From Azolla caroliniana (taxonomy: Eukaryota; Plantae; Polypodiophyta): 64,000 bases of DNA. The stretch lies in assembly GCA_043228905.1 (NCBI GenBank), contig JBHGNT010000017.1, forward strand, positions 10,354,001-10,418,000, given 5' to 3'. The first letter of the stretch is position 1; every line of letters starts with the position of its first letter. The translations under genes were made by a program, and so were the position numbers. Below, piece after piece: positions 1-64,000 of the stretch. The notes beneath the pieces are model-generated. The model was not told where the DNA came from and ran no database searches. It saw only the letters and a program-made list of their open reading frames with translations.

Positions 1-16
1 ATGCACCAGTACCTGC

Positions 17-620
17 TGTTAGGAAACAGGTCCCTCCGGATGGAAGTAAAAAGAACCGGATGACGAGTAACCCGGCAACAGTCGGATGGTGAAGACCCGG
101 TGAGAACCGGATGACGTGTGCCCAGCAAGCGTCGGATGATGCAGGCCCGGTGAGGAGTGCTCACCGGATGAAGGGACATATTCGTAAATATGTTTCTGAG
201 AGTCCATCGGGGCTATATTTGTAAATACCCGAAAAGTCATATTAGTATAAATATGACTTAGGGCAAACTTAGTAGAGGGGTTGTTGTCATTCTTGTTGGG
301 ACAAGATTAGAGCGCAACAGTGTACAAAGAGAGAGAGAAAGAGACGAAGAGTTCGTATCTCTGTTGTAACCGCCGCCTGTGGTGAAGATAGCAAGCTCGA
401 GGTCGTTGCCTCGGTGCTCCACTATTGTACATTCTTATATAGTGATAGTTTGAAGTCTTCGGGCTGCCGTGGTTTTTCCCCTAGTTTGGGTTTTCCACGT
501 TAACATCCTGTGTACTCTTCTCTCCATTGTGTCGTGCGTTTCATTACCCGTTTTCTGTGTTTTGATTCTAGGCTCGGTTGTGGCCGAGTGTTGTTCATAG
601 GGAGCGTGTAGTTCCTGTCA
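17..620 (+). repeat. 5' LTR, copia family A
   Basis: TG...CA termini, tataaat box near 246, homologous to 9860-10627, 54089-54827 and 54851-55601, followed by a PBS. Confidence 0.93.
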
Positions 621-623
621 AAG

Positions 624-635
624 TGGTATCAGAGC
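624..635 (+). promoter_or_regulatory. Primer-binding site, tRNA-iMet
   Basis: TGGTATCAGAGC 3 nt after the LTR end. Confidence 0.95.
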
Positions 636-650
636 AAAACGACACAGAAA

Positions 651-3247
651 ATGGACGAATCGTTGGGAGGCATGTTCAAGCTCACCGGCTCCAACTATTC
701 GGTGTGGAAGTCGAAGATGAGGGAGGGACATGCTCGTGGTTAAAGATCTTTGGCTGCCGGTTCAGTTCGGGGACAAGAGACCGGAGAAAATCGACGCCAC
801 GATATGGGAGGTGATGCACATGAAGACAACGGCGTACATATGGTGCTTCATCGACATGAGTCTATACAACAACTTCAATGAAGAGAGCAAGGCTCATGAG
901 CTCTGGGAGAAGATTGGCATTATGTTTCAAAACAAAAATGCTGTTAATCAGGTTTCGGTATTTCGGAAGCTAGTAAGACTCCGGTACCAAGATGGATCCA
1001 ACATAGCGGACCACATGAATGCCTTCCAGGGGCTGATCCACCAGATAACATCATTGGAAGTACCTCTTGCCGATGAGGTACTAGCGCTACTCCTGCTCGG
1101 TTCCCTCCCAGATAGCTGGGAGACGTTGGTTGTCACTTTAGGCAACGCCAGGCTGGAAGGGAAACGGTTATCCCTAGCAAGAGTGAAGTCGAGCTTGCTA
1201 GATGAGGAGGCGCGTCGGAAAGATAAGGATACGAGGTCCGACTCCAAAGCGCTCCTTACCGAATCAGAACGCGGAAGACAAAGGAACTGTAGCCCCCAAA
1301 ACCGGGAAAAGTCGGGGACACGGTCAAAGTCAAGGGGGAGGCCTACTTGCTTCTATTGCGGCAAGTCGGGACACTTCCAGAAGAACTGTCGGCACTTCCG
1401 AAAAGACAAGGAAACCAATGGTACCGATTCGAAGCGGACACCGGACTAGAACGGTAAAGACCGGAGGGGGCAGACCGGAAGGGAACGACGGAAATTGCGG
1501 CAAGTGAAGAAGAGTTGATGCTCATCACCGAGGAGAGTGAGCTAAACCTTGCCGGCGACGGAGCGTCGTTCCACCTTACCCCGAACCGGAAATGCTTCTC
1601 ATCCTACTCAACCGGTGATCACGGTTGTGTCCAGATGGGGAATGAAGGTACATGCCGAATTATCGGCATAGGAGATGTGTGGTTGACAACGTCAACCGGA
1701 TGCAAGCTGATGCTGAAGGATTTCCGACACGTTCCGGAGGTTCGTCTGAACCTGATATCAACCGGTCGGCTAGATGATGAAGGCTACACAGGTAGCATCC
1801 AGAACGGTGTTATGAACTTCAGCAAAGGGAGCCTGATTGTGGCTCGGGCCCGGAAGGTCAACACTCTGTACCTCATGAATGCCCGGTTATGCCTGGAAAA
1901 AGTGAACGTGGCATCCAACACTGCCGGTGAGTTGTGGCACAAGAGGCTGTGTCACATGAGCGAGAAGGGGATGAAGAGGGTTGTAGATGACAACCTCATT
2001 CCAGTGAAGAACGTGCACTTGGAGAAGTGCATTGATTGTCTGGACGGTAAACAAAACTAGACCTCCTTCCGATCAAGGCCACCGATGAGACGTAATGCAC
2101 CACTGGGGTTGGTGCATACTCATGTATGTCAAGTGGACACGAAGTCACATGCCGGATCGCAGTACTTCGTGACGTTCATAGATGACCACAGCTGGAAGCT
2201 GTGGGCCACATCGTTCAAGACGAAGGATCAGGTGTTATCCGTCTTCAAAGAGCTCCACGCAAGAGTGGAAAGAGAAACCAGCCGGAAGCTGAAGGTGGTT
2301 CGAGTAGATAACGGAGGTGAATACCGGGGGTAGTTTGAGGAGTACTATCGCTCGAAGGGAATCCGGCTCGAATTTACCGTGCCGAAGACGCCGGAACTAA
2401 ACGGGTTGGACGAGAGGATGAACCGGACCATAATGGAGAGGGTCTAGAGTATGCTGGCGCATGCAAAATTACCCAAGACGTTTTGGGCTGAGGCGCTGTC
2501 GACAACGACGTATGTGATAAACATATCACCCTCAGTGCCCTTGGATGGAGACACATCGCAGAAGGTGTGGACCGGTAAGGAAGTGTCCTACCGGCATCTG
2601 AAGGTGTTCGGGTGTCTCGTGTACGTGCATGTTGCTAAGGACCGTAGAGGAAAGTTGGATCCAAAGACCCGGCCATGCATATTTCTCGGATATGGCGATG
2701 ATGAGTTCGGCTACCAAGTGTGGGATCCGGTTGACAAGAAGGTTTTCCGGAGTCGAGATATTATCTTCATGGAGGACAAGACCCTTGCCGACTGGGAGTC
2801 GAAGAAGAAGATAATGAACTCCGATGAGATTTGGACACATCCGGCTAAGAGCTGGTTGACACTCGAGGAACCAGTCAGTTACGGTGAGAATACCAAACTG
2901 GCAGAAGAAGAAGTAGAGGAAGCTGAAATCGGAACCGGCCAAGATCTCGAATCGGATTCGGATGAAGAACAAATAGAGGAGCCAGTTGCCGAAAGCCAAA
3001 GACGGAGATATCCTCTCAGAGAGAGAAGGGCCCTCCGGAGATTTCTGGATGCAGAACATGTGCTGCTAACCGATGAGGGGGAGCCAGAAAGCTTCGAAGA
3101 AGCGAAGGATGTCACCCACAACCGCAAATGATTAAGTGCCATGCAGGATGAGATGCATTCCCTACACGAGAACCATACGTACGAATTGGTGGAGTTGCCG
3201 AAAGGAAAGTGGGCACTTCGAAACAAGTGGGTGTACATGTTGAAACC
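651..3247 (+). pseudogene. gag-pol: Copia gag-pol pseudogene (Gag, CCHC knuckle, protease, integrase, RT N-terminus)
   Basis: CFYCGKSGHFQKNC, DGASFH, LWHKRLCH, FVTFIDD, DNGGEY, KLDPK..CIFLGY, NKWVY; several stops and frameshifts. Confidence 0.93.
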
Positions 3248-3268
3248 GGGAGCGTGCAGTTCCTGTCA

Positions 3269-6022
3269 CCTCCTCGGGCACGGTTACTGGAGCTATGTTG
3301 ACGGAGCAAATGGCACAGCACCCGAATTGACACACAAAGATTTCCTGGTGTGGGAACAGTCGGTGAGCAGAGTACTGTACTGCTTCGCGTCTTGTGTGGG
3401 CGAACAACTATTAAGCTACGTTCGGGATGCAAAAACGCCGAAGGGTGCGTGGGAAAATCTAAAGAAGAACTTCACCGCGAGCACCACAACTAGGAAGCTT
3501 CAGCTCCGACAGGAGTTGAGCAACTTACAACAACGCGATTTGTCGGTGGCTGACTATACCTCGAAGATCAAGGACATATGCGACTCCTTAGCTTCCATCG
3601 ATGTGAACATTAAGGAAAGCGAGATGGTGCAGGTTTGTCTCGGGGGTTTGGCGTCGAAGTTCGGGGCGTTCCGAACTGTTGTGTGTACCCGGGAGAATAC
3701 GCCGTCCTTTTTCGACTTACAGTCGATGCTCCTGGTAGAGGAGAACCACGCGGGTGCGTCAATGAGCACACACACCGACAACAAGATGCTATACACGGAG
3801 GGAGATAGGCCCCATGGATGTGGAGGACGAGGCGAGTCGGTGCGCAATGCAGGCGACCGACGAGATCAAGGAAGGAGGCACCAAAATGATGCCGACATCA
3901 ATTCCGGACCCTCCGGAAACAGGGGGAGTCGAGGCGATGAGAACCGGCAAGGGAAACTCACCACGGAATGCTGGTACTGTGGCAAGAAAGGCCACAGGGA
4001 GAGCGAGTGCTGGAAAAAGTGCGCCGAGTCGGAGAGGACCAGTTCCGGATCTGGTTCCAGACATACCGACAAAGGAAACCGGCAGCGATCGCACTACGCC
4101 GAAGGATCCGGAAAAGCCGGAAAAGGGTCTGCCTTCGTGACGAGACACGAAGTAAACTCAATAAAGTAGACCACCCCGAAATCGGACGAGGTGTGGCACG
4201 TCGCGTCCGGCACGTCAAATCACATGATGAGCCATAAGGAGTGGTTCTCGTACCTAGAAAAACCAACGCAATCGGGAGTAGTCGCAACCGGAGACAACAC
4301 TCCGCATCTGATCGCGAATGTTGGAGAAGTTCCCCTGAGCCATGTCGGGCAGAAAGGGAAACTCATGAACGTGCTACACGTTTTGACAATCACGAAGAAC
4401 TTGATGTCGGTCAGACAGATCGTCGACCAAGGGATGGAGGTCCGGTTTACACATCTTAGGTGCTTCATTGAGGAAGACGTTCATCCTCGACTCTACTGAC
4501 GGTGGCATCGCAATGTTCGCGAAGGGACAAAAAGTCTAGTCGGAATCGACTTATGGCACAAGCGGATAGGCCACGTCAACTACCAGCGGCTTCAAGACAT
4601 GCAATCGAAACAAGTGGTGTTCGGATTGCCCAAATTTAGTGACCGGAAGGCACAAATTTGTGAAGCCAGCCAGCTTGGGAAGCATGGCCGAGATGCCTCT
4701 GGATGAGCCTGAAATCGGGACCCGCGAAGAGAGTCTAATTTTGTTTCGGTTAAGTGGACCGCATGGACGACTCAGTTGGTTTGACCATTCCGATGAAGAG
4801 CCGGCGAGTAGTGGAGACTCGGCCGTGCATTCCCCGCACAGGAAGCCGAGGAGACGGCTTATGCGCAAAGAGAAAGGGAAGAAGAAGGTGTCGGATTCTG
4901 GGACGGATAGGAACGAGTTAGACCGACGTGAGTCCGACTCCGAGGGAAGCGGTGATGGGTCTTCAAAAGCAAAGTCCGCGTCGGCCGAGAAGACCTCGAC
5001 ATCGGCTAATGACCGATTATGCCGATCTACCCGCCAGAAGAACCCAGTTGTGCAGTTCGGATACAACGAGTACATGGCGCATCATTATGCGTACATGACC
5101 CGTGTAGCGGAAGTGCGTGAGCCGGAGAGCTATGTAGAAGCGGCTAAGGATGGGAATTGGCGCGCCGCGATGGAGGAAGAGATGCACACATTGGCGGAAA
5201 ACGAGACCTGGGACTTGGTTGACGCACCGAAGGGTGTGAAGCCGATTGGATGTAGGTGGGTGTACAAGGTCAAGTACAACACCGACAGCTCGGTCAACTG
5301 ATACAAGGGCCGGTTAGTGGCAAAAGGCTACGTGCAGAAACGCGGCATCGACTACAATGAGACGTTTGCGCCACTTGCGAAGATGACGACCGTCCCTGTG
5401 TTGCTCGCGGTAGCTGCGGCAAAGGGGTGGAACTTACATCAGATGGATGTAAAGAATGCGTTCCTGCAAGGTGAGCTTGAGGAATAGGTGCACATGGTAC
5501 AACCCCCCGGATTTCACTCCGGACAGAACATGTCGGTAGTGTGCCGATTGAAGAAGTCCCTTTACAGACTGAAGCAAGCCCCGTGTGCCTGGAACGCGAA
5601 GATCACCCATCAATTGCGTGGATGGGCTTTGCAACGTCAAAATCAGACTCTTCCCTGTTCATCCGGAAAGGTCGACTCGGTCCGGTCAGTATTTTACTAT
5701 ATGTTGATGACTTGGTCATCACCGACGCCGACCTAGGTGAAATTGACCGCGTGAAGCTCCGGCTTGCGGCATCGTTCGACATGAAGGATCTGGGGGATCT
5801 TCATTACTTCCTGGGGATCGAAGTGATCCGTACCCCCGAAGGCATATTGATCAGCCAACGCCATTATGTGTTGAGTATGCGCTTCAAATTTGGGATGGCC
5901 GACTGTAAGTTCGTCTCGACTCCTATGGATAGAACCGTCAAGCCCCTTGGTCTGGACAAGTTGTGGTAGTTCTCGGGTGCGCTTGGGTTGCGTCACCTCG
6001 ACGTGCCGAACTTGAGGGGGAG
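3269..6022 (+). pseudogene. gag-pol: Copia gag-pol pseudogene; integrase core and most of RNase H deleted
   Basis: [77 protein letters not shown], then a jump to the RNase H tail KPLG. Confidence 0.9.
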
Positions 6023-6536
6023 AGACGTCCCATATGACCACGAAAGGGAGTAGGAAAGGAGTGGAAAAGACCGTGACGCCGAGTCAGATGACGAATTCGA
6101 CTTCGGATCGGCTAAAGAAGCCGAGGGCGGATCCGCGGAAGAGTCCGGATGCGGACATAAGGGGAACAACCGAAAGAAAGAGCCGAAGCAAGGGGGAGAT
6201 GATGCCGTCAAGGGCGAGAAGACCGAAGACGAGTTGGAGACAGCCAACTCGAACGAGAGCGAAAACCGATCGGAGGTAGCCAAGTCGGTTCAGATGTTTG
6301 ATTCGGATACACTGAATCAACCGAGGGCCAAGCGGAAAAGAAGGCAGCAGGAGAAGCGCCAACACTGTGACAACAAGGGAGCTGTGAAGGGCCGTGGGAG
6401 CAGACAAGCCGACTGGAAGGGTCGAAGCGCGTGGAGTCGAACAGGCCGAGGAGCGCGAGCGAGGCGTGGAGCCAAGAGGAACCGGAGCGGTGATCCGGAA
6501 GATCCTGAAGAGCCTCAAGTTGAGCTTGAGGGGGAG

Positions 6537-6985
6537 TGTTGAGAGACAAGCTCAACATCGGCCGTATCGGTTAAGCAAGCCGAGGACCGGATCGGTTGGG
6601 ACCGATCGGTTAGGCCGGACCGGTGCGTAAAACGGATGCGTAATCTGGTACGCAAACCTGTACGTAACGAAAGGCCGTATCGGTGCGTAAACCGAAAGGC
6701 CGTTAGAGAGATATTCCTCGTAAAGGAATAATTTTGGGAGTGAGTGTCGAGGCTCACTTATGAGCAGTCAAGTACTGTCAGTACTTGTGTCAGCCCGATT
6801 GTCAGGGCTTGTATAAAAGTGCTCACTAAGCACATCCTATGCACAGAGTTAGTATTTTTTGAATTGTTTTCTTTTTCCGTTCTCTCTCTGTCTCTCCCGC
6901 GTACTGTGTATATTCAAGCTCTCCATTAAACCTACGTATTTTCTCTGTGTTCGTTTTCTATTGCTTCCGCACATAATCTTTCACA
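6537..6985 (+). repeat. 3' LTR of copia element 2
   Basis: TGTTG directly after the PPT, tataaaa near 6812, T-rich U5 ending tttcaCA. The right end is not confirmed by a TSD. Confidence 0.75.
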
Positions 6986-8912
6986 ATAGAGAAAGATATA
7001 GAAATCTCGTGAATCCCACGATTATATTGTGGGGTCACGTGGTAAAACCACAGGATAAAACCCCTCACTTAACCCAAGTAGCTATAACCAGGGTTAGGGG
7101 GTTAGACATTGGGTTAGTTAGTTAGGCTATAGTTAGTAAAGGGTTAGTTAGAAGTAAGTAAATAGAAGTGTGCTGAGATAACCGAATGGATCTTGGAATG
7201 TATTACCATGGTGTATAAATACATTCAGATGAAATAGAAAATGAGGAGAGTTTAGAGGCATTTCACACACTTTGGTGGAGAAGACAAGCAACAATCAACA
7301 CACCAACTCAAGAAAAAGCTGAAACAAAAACAAGATGCTACTCCAACAGATTAGACACCACCATATCAAGAAGAAGGCGCCGCAACGCTGCCCCAACACA
7401 ACAAGACACAACAGTAACAAGCTGAAACAACCATACCCAACACAACAAGACGCAACAACAACAGGTTGAAACCAGCATACAAATGGCATCTCCAATACAG
7501 AACAATAGTGCAATAGAATGCACCAACATGAATCCTGAATTTCTGCAATAGCACCAAGAAAATCGTCAAACTTTTCAGATGGATCAACTAATACAAGCGG
7601 TATCTAACATAGCAATACAATCCAATTTGACTAATCAGGACAATCTGTCTTTTTTCTCTTCGCAGACAGATAGGCACGCTAATCGCCCAGATCCACGAGT
7701 ACGACCTAAGTCCTTCTCAGGTCTGCCGTCTGAGGACATCCTTTCTTGGCTCGATCATTTTGAGATGGCGGCAAGCTATCATTAGTGGCCCGAAGCATGG
7801 AAAGCACTAGAGATGCGAACTTTATTAGAGGGCATTGCAGCCACATGGTTCATACAGCAACCTGAGGAGTCCAAGAACAATTGGTTGATACTTAAATCCC
7901 TCATGATCGGGAATTTTGCTCACCATGACTCAACTTAGACAGTTCTACAGCAACTAGAGACTATCAAACAACAACAACATGAGCCAGTAACACAATTCGC
8001 AATCCGATTACAACAATTACTTACTCGCACAAATCCAACAATGCCTGAATCGATGAAGCTATTCTTCTTATGTCCATGGCTACGCCTAGAATATATCGTT
8101 GAGTGCGCGACCAAGGCCCCAAAACATTTCAAGAAGCCATCCTCATTGCGCAACGCATTGAAGCAGCAACACAAATAGAACTCCAGATGAGCTGGTCATC
8201 CAATGTCAATTCCGAGAAGTAGTACAACAACAACGCCACGCCGATGGAAATCGATATCCTGAATGCTCAACTACAAGCAAGAAGGAACCTGGTGTTTTTT
8301 TTTTGCAACAACTATGGGCACGTGAAGAAACACTGTCGAAAATGGAACAACCAAAAACAGAAGCAGAATGTGCAAGTACAGTTGGCTGACAATAGTTACC
8401 GGGCCAACCTGTCGGAAAACTGAGTCGTGGGGTGTTGAAGGGAGCACAACCCCCGCATATACAAGCATCCACATCCTCAAGTTCTCCCGTGTGCACGACC
8501 ATGGCCACAATTCTCCATAGCCTGCAGGAAGTTCTCTTCGATTTCGGTAGTAGCATATCTTCCATCAGCCAAGATCTGGTTGCCCACCTCAATCTTTCAA
8601 CCTCCAAAGCCCCCCATCAGGGTGTTGTTCGGCGATCACCAACGCCTATATAAGTCCGACACCACAACTGCATGCACACTCAAGCTAGGCTCCACCACAA
8701 TCACGCACACCTTCTACATACTTCCACATCAATTGTTTCCACTCACGCTCGGATGTGATTGGTTCATTAAGAGCAGGGCCCAACTCGATTTCCATACGCA
8801 TCGCCTCATGTTACCACAAGCAAGTTCAGTTCCCCTGTTCACAAGCAAATGCAACCACCAAATCAGCAATGCACGGGTAGCATTAAGCAAGGAGGTTCGC
8901 CTAAATGCTATC

Positions 8913-9661
8913 TGATAGGGTGTATAAGATAATAGATAGTTATACACTATATGAGGGCTTGACCAAACCGATTAGATGGAGTTGAAAATCATAATATATT
9001 ATATAGCTCTAGGTAATTATGATTAGAGAGTATAACTCAAGAAACTAAGAAAAAAGATAGAGAAAGCGAGCAAGAAATAAGAATGTTCTGATATTCCAAC
9101 ATCAAGAGAATACAAAGGAGACAAACTCCACATTGAACTAAAACCAAAGACCTTCCTCTTCTAAGACACTTCCTCTTCCACAAAGACACTTCTTCCTAAC
9201 ACTCCTCATCCACTCTTTGGCCTTCACTCTTAGCCCCCCTCCTCACTAATATCACTTCTTCTTTTATAACCTTCCTCTTCTTATCCACGTTCATGCTATT
9301 TTTAGAAGCTTTTTATCTCCCTATTTTTAGCTATGACACATCGACCTTCTAATCGTCATATCTCCCTCATCCGATATCCAAATTAAGCGATTTAAAAAGC
9401 TATAGAAAGCTCTTTTTACAAGCTTTCTAATACATATTTAAACGTGATATTTGGATAAACAACGAGGGAGTTATGACCATTCTATTTTTACTGTTTTTTA
9501 TAGTCTGCGTTTTCTCTTTTTACTTTTCTCTTGGTCTCGTACTTTTACTTTTGACTTCTTCCCTAAGGTCTTAGTTCGTGTTCTTATCCTCAAAAGGTGA
9601 ATTATCTATACTTTATTTTCTCCTAATGTTCAATGGCTTAGATTCTAAAAACACTTTCACA
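8913..9661 (-). mobile_element. Solo LTR (AT-rich family)
   Basis: TG...CA termini with perfect 5-bp TSD ctatc (8908-8912 / 9662-9666); minus-strand tataaaa near 9262 suggests the orientation. Confidence 0.85.
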
Positions 9662-9859
9662 CTATCCACAAGATTTTAACTCAATACCCCGAGCTAATCA
9701 ACTCATCTGACAAGCCCACTACAGTCTCATTTCCGGTCCAACATATCATCAACACTGGAAGCACAACATCTGTCCGGACAACAGCAAGACGACGTTCTCC
9801 TTTAGATCATGCACGCATCGACCAAGCAGTGAATGAGATGCTTAAAAAGGGGATCATCT

Positions 9860-10627
9860 TGTTGGGAGACAGGTCCCTCCGGATGGGAAGGGAGAAGAAC
9901 AGTGCTGATGAACAAACTCAGCCGAGGCCTGTCGGCCTCGGCCGAAACCGTATGACGAGTACCCGGCTACGGAGAGCCGGATGGTGCAGACCCAGTGAGA
10001 ACCGGATGAGGAGTACCCGGCTACGGAGAGTCGGATGTTGCAGACCCGGTGAGAACCGAATGAGGAGTACCCGGCTACAGAGAGCCGGATGGTGCAGAAC
10101 CGGTGAGAACTGGATGAGGAGTACCCGGCTACGGAGAGCCGGATGGTGTAGACCCGGTGAGGAGTGCTCACCGGATGAAGAGACATATTCGTAAATATGT
10201 TTCTGAGAGTCCATCATGGCTACATTTGTAAATAGCTGAAAAGTCATATTAGTATAAATATGACTTAGGGCAAACTTTTAGTAGTTGTAGTTATTTTCTT
10301 CTCTGCGTGAGATCAGAGCGCGTAACTGTGTACAAAGAGAGAGAGAGAGAGGAAGAGGTCGTTGCCTCAGTTGTAACCGCCGCCTATGGCGAAGATTGTG
10401 AGCACGAGATCGTTGCCTCCGTGAACTCACTGTTGTATATTCTAACATAGTGATAGTTTGCAGCCTGTGGGCTGCCGTGCTTTTTCCCTTAGTTTGGGTT
10501 TTCCACGTAAACATCTTGCATACTCTTCTCTTCTTCGTGTCGTACATTTATTTCCCGTTTTTCTGTGTATGATTCTAAGCTTGGTTGTGGCCGAGCCTTG
10601 CGTATAGGGAGCGTGCAGTTCCCGTCA
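9860..10627 (+). mobile_element. Solo LTR, copia family A, containing about four 54-bp tandem units
   Basis: TSD catct (9855-9859 / 10628-10632); homologous to 17-620; interrupts the RT of element 3 at LKKGII/SPS. Confidence 0.95.
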
Positions 10628-13567
10628 CATCTCACCCTCACATAGTGATTGGGTATCATAACCACACATGGTCAAAAAGGATGATGGCACATACCGATTT
10701 TCTGTGGACTTTCGCAAGCTCAATCAAGTGACCATCCATGACCTTTACCCTCTGTCGTGAATAGATGACCTCTTGGACCAGTTGGGATGCTCAAAGTACT
10801 TCATCTCTATCGATCTTGTGGCCGTATTGGCAGATTCCAATGGACCCAAGAGATGCACATAAGACAACTTTCAGAACACGCATAGGCCTATTCCAGTTCA
10901 ACAAGATGCCATTTGACTTGTCTGATGCAGGCATCACCTTTCAACGAATGGCAAATTCAATCTTCGCTGACCTGATCGCTGATGGTATGGTGCTTGTCTA
11001 CCTAGATGACATTCTAATTCATATTTCCACATGGCCACAACATCTTCAGGTATTACAATCAGTTCTACAACGAATACAACAACACAATTTGAAATTACAG
11101 TGGAAAAAATGCAGATGGGGTAGCGCACAACTAAAGTTTTTGAACTACATAATTTCTGCCGAAGGCCTCCAGATGGACCCAAAGAAGACCGAGGCCGTGA
11201 CTAATTTTCCTCGACCAACCACAATCAAGTCCTTGCAGCGTTTCTTAGGCATGTCGACTTTTTCACTCCGATTCATTCCAAATATGGCCACCATGACAAC
11301 ACCCCTATGACACCTATTGTGAAAAGGCTCCAAGTTTGAGTGGACAACAGAATGTGAAAACAACTTCATCCAATTAAAAAATACATTACACCACGCAGGT
11401 CAGTTGGCTCACCCAGATTTCTCACGCCCCTTTCTTTTGCAGACAGACACATCCAATCATGGATTGGGAGCCGTCCTACAAGAAACGGATGCGACAGGAG
11501 TGGAGCGCCCAATCGCCTATATAAGTCGATCCCTTACCCCTGCAGAAAAGAATTACTCCACAACAGAAAAGGAATGGTTAGCAATCGTATGGGCTTTCAC
11601 AAAGTTCCATCCCTATTTACACGGCACCCACGTCAACGTCGAAACAAACCACCAACCCCTAGTCCATCTAATTAACAAGCCCCACTCACTAGGTCACCTA
11701 TTAAGATGGGCAATGGCTTTACAGGAGTATCGGTACACATTAACTTATAAAAAAGGAGTCCAAAATGTGATCGCCAATGGGTTGTCAAGAGTAGAAACAC
11801 AATGTGGTCAATTCAACCCTACAGTAGTCCAATTACCCACAACGATGGCCCAGATAGCAGCCCTACAACAAGCCGACAAACAAATATGACAAATCACCCA
11901 CGACATCCAATTGACCACAAGCAACAAGGTACACAACCATTTCCAATTGCAAAATAATGTCGTATACTTTATACAAACAGGAAAAGAGCCACGAATCTAC
12001 ATACCACAAAGCTTGAGGAATTTATATATGTAATTTTTTCACGATCACCCGATGTTTGGCCACCTCGGATTCCACAAGGTGCTGGACAAGATCCGTCTCC
12101 GATATTATTGGCCACAAATGCGTACAACAATCGCAATCTACATCAAACAATGTCACTCATGTCAACAAATTAAGCCACCCCATTCCAATGATGGCTTACT
12201 CCAGCCTATTACTGTTTCTAAACCCTTTGAATTAATAGGATGGGATATCATCGACCCTTTTCCCGAATCCTAGGCAGGAAACAGGTATATCTTAGTCATA
12301 TCGGAATACTTGACGCGATGGACCGAAACCGTCGCACTTCTGGATGCACGAGCTGTCACCATAGCAACAAAGTTGATGGAGCGGATCATTTTCCCACATG
12401 GCTGCCCAACTCGCATCTTGTCAGATCAAGGCCCACAATTTAGGAGAGGTATTGCAAGCATTAGCCACACAATTAGGCATTCAACAAATTTTTACCTCCC
12501 CAAACAAATGGATTGACAGAACGGATGAACAAGACGATTAAACAACAACTTACCGCATTCATCGATCCACTACACACAACGTGGGACTTGATCCTACCAT
12601 TCATCACACATGCGTATAATACTTCGGTGCAGGCCTCGACTTGAATCAATCCTTTTCGAGCACTATATGGAAGAGGCCCTCGTTTACCCCCCAACATCAA
12701 GGTGGATCTGCCCAAAAAACATACTCGAACTAATGCAATGGATTGGTGGTTGCACTTGCAGCAGGTCCAACCTATCTTACGGACGAGCATACACAAGAAT
12801 CTGCAATTGGCTCAGGCATGAGAAAACGGTGCTATGATAAGCGCCGTCAGGCGGTAGAATATGCAATCGGCACAAAGGTCCTAGTCTATTTTCCAATCCG
12901 GCGACAAGGACTTAGTGAATCAATGATGCATCGATGGATTGGCCCTTTTACGGTCATCCATTCATGAGGGCCAACACCTATTCTCTCCGTCGAGATGCTA
13001 ATGGACGGATTACCTATGCGCACGTGATCCGGATGAAGCCATATCTACTCCCATCCACAACTAAATCAGCCCATGAGGAGGAAACTCACCATGATGACCC
13101 CTGTGAAGAGGACTCCGGAAACCCTTCAGTCGCAGCCAGCCAACAAGATGACGCAGAGCCGCCATCACACACGAGCAAGCAAGACGACGTAGAGCCGCCA
13201 TCGCACATGAGCAAGTGCGACACATTCTACCATAGCAATGCGACGGCGGTAGCTCCCACAATAAAGGAACAAAGACTGCATCAGACACAGTCAACAAGCT
13301 CTAATTTTTTCGAAGGGGGGAGCTGTGGGGTCACGTGGTAAAACCACAGGATAAAACCCCTCACCTAACCCAAGTAGCTATAACCAGCGTTAGGGGGTTA
13401 GACCTTGGGTTAGTTAGTTAGGCTATAGTTAGTAAAGGCTTAGTTAGAAGTAAGTAAATAGACGTGTGCCAAGATAACCGAATGGATCTTGGAATGTATT
13501 ACCATGCTATATAAATACATTCAGATGAAATGGAAAATGAGGAGAGTTTAGAGGCATTTCACAATAT

Positions 13568-14050
13568 TAATTGGTGTTTTAGGAAATATATCCAATTTCC
13601 CAAATATTTCACACACCCCATTCCATTGTGCTCCTCATCCTTATATAGTGATGAGAGAGTCTTCACAATCCATGCTTTTTCTCTAACTATAGACTATATG
13701 CTTTATCTAACATGCTTTTTCTAACTTTAGTTTTCATGCACACTACATGTGCATGATTAGCTTTCTATCCCATCTTTTCTTTTAACTCGAGTGTGTATGC
13801 ATGAGTAACTTTTTGTACCATGCATATCTAGAATATTTACATGGGATAAAGTTTAGTATAACTTTAAAATTCATAATATGCTAGTATAGTGGTAAGGCTT
13901 AACATTATTAACATGGAGGTACAGGGTTTGAATCCTGCCCTATGTATGTAATATGTATTTTTTTTTAATATTCTCTCCTATTTACAAATATGTCTCTTCA
14001 TCCGGTTCCATCCGGTTATCTTTACCGGGTCCTCCTTACCGGTTCCTCCT
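13568..14050. repeat. Old LTR-like remnant with a tRNA-like A/B-box module
   Basis: Same order of CATG-rich tract, A box/B box, AT tract and ccgg repeats as the family C LTR read on its minus strand. No termini found. Confidence 0.45.
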
Positions 14051-14488
14051 TGTCCCATCCGTAGGAACCAAACTGCAATTTTCCATGTAGTGTACGAAAT
14101 ACACTACGACACCGTATAGGTGTGATCACTTATGGTGGGGTGGATTCCCCATATCTGAACCAAACGATCATTCACAAAGTTGTGTGAGCTTCCTGAATCA
14201 AACAAAAATTGTACGTGAGATCCATTGATATACCCGTTTGCACGTAGTAAATCATTGGGACCCAATACATAGTGAGGGAAAGAACATTGACAATTAGTTA
14301 AATGATGTGTATAGACTTGAAGGACACTAGGAATCAGACCTTTATGGTCTGCAACTTTAGCTTTGTTGTCGTGCTCTTTCCGTTGGAGCTTTCGACATTG
14401 CTCTTTTGTATGACCCTTCTTTTTGGAGAATACGCAAAAAGGATGTTGTCGCTTACAATCGTGATCCATGAATTCGTTGGGTGTCTTG
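14050..14488 (-). pseudogene. Gag knuckle and protease of an old minus-strand Ty3/gypsy (continues from 40047)
   Basis: CVFSKKKGHTKEQC, FLFDSGSSHNFV; joins 40047-40840 in frame (AGKHK-TPNEFMDH) once the 14489-40046 insert is removed. Confidence 0.85.
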
Positions 14489-14977
14489 TATTGGCCGGCA
14501 AAGACTTGAAAGCCGGATAAAGTTCAGAATGGGAAATGGATAATTAATCTATAATTATTATTATTTTGAGAAGTGAACGGATGGACCCGGAATTGGTATG
14601 CTGATCTGTATCCGGACTGGTTCGTAGCTAGTTGCCGGTTGGCACCGGTTTGTACCCAGAGCCGATGACCCATAAAAGGACCCGGTCTGTTTGTAATGAA
14701 ATAACGGTTTATTAATGAAAGTGACGTTCTGCTACATCTTGTTAATCTTTAAAGATCTTAGTTAATTACTATTCTGTGCTTAATATAACGTATCTTACGC
14801 GTGTATTATGATCAATAACCAAACCGGTTAACATCCGGTTAGGAATACGTTTGCATTACGGTCTACGCCTACCCCACTTGCACCACCCTTTGGTGAAGTG
14901 TCCTAGAGGAACACCCTGTGTTAGGGCTAGTACGGCCCCAAAGGAGTAACACAGTTTTTGTCCTGCTCAAGCACAAT

Positions 14978-17900
14978 GAACAACGGGGGCATGGATGACT
15001 AGACCAACAAATGACCTAGCAACAGAGCGCGTGAGACGACTCGCCGAAAGACTACGGAAGCGTGAAGCGTACCACTAGGTGGTGGAAGAAATCCGCGCGG
15101 ATCGATCCTTTTCCAAGGTGATCCGACGAGTGACCGCGGAGTCACTCCGTTTGCAGTAAAATTCCCATCCAGATGAAGGAAGCAGTTTACGTAGTCTAAA
15201 GGAAGCGGAATCCATCTTGTAGGCATTAGCAGCGGGAGAAGGCGATTTGGAACCATTTTCGGCGTTCGAATTAGATTCGGACAATGAGTACAATGCACAT
15301 TCGAATTACCGCAGCAGTCATGACACCCCGGACGGACCGGAGGACGAGGAATTGGATAATATACCGACACCGGAACCAACGATAACAGAATTGGAAGCTT
15401 CAGGAAGGCATGAGGCGGATCAACCTTAGACACCACCACGAGAGCGTCCGATGGAGGATGAGGGAAGACCTTCGCCACCGAAAAAAGAGGAGGAAAGACC
15501 TCCAATACCACCTCCAATAGAAGAGGAGGAGAGACCTCTCTCACCACCAGCTCGAATTCTGACACCGGACGACGATATGTCGTTCCAAAATCCCAAGTAC
15601 CGGGATGATCCTGATGCTGAAGGCCATGTGTATGCATTTCTACAAACATGGGAAGCAAACCATGTGTCGCAACGTTTAACCACTGCGGAAGTAGAACGCT
15701 CGAAGATTGCAGAGTTCAGCATGACTTTGGAAGGACTAGCCGCGCGATGGCGCTTGACGCACCTTCCCGGCACCATCACTACGTTTGAGGACATGAAAAC
15801 CAGATTTTTACAATTCTTCAATAAGGAGGTGGATCAACGGGAGATGGTTGGCATATTCTACACCATACGGCAGGAACCTACAAAAACCATTCAACAATTC
15901 GTAATTCAGTTACAGTGAATCACAACCAACTAAATCGGGCACCACCGAAAGCAAAGGCTAAAGCAATATTCCTAGCAGCACTCCGGGAACCCCTACGTAC
16001 GGTGTGCGCAGTCATTGATTTCCACACCAACACGATTGTCCAGGTCATAGACCGGGTCAGGGAGATGGAGAAAACAAGCTCGTGGCTAACAATGGGGGCA
16101 CTCCAGCGTGCCTTTCTGATAGACGAAGACCTACATTTTCGGCAAGCCATACAATGTACGACTTGTCTCAATGCCGGGCATTCTGCAATAGAATGTACCA
16201 TGTGGTCCCAGCGCATGTTATGTCACTCCAAGTCGCGCACAATGGACTGATGCGAATATAGTTTACTGAACCGGAAATCGGCACCAGTAAGACAAATCGA
16301 TACTCGCAGTGACCGGGAAGAGGAAGAAGAACGTTGGCATCAAGACGAGCGTTACCGGACAATATAGGATATCCGATACACCGACAAAGGGACACTTATG
16401 ACTGGGACCGGTACAACAAGTATCGGGATTATAATGGTGATCGTTCTGATCGCGATCACTCTTCAAATTACAACCGGAGGAGAGAAGATCAGTGTGGGAT
16501 TTCGAAGATCGCCGCTGATAGGGATACAAGAACCACCGACGCTTCAATAGGAAACGAAACAACCGAAAGGAGGAGCGTCGGGAACCGGCAAAGGAATACC
16601 CACGAGAGCCGGAGAGAGGCTTGAGTGGCACCTAGCTAGAACAAAGACGAACGAAAGAGCCTAATAGACCAACAATAGGATTTCAACCAAGTACTGGGCC
16701 ACAGGCAGAATCAACCTCCGTACTTGTGATACCCTAGGAATCCAGGAGTGGGAGCCTTGCCCGTTTTGGCTCTGGGTGGCAGATACGAGTTCGGTAAGAC
16801 CCACCGGTTTAATACGGGATATGGAGGTAACAATTGCGGGACATGCATTCCGCATTTTTGCGGTGGTTCTCCAGTTAAACACCCAAGGGGCTTACCCACT
16901 ATTGCTTGGACGACCTTGGTTGTGGACGGTGCACATTAACCAAAACTGGAGAAAGAACGTGATTACGTTCCGTCGAGGCAAAACCAAGGTACGGGAACCG
17001 GCAAAGAGCTAACACCATTATATGCTGAGAGTGTTAATATGTTGGAAGGGCTCGCCGACGAGGAAGTCGATCGGTATCTTGAGGATAATCCAAAACTCGT
17101 ACCTTTGTTTGAAATAGATGTGGCCGAAGCAGTCTCTCTGTATATTGCACAACTGGAAGATGCCGGAGAGGAACCGGATAGAGATGTCGTCAGAGAACTA
17201 CGTCAAGCCTAGGAGGCCCTAAAATCGGAAATGGTGGTGTTTCAAAGGGTAAAGGCGTCCCAGCTAGAGGAAGTAAACTTGGGAACTGGAGAGGAAGCAC
17301 GAGCTCCAGTAAATATTGCCAAAGAAATGTCACCGGAAAACAAAGCGGCAATGATTACATTATTGAAAGAGTTTTGGGATGTATTTGCCTGGTCCTATGA
17401 GGATATGTGAGGGGTGGATCCGTAGCTGTATCAACACCAAATACATCTAAGCAAAGACGCCAAACTAGTGGCACAAAGGCGCTACCGAATGAGTAGGATA
17501 AAAGAAGAGATCAACAAGCTACTCAGAGTCGGTTTTATCCGGCCAGTGAAGAAAGCCACATGGTTAAGTCCGATAGTAGTCATGCCGAAGAAGAACGGGA
17601 AGATCCAAGTGTGCATCGATTACTAGAAACTGAATGCCGCGACGGTGACCGATGGCTTTCCACTTCCATTCATAGATGGAGTTCTAGATGCGGTAGCCGG
17701 TCATGATGTATATAGCTTCCTAGACGGATTTAGCGGTTACAATCAAATATGGATGCACCCCGATGATCAGGAAAAGACGGCGTTTGTTACCGAGTGGGGA
17801 GTTTTTGTTGCCGTAGTGATGATGTTTGGACTCAAGACGGCGTCGGCTACCTTTTAGCGGATAATCATGGAAATATTTGGAGAGTTCATCCCGTCATTTA

Positions 17901-18805
17901 TGCAGGTGTTCCTTGACGACTTCGGGGTGTATAGCCGGGAAGGGGAGCACCTGGACCATGTCCGGTTATGCCTAGAAAAATGCAGGGGGTACCGGCTAAG
18001 CTTGAACCCGGAAAAGTGTGTGTTCAGGGTGGCCAGTGCTATGCTATTGGGCCATATTGTCAGCAAAGACGGGATAGCAGTAGACCCGGACAAAGTCAAG
18101 GCAATTCTAGAGGCACCGGCACCAACGACGGCCAAAGCATTAAGCAGATTCTTAGGACAAATCCGGTGGCATAGCCGGATGCTTCGGTATGCAGCTGACC
18201 GAACCCAAGTGGTACCGCCCGGTATAATATGCGAGCCAGAAACTGTCACAAGCGGAACAGAATTACTCCACAACGGAAAGAGAGGCATTGGGGATGATTT
18301 ATAGTGTCACGAAGTTCCAACACTATTTGTTGGGCCGAAAATTTTCATTCCACGTAGACCACTCTACACTGTTATACTTGGTCTCTAAGGCATCCCTCAC
18401 AGGTAAGCTGGCCCAATGGACATTGCTACTACAGGAATTCGAGTTCGAAATTTATCACCGCCCGGGTATACAACATGCGGTGGCCGACTATTTGAGCCAT
18501 TTAGAAACCGGCGAGACCGGTGACGGCATACCAGATGAGTTTCTGGACGCTGAACTGTTTAAAATCACGGCAGAAACCACGGTGGATAAGACAGTTCTGG
18601 ACGAGGAAAAATGGCTAACAAACATGCATCAGTTCTTAAGCATGGGAGTACCCCTGAAAGAGATGAACAAAGACGAGCGGAAACGATTGGCGGTCCAAAG
18701 CCGACATTTTTGTTTATTACAGGACACCTTATACCACAAGGGAGCCGATGGAATATGGCGGAGAGCAATGCAGAGCGATGAAAAGGACACCATATTACGG
18801 GAAAG
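14978..18805 (+). pseudogene. gag-pol: gag-pol pseudogene of element D; protease N-half, RT-RH linker and integrase deleted
   Basis: Retrotransposon Gag, CTTCLNAGHSAIEC, LLLGRPWL, VFAWSYEDM, FLDGFSGYNQI, MMFGLK, FLDD, NYSTTERE, VDHSTL; stops at ILRE before the integrase HHCC. Confidence 0.9.
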
Positions 18806-19011
18806 AGAGGCACTTTGAAAAGGTGTGGTTGGTGGCTAATTAAAGCCTCTTTAAAAGCCCTCCAGGTGTCAACCGACTGCTATAATAGTACATGACGTGC
18901 ATGCGCGGGAATCAAGAAAAGGCGCCAAGCATGGAGAAACAAAACCTCTGCCTCATAGAATCCCTCTCATTTTGCGAGAACAAAGCACTAACCACACACA
19001 ACCGATTATGA

Positions 19012-19661
19012 GTGATCAGACGAACGCAAGAGAATCACACAAACGTCATAATCCTACCAAGTCCCACAGACTCAGACGGCGAGATGGAACACATGGTACT
19101 CTCGGAAGCGGCCAAGAAATGGTTCAAGCAACACAACTTGGAAGGGTTCCTAAGAATCGTCGAGGCACCTCCACACAGCGACGTGGAGAAAGTCATGCAG
19201 GAGATGATACGGAGGTCATCACAAAAGAGGCCATCCGTGCCATGACCGGCCTGCCAGAGGGCGGATTATTCTCGATCGACAACCCTTCACCGGAGATGCT
19301 CACGAAGTTCTTCGGTGAGTACTCCTTTGCCAGCAAGGCATACTGCACGCAAGGCAGCGAGGACGTTCTATTCCGAGAGGTTGCTCGTGTGTTTCATGAG
19401 TATGGGCATGTACACCCTCGACCCCCAGCTATGCCAAAGAACAGAGCCGGCTTTATTATAGCAACTTATGAGGGGGTACAGATGGATTGGCCGGTGATCA
19501 TCGCTGATAGTCTAGTGCGGCCATAGCTTCAGTAAAGGATGGCAAGAAGATGTGGACGGTGGTGGCGCAATGGCTCACTCTTTTAGCACCGCCGGTAGAG
19601 CCAATGCAGCCGAAGAAGCGGGGTAGACCGACTGAATCAACCCCCAACACCTCGTCAAAAA
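19012..19661 (+). pseudogene. N-terminal part of the extra 3' ORF of element D (unknown function)
   Basis: Sense-strand reading frame after pol, with frameshifts: ..ITKEAIRAMTGLP..YEGVQMDWPVIIADSL..; resembles accessory ORFs of Athila/Tat-type elements (inference). Confidence 0.65.
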
Positions 19662-20159
19662 GAGAAATAGACAACTAAATGTCAAGATATGAGGGTATAA
19701 AGTTTGTGAAAGGAAAAGAGAAAATTGTGATATATCCCACATAGGCACGACAAATATGGCTCTCATCATATATAAGGTAGAGCAAAAGATATTATCTTTG
19801 TGTCTGTGTGTGGAGCATAGAGAGTTCAAGGTAACTTGAACTAAGAGTGGAGGTGGGCTACCAAAACCGGACCGGCGATGGAGCCGGTGATCCGGCACCA
19901 GTGAGACACCGGCATCCGACGGCAATCCGGCGCCGGTGAGACGACGGCATCAGGCGAGGCACCGGTAACCGACGGCATCCGGTGGCGGCACCGGTATCCG
20001 GTAATGGCATCCAGCGCCGGTTAGATGACGACATCATCCGGCGGCGGCACCGGTATCCGGCGAGGCACTGGTAACCGACGACATCCGACGAACTGGCGTC
20101 CGACGACTAGATAAATAAATATATAAATATATATACATATATACATATACAAGGAAGGC

Positions 20160-20226
20160 AAGTAAGGATTTGAACCTTGCACCTCCGAGTTAGGAGTCAA
20201 TTTACTTACCATTAAGCCATGCCATT
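20160..20226 (-). promoter_or_regulatory. tRNA-like Pol III A-box/B-box module in LTR C (second copy 34232-34298)
   Basis: TGGCTTAATGG ... AAGG-TTCAAAT-CCTT, A-to-B spacing 43 nt. No convincing acceptor stem, so not called a tRNA gene. Confidence 0.7.
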
Positions 20227-20697
20227 TAGTTGAATTTATATTTCTATCATTGTAGTTTTACGTGTAAATTCTCATACATGAGAGCTAAAATGAGTGACAT
20301 GGTTATCATGCACCAAATGTAATACATAAGCGCCAAATGGCAAGCATGCATTTTATGCATGTCTTGTACCCTCACATGCATCATATGCATGAGAGCATTT
20401 GTAAAAGAAGGAAGGGGGAGGAGAAAAAACGGGTTTTTTTTTGGTTATGAAATTAAGAAGATGAAATTCGTTATCAAATTGATCATGTAACTTGTTTCTT
20501 AAATCCAAAGATAAAAGTTCAATCAATCTCTCTCAATCATTTAATCTCAACTTCTCTCTTTCACAATCTATCTTAAGTACTTTCTCGCCAAAGCTTGCAC
20601 CAAAGCTTGTACCGACTTTGAATCCTTCCGGTCCAGAACCCCGGCGGTTCCGCCTCACGATCCGCGCGTAGTGACGGATCTTCACGACATAATTAAG

Positions 20698-20714
20698 TGG
20701 TGAACCCGACGTGA
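20698..20714 (+). promoter_or_regulatory. Primer-binding site, tRNA-Trp (also 29561-29577 -, 37584-37600 +, 47159-47175 -, 50502-50518 -)
   Basis: TGGTGAACCCGACGTGA is complementary to the 3' end of plant cytosolic tRNA-Trp (..UCACGUCGGGUUCACCA). Confidence 0.9.
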
Positions 20715-20756
20715 AAGAGGCGGTAGGAAGGATCAAGTCGAGGTTAATACTTGGAG

Positions 20757-22955
20757 ATGGCGTCCTCAAGCAACCAAGCGGGAGAGCTCGAAAGGATGAT
20801 GCTAATCGTCGAGCAAATGATGAGATCTCGGGACAACGACGCGAGCGTGGAGAAGGCTATCGATCGTGTCGTAGAGCTCGAGGGCCAATTCGATGGAAGG
20901 AACGTTACGAAGTTCCTTGATGCATATAGAAGTGAGATGAATCAGAGGGACGTGTCCGAGGCACGTCAAATCGCAAGCTCCAAGAGAGTTGTCGCCAACA
21001 ACATCCAAAGACGCGTCATCGAGCTTCAAGAAGGTAAGACAACATGGTCTGAGTTAAAGAAAACGATACTAGCGGAGTTTGTGACTGAAGACTCAACGAG
21101 GATGACTCGACATGCCCTGATGAAGTGGATAGAGAAGAAGAATAAGAAGATGAGCGTCTCGAGGGTGTACGACGAATTCGACCAGATGTTTAGTCGTCTC
21201 CCCAATACGGACCAAGTGTTGCTTGAAGAGGACAAGACTTTGTACTTCTTGAAGGCCGTGGACATAAAGGATAGACGGGAGTTGGGGACTCTTCTCGAAG
21301 ATGATACCCAAGCAAATGGGCTTGTAGCGAACTGGATCGCGGTGAAGCGGGCATGCAATAGGCTCGACAAGCGTCGCCAATGGGTTGATGACACCGACTT
21401 GACGGGATCGACTACCACGGAGAAAGCAAGACCGCCGAAAGTAGCTGAGCCACCAAGACAAAGTAACGTGGAAGAAAAGAAGATTGATGAAGACATCATT
21501 GAAGAGCTAGCGAAGAAGTTCGAGAAGGTCACGCTAGCCAACATGAATCGTCGGGGCCCTAAAGGAAAAGAACCCTTTAGATGCGTGTGGTGCGATAGCA
21601 TGGACCACATGAGAAGGGATTGTGCGAGCCTTCGAGAGGCGATTCGACAAAATATCGTATACATAGAGGACAACATGATCTGCTCAAGCGAGACTAGAAG
21701 ATCCCTATGGGTGAATTTCGGAAGAGGAGGAATGAAGAAATCTATGGAGGATGCCGATGCGACTCATGTGGATGCGATGCACTATGCTGCGTCAGCCGGA
21801 ATAAGAGTCGGGAAAGACAAGACTGAAGCTGCTAGAGCGGGAGCAAAGTTTTGGACTTCCGTTCTCGAATATGAGAAGAAGGGAAAAGTCACATCGAACG
21901 GGGTAGAGCTTGCGGACCGAAGCGTGCAAAGCATAACCGGGTGGCCGGATCTAGTGGATGACAACACCATACTCCCAGAGGTGATGTGCAACAACCACGA
22001 GGTGTTCGTCGAAGAAAAGAGAAAGAGAATAGAAGAGCAAGGCCCATAAAAAAGACATGAAACAAGGAACGCGAAAAAGAAGGACGATGCGGAGACGAAT
22101 CGACCTTTACAAACGGAGGAACGAGAATCAAGCCGAAAAGGGGAGCCGAGCATACGAGTTGAAGAAACGGTTCGTCCCGTGAAGGTTGGTGTCGAAGACC
22201 CCACTTGGAGGACAAGGACTATACCTACCTATAAGCTAAGGTCGGACATAGAGCAGACGACGGACCTAAAGAAGATTCTCGAAGAACGAGTTCTTGATAG
22301 CCACGTAACTTTGTCCTTGAGGGAATTGCTTGGCATTACGAAGAAGGAGTTCCATGACACGATCGTGGACCTTGTAAAGAGAAAGAGACAACAATCGGAC
22401 GAGGAAGAAGAGAAGCCGCAAAAAACAAAAACGAATGCCATAACAATGGCAAGAGACGAAGTCGATGAAGATATGGTGGACAGCCACTATACTCGACCTC
22501 ATTGGGCACGAGCGACAACGGAGACGCCAGTGAAGATCGGGGAGAAGAAAGAGACCGTCGTAGCCTTGATCGACCACGTCTCGGAGATCAACCTCATGTC
22601 AACCGACTTCTACAAAAAAGGAAGATGGCCAATCAATACAAACCACGGATGGAAGATTCGTGCGACAACAAAGTCTACGGAGGACTTGTACGGAGCTTGT
22701 CCCAATATCAAAGTCACAATCGGGGATGTGGAGATGGATCAACACTTCTTCGTACAAGAATTGGCGTCGCATCCTGTCATCCTAGGGCAACCTTATATCA
22801 CATCATCTCGGATGGAGACCAAAGTGTTCAATAATGGAGCAGCCTTCGCACGAATAAAGAGTCTTGACAACCAAAGATCGGTCCAATTCCTAACGGTGCG
22901 AGCCAATCATGAAAGGAATCGAGATAGTCTCGGAGGCGAATCCTCAGATTTTTAG
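20757..22955 (+). pseudogene. gag: Gag-protease ORF of element E (broken once near 22049)
   Basis: FDGRNVTKFL, CVWCDSMDHMRRDC, ALIDHVSEINLM, VILGQPY; ends GGESSDF-stop. Confidence 0.88.
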
Positions 22956-23344
22956 AGCGGACTATTGAAGCATGGGGCACAAATAGTCCGAGCAATCACA
23001 AGACCCCACAAGAAAGAAGAGTGCGTGGATTGCGAGGAGAAGCAACATGTGTCACACCTAGTGGCGCATGTAAGCTAGTACTACTCGACAAGAAGCACAA
23101 GCACCGGATACAAGAATTCGAGAAGATGTTGAAAGAAGAAAACATAATAGAAGAAGGAGAGTTCGTGACTCATATTATGGAAGAAGCCTCATTTAACGAC
23201 ACCATCGGTGAAATCGAGGACGTTGTGGACTTGAGCTATCTTCACAACCAACGCGTTGTCGCGTTGGTACGCGCGTGCGTGGAGAACAAGGCGGGACCAC
23301 TGGGGTCTTGGACCGAGGAATAGGTGAGAAGAGGGAGAGAGAGA

Positions 23345-23788
23345 TAGATAGATAGATTATATTATCGTCTTCGGAGGTCAAATATGACCTATGAGACCAA
23401 AAATATTACATTTCACGTGATACGTGTGAAAGTGAGTAGTGACTCTCGATGTTCAAGAACTTTACCAATGAATGTTGCAATCGAGAGTGCACATTGTGGT
23501 TGTGAGAGGAATTCATGCAAAGATTGGGCTCGATCGAAGAGATGTGGAAAGCATGGTCGAATATGATCAAAGGTAGAGCATTGTATCAAAGTGTGATATT
23601 CAGACTCGCGAACTTGTTTAGGGCAAAGTGTGCATAGCCGACCACTCTCATCACTTGTACCCCAACGCCCTGTTTCACATCGCAATGCATGTGAGCTAAG
23701 TCGCATGGAAGCAATGGTTCGAATGAAAGATAACGGTATGGGCTCTAACATGTATGGATGTGTACGATTTCCCCGTTCCGCAAAGAAT
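23345..23788 (-). mobile_element. 5'-truncated non-LTR retrotransposon (LINE) 3' end
   Basis: Present in only one LTR of F; encodes RLSSHALRCETGRW..RLCTLC..ESEYHTLIQC (LINE C-terminal Zn-finger-like domain), short 3' UTR, (TCTA)n tail. Confidence 0.85.
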
Positions 23789-24449
23789 AGCGGGAGACGC
23801 TCACACACGTATAGACAAAGAAGCGCACGGGGACGCGGCCCAACAACACAGGAGACACGAGTTGAGAACGCTAGCGTGTGTATATAAATATGTATGCAGA
23901 CGACTCGAATGGTTACAACCGATCAGGTCGGCGAGATGGATGCCGGCGCCTGATCACCCACGCACACAGGAGAGCAAGATGGAGATTCAGCTGGAAGCAC
24001 ACGGGCGTTCCGCGGAGCAGGATTAGCCTCCTGAGAACCTGCACAAAAGAAAGCTATGGAGAACGACAGAGAAGAAGAGCTCGGTCCCAGTCCGACAACA
24101 CTTCGTCCCCTCTAGCGTGCGATACCTTCTCTCCCCCGTCTCCCTCTCCTTTATAGCTCAAGGAGGGAGGCCGTTTCACCCGTTTACATCACATTAATTC
24201 TCTGTCCTTTCGGACAGAGATACTCCTCGATTTCCCCTATAGAATATTGCTATCTAGGATTTGACCTTTGTGCCTACCTATCCATTATACAACAAGGGGC
24301 GTGCCCACGTGTAAGGGCCGGTTCACACACACTATACACGGTTTGCGCCTGGGGACGGTTTTCTTCACGACATCCGCCCCCACCTAACCGCGCATCCACC
24401 GGTATGAGCCAAAATTGGGTTCCTACGGGAGAAAACCGATTCTTGCTTT

Positions 24450-27421
24450 ATTCCTCGTTTACCGGTTCATCCTCCGCCTCGGGCTGCTCGTCATTGCTGT
24501 CCATGTCCCCTAGCTCCGGCTCACCGTCGTGTCATTTCTTGAACGCTTTGATCCTCTTCCCTGCTACTGGTATCACCATTCTCGTACCGTCGAGCTCCAC
24601 GAGATGGTACGTCCCATTGCCGTTGGCGCCTGTTACTATGTAAGGCCTGAACCACCTCCTCGCAAACTTCCGCGTGGCCCTATGCTGATTGTTGAGGCTG
24701 CTGTCGCAGATTAGCACCCAGTCGCCTTCCTCGATCTTCCTTGGCCGGAGCCGGTGTGTTTGGTCGAACCGGGCTTTGTTCCTTATCCTCGCTACCCGAA
24801 GTTTCTCCGCGGCACGCTCTACGTCCTCCGGCCTTCGCTCGAGCTGTCGAATCCGCGCCGCCAACAGTTCCTCCCGGCTCATCTCATCCCTCCAGTCCAC
24901 CATGGCCCACGAGGAGATCGTTCGCTCTGTTGTCATGATCGGCTTCTGTCCAAACATAAGCTCAGCCGGCATGAACCCGGTATAGTCCCGGCCACCAGTA
25001 CTTCCCTTTTAGCTTTTCGAACGTGGCCCACGTTCCACGGTGTCTAGCCCAAGGACTATCGTGGTACGCCGCCAGCAAATCCTCTTGTTCCTCCTTCTAC
25101 GCCACCACTCGGAGCGGGATGTCGTTCCTCTTCTTTGGGTGCTTCCATATGTACCCGTCCCGGAGAAAGAATCGGTAGGCTTTCTTCCGAATCCGGTTGG
25201 CCTCGTCCGTTGTCCATGCCGCGTCCGGTGTCATTGTTTTCAGGAACCCGCCGATCTGCAGCCACTCCCCATCGTACTTGCTCTCGTCAAAATCATTAAG
25301 CGTTGGAGTGCATTCCCTGCCGGTTGTTACGTGAGCCGCCTTGAAGAAGTCCACACCGACTTCCTCGTCCTCCGAAACCATGCCGCCCTCGTTTTCGAAC
25401 CTCGCCCTTGAAAGCATGTCGGCCATGGCATTGTCTTCCCCGGAAATGTGTCATATTTCCGGATTCAGGGACTTGATGTACGCTATCCACCTGAGCATTG
25501 CCAGGTTTGGCGTCGCGCATCCGGAAACCATGCCAAGAATTGGCAGACAGTCCGTCTCGATAATTACCTCTGCCCCGATCAGGTAGTCTTTATCGGCCTT
25601 TACTGCCGAAACGATACCCTAGAGCTCGCGTTTAACCTGGGCGTATCCTCGATGCCGCTCGTTGAGGACCTTCGCACCGAACCGGATCGGGAAACGCATG
25701 TCGTCCTCGTCCTCTTGGTTGACGACCCATCCGATCCCGGTCGGACTCGTGTCTATCGTTACGTAAATCGGAGTGTCCTTTCCGTAGACAGCCTTTCGGA
25801 GTGCCGGAGTTGCGGCAAGTGCTTCTTTCATCTTTCGGACAGACTCCGTATGCTCGTCTCTCCACTCGAAATTTTGCCCCTTTTTCAGCAACCCGTATAA
25901 CGGCTCCGCGACGTGAGCGTAATGCGGGATCCAAATGTGGTAGAACGCGCACGCTCCCAAGAACCTCCGAACCTCCGTGACCGAGCTACAATCGTCCTTC
26001 ATCGCGGAGATGGCTTCTACCTTAGCCGGAGACGGTTTCCAACCGTACGACCCGCATAGGTGTCCGACGACCATGATCTCTGATTGCCCGAAGGCCGATT
26101 TTCCCCCGGAGAAGGTGAGCCTCGTGCCCTCCAACCTCTGCAGCACCTTCTTGCAGTCATCAATGTGCGTCGCGACGAATTTCCGGCACCCGTCCGGTCC
26201 GATCGTCTCGTCCCTTTCCTCCACCGGGCATCCCTTGATCGGGACGTCGTCCAGAAACGGCATGGTGATGTCCGGTATACAATCCCTCAGGACCTTGTTC
26301 ATTGCGTTCACCATGTGAGCCACCGAGTTCGTCCCTCCTTGTGGTAGGGTACACATCCGTACTAGGCCGAGAGGAGTTCGCATTGTCGTGATGTCTCTGC
26401 TCTCTATGGCTAGCTGGAACTGATCGTACCCCGAGTAGAGATCACCGACCAAGTAAATCGACCTTCCGGCGAAGGCCTCCGCGAACTCGTCTATTGTCGG
26501 TCTGATTCCTGCGTTTCGAATGGTCACCTTGTTGACCGGCTGCAGGTCTTGAATAAAGCGCAGTGTGCTGTCCTTCTTCGGCACGGTAAACCACCGATTC
26601 GAGTATGGGGCACTCGACGGTTCGAGGATTCCCATCTCGACCTTCTGCTTTAACAGCTCCATCAGCTTCAGGATGTGAACTCTGGGTACTGGAATCGGTT
26701 TGAGACTCCACGGCACATGCGGTACCGTGAATATCACCATCGGTTCCACGATTGTCGGGTCTACGCACCCGATCTCCTCCGGTGAGAATGCGAAAGCCTT
26801 CCCGTGCCTTCCGAGCATTCCCCGAAAACGGTCCTCTTCCGCTAGTAGTAGGAAGCCGCCCCCACTGATTTTGAGCTCGCACAACGTTATGTCGGTGAAC
26901 GTGTGTCCTATGCGGGCCGGATTTCGTAAACTCGGGTCCGACACAACCCCCTTTATTCGCAACTCGCTGCCTTCCGGCAAGGGAGCCGCGACTGGCCTCA
27001 CCTTCCAGTCCACAGTCTTGTACCTCGTGTCCACCTGGGCCGTCCGATCCGACTCGAGCCCTCTACCGAAGTCCGCGATGACTTCGTACATCCTTTCCGA
27101 ACATACCAGAATTGTCCGGTCCTCTTTAAGGACTCTTCCGACTACCTCTCGCAGCTCCCCCAAGGTATCAACAAAAGAAACCGCCTCCACGGCTCCGTTG
27201 ATTTCCTCTCCAAGGCCGAGGATACCACATGCCTGAAGTTGCTCCTCCGCCCTTTTCTTCTTCCGGCCAACAACGTCGACTATCGTACACCCTCCGTTGT
27301 CGGAGAACCAAAATGTCCTACTTATAGTACAGGTCTTCTTTGCTATCGTACACTTGTGGGGTTTTCCCGGAGTGTACGGACTATCGCGGCCCCGCGCCTT
27401 GATAGCCCTCTCTAAAAATCC
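24450..27421 (-). pseudogene. pol: RT-RH-(partial IN) ORF of element F
   Basis: 523-aa ORF with RFIQDLQPVN, PFLDD, TIDTSPTGIGW; deletion near 24982 joins KYWWPGLY to TGFMPAEL. Confidence 0.92.
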
Positions 27422-29538
27422 TCTCGGCTTTCGCCCCCGAGGGTCTCGCGGTTCCGCTCATGGTTCGGTCTCACCGTCAGGAACTGGACCGAGTGACGCC
27501 CATCCTGGCTCTTGACGCTTGCATAGGCCGAGCCATTGTCCAGCACCTTGGTCTCCATCCGTGCTGCCGTGATGTACGGTTCTCCTAGTATAACCGGATG
27601 TGAGGACGTCTCCTGCACGAAGAAGTGCTGGTCAATCTCGACATCGCCGATCTTTACTTGTACATTCGGGCAGGCTCCATGCAGTTCTTCGGTGGCACGC
27701 GTCACTGCCCGTATTTTCCACCCATGCTTGGTGTTAATCGGCCATTTCCCTTTCTTATAGAAGTCCATGGACATCAAATTGATTTCTGAACCGTGGTCCA
27801 CCAACGCCACCACCGGTTCATGAACATCTCCGATCTTCACGGGGGTCTCCGTGGTCGCTCTGGCCCAGTGCAGCTGCGAATAGTGGCTCTCCGCCAACTC
27901 GTCTTCCAGCGCCATGCCCTCTATGTGCGTCATCTGCACCTCCACCAGCTTCTCCGGTTCTGTCTCCGTCGACAGCCTCTTCCTCTTCACCAAGTCTACG
28001 ATGGAGTCGTGGAACTCCTTCTTGGCGATCCCGAGCACTTCCCTCAGCGACAGTTCCACCTTGCTGTCAAGGATTCGTTCTTCCAGGACCTTTCGCAGGT
28101 CCGTGGATCTTTCGATTTCAGTGCCCAGCCGCTACCCGCCCCTCTTGGGATTATCCTGGGCGCCGGTTACACCGGCCTCATTTCGTTTTTGCCCGAATCG
28201 AGTTTCATATCGTTGTGAGGGCCCGACCCCTCTGGTTTTCCCTACCCGCTTGTCCTCCACCAGAGCCTCGTAGTTTTGACAAGTGGCTTTGGCGAAGCCC
28301 ATCTTTTCTTCCACCGGGTCACTCCACCGGGTCACCTCCCGGACCCATTTTTCCGCGCGGTCCGCCTCTTCTTTCCTTAGTCGTGCGCCGGCGAGGCCTT
28401 CTAGCATCGTCGGCTAGAACCCGACTTTTTTCGTCTTCTGGGCCTCGCCACCTCCGACCCGAATACCAGCTGACGCCGAGTAGTGGACGGTCTCCGCGTG
28501 ACGAGCCGCCGCCTCCTCCATCAGCCTTTTCATACCCCCTCGCCCGACGTTCAAGTCTAGGGGCCTTCGGGTTTCGCCGGCGTGCACCTGACCGTTCCAC
28601 AGGTACACCACGTTTCTTCTCATCGCCTCAGCGAAGTCCCCGCAGTCCTTCCGGATGTGGCCAACCGCGTCACACCACATGCACCTGTTTCCAGCCAGAG
28701 GTCGTCGGTCATGGCCCTGTTCACTACCGTCCCTCCGTGCCTAGGCGATCTGGAGATCCTTTACCATCCGCGTCAGTTCCTCCAGAGTTGCTCCCCCGGA
28801 CGAGCCCTTGACCATGCCGGTCGAAGCCGATCCGGTCTCGAGCCAATCTCGGGTCTCTTCCCTTCGCGTTGGTGGCGTTGGCTCGAGCTTCCTCGCTATG
28901 ACAAAGCCCGCCCCTGTTGATCCTTTGTCAACCCATTCCCGTCGTTTGTCGAAACGGCCACACACCCTTTTCACCACGGCCCAGTCGGCCGTCAGCCCGT
29001 CATCAGTCTCCAATAGGAGGCCTACCTGCTCCCGATCCCGCTCATCAACTGACTTAACAAACAATAGGACATGGCTTGTGTCCAGAATGGTCCGGTCAAG
29101 CACCGAGAGGCGCGTGAAGCGTTCCTCAAACTCCCGGAGGAGCACCGACACGTTCCTTCCTTTGTCGGGAGTCTGCACCCACTCCATGAAGTCCCGCTTC
29201 GAAAGTCGAAGCGCATCTTCAAGCCCGTATTTTTCGAGGAGCCAACCTTCGAACTCCTCCCAGGTCCGGCTCTCGGCCTGTACCTCGAGCACCTCCGTAT
29301 GGATACCCGACATCGCCACTCGAGGGAATCCGGCTAGACGCCTCTCTTCCGGAATGTCCCTCATTACCATCTCAGCCCGGTAGGACGCCAAGTAGCTCGT
29401 GGCATCCTTCCCACTAAACCAACCGATCATACCGACAACCGCCTCGATAGCCCTATCAAGGGCGCGGGTGCCTTCGCGCGCACTCACTATACGGTCCACA
29501 ACCGAACCCATGGCTTCTGCAAGGTCCGACCCCCTCAT
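27412..29538 (-). pseudogene. gag: Gag-protease ORF of element F
   Basis: Homologous to E gag; CMWCDAVGHIRKDC, ALVDHGSEINLM, VILGEPY; ends GGESREDF-stop; several in-frame TAG codons. Confidence 0.9.
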
Positions 29539-32500
29539 CTTCTACTCCTCTGCCGCCTGTTCACGTCGGGTTCACCAAATATGTCGCGTTGGTACGCGCG
29601 TGCGTGGAGAACAAGGCGGGACCACTGGGGTCTTGGATCGAGGAATAGGTGAGAAGAGGGAGAGAGAGAGAGGGAGAGCGGGAGACGCTCACACACGTAT
29701 AGACAAAGAAGTGCACGGGGACGCGGCCCAACAACACAGGAGACACGAGTTGAGAACGCTAGCGTGTGTATATAAATATGTATGTAGAGGACTCGAACGG
29801 TTACAGTCGATCAGGTCGGCGAGATGGATGCCGGCGCCTGATCACCCACGCACACAGGAGAGCAAGATGGAGATTCAGCTGGAAGCACACGGGCGTTCCG
29901 CGGAGCAGGATCAGCCTCCTGAGAACCTGCACAAAAGAAAGCTATGGAGAACGACAGAGAAGAAGAGCTCGGTCCCAGTCCGACAACACTTCGTCCCCTC
30001 TAGCGCGCGATACCTTCTCTCCCCCGTCTCCCTCTCTTTTATAGCTCAAGGAGGGAGGCCGTTTCACCCGTTTACATCACATTAATTCTCTGTCCTTTCG
30101 GACAGAGATACTCCTCGATTTCCCCTATAGAATATTGCTACCTAGGATTTGACCTTTGTGCCTACCTATCCATTATACAACAAGGGGCGTGCCCACGTGT
30201 AAGGGCCGGTTCACACACACTATACACGGTTTGCGCCTGGGGACGGTTTTCTTCACGACAACGTGATTTCGGTTAACTCCGTCAACATGTACGCTATCAT
30301 CGATGAATACCGTCGTGGCATCTCGATGAAGGAAGCTGACATCAACACGAAATATAAAACGGTGGATAAGAAGATCAAGCCAGTTGCAGTTCCGCTACTA
30401 GAAGATAGCTGGCAAAAGATGAAGGAATTCGCTAACGATCCAAGCTTAAGAGATCCGAAGAAGATAGGTCATGTCTTCACCAAAGAGAAGAAGGGGAAGC
30501 TACGAGTTGGAAAGGAGGATTTCCTTCTCCCTGAAGAGGAGCGAATGTTTCGCGATATGCTTGAGAGACATGGGAAGGCTTTCGCATTCTTCCCACGAGA
30601 AATCGGATGCGCCGACCCAAAGGTTATAGAGCCGATGGTGATCTTCATGGTGCCTCATGTGCCTTGGAATTTGAAACCGATACCGGTTCCGAGAGCACAC
30701 CTTCCGAAGCTGATCGATCTCTTAAAGGAGAAGGTGAGTATGGGAATTCTAGAACCGTCGAATGCTCCTTATTCCAATAGGTGGTTCACGGTGCTGAAGA
30801 AGAATGGATCATTGCGATTCATCCAAGATCTTCAACCCGTCAACAAGGTGACAATTCGAAATGCCGGAATCGGTCCGAGCGTGCACGAATTTGCCGAAGC
30901 GTTTGCGGGCCGGTCCATCTACTCCATTGGCGATCTCTACTCCGGATATGACCAATTCCAATTGGCGATCGACAGTCGGGACATTACAACCATGAGGACT
31001 CCGATCGGGCTTGTGCGGATGTGTACCTTACCCCAAGGCGCAATGAACTCGGTGGCTCATATGGTGAATGCCATGAATAAAGTCTTGAAGGATTGCATCC
31101 CGGACATCACGATGCCATTCTTGGATGATATTCCGATAAAAGGATGTTCGGATGAGGAGAAAGATGAATCGAAAGATAAGGAAGGTTGTAGAATGTTCGT
31201 TGCGGATCATATGAAAGATTGCGAGAAGGTGCTTCAAAGGCTCGAAGATGCGAATTTGACATTTTTGGGAGAAAAATCCGCATTCAGGCAACCAAAGATT
31301 TTGGTGGTAGGTCACTTGTGTGGAGCATACGGCCGGAATCCCTTGCCATCCAAAGTGAATGCAATCCAAGACATGAAAGAAGAATGTGAAAACCAAACAG
31401 AGGTTCGAAGGTTCCTTGGAGCGTGCGCGTTTTATCATATATGAATTCCTCACTACGCTCATGTCGCCGAACCGTTATATGGACTACTAAAGAAAAGAAT
31501 GAAGTTCGAATGGCGAGATGAGCACACAAATGCGATGCGAAGATTAACGAAACTGGTTCTTGAAGCTCCGGCACTAAGGAAGGCGGACTATGCCGAAGGA
31601 AAACCAATTTACGTGACCGTAGATATGAGCCCAACTGGAATCGGGTGGGTCATCAATCAAGAAGGTGAAGATAATGCACGATATGCCGTCAAGTTCGGAG
31701 CAAAGGTTCTCAGTGAACGGCAACAAAGATATGCCCAAGTCAAGCGGGAACTTTGGGGTATTGTGTCGGCAGTGAAGACGGACAAAGATTACCTGATCGG
31801 GTCAGAAGTGATAATAGCGACAGATTGTCTCCCAATTCTTGGAATGGTCTCGGGATGTGCGACCCCAGATCTTGCTATGCTAAGGTGGATCGCCTACATC
31901 AAGTCTTTAAACCCAGAGATCCGTCACATTGCAGGGAAGAAGAACGCCATGGCTGACAAGTTGTCGAGGGCAAGATTTTCAAACGAAAGTAACATGGTTT
32001 CGGAAGATGAAGATGTCGCCCTCGACTTCTTCAAGATGGCTCGATTGTCGGCAGAAGACCAGGACACAAAAACCCTCCACGCCTTCAACGAGAACGAGTA
32101 CGAAGGAGAGTGGTTACTCATCAGTAGATTCCTAAGAACATTGACGACAGATGCTTCGTTGACAAAGGAGGAGGCCCTACGAATCCGAAAGAAAGCTTAC
32201 CGATACTTCTTGAAGGGAGGATTCCTTTGGCGACATCCAAAAAGAAGGACAGGAGTACCACGTCGAGTGGTGGTAAAGAAAGAAGAGCAAGAGACGCTGA
32301 TGACCGAATTCCACGAGAGTGCTTGGGCAGGTCATAGAGGAACATGGGCGATGTTCGAAAAGTTGAACGAGAAGTACTGGTGGCCAAGCATGTACAAAGA
32401 TGTACTCCATTTTGTGTCCACATGCGAAACTTGCCAAATATATTCAAATATACGTCATCGTGATGAGTTACAACTAACATACCCACTCACCATACACTTC

Positions 32501-34758
32501 AAATGGATGGTGGATCTGGTCTCGATGCCAATGGGAGTGGGACAAATGAAGTACTTAGCGCTGGCAAGGGAAGACTTGACAAATCAAGTGGAAGGACGAG
32601 CCTTGACAAATAAGACGACTTCAGCCGTTTGCAAATTTCTGCTTGAAGAGGTTGTTTGCCGATATGGATGTGTAGGGAAGATAGTGGCCGACCGAGGGGA
32701 GTTGGACGCGCACGAAGCGACGAAGCTCTTCGAAAGACTAGGCGTGAAGCTCTCCCTCACGACTGCCTACAATCCGGAAGCGAATGGGAAGATCGAGCGA
32801 GGGCATGGACCTATCATTAAAGCCATCGTACGGGCATGCAATGGTTGAGTCGGGAATTGGCCATGACTATTACCCTATGCCTTGTGGGCCGATAGAACGA
32901 CACATAGCTCGGTGACAGGGTATATGCCGACAGAGCTTATGTATGGACAAAAGCCGATTATGCCCATCGAAAGGACGATCGCCTCATGGGTAGCGATACC
33001 GTGGGAGAACGAGATGAGCTGAGAAGAGTTATTAGCGGCGCAGATAAGGCAACTTGAAAGAAGACCTGAAGATTTAGAAAAAGCGCGAAAGATGATGGAG
33101 GCAGCCTGAGTAAAGAACAAAGTTCGGTTCGACAACACGCATCGACTTCGTCCCAAGAAGATTAAAGAAGGGGATTGGGTTTTGGTTTACGACAGCACCC
33201 TTGATCTTCAACACAGTACAACAAGGAAGTTCGCAAGAAGATGGTTCAGGCCGTATGTGGTGATAAGTGCCAACGATAATGCCACATACCACCTTGCGGA
33301 ACTAGACGGATCAAGGTTGGTCGTACCCATTGCGGGAAAAAGAGTAAAGATTTTCAAGAAAAGACAAAACAAGGATCTTGACCTCGATTACCTCGGTAAT
33401 GAACATAATAGGGCGGATATAAATGAAGACATGGAGGAATCTAATTGATCATCGTAGCCGAAATCTCACTTTCTCTCTTCTTGGCACGTACCGGAGGACG
33501 TGCGGTTTGGTGGGGGTGGATGTCGTGAAGATTTTCGGCAATAGTGTGAAAATCCCATAAAACGTACAAAATCGAGTATGAATTATATAATACAATAATT
33601 GTGAAGATAACATTTTAAATCAATTTAATAACTAAGTACAAAATGATGGAGGTTTCGAATGCACTTTATTACACGAGAAACGGACAACTAAATGTCAAGA
33701 TATGAGGGTATAAAGTTTGTGAAAGGAAAAGAGAAAATTGTGATATATCCCACATAGGCACGACAAATACGGCTCTCATCATATATAAGGTAGAGCAAAA
33801 GATATTATCTTTCTGTCTATGTGTGGAGCATAGAGAGTTTAAGGTAACTTGAACTAAGACTGGAGGTGCGCTAGCTACTCATAAAGGGTTTTCGCCAACC
33901 AAAACCGGACTGGCGATGGAGCCGGTGATTCGGCGGCATCCGGCGCCGGTGAGACGACGACATCCGGTGAGGCACCGGTAACCGACGGCATCCGGTGGCG
34001 GCACCGGTATCCGGCCACGGCGAGGCGGCGGCATCCGGTGCCGGTGAGATGACGGCATCCAGCGAGGCACCGGTAACCGACGGCATTCGGCGGCGGCACT
34101 GGTATCCGGCGGCAACCGGTGACGGCATCCGGCGAGGCACTGGTAACCGACGGCATCCGACGAACCGACGTCCGGCGACTAGATAAATAAATATATAAAT
34201 ATATATACATATATACATATACAAGGAGGGCAAGTAAAGATTCAAACCTTGCACCTCCGAGGTAGGAGTCAATTGACTTACCATTAAGCCATGCCATTTA
34301 GTTGAATTTATATTTCTATCATTGTAGTTTTACGTGTAAATTCTCATACACGAGAGCTAAAATGAGTGACATGGTTATCATGCACCACATGTAATACATA
34401 AGCGCCAAATGGCAAGCATGCATTTTATGCATGTCTTGTACCCTCACATGCATATGCATGAGAGCATCTATAAAAGAAGGAAGGGGGAGGAGAAAAAACG
34501 CGTCTTTTTTTTGTTATGAAATTAAGAAGAAGAAATTCGTTATCAAATTGATCGTGTAACTTGTTTCTTAAATCCAAAGATAAAAGTTCAATCAATCTCT
34601 CTCAATTGTTTAATCTCAACTTCTGTCTTTCCCAATCTATCTTAAGTACTTGCTCGCCAAAGCTCGCACCAAAGCTTGTACCGACTTTGAATCCTTCCGG
34701 TCCAAAACCCCGGCGGTTCCGCCTCACGATCCGCGCGTAGTGACGGATCTTCACGACA

Positions 34759-35038
34759 CCGATTCTCACCGGGTCTTGCGTTTCCGGGTACTCATCATCC
34801 GGTTCTCACCGGGTCTGCACCATCCGGCTCTCCGTAGCCGGGTACTCGTCATCCAGTTCTCACCGGGTCTGCAACATCCGGCTCTCCATAGCCGGGTACT
34901 CGTCATCCGGTTTTCACCGGGTCTTCCGTAGCTGGGTATTCCTCATCCGGTTTCGGCCTCGGCCTATCAGCCTCAGCCGAGTTTGCTCATCAATACTGTT
35001 CTTCTAACTTTCCATCCGGAGGGACCTGTTTCCTAACA
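34759..35038 (-). repeat. Partial copia family A LTR (target of element E), inserted in the extra ORF of D
   Basis: 54-bp units and terminus ..ggacctgtttcctaaCA, the reverse complement of the start of LTR 17-620. Confidence 0.9.
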
Positions 35039-36450
35039 TAAAGGTCATCAAGCATATGACCGGCTGAAGGAAGAAAAAGAAAAACTCCTGCAGGAAAAGC
35101 ACAAACTCCGGCGCTCGGCGGAAGCAGAGATTGAGCGACTCAATGAAAGCTCTGACAACAAAAGGACCGGGAAGACCATGCTCGCTGTTTGATCAACCAA
35201 TAGTTGAAACAAAAAACTGACGACTTTGATTGGCTGCATTGGGATCACAAACACTTGGATGTAGAACACAAGAAATTGATCACCGAAAGTGACCGGCACC
35301 AGGAGAAGTTATGGGAACTTCGGGATGAGGTTAACTGGACCGTGGCAGCTTTGGTAGAGGAACAATCGAAGGGGGCTGAAGCAGTGAAACGATTGGTACA
35401 AGCGGCGAAAGAACAAGTAGAGTTGACCCGATAGCACTCAGAGGCAATGGAGCGCGCTACAATGGCTCTTAACAAAGTTCAGATGACCTATCAGACCCAA
35501 CTCATGCACTACAGAAGCCAAGAAGCAGCAACCGCGAGCCTAATCAAACAATTGAAGGACGAAAAACAGGTCGCGGAGAACAAGTCGAAGATGGGACTGG
35601 GGCGAATTCGTGATCTGGTGCGGACATGGAGAGATCAGACAAAACGACTGGTGGAAGAAAGTTCGGTTCAATGGTGGTCTCAATGGGCTAAGCAGGTAGC
35701 AACGTTACAATTGCTGAGAGCGGATGTGGAGAACCGACGGAAGGACGACGACGATTTCTATAAACTGGACGAAGAAAACATTGTAGTTATAAGGGAGGAA
35801 ATTTCAGACGACTTCCTATCATTAGCCGGGGACCAATTGGCGGCGGTGAGGCAATTGGTGGAACAACTGGACAACGACCAGTTGGATACCCAACTCCAAC
35901 TCGAGCGGTATGAACGAGAACGGCGACAACAAGAAGTGGTCTGAAGAATTGCGGCGATCAATATCAGTGATGAGGAGCAGTCTTCGGAGCAGGTGCCAAA
36001 TGAAGCCGAAGTTGGGGGAAAGTAGCCGAACATAACTCCGAAGGAGAAGCCGAAAAATGGAAGCCTGCACACAGGAAACCATCAACAAGAGGAGCCCAAA
36101 CCAATAGAACCAGAACCGGAAGCCTCGGGACCGGTGGAACCGGAGACACCAGCGGAACCGGAGAGTCTAGTGGAACCTTAGAAACCAGTGGAACCGGAGA
36201 GACAAGTGGAACCGGAGAGACTGGTGGAACTAGAGAGACAAGTGGAACTGGAAAGACCAGTGAAACCGGAGAGACCAGAGGAGCAGGAGTAGAAGGAGGA
36301 GCGGGAGCAGGAGCAGCAACAGACGACGAAGTGTTTACCCGATGAGCCTTTAGAACCCTTAGACCAGAGCATTCTGGAAATTTTGGAGGAAGAGTGAAGG
36401 GCGAACCGTGGGATTCGACGTACAAGGTACTGTCCCACGGGCGTGCCATG
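35039..36450 (+). pseudogene. C-terminal coiled-coil part of the extra 3' ORF of element D
   Basis: E/K/Q/L-rich helical frame with ..GRIRDLVRTWRDQTKRLVEESSVQWW..; paralogous to 53900-56719 and 52034-52820. Confidence 0.7.
36105..36285 (+). repeat. 18-bp tandem minisatellite (accagtggaaccggagag; TSGTGE-type)
   Basis: About eight degenerate 18-bp units visible directly. Confidence 0.8.
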
Positions 36451-36647
36451 TGTTGGCCGACAAAGACTTGAAAGCCAGATAAAGTCTAGAATGGGAAAGG
36501 GATAATTAATCTATAATTATTATTATTTTGAGAAGCGAACGGAGGGATCCGGAATTGGTATGCCGATCTAGATCCAGACCGGTTCGTAGCCGGTTGCCGG
36601 TTGGCACTGGTTTGTACCCATAGCCGGTGACTTATAAAAGGACCCGG

Positions 36648-39600
36648 TGTCGTGATGTTTTTAACACATAGTGTGAAACCACCACAAAAAAAGAAAGAAA
36701 GAATAAAGTAGGAGTTGAAATAAACTAATATTGTGAAGTCAACTTTTGTAATAAATGATGAAAAGATAAGAAGGTAGAAGCGAATTTTTAAAAGTAGAAA
36801 AAATAGAAAAAGTAAAAATAATAAAAATAAAAAGAAAACGCAAGGCGTGGAATTGAGGAGCAAGGTAGAGAAAAAAGCTCATAATTTCCTCAATCGATGT
36901 CCAAATTAGACAAGAAAACATTTATAAGAAAGCTAACTCAAAGCACTGTCCAAAAATAGCTTTCATGTCTAATTTGGGCTTACAAAAATAAGATAGTGAT
37001 AGAAATAAAACGAAACTCATATAGACAAGCTTTTTTTTAGGAGAAAAATAAAGCAAACCATAGTAAACCTATAAATAAGAGCTTATTTTAAGAAGAAGGG
37101 ATATATAGAGACGGGGATTGAATAAGAAAAGATTTATATTTCTTCTCTCATACTCTTATACCCCAAAAGGGGAGATAGAAAAAAATAAAATCATGTATCA
37201 AAACAAGTCCATTATATTGATGATTTAGTAATAAAAACTTTCCATATTTCTTTTCTTATGCTCTCATATTTTAAACATTGCTTATGTATAAAGATAATTA
37301 AGTGTCATTCATACTCCCGTAATCTAAGCTTTTCTTACTCATAAGCATAATTAATCATTATTCAATCTCACATAATCTCCTACTTGAAGATTTGCTTATG
37401 CATAAATGTAATTAACTATTATTCGATCTCTTATACTACCAATTTACTCTTATTAGAGGGAAATTGCTCATCTTTAAGCCTAAAATACATTAAGTGTTAA
37501 GCCCTAAATCCTTCTGGTCCAGAACCTCGGCGGTTCCGCCTCACGATCCGCACTTATTGGCGAATTTTCACGATATAATCAAGTGGTGAACCCGACGTGA
37601 AACGAGGCGGCAAGAGGATATCTCATGGAGGCATAAAGATACAAAGAGCCAAAGAGATGAAAGTCTATACGAATTCGACCAATGGGTATCATCATTAAAG
37701 ACCCACCAAAGTGCCATGCATGCTTTCATTGAGTTCGAGTGTCGCTTTGCACAACTCTCGGAGCGGGATTAAAGACTGGTGGGGGTGGAAAAAGTCCTAA
37801 TGTTTGTGAAGTCAATTGATCGGAAGGAAAGGAAGGCCATTGGAATCCGACTTGAGGATGACGATGGAGCAAATGGCCTCACCGAGGATTGGACGAAAGT
37901 GGAAAGAGTATGTCAACTGCACGATAAGAGGAAGACAGGATTCTCATAAGCAACAATACAACCCATGACAGATGGTGAAAGGAGGACGGGAAGCAACTAC
38001 AAACTACCACCTAAAGAAGAGAGCTTGAAGAGGGAAGGTTTGATGGTACTCGACATGGAGGCCTTCATAAACCAAGCATATGAGAATTTAAAGGTGCTAG
38101 TGGAGGCCAAAGAGAATCTTATAATGGAACCAAAACCAATTAAAATGGTTATCAAGGAAGAAGAGACCTCCAAACAAAGGTGGAGTCATGATATGACCAA
38201 TACGAAGGCCCAAGTTCGGTACGACAACACCACGGGAGAAGATGTGGAACAAGACGCCTTCTCGTCTTGCAAAGAAACAATCATGAAGAATGAAACAAAT
38301 GAATCAAGGGTGGCGACGACGATCATGAAGAGACTTTCCTCACAAAAGTTCTTGAGACTTGGGCATTAACCGATGTAAGACTCAAGAGACGAGAGGTGGC
38401 GGTGAGGAAACAAAGATCAATGCCAATGCGAACAACCATAAGGTGGAAGTAGCTAAAGGTAGCACGACAAAGGCAATGCCAAACTACAAAATTCCTCCAC
38501 ACTCGTTTGAGAGACTTGGCCATTAACCGATGTAAGACCCAAGCGAAGGACGATGACGGCAAGGAAGCAAGGGTTAAAGCCAATGTGTGCAACAAGGACG
38601 TAAAGCAAAGAAAAATGACGAAAGTCCATGCGTGTGACAAAGAGGTCAAGCAAAGCACGAAGACAAAAGCTAATGTGTGCAACAAAGAGACCAAGCAAAC
38701 CTCAAAAAGAAAAGATATGGGCCAAGTGGGCCAAGCGGATATGAAAGATGTGATCACAAAATCTAACAAGGATAATACTAGTGTCGAAGTCAGAGTCAAC
38801 TCCAAGACAAGAGTATACCACAAAAGTAGACATAGTGGGAAGCATGTGATGTGGTCACTTAAGGACCTAGAGGAGAAAATGCCGCTAAAGAACAAATCGC
38901 TAAGAGTGCTCAAGAATAGTATTTCGATAAGGCCTTCGAAAGGCATGCATGGAACAAGAAAGAATGATAAAAGAAAATTAGATGACCCAGGAGATGGCTG
39001 AGATGAAGGTGGCACATGCATAAGGAGTGAAGCATTCTGCTCTAGAGGAGCAAAGAGAGCCATGACAATTGGTCATGGAAAAGCAAAAAGTGGACGAAGA
39101 ATATGGTGGATCCGATGGCAATGGAAATTCGGGTACATCGATGGAAAAGTATAGTAAACAAAAGTGGAACCTCACCAAAATTGGCACATACTAGTGGATG
39201 TGCAGGTTTCGTGGGGGTGGATGTCGTGATGTTTTTCAACACATAGTGTGAAACCACCACCAAAAAAGAAAGAAAGAATAAAGTAGTAGTTGAAAAAAAC
39301 TAATATTGTGAAGTCAACTTTAGTAATAAATGATGAAAAGATAAAAAGGTAGAAGCGAATTTTCAAAAGTAAAAAAAAATAGAAAAAGTAAAAAAAATAA
39401 AAATAAAAATAAAATGCAAGGCGTGGAATTGAGGAGCAAGGTAGAGAAAAAAGCTCACAATTTCCTCATCCAATGTCCAAATTAGACAAGAAAACATTCA
39501 TAAGAAAGCTAACTCAAAGAAAACATTCATAAGAAAGCTAACTCAAAGGGCTTTCATGTCTAATTTGGGCTTACAAAAATAAGATAGTGATAGAAAAAAA

Positions 39601-39855
39601 ACGAAACTCATATAGACAAGCTTTTTTTTAGGAGAAAAATAAAGCAAACCATAGTAAACCTATAAATAAGAGCTTATTTTAAGAAGAAGGGATATATAGA
39701 GATGGGATTGAATAAGAAAATATTTATATTTCTTCTCTCATATCTTATACCCCAAAAGGGGAGATAGAAAAATAAATAAATCATGTATCAAAACAAGTCC
39801 ATTCTATTGATGATTTAGTAATAAAAACTTTCCATATTTCTTCTCTTATGCTCTC
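36648..39855 (+). mobile_element. Non-autonomous Trp-primed element G (gag-derived interior only, no pol), inserted in the 3' LTR of D
   Basis: AT-rich LTRs 36648-37575 and 39222-39855 (truncated), PBS 37584, PPT gtgggggtgga; the 1.6-kb interior has E/F-like gag (VLMFVKSID..GLTEDW) and Lys-rich repeats. Confidence 0.88.
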
Positions 39856-40046
39856 TTACGCGTGTATTCTGTGCTTAATATAACCTATCTTACGCGTGTA
39901 TTATGATCAATAACCAAACCGGTTAACATCCAGTTAGGAATACGTTTGCATTACGGTCTACGCCTACCCCACTTGCACCATCCGTTGGTGAAGTGTCCTA
40001 GACGGAGACCCTGTGTTAGGGCTAGTCCGGCCCCAAAGGAGTAACA

Positions 40047-42920
40047 TCTTGTGTTTGCCAGCGAATTGCAACTGCTTAGTCCCAGGCACTTCGTTGGGTT
40101 TGTTGTGGTCCTTCTTCGAAGTTCGTTGATAGCGAAGAACTATTTCAAGGGCCTCTTCAAAGGATTTTGGATCCTTATCGTGCACTATCCAGTGATAGTT
40201 CGAATTGGCGATGCCATTGACAAAACGAGATATTAACTAATTGTCCCCTTCTAGACCCAATTTTTGGATTTGGGTTCTAACATGGTGGACATAGTCTTCT
40301 AGCGAAGAAAATTTCCTGCTAGAGAGGATCATTAAAGCTTGAGCTGTGTCGGTTCGAGAGGGAGGTTTCAGAAATTGGCCCTTAAAAACCGTGACAAAAT
40401 CTGTCTAGGTATCGGGCAATTTACCCAATGTTCGAAGCCCAGGCCACCAGGCGGCAGCCTTACCCCCTAGTTCTCGGCCGACATATGCAATCTTCGTACT
40501 ATCTAGCGTAGGATAGAGCTCAAAATGAGACTCCCATCGGCCCAACCACATGCAGATTGCTTCTACGGTTCTTTCCTTTTTTTCTTCCGTAAATGGCTTC
40601 ACGACAAGCAATGGTTCACCTTGTCGCTCATCAGGTCTATTAGTCTCACTTTGTAAACTAATGACACATACCTCGAGAGCACTTTGAGATTGCCGATGTT
40701 CGGTCATTTGTTGAGCAGTGAAACTAAGGTACTAGCTTATTTGTGAAAAATACATCTCCATGGACATTTGTCTAGGAGGATTTCCTTGAGTTCCTTCCGC
40801 TTGAGCGGATGACACTGGGTCATTATTTTGAGCCATTGAATGATTATTTTTGGCAAAGAAATAGGATAAGGTTAGACAAATAGTCATAACATCATGTTGT
40901 GATGTAAACATATCATGGGCAAACATTAATCGATATCATGATCTCATGTCAATAACCCTCTAGACGTATGAGATGAGGTTCAAGATCAGGTTATTATGGT
41001 AACACGAAGGTGTTTTAAAAACCATGGGGGTGACAAATTAATGTCTTTCCCTGATCTCTATATCGATTTTTTCATGGAGGCTCCCCGAGGCTCAACCATG
41101 TATGTTCGCATCATGAATAGTTAATACATGAAAAAAATGTTAACAATAAATTATGTTTCGGTGCCCACATATGTGGTTTTGGCTCTTTAAGTGTGTTATA
41201 GTCATATGTATCAACAATGTTGTATCGTCTTGGTCATATTTGAACTCGACACCTCAAGAACAAATGGATTAAACACTTGAGCCAACCAAGTAGGTTTCGC
41301 TTCTTGAATATTTAATATTTAATGTGTATAAGAGATATGCGAAGCATTTGCCCATATATGTTTTTTTAAAAGAAACATATATGTCAAGAGTCCTTATTTC
41401 CCCCTCGTTTACCACAAACTTTGTTGGTACGCTACCTAACCTCAAGTCTCATAATTACGATGGCATACGCCAAAGTGCAACCTAATGGTCAAGCCAAATG
41501 AGCCATGTTTTCGTAGTAGGCCCACGCGGCCCATCACATGGTTACGTCATTACGAATGCCTTTCGTAAGAATGAGCTCACGGTGGCATCGTATCCATGTA
41601 ATGAGGGAGGGATGTTAGATATGTGTGTCATAAGAGTGACCTCACATCAAGTGGTTCAAGCCCTACGTTCTCAACACCATTGTGGCTAAGATTGTTTCAT
41701 TACGTAACGAAATCGAAGTCAACAATGGGGATGTCAACAATAAAAATTTGTTGATAAAGGGATGGTGACAACGCCATTCTCACAAAAATGTGAGGACGGC
41801 CACCAAAATCCTTTCCCCGAAAAGGAAAACATTTGATATTGAAATCACGTAATATCAAATATACACATATGTTTATTTATCACATATATATGATAAAATA
41901 CGTATACACGTGACCACATAGGCGTATATTAAAAAAAATCGTAACATCAAATAGCCAGCATATGATGAAATCGAGACACGTAATCGAGGCATATAGCCTC
42001 TACGCACACAAAACATCCAAAAATAAGGGTTAATTGTGCAATTGAGGTATTGACCTCTTACGCATACAACACCGAACACATATCATTTACATAGAAATCA
42101 TGATATTGACGTCATACGCAAACGTAACATATGTTTGTGAATGTAATATGTAATTGAGGTATTAACGTTGTATGCATACGACACTAATCACATATAAAAT
42201 GTATGTCAAATGAGGTATTGACCTTGTGCACATATGTAAACACTTTACATAACCAATTAATTACCACTACAACATTAAAAAAATGGCATATGATCATACA
42301 CATGATGAGAAGGGAGAAGAAAAAATAGAAAAAAAAAACAAGAAAGATTACCGAAGTTCCTTTGTTGATCGTTGTCTAGATCAAGGCCAACCGCACATCG
42401 ATCGATTACCATCAATCAAGAACACAAAAGACAACAAAAGAAACATTAGAACATGAGCTCTGATATGAACTATTAGAGATATGATCTAATGTAAGTGTAT
42501 GATAAGGAGAAAAGAATGATAGATAGAAAGGAGAGAGAAAGAAGGTTGCCGATCCACCCGACCACCCCCAAGCGAAGGGATCGAGATGCACTCGAGCCTC
42601 GATTGGCGTCCCATACCACTGTTGTGGCATCGAGTCGTACCTGGTGCTGCCGCGCTCGTTACAAGAGTTGAACCACAACGAAATAGAGTCTCGACGTTGT
42701 CAAAAGATGATGAAATGAGGGTAGCTAGGCCTCTTATTTATAGCAATACCTAAGGCCCCCAGGCAAGTTCACACTTGGCCTAATGGGTTGTCTCAATCCT
42801 GAGGATTAAAAGTAATCCTCCCCTTCTTAAAACACTCGTTTAACCCTCACACTTATCCACGTGTATAGAATACTACGGTAAATTCTCACCACGGGATATT
42901 ATATGGTCATGCCCGTAACA
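40047..42920 (-). mobile_element. 5' part of the old minus-strand gypsy: LTR 42471-42920, decayed iMet PBS, long AT-rich leader, gag 40840-40047
   Basis: Minus strand TGTTACGGGC...ctctaaTA then gtTCATATCAGAGC (vs TGGTATCAGAGC); Gag motif WLGRWESHF..LGGKAAAWW. Linking the LTR to the gag across the leader is inference. Confidence 0.65.
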
Positions 42921-43147
42921 TCGAGACTCTGATCATGTGGGAATCAACTTTTGTAGTGAGCACACCAACACTAGGTACGACTCGATGCCACGACGGTGGT
43001 ATGGGATGCCGATTGAGGCTTGAGTCCGTCTCTATTCCTTCGATTGGGGGTGGTCAGGTGGATTGGAACTCTTCTTTCTCTCTCCTCTCTCCTCTATCTA
43101 TCTATTATTTCCTTATCGCATGCTTACATTAGGATTAAGCTCTAACA
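42921..43147 (+). repeat. 3' half of a same-family LTR in opposite orientation
   Basis: Reverse-complement match to 42471-42694; ends ctctaaCA. Confidence 0.75.
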
Positions 43148-43600
43148 TACAAATTCGGCACAACTGAACAAAATGGTATACCACCGTAGGACAATAAAAC
43201 AAAAAACAGAGATGGAGATTACGCACAAAAGACTAAGACCTTCATTAGCAAAAATGGTGCACTAAATACAACATTCTCTGTAAGCATCTTTTATGCAAAA
43301 GACCTCTTTTTCTCTCATAAAGAAGTGGGTTGACATAAGTACAATAACTGGCTCATTCATGAGCATTGAATTCTAGCCTACACTAAATTCTAGTCTAACT
43401 AGAATATTTCGAAGTCAATATTAAAAGGGGTTGAGCTTGACAACTCAACAATCCCCCGGAAGCTCAGACTGATGTTGACTTTCGGCCCTATCGTCCCTCA
43501 TTAGTTTACAATCCTTCGTCTCTCAGTTGTTTCGGCTCTTGTCTACTTCGACCCTTTCGGCCCTTAGCCATTTCGGCTCTTGTCCCTTTCTCCTTTTTTC
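43148..43600 (-). mobile_element. Copia-like 3' end remnant (PPT and 3' LTR 43450 leftwards)
   Basis: Minus strand gagcttccgggggat followed by TGTTGAG, similar to the PPT/LTR junction at 6522-6543. Confidence 0.55.
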
Positions 43601-45227
43601 CACTCGTGTTATGTACACATAACGTAGACGAGGGTAGGTCACTAATATTTACATAAGTGAATGGTATGTTCAATAATGTTAGGAAGGTACTAATGTGTTT
43701 GGATAGAAGGAATGATAGGTGCATGCACTATCATGATCTTGACAACCAATGAATGGAGAGTCTTTTTAGAGAATCACATATATTCAAGGGGCCTAGGAAG
43801 AGGTATAAATATGAGGCTTAGCTACCCAAAAATGTACATCTCGATCTAATTAACCGGAATTTTCTAGTTCTCGGTTAGACCTCCCACGAACACCTTCTCG
43901 ATCTCTCTGAGGGTGTCATCGAATGAGACTGCCTCCACGGCGCCACTGATCTAGTCATCGGGGCCCATGGATCCGCATGACCTAAAGCGCCCCTTGACTC
44001 GTCGTCTTGCCTGGTTGTTGATGTTGATTACTATACAACCTCCATTATCAGAGAGCCAAAATTTCCTAACTATTGTACAAGTGTGTGGGGTTTCGACTGG
44101 TTGTCCGAACTATCACAACCCCACACCTTGACGACCCTCTTCAAAAATCCTCTCAGCCTACGTCACTGAGAGAGTCCCGGTTACGCTCGTGGTTCAGCTT
44201 CATTGTCAGGAACTGAATGGAGTGGTTCCTGCCTTGGCTCTTCACTCGTGCGTAGTCTGAACCATTGTCAAGAACCTTCATCTCCATCAAGGCCGTTGTA
44301 ATGTAGGGCTTGCCCAAGATCACCGGATGGGATGATGACTCCTACACGAAGAAGTGCTGGTTGATTTCGATGTCACTGACCTTCACTCGGACATTCGGGC
44401 ATGCTCCGTGCAGCTCCTCTGTAGCTCGGGTCGCTGCACGTATATTCCACCCATGCTTTGTGTTGATCAGCCACTTCCCTTTCTTATAGAAGTCCATGTA
44501 CATTAGGTTGGTCTCCGATACGTGGTCAATCAATGCCACCACCGGCTCCTTCACATACCTATCCGGACCAAAGTCTTTGTTGTAACCCTTACCCAGTGTG
44601 GCCTCATATAGTGGCTATCACCATATTCTTCCTCTACCACCAATTCGTCGATAACCGTCGTGCTTACATCAACCTATTTCACATTCTCTGGCTTTGTCGA
44701 GAGCCGCATTGCCTTTACGAGTTTGATGATTGTGTCGTGAAACTCTTACTTGGGAATAGCCAATACCTCTTGCAGCGTGAGTTCCACATGGCTGTCGAGG
44801 ATTCGTTCCTCTAGGACCTTCCTTAGGTCTATCGATTTCTCTATCTCCGAGGTCCGCTAGAATCTCGGAAATTTTCCTGTCTCCTTCTCCCGTGGGTCGT
44901 TCGGTTGGTTCACCATCACCTCTTTTTGGCCTGCTCCAGGTGTCGTACTTGCCCCTCTCGTCTTCCCGAACCGCTTTTCTTCGACTAGAACCTCGTAGAT
45001 CTAACACGCAGCTTCCACAAAGTTTGTCTTCTCCTCCATTCGATCATTCCATACTGTGACCTCCCGGATCCATCTCTCTACGCGGTCCGCCTCTTCCTTC
45101 ATAAGCTTCATTCCGGAGAAGCCCTCTGATACCACCAACCAAAATCCAGTGTCGTTTCCCATCCGGACGCTCTTATCGCGTCCAACCTGGATGTCGGCCG
45201 ATGCCTAGTATTGGATGGCCTTGACGT

Positions 45228-46115
45228 TGTCGAGGAAATCCTCGTGTGTTCACAAAATGAAGCAGAACCATTGGAGTCCTGAATTGGAAGGATTTATAGT
45301 TTGTACTAGCTTTAGCGAGAAAGTATTTAAGATAGATTGAGAGAGAGAGAGAGATAGAGATTGAACCCTTGACTTCAATTTTTAGAGATGAGATACATCA
45401 CCAGTAGGATAACTAGATTTATTATTATTATTTTCTTGATCAGTATATAGTTCGCTTGATTAATTGATTGATTCTTTTTCTTTTTCCTCCACTCTTTTAT
45501 AGATGCCCCCATGCATATGATGCATGCGAGGGTGCAAGACATGCATGCAATGCATGTAACACATGAAATGTATGCGATACGTGTTTGCCATTTGGCGCTT
45601 ATGCATTACATGTGATGCATGATAACCATGTCAGTCATGCAAGCTCTCATATATGAGAATTTACATATGAAAAAGTATAATGATGGAAATACAACTTTTA
45701 AAGAAATGACTTGGCTTTGTGGTAAGTCAATTGTCAATTGGCTTTAAAGAAAAATTGAAACGAGAATCGGCAGGCCAAAATCAGTCAGAAAGCCGAAACA
45801 AGAGTCAGCTGGCTGAAATCGACCGAAAAGTTGAAATGGGAGTCGGCTGCCAAAATCGGTCAGAAAATCGAAACAGGATTCGGTCGAGTGATAGTCGACC
45901 GAATAGAAGTTCAGACGAATATACAAATATATATATACACAATCATATATATATTTGAGATAACTTGGAATATATATAGAGAGAGTCGTATTAGCTGCAT
46001 ATATATGTGGGATGACTCACTGAGAAAAAACAGTGAGGGAAGCGCGAAAGTGAACCCTTCTTGGTTTTCTCCTTTTCAAGTGATTTTCACACCGTTGCCG
46101 AAAATCTTCACGACA
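45228..46115 (-). mobile_element. Solo LTR related to family C
   Basis: Minus-strand start TGTCGTGAAGATTTTCGGCAA identical to 33521; 4-bp TSD acgt/atgt; interrupts H1 gag. Confidence 0.88.
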
Positions 46116-47445
46116 ATGTGCCCCGTCACCGCCTCCTCCATTATCCTCTTCATTCCACCCTGACCAGTGTTCATTTCTAGGGGCCTTCGCATTTCGCTCG
46201 CGTGTACCACATTGTTCCTTAGCGCCTTGACGAGGCCCACACAATCCATCCGGATGTGGTCAACACCATCACACCACATGCACCTAAGGCCATTAGGCGG
46301 GTGCCGGTCATGCGATTGACCCTCACCATTACTTTGAGCTTGAGCAATTTGAAGGTTGTGCACCACCTTCATTAGCTCGTCCAGCTGCACACCCCCGGAT
46401 AGTCCCTCGACCACGTTGGTCGGTACTAGGCCCAAGTCGGCGGCCCGCCTTCTCGCCTTGTTCGACCAAGTCGGCACCTCCCTTGTTACTCCTATAGTGG
46501 TTGGGCTGGTTGATGTCAATCCTTCATTGTTCCATTCATGCCGTTTCTCATAATGGTTGCACACCCTCTTGACCACGACCGAGTCGGTCGTAAGGCCATC
46601 GTTCGTTTCCAAGAGGAGACCCACCTTCTCATGATCGTGTGAGTTGAACGACTTGATGAATAATAGGATCTTTCTTGTATCAAGAATGGTCTAGTCTAGC
46701 ACCGAGAGTCGTGCGAATTGTTTCTCGAATTCGAGGAGAAGCCATGTTGTATTTCGTCCTTTTCCCTAGAGCTCGATCCACTCCATTAGCTCCTTCGTCG
46801 ACAATCGACACGAGTCGTCGAAGTCGTACCTTTCAAGGAGGCAATCCTTGAACTCCAACCAATTGCAACAGTTGGTCTGAATCTCGAGCACCTCAGCGTG
46901 GATGTTCAATATGATGTTTCGGGCAAATTTGGACAATGAACTATCGTCTGGAATGTTCCTCATTAGCATTTCGGCCTTGAAGGCCTCTAGCTAACTTGTG
47001 ACGCCCTCTCTGCTGAATCAGCCTGTCGTGCCGATGATGGTTTCGATGGCCCTATCGAGGCAAGTTGAGCTCTCCCAAGCATTCTTAAGGCGGTCAACTC
47101 CTACCGCCATGGCCTTTGCTAGCTCACCTCCCCTCATTGTAGCTACCCTATCGCCATTTCACGTCGAGTTCACCAATAGATGTCACGGAAATTGGCTGGT
47201 TGTGGGTCGGCTACGGCGGGACTTTCAGAACCAAGAATAAAAGATAGAGTGATGGAAGAAGGATATAAGGGAACATGAGAAGAAAGGAATGAAATGCTAA
47301 GAGAATAATGGGTGTATTAAGATAGAGAAAGAAAGAGAATGGATACAACATATGTAATGAGAGTTAAAGATTGGTGTTGATTCGAATTGATTTGAGAATA
47401 CATGTATGCCCTTATTTATAGGTTCCTATAGAATAGCTTAGAGAT

Positions 47446-47500
47446 TTCTATAATGTTCTAGAATGTTCTAGGACATTCTAGAATATTCTAGAATGATCTA
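47446..47500. promoter_or_regulatory. Heat-shock-element array in LTR H (also 48563-48640, 50789-50843, and 62540-62563 in the chromovirus LTR)
   Basis: Alternating nTTCn/nGAAn at 5-bp phase: TTCtaGAAtgTTCtaGGAcaTTCtaGAAtaTTCtaGAA, about 25 bp upstream of a minus-strand TATA. Confidence 0.7.
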
Positions 47501-47650
47501 AAGTTTTTACAATAATCAATCTAATACTAAAGTAGCTTTTATCCTCTCATATGACAATCAACTATCTTAATGGTTGAGGTTTTCAATTATGGATTACAAG
47601 GTTTGAGGTTCAAGTGCGGGCGATGCCATAATGGTCATGTGTCCATGACA

Positions 47651-48558
47651 GGGACCATCGGGGGGGTCTCAGACCAAGGAGCCTAAGAATAAGCAGATAC
47701 TAAGCTTGCGGTGACCTATCCGGCTCCGTCTCTAGAGTCCGTTCTTGAGCAAACGGGCACGTAGGACCATTTCCGATTTGGCCTTGTCGTCGGATTCTGG
47801 AAGATGAGCTCATGGGATCACAAGCTCAAGTAGGTATGTGCTGAACAGAGGAGGGAAGAGACAACACTTTCGCGAATGAGAAGACGGAGAGAGGATTGTG
47901 AATGCAACCGGATAGACCATAACCGGAGCAGAGGCCTCCCACCCACTATCTGACTGAGCAAAACAAGAAGCTTGCACTACTTCAGAGACCAATTTGGCAA
48001 CACCTTCCCCTCCTAAAATGATGATCACCTCACACCAACACATTCCCTCCTTTTTATATCACCCAAGGAGTGGGAGGGGTGATGTTACATCAGGCTATTA
48101 TGACAACCGTTTTTGTCAAAGATTCTCCCACGATTTTCTCGTCTCACACACTATCATTCCCCTCTTTTTGTAGGATCATAAAAGTACCTATTAAATATTC
48201 TACCTTGTACTTATTTATACTTCAATATTTACATTTGTTTGTACAATAGACCACGTTCATGCGCATACATGCACTCCATGTGTTCACACACCCGAAGGAC
48301 CTTTCTCCTAGTGGCCGGAATCCTCCATGATAGTGCAGTGGATGTCGATTTTGGATATGCCTATTCTAGCATTAAAGGCAACAAAGGAAAAAGTGGGCAC
48401 GCGAGATGTCGAAACATCTGACATGACAATGACTACTAGAGATCCCAGAAGAAAAGTGCTAGGAAGAGATCCCTCCAAGAGCTGAACCATAAACAATTGT
48501 ATCAATGGTAGAGCCAATCGTAGGGAATGCCATAGCACCATAGGTAATAGAGGGGCTA
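47651..48558 (-). repeat. LTR-like block I, duplicated at 50995-52033
   Basis: Direct similarity between the two blocks with indels; minus-strand tataaaaaggagg; possible TG start at 52033. Confidence 0.65.
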
Positions 48559-48748
48559 TGGCATTCTAGAATGATCTAGGACATTTTAGAACATTCTAGA
48601 ATGATCTTGGACATTCTAGAACATTCTAGAATGATGTAGAGTCTTTACAATAATCAATCAATACAGAAAGTAGCTTTTATCCTCTCATATGACAATAAGC
48701 TATCTTAATGGTTGAGGTTTTCAATTATGGGTTACAAGGTTGAGGTTC

Positions 48749-50470
48749 AATTAATCGAGCTTAGCACATGGGCGGGTAGTCTTGACGTGACGACGAAGCA
48801 ACCATACTTGGTCACCAACCTTGAAAGGAGACTTAAGACGATGTTGATCGACATTGGTCTTATGGTGTGCTTGCGATTTTTGAAGATGTGAAGATAAATC
48901 AAACTGGATTTGTTGTAGTCGGTGGAGGTGATGCGCCACACTAGGGTTTTGTGACACCTCAAGGAGATCCAGGATACACCATCGAAGGTGGTTGCTAGTG
49001 TAGGCAAAGAAAGATGTAACTTTGGTAGAAGAGTGTACCGTGTTGTTGTAGGCAAACTCGGCAAGATGTAAAATATTGCTCCAATTGTCTTGTTGATAAC
49101 TGATGAAACATCAAAGATATTGCTCTAGTGTTTGATTTGTGCACTCTGTTTGTCCGTCAGTTTGTGGATGATATGCGAAGAGAGTTTGTAGGAGATTTTG
49201 AGGCCTGCCTATACGTGGTAAGTCCAAAAGTGTGAGATAAATTAAGGACCTCGATCACTAATAATATCATTTGGGAGACCATGATGGCGAAACACCTGAC
49301 CCATAATGAGATCTGTAGTTTCTTCACTACTAATGGTCTTTACACGGTACAAAACGTGCCATCTTTGTGAACCGATCCACTAATGTTAAAATACTATCAA
49401 AGCCTTTGGAAGGTGGCAGATCCGTAATGAAATCCATAGAATAGACTGCCATGTCTTGCTGGGAGGTGGTAATGGTTGTAGTAAGCCATAAGGATGATGC
49501 TTGGGTATTTTGGCACGATAACATGTGTCACATGTGCGAACGTAATCTTCGACAAATTTTTGCATGTGAGGCCACCAAAATGAATGTTTCACGAGCTCAA
49601 CGGTCTTGGCAATACCAAAATGTCCAGCCATGGGGGCATCATGACAATGTTCTAACACTTGAAGTCGGGGTGATCTGTTAGGGACGTAAAGGAGATTCTT
49701 GTAGAAGAGTAAGCCATCTTGTGACTTGAAGTCCTGATAATTGTGAGATGACCCTTGCAATGTGGAGCAAGTTGGACGGCTTGAACCAATGTGGGCTAAG
49801 ACATCCTTAACGAAATCATTAGAGTGAAGTTGTTGCCGAATAGTGTCAAGAACGCTAGAACCAAGTGGCGTGGCATAAATTATTGTTGTTTGTATCTTTG
49901 ATGACCCGAGGAGAATCTGCTTTTGATTGTCAAAGGCCGAACCTCTAGGTCGAAGAGCTAGATACGAACGCCGAGACAAAGCATCTGCTTTCCCTTGTTG
50001 TTTTCGGGGGTGAAAAATGATCTTGAAATCGAAACGCGTTAGAAATTGGGCCCACCGAGCTTGTCATCTATTTAATGCTCGAGCTGTTTGAAAATATGTG
50101 AGATTTTTATGATCACTATCAATGATAATCTGATGAGGCGATCCTTCTAGAAAATGACGCCATTGATGGAATGAGTTGACCACAACTAGTAACTCCTTGT
50201 CATGCACCTCACAGTTTATCTCCGAAACAATAAATTTTCTCGAGTGAAACGCGACTGGATGAGTCTGCCCATCCTTGCTTGGTTGCGATAGGATACTCCC
50301 CAATGCAAAGTCTAATGCATCCGCCTCAATGGTAAATGGCTTTTCGGGATCAATATGCGCTAGGATAAGTGTTGATGTGAATGCCTCTTTCAGCTGAGTA
50401 AAAGCCTTGTTCGCTTCAATACTCCAAAAAAATGCTTGATTTTTCTTTGTGAGCTGGGTGAGGGGCAATT
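48749..50470 (-). pseudogene. pol: Tcn1-like chromovirus RH-integrase fragment
   Basis: [84 protein letters not shown]. Confidence 0.88.
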
Positions 50471-50476
50471 CACAAT

Positions 50477-50994
50477 TCATTGTAGCTCCCCTACCGCCAT
50501 TTCACGTCGGGTTCACCAATAGATGTCACGGAAATCGGCTGGTTGCGGGTCGGCTGTGGCGGGACTCTTAGAACCAAGAATAAAAGATAGAGTGATGGAA
50601 GAAGTATATAAGGGAACACGAGAAGAAAGGAATGAAATGCTAAGAGAAGAATGGGTGTATTAAGATAGAGAAAGAAAGAGAATGGATACAAGATATGTAA
50701 TGAGAGCTAAAGATTGGTGTTGATTCGAATTGATTTGACAATACATGTATGCCCTTATTTATAGGTTCCTATAAAATAGCTTAGAGATTTCTATAATGTT
50801 CTAGAATGTTCTAGGACATTCTAGAACATTCTAGAATGATCTAAAGTTTTTACAATAATCAATCTAATACAAAAAGCAACTTTTATCCTCTCATATGACA
50901 ATAAGCTATCTTAATGGTTGAGGTTTTCAATTATGGATTATAAGGTTCGAGGTTCAAGTGTGGGTGATGCCATAATGGTCATGTGTCCATGACA
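50477..50994 (-). mobile_element. Second LTR H (50524-50994) with Trp PBS and short leader
   Basis: Close copy of 47134-47650. Confidence 0.88.
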
Positions 50995-52033
50995 GGGACC
51001 AATGAGTCTAAGAATAAGCAGCTACTAAGCTTGCGGTGACCTATCCGGCTAGGTCTCTAGAGTCTGTTATTGAGCACACGGGCTCGTAGGACCATTTCCA
51101 ATTTGGCCTTGTCATCGAATTCTGGAAGATGAGCTCATGGGCTGACAAGCTCAAGTAGGTATGCGCTGAACAGAGGCGGGAAGAGACAACACCTTCCCGG
51201 ATGAGAAGACAAAGAGAGGATTGTGAACGCAACCGGATAGACCATAACAAACTTATGTACACACAACACACTAGACACAACAATACCAAGTAATCGATTA
51301 AATACTGTGAAAGAATACAAGGTCAGCTTCGGGCCGAGAAACAGACATTTGAGCTTAGGAAACACTCCGAATGGTGAGTCTCTTGTCGGGAGCACACGGG
51401 GGCTTCCTTCGCGAGCAGAGGCCTCCCACCCACTAACCGATTGAGCAAAACAAGAAACTTGCACTACTCCAGAACCCGATCTAGCAACACCTTCCCCTCG
51501 TAAATGAAGATCGCCTCACACCAACAGATTACCTCCTTTTTATATTACCCAAGGAGAGGGAGGGGTGACGTTACATCAGGCTGTTATGACAACCGTTTCT
51601 GTCAGAGATTCTCCCACGAGTAGGATCATAAAAGTATCTATTAAATATTCTACCTTGTACTTATTTATACTTCAATATTTACATTTGTTTGTACAATAGA
51701 CCAAGTTCATGCGCATACATGCACTCCATGTGTTCATACACACCCAGAGGACCATTCCCCTAGTGCCCGGAGTCCTCCATGATAGTGTAGTGCATGTCGA
51801 TTTTGGATATGCCTATTTTGGCATTAAAGGCAACAAAGGAAAAAGCGGGCATGGGAAATGTTGAAGCATCCGATATGACAACGACTACTAGAGATCCCAA
51901 AAGAAGAGTGCTAGGAAGAGATCCCTCCAAGAGCCGAACTAGAAACAACTGTATCAATGGTAAAGCCAATCGTAGGGAATGCCATAGCACCATAGGTAGA
52001 AGAGGGCTTATCAATTGCACACTTTCAATTACA

Positions 52034-52937
52034 ATTGCAAAATTATGAAGCGCAACCTCAATTGGCAATAGCCAAAATGAAGCAGCTCAAACAGGAGTAG
52101 GCGGCACAAACAAAAGCCTAAGTAATATAGAAAGAATAAAGGCCATTGTGGAATGACATAGGAGTCGACTAGAGAAGAGAGTAGAAGACAGTTCAACGAG
52201 TATATGGTGGGAGTGCTCAGTGCCGATTACAAAAGTCGAAAAAAGTCAGGAAAAGGATTTTACTAAATGGATGAGTACAACATTAATGGGATTAGAGAAG
52301 ATTTAAGAGAAGATTTGTATTCACTAGCTCAAATCCATTCTACAGAGATACGAAAAATGCTTGAGGAATATGAGGATGATCAAATGCAATTCATGATGGA
52401 TCTCAAAGCATATGAGAAGGAACAGACACAACCAACCAGTGAACAATTGGAAAAAGCCCAAACCGAATGTGTGATGATTAGTGACGCCGATGAGGAAGAG
52501 CCGATTGCAAAGCAAACTGAAGAAAAACCATCTAAACCAGGATCGGATAATCGGGAGCAGCCCATTGTTGTTGAAGAAGAACAACCGGAGACGATAGCGT
52601 CGATCCAAGACGTAGAGGAAAAGTAGCCGATAAAGGAATCTGAAGGAGAAAATGTTGCGGAAGAGCCATTACAACTTGAAGTAGAAGATGAGCCAAGGAC
52701 GAATGTCCGAAGGGACGAGTTGGTTCCCCAAGAGCTGAGCATTTTGAGTATATTTGGAGGATTGTTGAAGGCCACAGGGGGTTTGGTCTTGTAGAGCACT
52801 GTCCCACGGGTGTTCCATGTGTTACCCATAGGTAGTGATAGTCCAAATGTTGGCCGGTTAGAGTTCAGAGTGTGAAAGGGGTATTTAATTAGGGATAGGG
52901 AGTTATAATTAATAAGTATTATGTTATTTTGAGAAGC
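52034..52937 (+). mobile_element. Athila/Tat-like 3' fragment: end of extra ORF plus start of an LTR (52848-52937)
   Basis: Homologous to 35600-36450 and 56000-56810; tgttggccggttagag LTR start. Confidence 0.7.
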
Positions 52938-54088
52938 TTCAAAATGACAACAACTCCTAGCCAAGCATACGCTTGGATGGAAAGAGGGCAGTACCTCGCA
53001 ACAAAGGAAAGAACCAAGGAAAGAACCCCTTAGCCAGAAGAGGCAAGCAGAGACTGAGACATTGGTGGAGCCACAAGTAAGGCCCCTTTAAATCTAGTTG
53101 CGCCGACAGGAACAAGAGTCGGACCCCTTGTCAACGAAGATCAATATCAGAACCCAAGAGGAGGAGACAGAGGAAGACCCCGTCGATGACCTCCTACATC
53201 GCCAGAAGCGTAGCGACGCGGAACGGAAGGGGGAGGAATCAAGTCCGGTGAAGGACATCGCACCGTCACCCCGTTCCGAGGGACCAGATCCAAGGAAGGA
53301 GGCGGAACCGTTTCAACCAGAACCGATGAAAGAGTTATCTGTGCGGCAAGAAGCAACAGTGTCGGTGGTCCAAGAACCAGTAATCGAATTACCTACCTCA
53401 CCGGGGCACCAGGCACAGCAAGAGTAGAAGTTGTCGCTACAGTCAACAATCCAAAAAGGGCTTCCGGCGAGAACAAAGGCCATGCCCCAACCAAAACCGG
53501 CACGACAAAAAGGCTACGGTGGATCGGCGAGCAGGTGGTCGGGGTTGTTTGCCAAATAGAAATGGAGGAGAAAGCACAGGGGAACTAGTTGTTCACCACA
53601 ACCGAAGAACTTGAGAAGGCCCGGTCAAGGATCCGGAGCATGGAAGAAGAAATTGCGTAGGCCAAAGCAGAGGTGGTTAAGCAGATCATAGAAGGACAAA
53701 GACTACTAGAACCGGTGGCTCCGGTGAATGAACAGACCAATAAGATGCTAGTAACTGAAATAGCACCGGATGCAAATAAGGCACAAGAACAAGAAATCGC
53801 CACTCTCAGAGAGGAATTGGTAGCGCAAGAGGCCTTAAGGGCTAGAAAATGAGGCCAGAAAAAGGCGGCAGCGGAGGACCAATGGAAAACGGTAGAGAAC
53901 CTCCGAAGAGCCGAGGAAAATCTATGGAAGGGTCATCAAGCATATGACCGATTGAAGGAAGAAAAAGAAAAGTTGTTGCAACAAAAGGACAAACTCCGGC
54001 GTTCAGCGGAAGTCCAGATCGAGCGACTCCAAGAAGAACTCCGGCAACAGAAGGACCTTGAGGACCGGGCCCGATGCCAAGTCAATCA

Positions 54089-54827
54089 TGACATGAACTA
54101 CACGCTCCGATGAACAACACTCGGCCACAACCGAGTCTAAAATCAAACACAGAAAACGGATAATGAACGCACGACACAAAGGAGAGAAGAGTACACAGGA
54201 TGTTTAACGTGGAAAACCCTGAGAGGGAAAAACCACGGGAGTTCACAGACTCCAAACTATCACTATATCACAATGATTACAATCAGTAAGCTCACGGAGG
54301 CAACGACCTCGTGCTCACGATCTTCGCCACAGGCGGCAGTTACAACAGAGGCAACGACCTCTTCCTCTCTCTCTCTCTCTCTGTGTACACTGTTATGCGC
54401 TCTCTGATCTAGCGCCAACAAGAATGACAACACCTCTCTAAGTTTGCCCTAAGACATATTTATACTAATATGAATTTTCGGCTATTTACAAATATAGCCT
54501 CGATGGACTCTCTGAAAACATATTTACGAATATGTCCCTCCATCCGGTGAGCACTCCTCACCAGGCCTGCATCACCCGGCGCTTGCCGGGTACTCCTCAT
54601 CCGGTTTTCACTGGGTCTTCCGTAGCCGGGTACTCGTCATCCGGTTCTCACCGGGTCTTCATCATCCAGCTCTTGCCAGGTACTCGTCATCCGGTTCTCA
54701 CCGGGTCTTCATCATCCAGCTCTTGTCGGGTACTCGTCATCCGGTTCTCACCAGGTCTTCCGTAGCCGGGTACTCCTCATCCGGTTCTCACCGGGTCATC
54801 CCATCCGGAGGGACCTGTTTCCTAACA
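54089..54827 (-). mobile_element. Solo LTR, copia family A
   Basis: TG...CA termini, perfect TSD aatca (54084-54088 / 54828-54832). Confidence 0.95.
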
Positions 54828-54850
54828 AATCAGCAGCTGAAACAGAAAAC

Positions 54851-55601
54851 TGACGGGAACTCAACGCTCCCTTTGCGCAACGCTCGGCCACAACCGAGCT
54901 TAGGATCATACACAGAAAACGGGAAACAAATGCATGACACAAAGGAGAGAAAAGGTAGACAGGATGTTTACGTGGAAAATCCAAACTAAGGGAAAAACCA
55001 CGGCACCCCACAGGCTGCAAACTATCACTATATTGGAATGTACAACACAGTGAGTTCACGGAGGGAACGACCTCGTGCTCACGATCTTCGCCACAGGCGG
55101 CGGTTACAACAGAGGCAGCGACCTCTTTCTCTCTCTCTCTCTCTGTACACTGTTACGTGTTCACTCTTCTTCTACGCCAACAAGAATGATAACCACAACT
55201 ACACATGTTTGCCCTAAGTCATATTTATACTAATATGACTTTTCGGCTATTTACAAATATAGCCTCAATGGGCTCTCAGAAACATATTTACGAATATGTC
55301 TCTTCCTCCGGTTCTCACCGGGTCTGCGTCATCCGGCTCTCCGTAGCCGGGTGCTCCTCATCCAGTTCTCACCGGGCCTACACCATCCGGCTCTCCGTAG
55401 CCGGGTACTCCTCATCCGGTTCTCACCGGGCCTGCACCATCCGGCTCTCCGTAGCCGGGTACTCCTCATTCGGTTCTCACCGGGCCTGCACCATCCGGCT
55501 CTCCGTAGCCGGGTATTCCTCATTCGGTTTCTGCCTCGGCCGAGATTGTTCATTGGCACTGTTCTTCTCCCTTCCCATCCGGAGGGACCTGTCTCCCAAC
55601 A
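54851..55601 (-). mobile_element. Solo LTR, copia family A
   Basis: TG...CA termini, perfect TSD aaaac (54846-54850 / 55602-55606). Confidence 0.95.
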
Positions 55602-57151
55602 AAAACTGAGGATTTTGATAGGTTGCCCCGCAGGATCACAAGCACCTAGAGGCGGAACACAAGAAATTGATGGCAAAAGGTGACCGGCAGCAAGAGAAGA
55701 GACGGGAACTTCGTGATGAAGTCAACTGGATGGCCGCGGCATTGGCAGAAGAAAGGACCAAGGGAGTCGAAGCGGCAAAGATGCTGGCAAAAGCGGCGAA
55801 GGACAAAATGGAGCTTAACCGGTAGCATCATGAGGAGATGGAACGAGCAAAGATGGCAGCGGACAAAGTTTAGACAACTTATCAGACGCAACTGATGCAG
55901 TATTAGGGACAAGCCGAGGCAACCACGATCCTCATAAAGCAATTAAAGGATGAAAAGCAGGCCGCAGAGGATAAGTCAAAGATGGAACTTGGCCGTATTC
56001 GAGACATTGTATTGACATGGAGGGACCGGACAAAGAGGTTAGTTGAAGAAAGTTTAGTACAGTGGTGGTCCAATTGGGCAAAGCTGGCAGCCGAGTTACA
56101 GGTCCTACGAGGAGATGCGGAGAATCGGCAGAAGGATGACGATAACTTCTACAAACTGGACACGGAAAGCATTGTGACCATAATGGAGGAGTTATCAGAG
56201 GACTTCCTGTCCTTGGCCAGAGAAGAACTGGTGGCGGTGGGCTGATTGGCGGGACAACTGGATGATGACCAGCTGGATACCCAACTCTAGTTCGAGCAAT
56301 ACGAACGGGAGTGGAGACAACAAATGGCGGCTAGAAGAATGGCGGCAATTAACATTAGTGAAGAAGAACAATCTCAAGAGCAGATGCCGAACGCAGCCGA
56401 AACCGAGGGAGCCAACCAATGTAGCTCAAGTGGAGCAGCTCAAGGTAGCCAACCTACAAGAGCCAATGCAAGCCGAACGACAAGAGCAGGAGGAGCCCAG
56501 AATAGATGAGCTAGAGACGGAAGCCCAAAAGGGACTAGAGCCGGAAAGGAGGAACAGGCCAGAGAGCAACAACAACAACAACTACCACAACAAATGGAGC
56601 AACTACCCGAAGAACCTCTAGAACCCTTGGACCAAAGCATTCTGGACATTTTGATGGACAATTGAAAAGGGCTAACCGTGGGTTCGACGTACAATGTATT
56701 GTCCCATGGGCGTGCCATGTGTTGGCCGGTTAGAGTCTAGAGTGGGAAAAGAGTATTTAATTAGGGATAGGGAGTTATAATTAATAAGTATTATGTTATT
56801 TTGAGAAGCGGACGCACGGATCCAAAATCGGTATGCCGATTCAGATCCGCACCGGATCGTTGCCAGTTGCCGGTTGGCACCGATTTGTAACTCAGCCAGA
56901 CACCTATAAAAGGACCCGGCAAGAATGTAATCAGGGACGGATAATGAATAGAAGCGCTGCTGTTTTACGTATTGTTTAGTGTCTATTTGGTTACCATCCT
57001 GTGCTTAATATAATTAATCTTACCCGTGTGTTACGATCATTAACAGACCCATTTGATACCACGGTCCATCCATATCTCACCGTACCACCCTTTGGTGAAG
57101 TGTTCCATAGGGACACCCTGTGTTAGGACTTGTCTAGCCTAAAGGATAACA

Positions 57152-57556
57152 CCAAACGGCTAAAAACCAAATAAGTCAAAGAGTCAAAGGCCGCGAAAGT
57201 GTCAAAGCCGAAGCCGAAATATTATTAGGATTGTCGATTATTATGTAGCCGGATATTATTAGTTATGAAATGATGTAATAGAATTTAGTTATGAATAGCC
57301 ATAACTTTTGACTTTAGGAGATCTGATCCGAAAGGATGTGCCAATCCGGCAATGTAACCATACATGCTTAACCTATAAAAAGGGGGCTCGAGCTTTGTAT
57401 TAGAGGCAACTGTATATTGTGTATAAGTTTTAATATAGAGAGATTTTGAGTATACAATGCCATTGTGTGAAGTGCTATATCTATGTGAATTGTGATCAAG
57501 TTTCTTAATTGTTGTACTAAGTGTTAGCGGATTCGGTGGTGTATCGAATTCGAATA
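57152..57556 (+). repeat. Partial LTR of an unassigned family
   Basis: cctataaaaaggggg TATA context near 57372 followed by an R/U5-like T-rich tract; termini uncertain. Confidence 0.45.
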
Positions 57557-57610
57557 TTGTTAGTGTGTATTAGCCGATATGGCTAGTTGTTTTAATTGCG
57601 GTCTGTTTAT

Positions 57611-57783
57611 TGACATCCTTCCAATCACAATAATTGGAAAAGGGTACTCAGTGATTGAGTATCTGAGAGAGAGAGAGAGAGAGAGAGAGAGTAGGAACCG
57701 AATCACTATAAGGGGAGGAGTACAACAAGATGATTCAAGGCAATGACCTTGACCTCTTCTTCGTCGACTAACAACTACAGAGT

Positions 57784-57822
<39 letters not shown>

Positions 57823-59064
57823 ACACACACACTTAGTTACAGAGGCAACGACCACGTCAGTAACTATAGAACTATATTCAGCTAATGATTCACACATTCA
57901 TAAAGTTTTCCCTAGTTGTATTTATACTAATACAACTTTCTGGGCTATTTACAAATATAGTCTCCCGAATCGGCTATTAAATTGATTTATCAATTTCCGA
58001 TTATTCGATTTTCGACCTCGGCCGAATTTCCTGTCAACTCTCTATTCGATTTGGCTCATACTCTTCCCATCCCGAGGGCCTTGTTTCCCAACAAACTCCC
58101 CCTTCACTCCATGATGGGGTATTTCTCCAATCCGACTCTTAATTGGCACACATTCAACCTCTCTACAGACATCACCTTCGTCAGCATGTCTGACCCGTTG
58201 TCGTTCATGTGGATCTTTACTAGAGCAATCTCCTTTTCTTCTACTCAATTTCGGAGCCAATGGTATCTTCTTTGGATGTCCTTAGTCCTCGAGTGATAGG
58301 CTGCATTGTCCGCAAGGTGGATGACACTCTGGTTATCACAGTGGAGTCGGAATTTGTCTTGCCGAATCCTCAACTCTCCAACGAACTCCTTCATCCATAT
58401 ACTCGGCTTCCGTGGTCGACAACACCACGGCCTTATGCAACCTCGACTGCCATGAACAACTCCTCTTGCATAAGTCATCATGTATCTGGACGTGGATCTG
58501 TTGTATCTGCATCAGCCTACATGTTTGAATCGGTATAACCTTCTTGTGTGGGGTTACCTGAGCCAAGTCAAAGACACACTCAAGGTGCCTCTCAGGTATC
58601 GAAGTATCCATTTGACTGCCATCCAATGTTCTTTGTTGGGATTTCTCCTAAATCGGATGATGATTCCGATTGCATAACCAATGTTTGGCATAGTGCAAAC
58701 CATTGCATACATTAGACTTCTGACTATTGAGGCATAGGGGACCTTCATCATCTCAACTTTTTCTGTGTTTGCTTTTGGACATTGGTTTTTGCTCAGTTTA
58801 GCTTGCAATTTGTCGGTACTGTTGAGTCGAGTAGTTTCGAATTATACATGTTGAATCTCTAGAGCACCTTTGTTATGTATTTCTCTTGTGATAGCCATAA
58901 CAACTTCTTTGTTTGATCACGAACAATGTGCATTCCTAGGATTTGCTTTGCCAGACTCATATCCTTCATTGTGAACGACCTGCTCAAGGCCTTCTTCAAA
59001 CTTCCGATTTTCCTCGGGTCCTATCCGACAATCAGCATGTCATCAACATACAATAGGAGGAGGA
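57611..59064 (-). mobile_element. Ty1/copia 3' fragment: RT C-half, RNase H, PPT, 3' LTR 57611-58093 (family A relative)
   Basis: LLLYVDDMLI, MKDM..AKQILGM, VPYAS.V.SLMYAMVCT.P, LSTTEAEY, LHCDNQS..H.RTK.I; PPT aagggggag. Confidence 0.9.
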
Positions 59065-62000
59065 TGTTGTCCACCAAAATTGTAACCGCCAGACATGGCA
59101 CACAAAAAATATAAAATATATTAGAAGCGTTCGGAAATGTATGTAACGGTTCACGCAAGGAGCGTGACTGACTAAAAGCCCTGTGTATATAAAGGGCAGA
59201 AATCCTCTGTAAGAGGTGTGTGTAATTTTTGGGAGTGAAGCTTTTGTAATAGAATCCTATCTTCTCTGATCTCCTTGTCTGTCTGTGTAAGTAGTCTACT
59301 ATCTTGGCGCTGCATGTTGGTTCGTAACTGTGAGTTGTAAACGTAGGAAAACTGTGTTCTCCCCTTCACACCCAGACGATACGTTTGCTTAGTATCCTAT
59401 TATGACTCACACCCAACACAGACCTATTCCTTGTAAACACAATCACCTTGAAGTCTACCTCGAAGGACTGAGCGTAGACAGTGTTCCTAATCAGTAACAC
59501 TTTTGGCACGCCTGGTGATCTGTGATTCCTCGTAGACGATCAACAAGGAATGGATGTCTAGCTATAGAAGACCTAGAGAACCAACCCGACAAGACCGACC
59601 ATTGACGAGGTCTATCACACGCCAGACAGAAGAGCACGCTAAGTGAAAACCTCGTCTCAAAGACCACGATGTTTCCTTTCAAGAGTTCAAGATCGACCCC
59701 ACACTCACCGAACACCGCGACGTCAAGCAGGAAGCCCTGTCACCACACAAAAACCGTGGTATTCCCCTGCCGAAAGTCACCATAGCATCCGGAATGGCTT
59801 TCTTCTATCCATGCTTCAACGGCGAAATACACGTTGCAAGCCACATCCGGCTGTTCCTGAATGTTTGGAATGCTAATCATATGGCGCAACAGTTTCCAGT
59901 ATTAGAAACACATGAATCGAAGATCACAGAGTTCGGGTTAACTCTGGATGGTAGAGTGGTGTGTTGGCATTCTCAGATGGACCTGGAAGCAATGACAACC
60001 TTCGATCAACTGCAATCAACATTTTTGTGGTTTTTTCATCGGAGGGTACCGCAACGTGAGATCATCAGGCAATTCTACACCATTAAGCAATTGCTAACAG
60101 AATCCATAGCGGATTTCAGCCTATGTCTCCAAAGCCTATGACGGCAACTTACACGAGCCCCGATAGACGAAGAGGCTAAAGAGACGTTTTTGGCAGCTTT
60201 ACGACGACCTATCCGGACGACGCTTAACACGCATAGTATGAAAGGGGAAACAGGGGATATGGTTATCGAGTGAGCATTACAGTTTGAATTAGAGGAGGAA
60301 GATGAGGGCCTTTCCATGTCATCGTTACAACAGGCATTGCCTCAGGACGAGGAACATCGATTCCGCCAGGCTATACAGTGCACAATCTGTTTAAATTAAG
60401 GGCATTCCACGGTAGAGTGGAATATGAGAATTCATTGTCCGATATATCACTCAAGGGCACACATGGTGGAGCAATGCGAATACAACATGCTTAACAAACC
60501 TACACTCGTTGTGCAACACATAGAACCGCAACGGCAACCTCGCCGGAATGATCAAGGACGACAAGAGGAATGGTTCAGATATGCAGAACGGAATCAACGC
60601 GAAGAGCGTCAGTACCGTAATTGTCGTAACAGCAACCTCTATTCCGACGAGGAAGAACAAGAGGACGAAGACTATCGGAATACCAACCGATATAATAAAG
60701 GAGGGTGTCGTTATGGCAACCGACGTTCATTCACTAATCGCAGAGGATTCAATGGACCGCGACCAAATGCACACAATAGACAATATAGGGACCAACGTCG
60801 CTATGACGAGAGTTCAGAAGATGAGTTGCCTTAGGAGCCACACCGGGAACACCGATAGCTACCGCGACATAACAGGAGACTTCAGCAAAATCGGGAAGAG
60901 CAAGCCATACCTGCGGAGGTGGTCATGGCAACACCGCTAGTAGGAGAGAGAGGCGAAACCAGTGTCAATTGTTTCGTATGCCAGCAACCCGAACATTACG
61001 CAACGCAGTGTCCACATCACAAAGGCAAGGAACCCGCTGTAAATACAATCATGGTGGAAGTCAAACAGGTCACAACACGGCAACAAGCAAATAACGCGGA
61101 TTAGGCTGTGCATGATGAGATACGCAAAGCTGCCCAAGTGTGGGTAGAAAAAGCAAATGCGGCAAATACGGAGCGTATGAGGCAGGAGTCCGCAAACAAC
61201 AGTTTGCCGATGGAGGAGAACACATTATCACCGGATCCTATATGGAAAACACTGGCAGACTGTGAAATAACAATGACCATGGAGAAGCTCCTCCAACTGG
61301 TTCCACGATTCCGGTAGGTCGTTGAGAATCGCATCAAGGGTACACCCAGATTAGATGTCTCAGCAAATTTTGCGGAGACTAGTGTAGGTCCATTAGTAGT
61401 GGATCACCATAATCCAGCCATTCAATTGGTACTACAAGGACAGGAAATCTCCGAATGTATAGTAGATGTAGGATCCAACGTCAATGTCATTAGTACAAAG
61501 ACGTGTGCATGATTGGGAATTTAATATTGGGAAGCCTGCCCTTTCTTGCTCCGCATGGCAGACACCCATTTTGTCAGACCCTTAGGGTTGATCCGAAAGT
61601 TAGGCATTATCATTGGCAGCCATCGTTTCGACATCTCTGTAGTGGTACTCGCACTGGATGCTCGAGAGCGTACCTAGTATTGCTCGGCAGACCGTGGCTA
61701 CATTCTGGCGAATGTCAAACAAAATTGGCAGCATAACTGTATTAGTTTCAGACAGGGACGCAGCAAAGTTCGTGTACCCACTCAGGAAATGGCTGCACAA
61801 TCGAAGGGGATAACGCCATTATATTCAGAAGACATAAATATCCTAGAGGGAGTAGACGATACAAAGCTGGAAGCATATCTTGATGATCACCCGCGGATCG
61901 TTCCATTGTTCGAAATTGACATAATAGAAACTATTGCGGATTACGCCCCTACTAATACACTTCTGGAAGAGGCATACGAACCGGACCCAGAATCAATAAT

Positions 62001-62278
62001 AGAGTTAAGTAGAGCAGTTGCAGCGTTCGAGAGGGAAATGGAAATCTCATGGAGAGTAGTCTGCCTCGGCATTGAAAGGAGTCAATGTCGGAACGGCGGC
62101 AGACCCTCAACTACTTTCGATTGCAAAAGACTTACTTCCAAGTCATAAGGCGACGATGTTGGAACTTCTCAAGGAATATAAGGATGTTTTTGCATGATCA
62201 CATGATGACATGAAGGGGTTGGACCCCAAGTTTTATGAGCACAAAATCAACTTATCTACCGACGCAAAACCTGTATAG
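59065..62278 (+). mobile_element. Athila/Tat-like element K, 5' part: LTR 59065-59499, PBS TGGCACGCC (59504, tRNA-Arg type), gag, PR, RT start
   Basis: Gag homologous to D (FLNVWNANH..KITEFGLTLDG), CFVCQQPEHYATQC, IVDVGSNVNVI, LLGRPWL, YKDVFA..DMKGLDP. Confidence 0.88.
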
Positions 62279-64000
62279 TGTCAGGAATAGTACTAAAACA
62301 GAGAGAGAATTAGTACTACAGAAGGGAAGTACTATTAGTACTAAGAGGACGGGACTGTGTAAGACTCCCGAGAGAGAGAAAGAGAGAAGAGGAGAGAGAG
62401 AGAGAGAGATGATGATAATAGATGATATATTATGTGAAGAGCAAGTACAAAAGCTATGAGACTTAAGACTGGCGTTGAACCAATTTGGTTCAAAATAATT
62501 CCTAGTGCCTTCTTTTATAGTGTTCTTAGGAGTAAGCCTGAAGCTTCTAGAATGTTCCAGAGAAATATGGAATAAACATTAATTTCCTATAATAAAGCTT
62601 AAATGAAAATAATATCCTATGTATTACAATAGATGGTATAATGGTCAAGAGCTCGACCCATATAACATAAGGTCATGGGTTCAAGTCTTGCCATATCATG
62701 ACACTATCCCCCCCTTAAAACGACGAGTGGAACGAGTCGGCACTGATTGCTTACCGGGTTTGTTCGGATACTTTCGGTGGAAATAATCAAGAAGATCCTG
62801 AGCATTGGCGACATGCTCGACGAGTTCCCAAGTATGTTGCGAACAAGTTTGGAATCGAGGAGGGCAACAACTTCATACTCCGGGCCGGCGTCCAACTCAA
62901 GCGGGGGCGGCGGTGGTGTAACACGATTGGGAATAGCGTTTGCTTTATAAGGTTCAAGAAGAGAACTATTGAAAACCGGATGTATCTGAAGATGCGGAGG
63001 GAGATCAAGGCGGAACGTGACATCATTAACCTTACCAGCAATACGGAAAGAACCGAGTCGTCGATAATCCAACTTGTCGCACGGTCGAGTAGTCTTGATG
63101 TGATGACAGAAAAGTCATACTCGATCTCCGATGGCAAAAGAGGAGGAAAGCCGATGAAGATCTGCATAAGTCTTTTGTGTGTGTTGAGCATGACGAAGAT
63201 GAGTAGAGAGATCCAACTGAATTTTACGTAGCCTCTCCAAATGATCCTCGGCACAAGGATTGATAGGTAGCTCCGGGGTGTCGATCACTGACCAGGGAGG
63301 ATGAGAACCGGTATAAGCGTAAAATGGGGAGACCCGAGTCGAGGAGTGAACAACATTATTATACGCAAACTCCACAAAGTGGAGAATCTCCGCCCAATCT
63401 TCTTGTTGATAACTCAGAAAACACCGAAGATATTATTCCAGCGTTTGGTTTGCTCGTTCCGCCTGCCCATCGGTCTGGGGATGGTAGACGGAGGACAGGT
63501 TGCAAGAGACCTCGAGCATCTTGAAGAGATGCTGCCAAAATTTGGAAATGAATTGAAGCCATGATGCTGAAATACTTCACGCATGACAAGGGCGGCGGTT
63601 TCCTCGCTAGTGATGACCTTAGTACACAGCACAAAATGTGCCATCTTAGTATATCGATCGACGACGGTTAAGATAGCATGGAACCCCTTCGAGACTGGCA
63701 GATCTGTGATAAAATCAAGACAAATAGACTGCCATGGCTTACTTGGAATCAGTAAGGCTTCCAACAAGCCATATGGATGGTGTCGTGGCATCTTTGCTCG
63801 ACAGCAAGCATCACAGGTCCGAACGTAGTCGTCGACAAAACGTCGCATATGGGACCACCAAAAAGATCGTTGAGCTAGATCCAACGTCTTAGTACTATCG
63901 AAATGTCCCGCCATATGGGTGTCGTGACAACTTTGGACAATTTGAAGGCGACAGGAGCAATTGGGGACATCTACAAGCTTTTTAAAGAATAACAAACCAT
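62279..64000 (-). mobile_element. Tcn1-like chromovirus 3' part: integrase, partial chromodomain, PPT, 3' LTR 62279-62703
   Basis: CHD..MAGHF..WW, LDFITDLP, VDRYTKMAHF, EFAYNN, IHPVFNSSLL, PEYEVVALLDS; PPT aagggggggatag; TGTCA...TGACA termini. Confidence 0.92.
62627..62698 (+). promoter_or_regulatory. tRNA-like A-box/B-box module at the outer end of the chromovirus LTR
   Basis: TGGTATAATGG (62634) ... aggtc atgGGTTCAAGTCT (62678), spacing 44 nt. Confidence 0.7.

What the first reader, a model, noticed from the sequence alone, without database searches (positions are those of the whole stretch)
20160..20226. Antisense tRNA-like Pol III modules are a recurring built-in part of gypsy LTRs
Seen: A-box/B-box pairs at tRNA spacing (43-44 nt) in LTR C (20166-20219, 34238-34291), LTR H (47563-47617, 50907-50961, 48701-48750), the chromovirus LTR (62634-62688) and a remnant at 13882; A box only at 45712. 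The two C copies read GGTTCAAATCC and GGTTTGAATCT, the two alternative CpG-decay products of canonical GGTTCGAATCC. In all three oriented families the module is antisense to the element and upstream of the Pol II TATA. Established: A/B boxes bind TFIIIC, tDNAs act as chromatin barriers in yeasts and mammals, and Cassandra elements carry 5S-derived Pol III promoters in their LTRs. Inference: these LTRs carry a tDNA-mimic insulator or outward Pol III promoter that protects or regulates the LTR in heterochromatin. I do not recall this being described, but cannot check.
Basis: partly seen in the sequence, partly recalled or inferred. Interest (0 to 1): 0.78.

Follow-up and report, generated by a model that had tools for sequence, protein, structure and literature searches.

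The report
tRNA-derived cassettes in plant retrotransposon LTRs
Several jumping-gene families of a seed-free plant carry, in their end repeats, a worn tRNA-derived piece that keeps the two RNA polymerase III promoter boxes and faces away from the element's own promoter; it likely serves as an optional docking site for the tRNA transcription machinery, many related families lack it, and tRNA pieces inside such repeats were already described in 2024.

Summary
A/B-box pairs sit at every cited position, at tRNA spacing and above chance. They are tRNA-derived: beyond the boxes they keep the variable-loop AGGT in exact register, but they cannot fold as tRNA (7-11 of 21 pairs; chance about 8). In family C (Phygy-type gypsy) the cassette is family-wide, and a sister copy has perfect boxes.

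- Only some families carry it: 5 clear antisense in-LTR hits among 48 independent upstream regions, 0 of 31 internal regions. Family B and two C-related LTRs lack it.
- H and the chromovirus share one LTR type, so they are not independent.
- Sense-oriented tRNA-like cassettes also occur.
- Within family C the boxes are no better conserved than the adjacent flank, and the B-box CpG decayed in 3 of 4 copies.
- Nothing here tests binding or transcription.

Best reading: a captured tRNA cassette, moved between lineages with U3, that likely acts as a dispensable TFIIIC/Pol III site (0.45); neutral relic is close behind (0.3). The closest known kind is Helenus (Kojima 2024), which is sense-oriented and non-coding. 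The scan noted tRNA relics in retrotransposons of other genomes before. New variant of a known kind.

The parts
20160..20226 (-). tRNA-derived cassette in U3 of LTR C (focal module): A box 20219-20209, B box 20176-20166, variable-loop AGGT, nominal anticodon CCT; no cloverleaf
19680..20689 (+). Upstream LTR of element C (Phygy-type); preceded by the same 3'-internal end as the downstream LTR, so probably a tandem or recombined junction
20698..20715 (+). Primer-binding site; tRNA-Trp type by match to the Phygy description (assignment inferred)
20227..20300 (-). AT-rich region upstream of the cassette (79% AT in the first 43 nt, CAA at -6); the best-conserved U3 segment among four C-family copies
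33693..34758 (+). Downstream LTR of element C, followed by CCGA (NCGN); TATA-like motif at 34468; 5.0% diverged from the upstream LTR
34232..34298 (-). Cassette copy in the downstream LTR C (B box in the TG state)
13875..13947 (+). Cassette in a remnant LTR (element on the minus strand by its TATA at 13640 and by its PBS-bearing homologue L018), hence antisense
45712..45722 (+). Lone A box, antisense, in a C-related LTR (minus-strand element, TATA at 45494); B box lost
45357..45411 (-). Weaker SENSE A/B cassette downstream of the TATA in the same LTR; conserved in L084
47181..47650 (-). LTR H copy 1 (chromovirus-type U3 with TTCTAGAA repeats, then a Phygy-type PBS and gag); cassette 47563-47617 on the plus strand near the LTR 5' end
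50524..50994 (-). LTR H copy 2, followed by a PBS and then chromovirus-type RNase H-integrase; cassette 50907-50961 (+)
48567..48750 (-). Truncated LTR H fragment fused to a chromovirus-type integrase end; cassette 48701-48750 (+), cut after the B-box core
62279..62703 (-). 3' LTR of a chromovirus (PPT at 62704-62714, TATA at 62512); cassette 62634-62688 (+) ends about 15 nt from the LTR terminus

Best explanation
The module is a tRNA-gene-derived cassette, with A box, B box, tRNA spacing and variable-loop AGGT but no cloverleaf, that lies antisense in U3 of a subset of Phygy-type and chromovirus-type LTRs and likely works at the DNA level as an optional TFIIIC/Pol III docking site back to back with the Pol II promoter. 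Shown: tRNA ancestry, loss of RNA structure, position and orientation, family-wide presence in C, patchy distribution, and H and chromovirus sharing one U3 type. Inferred: capture once or a few times, then spread between lineages by U3 exchange; TFIIIC binding in copies with intact boxes (L046, the focal copy, the chromovirus copy); a local opening or boundary effect on the LTR promoter, or outward short Pol III transcripts; and loss or decay in most families and in aged copies, so it is not needed for replication.
For: Between five LTR-type representatives, identity is 0.64 in the A box and 0.73 in the B box, against 0.41 in the spacer without AGGT and 0.29 in the 3' flank (the boxes are partly circular, as modules were found by them). 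Cloverleaf pairs: 7-11 of 21 in 11 modules against 18-20 in two real tRNA (pseudo)genes. L046 has perfect A and B boxes and the poorest stems. Across 77-572 laid contigs per DNA run, the only A-box variants at 4% or more are at two degenerate positions (20212, 20214) and move toward consensus; six spacer positions are polymorphic (counts too small for significance). The tolerated CA state, not the TG state, is shared by all copies of H, the chromovirus copy and L008/L083. Upstream regions are 72-81% AT, with CAA at -6 to -10 in 6 of 11 copies, features listed for plant tRNA genes in PMC13578239 (passages). Similarity to other repeats starts and stops at the module edges (loose ends), and L008 matches C only across the module (87.5% over 56 nt). 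Module-bearing elements are scattered on a quick gag tree, and H joins a chromovirus-type U3 to a Phygy PBS.
Against: It is absent from most families: no hit in 7 B-family loci whose LTR start is visible, nor in L057 and L086, which each share one end with LTR C and appear full-length. Within four C copies the invariant fraction is 0.82 (A box), 0.73 (B box) and 0.81 (spacer), against 0.89 for the adjacent flank. The module differs by 9.3% between the two C LTRs, against 5.0% overall. The B-box CpG is decayed in 3 of 4 copies, against a 12% per-copy rate across the LTR. Both full H copies have G at invariant position 61, and L018 and L083 are decayed. There is no consistent terminator: first T4 at +11 to +22 in 4 of 11 copies and over +100 in 7. 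Sense cassettes exist (L062/L049, 45411/L084, weakly L043).
Confidence: 0.45

Rival explanations
1. Neutral relic: an old tRNA or tRNA-SINE head landed in an ancestral U3, is copied passively with the LTR, and now does nothing; apparent box conservation reflects how modules are found.
For: Most families lack it. It is no better conserved than its flank in family C. The CpG decays freely. The H boxes are broken in a shared way, and L018 and L083 are decayed. A simple-repeat TA tract follows the module in C, as in short retroposed tRNA heads.
Against: Boxes, spacing and AGGT survive between LTR types whose neighbouring U3 no longer aligns. A-box variation is confined to tolerated positions. A high-coverage sister contig has perfect boxes.
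Confidence: 0.3
2. Independent insertions of a dispersed tRNA-derived SINE into different LTRs.
For: The C and L008 modules are 87.5% alike while their flanks do not align. The distribution on the gag tree is patchy. Kojima 2024 proposes SINE insertion as the origin of Helenus.
Against: No target-site duplication is visible by inspection around any copy. In the chromovirus and H LTRs the cassette ends 15-35 nt from the LTR terminus, leaving no room for a SINE body. Loose ends at the module edges come from few, mostly concordant contexts (1-18 contigs, agreement 0.59-1.0), unlike the LTR end (98-118 contigs, agreement 0.35-0.38) (many rows not shown). A profile search of the window and 126 loci found no clear free copy.
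Confidence: 0.12
3. RNA-level second primer site: in the element's RNA the antisense cassette in the 3' U3 is complementary to a tRNA and would bridge the genome ends through the primer, as the 3' PBS does in Ty3 and Drosophila Gypsy.
For: It explains antisense orientation and U3 location directly. Precedents: Ty3 bipartite PBS in U3 (PMC5371799 passages) and the Gypsy 3' PBS (PMC1635307 passages).
Against: The primer T-stem deduced from the window PBS matches the modules at only 1-3 of 5 positions, and its 3' arm at 3-5 of 12. Nominal anticodons are CCT, CTT, ATT, ATG and ATA, none the Trp anticodon. The cassette also sits in a chromovirus LTR, a clade reported to be mostly self-priming (PMC6317226; this copy's 5' end is outside the window). 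The D arm could not be compared, because no tool supplied the full primer tRNA.
Confidence: 0.08
4. Chance matches to two short motifs in AT-rich LTR DNA.
For: The sense modules and the antisense hits in L049 and L084 are near the shuffle range.
Against: Five held-out antisense hits score 14-40 at p<=0.01, with none in 31 internal regions. AGGT is in exact register.
Confidence: 0.02

Closest known systems
Helenus / TRIMp3 (Kojima 2024, PMC10886601; whole main text read; supplement passages)
   Same: tRNA-derived sequence inside LTRs, conserved around boxes A and B, not a functional tRNA, isotype unclear, not complementary to the PBS. The paper also states that 'not a few LTRs' in Repbase contain part of a tRNA, and has one lycophyte family.
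   Different: Helenus are short non-coding TRIMs. In the four LTR consensuses I saw in the supplement the tRNA part reads in sense, as a proposed promoter for the element's own RNA. Here the hosts carry gag/pol (8-9 kb class), the main cassette is antisense and upstream of a Pol II TATA, so it cannot make the genomic RNA, and it is shared between Phygy-type and chromovirus-type LTRs.
Cassandra and Ajax (5S-derived Pol III promoters in TRIM LTRs; as described in PMC10886601)
   Same: A Pol III internal promoter captured in an LTR.
   Different: 5S type-1 promoter in sense that drives (Cassandra) or is proposed to drive (Ajax) the element's transcript; non-autonomous.
Phygy clade of Ty3/gypsy (Neumann et al. 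2019, PMC6317226; passages, supplement row)
   Same: Elements C and B have the Trp-type PBS, NCGN flanks and no extra domain; about 8.6 kb is typical of the clade.
   Different: I saw no mention of LTR-internal tRNA modules in the passages read. Clade membership was not tested by an RT tree against reference Phygy.
Ty3 bipartite PBS and Drosophila Gypsy 3' PBS (PMC5371799, PMC1635307; passages)
   Same: tRNA-complementary sequence near the 3' end (in U3 for Ty3) of a gypsy-type RNA.
   Different: Those are 11-12 nt boxes complementary to the cognate primer. This is a whole tRNA-length relic that does not match the primer's T stem or 3' arm.
tDNA and TFIIIC-site barriers of yeasts and mammals (seen only as reference titles in PMC13578239; otherwise recalled)
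   Same: A/B boxes as a DNA-level signal beside heterochromatin.
   Different: Host chromosomal elements with measured activity; nothing is measured here, and no plant LTR case turned up in one search.

Membership tests
Helenus / TRIMp3 | tRNA-derived sequence with A and B boxes inside the LTR | tested here: met
Helenus / TRIMp3 | Short non-coding TRIM (under about 1.3 kb) | tested here: not met
   Host elements carry gag, RT, RNase H and integrase remnants
Helenus / TRIMp3 | Cassette oriented to transcribe the element (sense) | tested here: not met
   Main cassette is antisense; only the secondary cassettes (45411, L062/L049) are sense
Helenus / TRIMp3 | Pol III transcription from the cassette | not testable with these tools
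   No raw RNA reads on offer
Functional tRNA gene | Cloverleaf fold recognised by ARAGORN or the Rfam tRNA model | tested here: not met
tRNA-derived SINE | Dispersed copies with target-site duplications and a tail | tested here: inconclusive
   No TSD seen and few flanking contexts, but no whole genome was available
Bipartite (3') primer-binding site | Complementarity to the cognate primer's T arm or acceptor arm | tested here: not met
Bipartite (3') primer-binding site | Complementarity to the primer's D arm | not testable with these tools
   Full primer tRNA not retrieved
tDNA/TFIIIC chromatin barrier | TFIIIC occupancy and barrier activity | not testable with these tools
   Only an indirect sign, and it is negative: the B-box CpG decayed in 3 of 4 copies
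Phygy (host element C) | tRNA-Trp-type PBS and NCGN target site | tested here: met
   PBS at 20698; CCGA after 34758; criteria (the Trp label for this PBS is inferred)
Phygy (host element C) | RT-RH-INT phylogeny with reference Phygy | not tested
   Only similarity hits: metagenome proteins up to 73% over most of the query, Riccia about 50-58%

The most novel reading that the evidence does not exclude
Protein-coding gypsy retrotransposons of seed-free plants carry a portable, tRNA-mimicking TFIIIC cassette that is swapped between unrelated lineages (Phygy and chromovirus) and faces away from the Pol II promoter, with sense cassettes on the far side of the TATA in some families, so that the element brings its own chromatin boundary into heterochromatin.
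Probability: 0.2. Interest if true: 0.75.

Novelty: new variant of a known kind. Interest (0 to 1): 0.4.

Why it matters
If the cassette binds TFIIIC, it would show autonomous plant retrotransposons borrowing the tRNA machinery as a regulatory part rather than as their promoter. It would also give a high-copy natural test bed for tDNA-type barriers in plants, for which my searches found no LTR case. If it is a relic, it still matters for annotation: thousands of A/B-box tRNA look-alikes ride in these LTRs, and they mark U3 exchange between distant lineages.

Tried and rejected
No whole genome is held and the metagenome contigs could not be extended, so there is no genome-wide census. Related-locus scans of viral contigs found nothing; the six viral PBS matches gave no gag hit and lacked the LTR-end pattern. 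Sequencing runs: no RNA holder listed. Two contigs of a run guessed to be RNA cover the module; it may be DNA, so I do not use it. B-box alleles could not be read from either lay. In one search no variant was listed within about 30 nt of either end, although position 20235 is known to vary; the box lies next to a skipped repeat. The absence of B-box rows is therefore not evidence. Attempts to fetch the primer tRNA gave nothing or chance matches; a paper search for its 3' end gave small-RNA papers that I did not open. The P. patens TE paper's supplements held none of the terms searched. A plasmid search with the module gave only weak unannotated matches. Folding gave no tRNA-like fold (only the chromovirus copy had z = -2.9). 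The gag tree is a quick tree of short, unequal fragments; rows L082, L083 and L047 are long-branch self-hits and were disregarded. Dropped from the 8 antisense hits before counting 5: L063 (a real tRNA-Arg outside the LTR), L049 and L084-antisense (poor boxes, not homologous to the module). An embedded tRNA-like sequence in a retroviral U3-R is recalled only; one search did not retrieve it. My impression that module C resembles Trp, Lys or Arg tRNA arms is recalled and untested.

Full report
Setting. The window is nested retrotransposon DNA from a seed-free land plant. Integrase relatives are metagenome proteins and, among named sources, Riccia (about 50-58%) and Adiantum (partial); moss, liverwort or fern is not settled. 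No genome is held. Element C (LTRs 19680-20689 and 33693-34758, plus strand) has a PBS at 20698 and is followed by CCGA. Both fit Phygy, described with tRNA-Trp PBS in 81% and NCGN target sites (PMC6317226, passages and one supplement row).

Observation. Every cited A/B pair is present at the stated place and spacing, with the stated B-box variants. ARAGORN and Rfam see no tRNA in the window. For an unbiased sample I scanned metagenome contigs for the PBS, not the module. This gave 120 loci of an estimated 420, of which 87 passed an LTR-end filter and 47 had 400 nt or more upstream; one more was added by hand, giving 48. A matrix trained on six window modules gave p<=0.01 hits in 8 of 48 upstream regions antisense, 2 of 48 sense, and 0 of 31 internal regions on either strand. 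Five antisense hits are true in-LTR modules 409-564 nt from the PBS (L008, L018, L046, L059, L083). L063 is a real tRNA-Arg outside the LTR, and L049 and L084-antisense are doubtful. Some upstream regions hold only part of an LTR (for example L032), so 5 of 48 understates the share of whole LTRs.

What it is. Aligned to two real tRNA (pseudo)genes from the loci, the modules sit in register. They form 7-11 of 21 cloverleaf pairs (chance about 8) against 18-20 for the tRNAs. Across five LTR types, identity is 0.64 (A box), 0.73 (B box), 0.41 (spacer without AGGT) and 0.29 (3' flank), and the variable-loop AGGT is invariant. The box figures are partly circular; AGGT is less so. L046 has perfect boxes with the CG intact and poor stems. 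So this is a tRNA relic kept, if at all, at the promoter level. In family C it is family-wide: thousands of contigs per run lie on the LTR, and depth over the module is like that over the rest. Similarity to other repeats begins and ends near the module edges in a few mostly concordant contexts, unlike the very diverse LTR end (929 and 79 rows not shown).

How general. The module occurs in C (with L046, L059 and the 45712 remnant), L008/L083, the 13882 remnant with L018, and H with the chromovirus. H and the chromovirus LTR are homologous beyond the module, while C, L008 and the remnant align weakly or not at all next to it. That makes two to four lineages, too few to prove an orientation rule. 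It is missing from 7 B-family loci whose LTR start is visible and from L057 and L086. On a quick gag tree the carriers are scattered. H joins a chromovirus-type U3 to a Phygy PBS and gag in one copy, and flanks a chromovirus-type pol in another; this points to U3 exchange (inference). Sense cassettes also exist. Strict B boxes occur 4 times in sense against 0.73 expected (1 of 100 shuffles; two hits are one family and one is the U5-end motif). L062 has AGGTT plus a T loop in register downstream of its TATA, and the 45712 LTR has a weaker sense cassette at 45411 that is conserved in L084.

Signs for and against function. For: in the visible part the only A-box variants at 4% or more are at two degenerate positions, while six spacer positions are polymorphic (not significant on these counts). 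The tolerated CA state is shared in H, the chromovirus copy and L008/L083. Upstream DNA is 72-81% AT, with CAA at -6 to -10 in 6 of 11 copies (features from PMC13578239 passages). Against: among four C copies the boxes (0.82, 0.73 invariant) do not beat the spacer (0.81) or the upstream flank (0.89). The B-box CpG has decayed in 3 of 4 copies against 12% per copy across 61 LTR CpGs, so it was not shielded from methylation, with the caveat that a state may be inherited from a master copy. H has G at position 61; L018 and L083 are decayed; terminators are inconsistent. B-box allele frequencies could not be read from the lays.

Mechanism. Because the cassette is antisense and about 115-235 nt upstream of the TATA, it cannot make the element's RNA. 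I take as most likely an optional TFIIIC/Pol III site back to back with the Pol II promoter, affecting local chromatin or giving short outward RNAs (0.45; binding and effect are inferred). A neutral relic is close behind (0.3). Independent SINE insertions (0.12) lack TSDs and, in H and the chromovirus, room. A second primer site as in Ty3 or Drosophila Gypsy (PMC5371799, PMC1635307, passages) would explain the orientation, but the modules do not match the T stem or 3' arm deduced from the PBS, and their nominal anticodons are not that of Trp (0.08).

Comparison and novelty. Kojima 2024 (PMC10886601, whole main text; supplement passages) describes Helenus, TRIMs with tRNA-derived A/B boxes in their LTRs, including one lycophyte family, and notes that many Repbase LTRs hold part of a tRNA. 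The Helenus LTRs I saw read in sense. The present case fails two Helenus features (coding hosts, antisense) but works from the same raw material. Searches found no description of antisense A/B cassettes in Phygy or chromovirus LTRs. The library lacks most subscription journals, Repbase reports and preprint supplements, where such notes could sit. Earlier scan notes report tRNA relics in retrotransposons of other genomes but no sequence look-alike. Verdict: real, a new variant of a known kind, function unproven; interest 0.4.

Noticed in passing
L063:1150-1224: A tRNA-Arg(CCG) gene (Rfam 59 bits) lies about 200 nt outside the 5' LTR of a B-family element, pointing away from it.
   Followed up: partly
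L041:2244-3042: Tandem array, period about 370 nt, of three decayed tRNA copies that look like initiator tRNA-Met, upstream of a B-like element. With L063, 2 of 48 upstream regions hold tRNA genes, which may hint at insertion near tRNA genes or at tDNA satellites.
   Followed up: partly
window 47446-47500, 48562-48639, 50789-50843, about 62545-62560: TTCTAGAA repeats (10-nt period) just upstream of the TATA in LTR H, and one copy in the chromovirus LTR; they resemble heat-shock elements (recalled label).
   Followed up: no
window 20280-20400 and the equivalent U3 of L008, L083, L018, L057, L086: Clusters of CATG/CATGCA motifs between the cassette position and the TATA, in carriers and non-carriers alike; they resemble RY elements (recalled label).
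   Followed up: no
window 47181-52006: LTR H is chimeric: one copy leads into a Phygy-type gag, another into chromovirus-type RNase H-integrase through a Trp-type PBS. Both are preceded by the same 0.9-1 kb segment with no coding match, ending without a purine tract.
   Followed up: partly
window 19658-19679 and 33671-33692: Both C LTRs are preceded by the same purine-biased end (also seen in L046), suggesting tandem elements sharing LTRs; it differs from the G-rich tract before the B LTR and in L026, L032 and L083.
   Followed up: partly
L062 (412 and about 260 nt upstream of the PBS) and L049: Tandem sense tRNA-like cassettes downstream of the TATA (two in L062, one seen in L049), placed like a Helenus-type promoter in an LTR whose relative L049 is followed by gag.
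   Followed up: partly
window 23348-23788: An insertion of about 440 nt interrupts the left LTR of element B; its minus-strand frame gave no Pfam hit.
   Followed up: no
window 9946-10161, 34784-34953, 54585-54801, 55300-55529: A repeat family with 50-54 nt tandem units rich in CCGG, present at several places and with no A/B module.
   Followed up: no
window 57652-57823: GA and CT microsatellites flanking a short spacer form a hairpin that draws spurious miRNA-family matches.
   Followed up: no
window 9188 (-): Borderline matrix hit (20.4; shuffle maximum 18.5) with a poor B box inside a coding region; probably chance.
   Followed up: no
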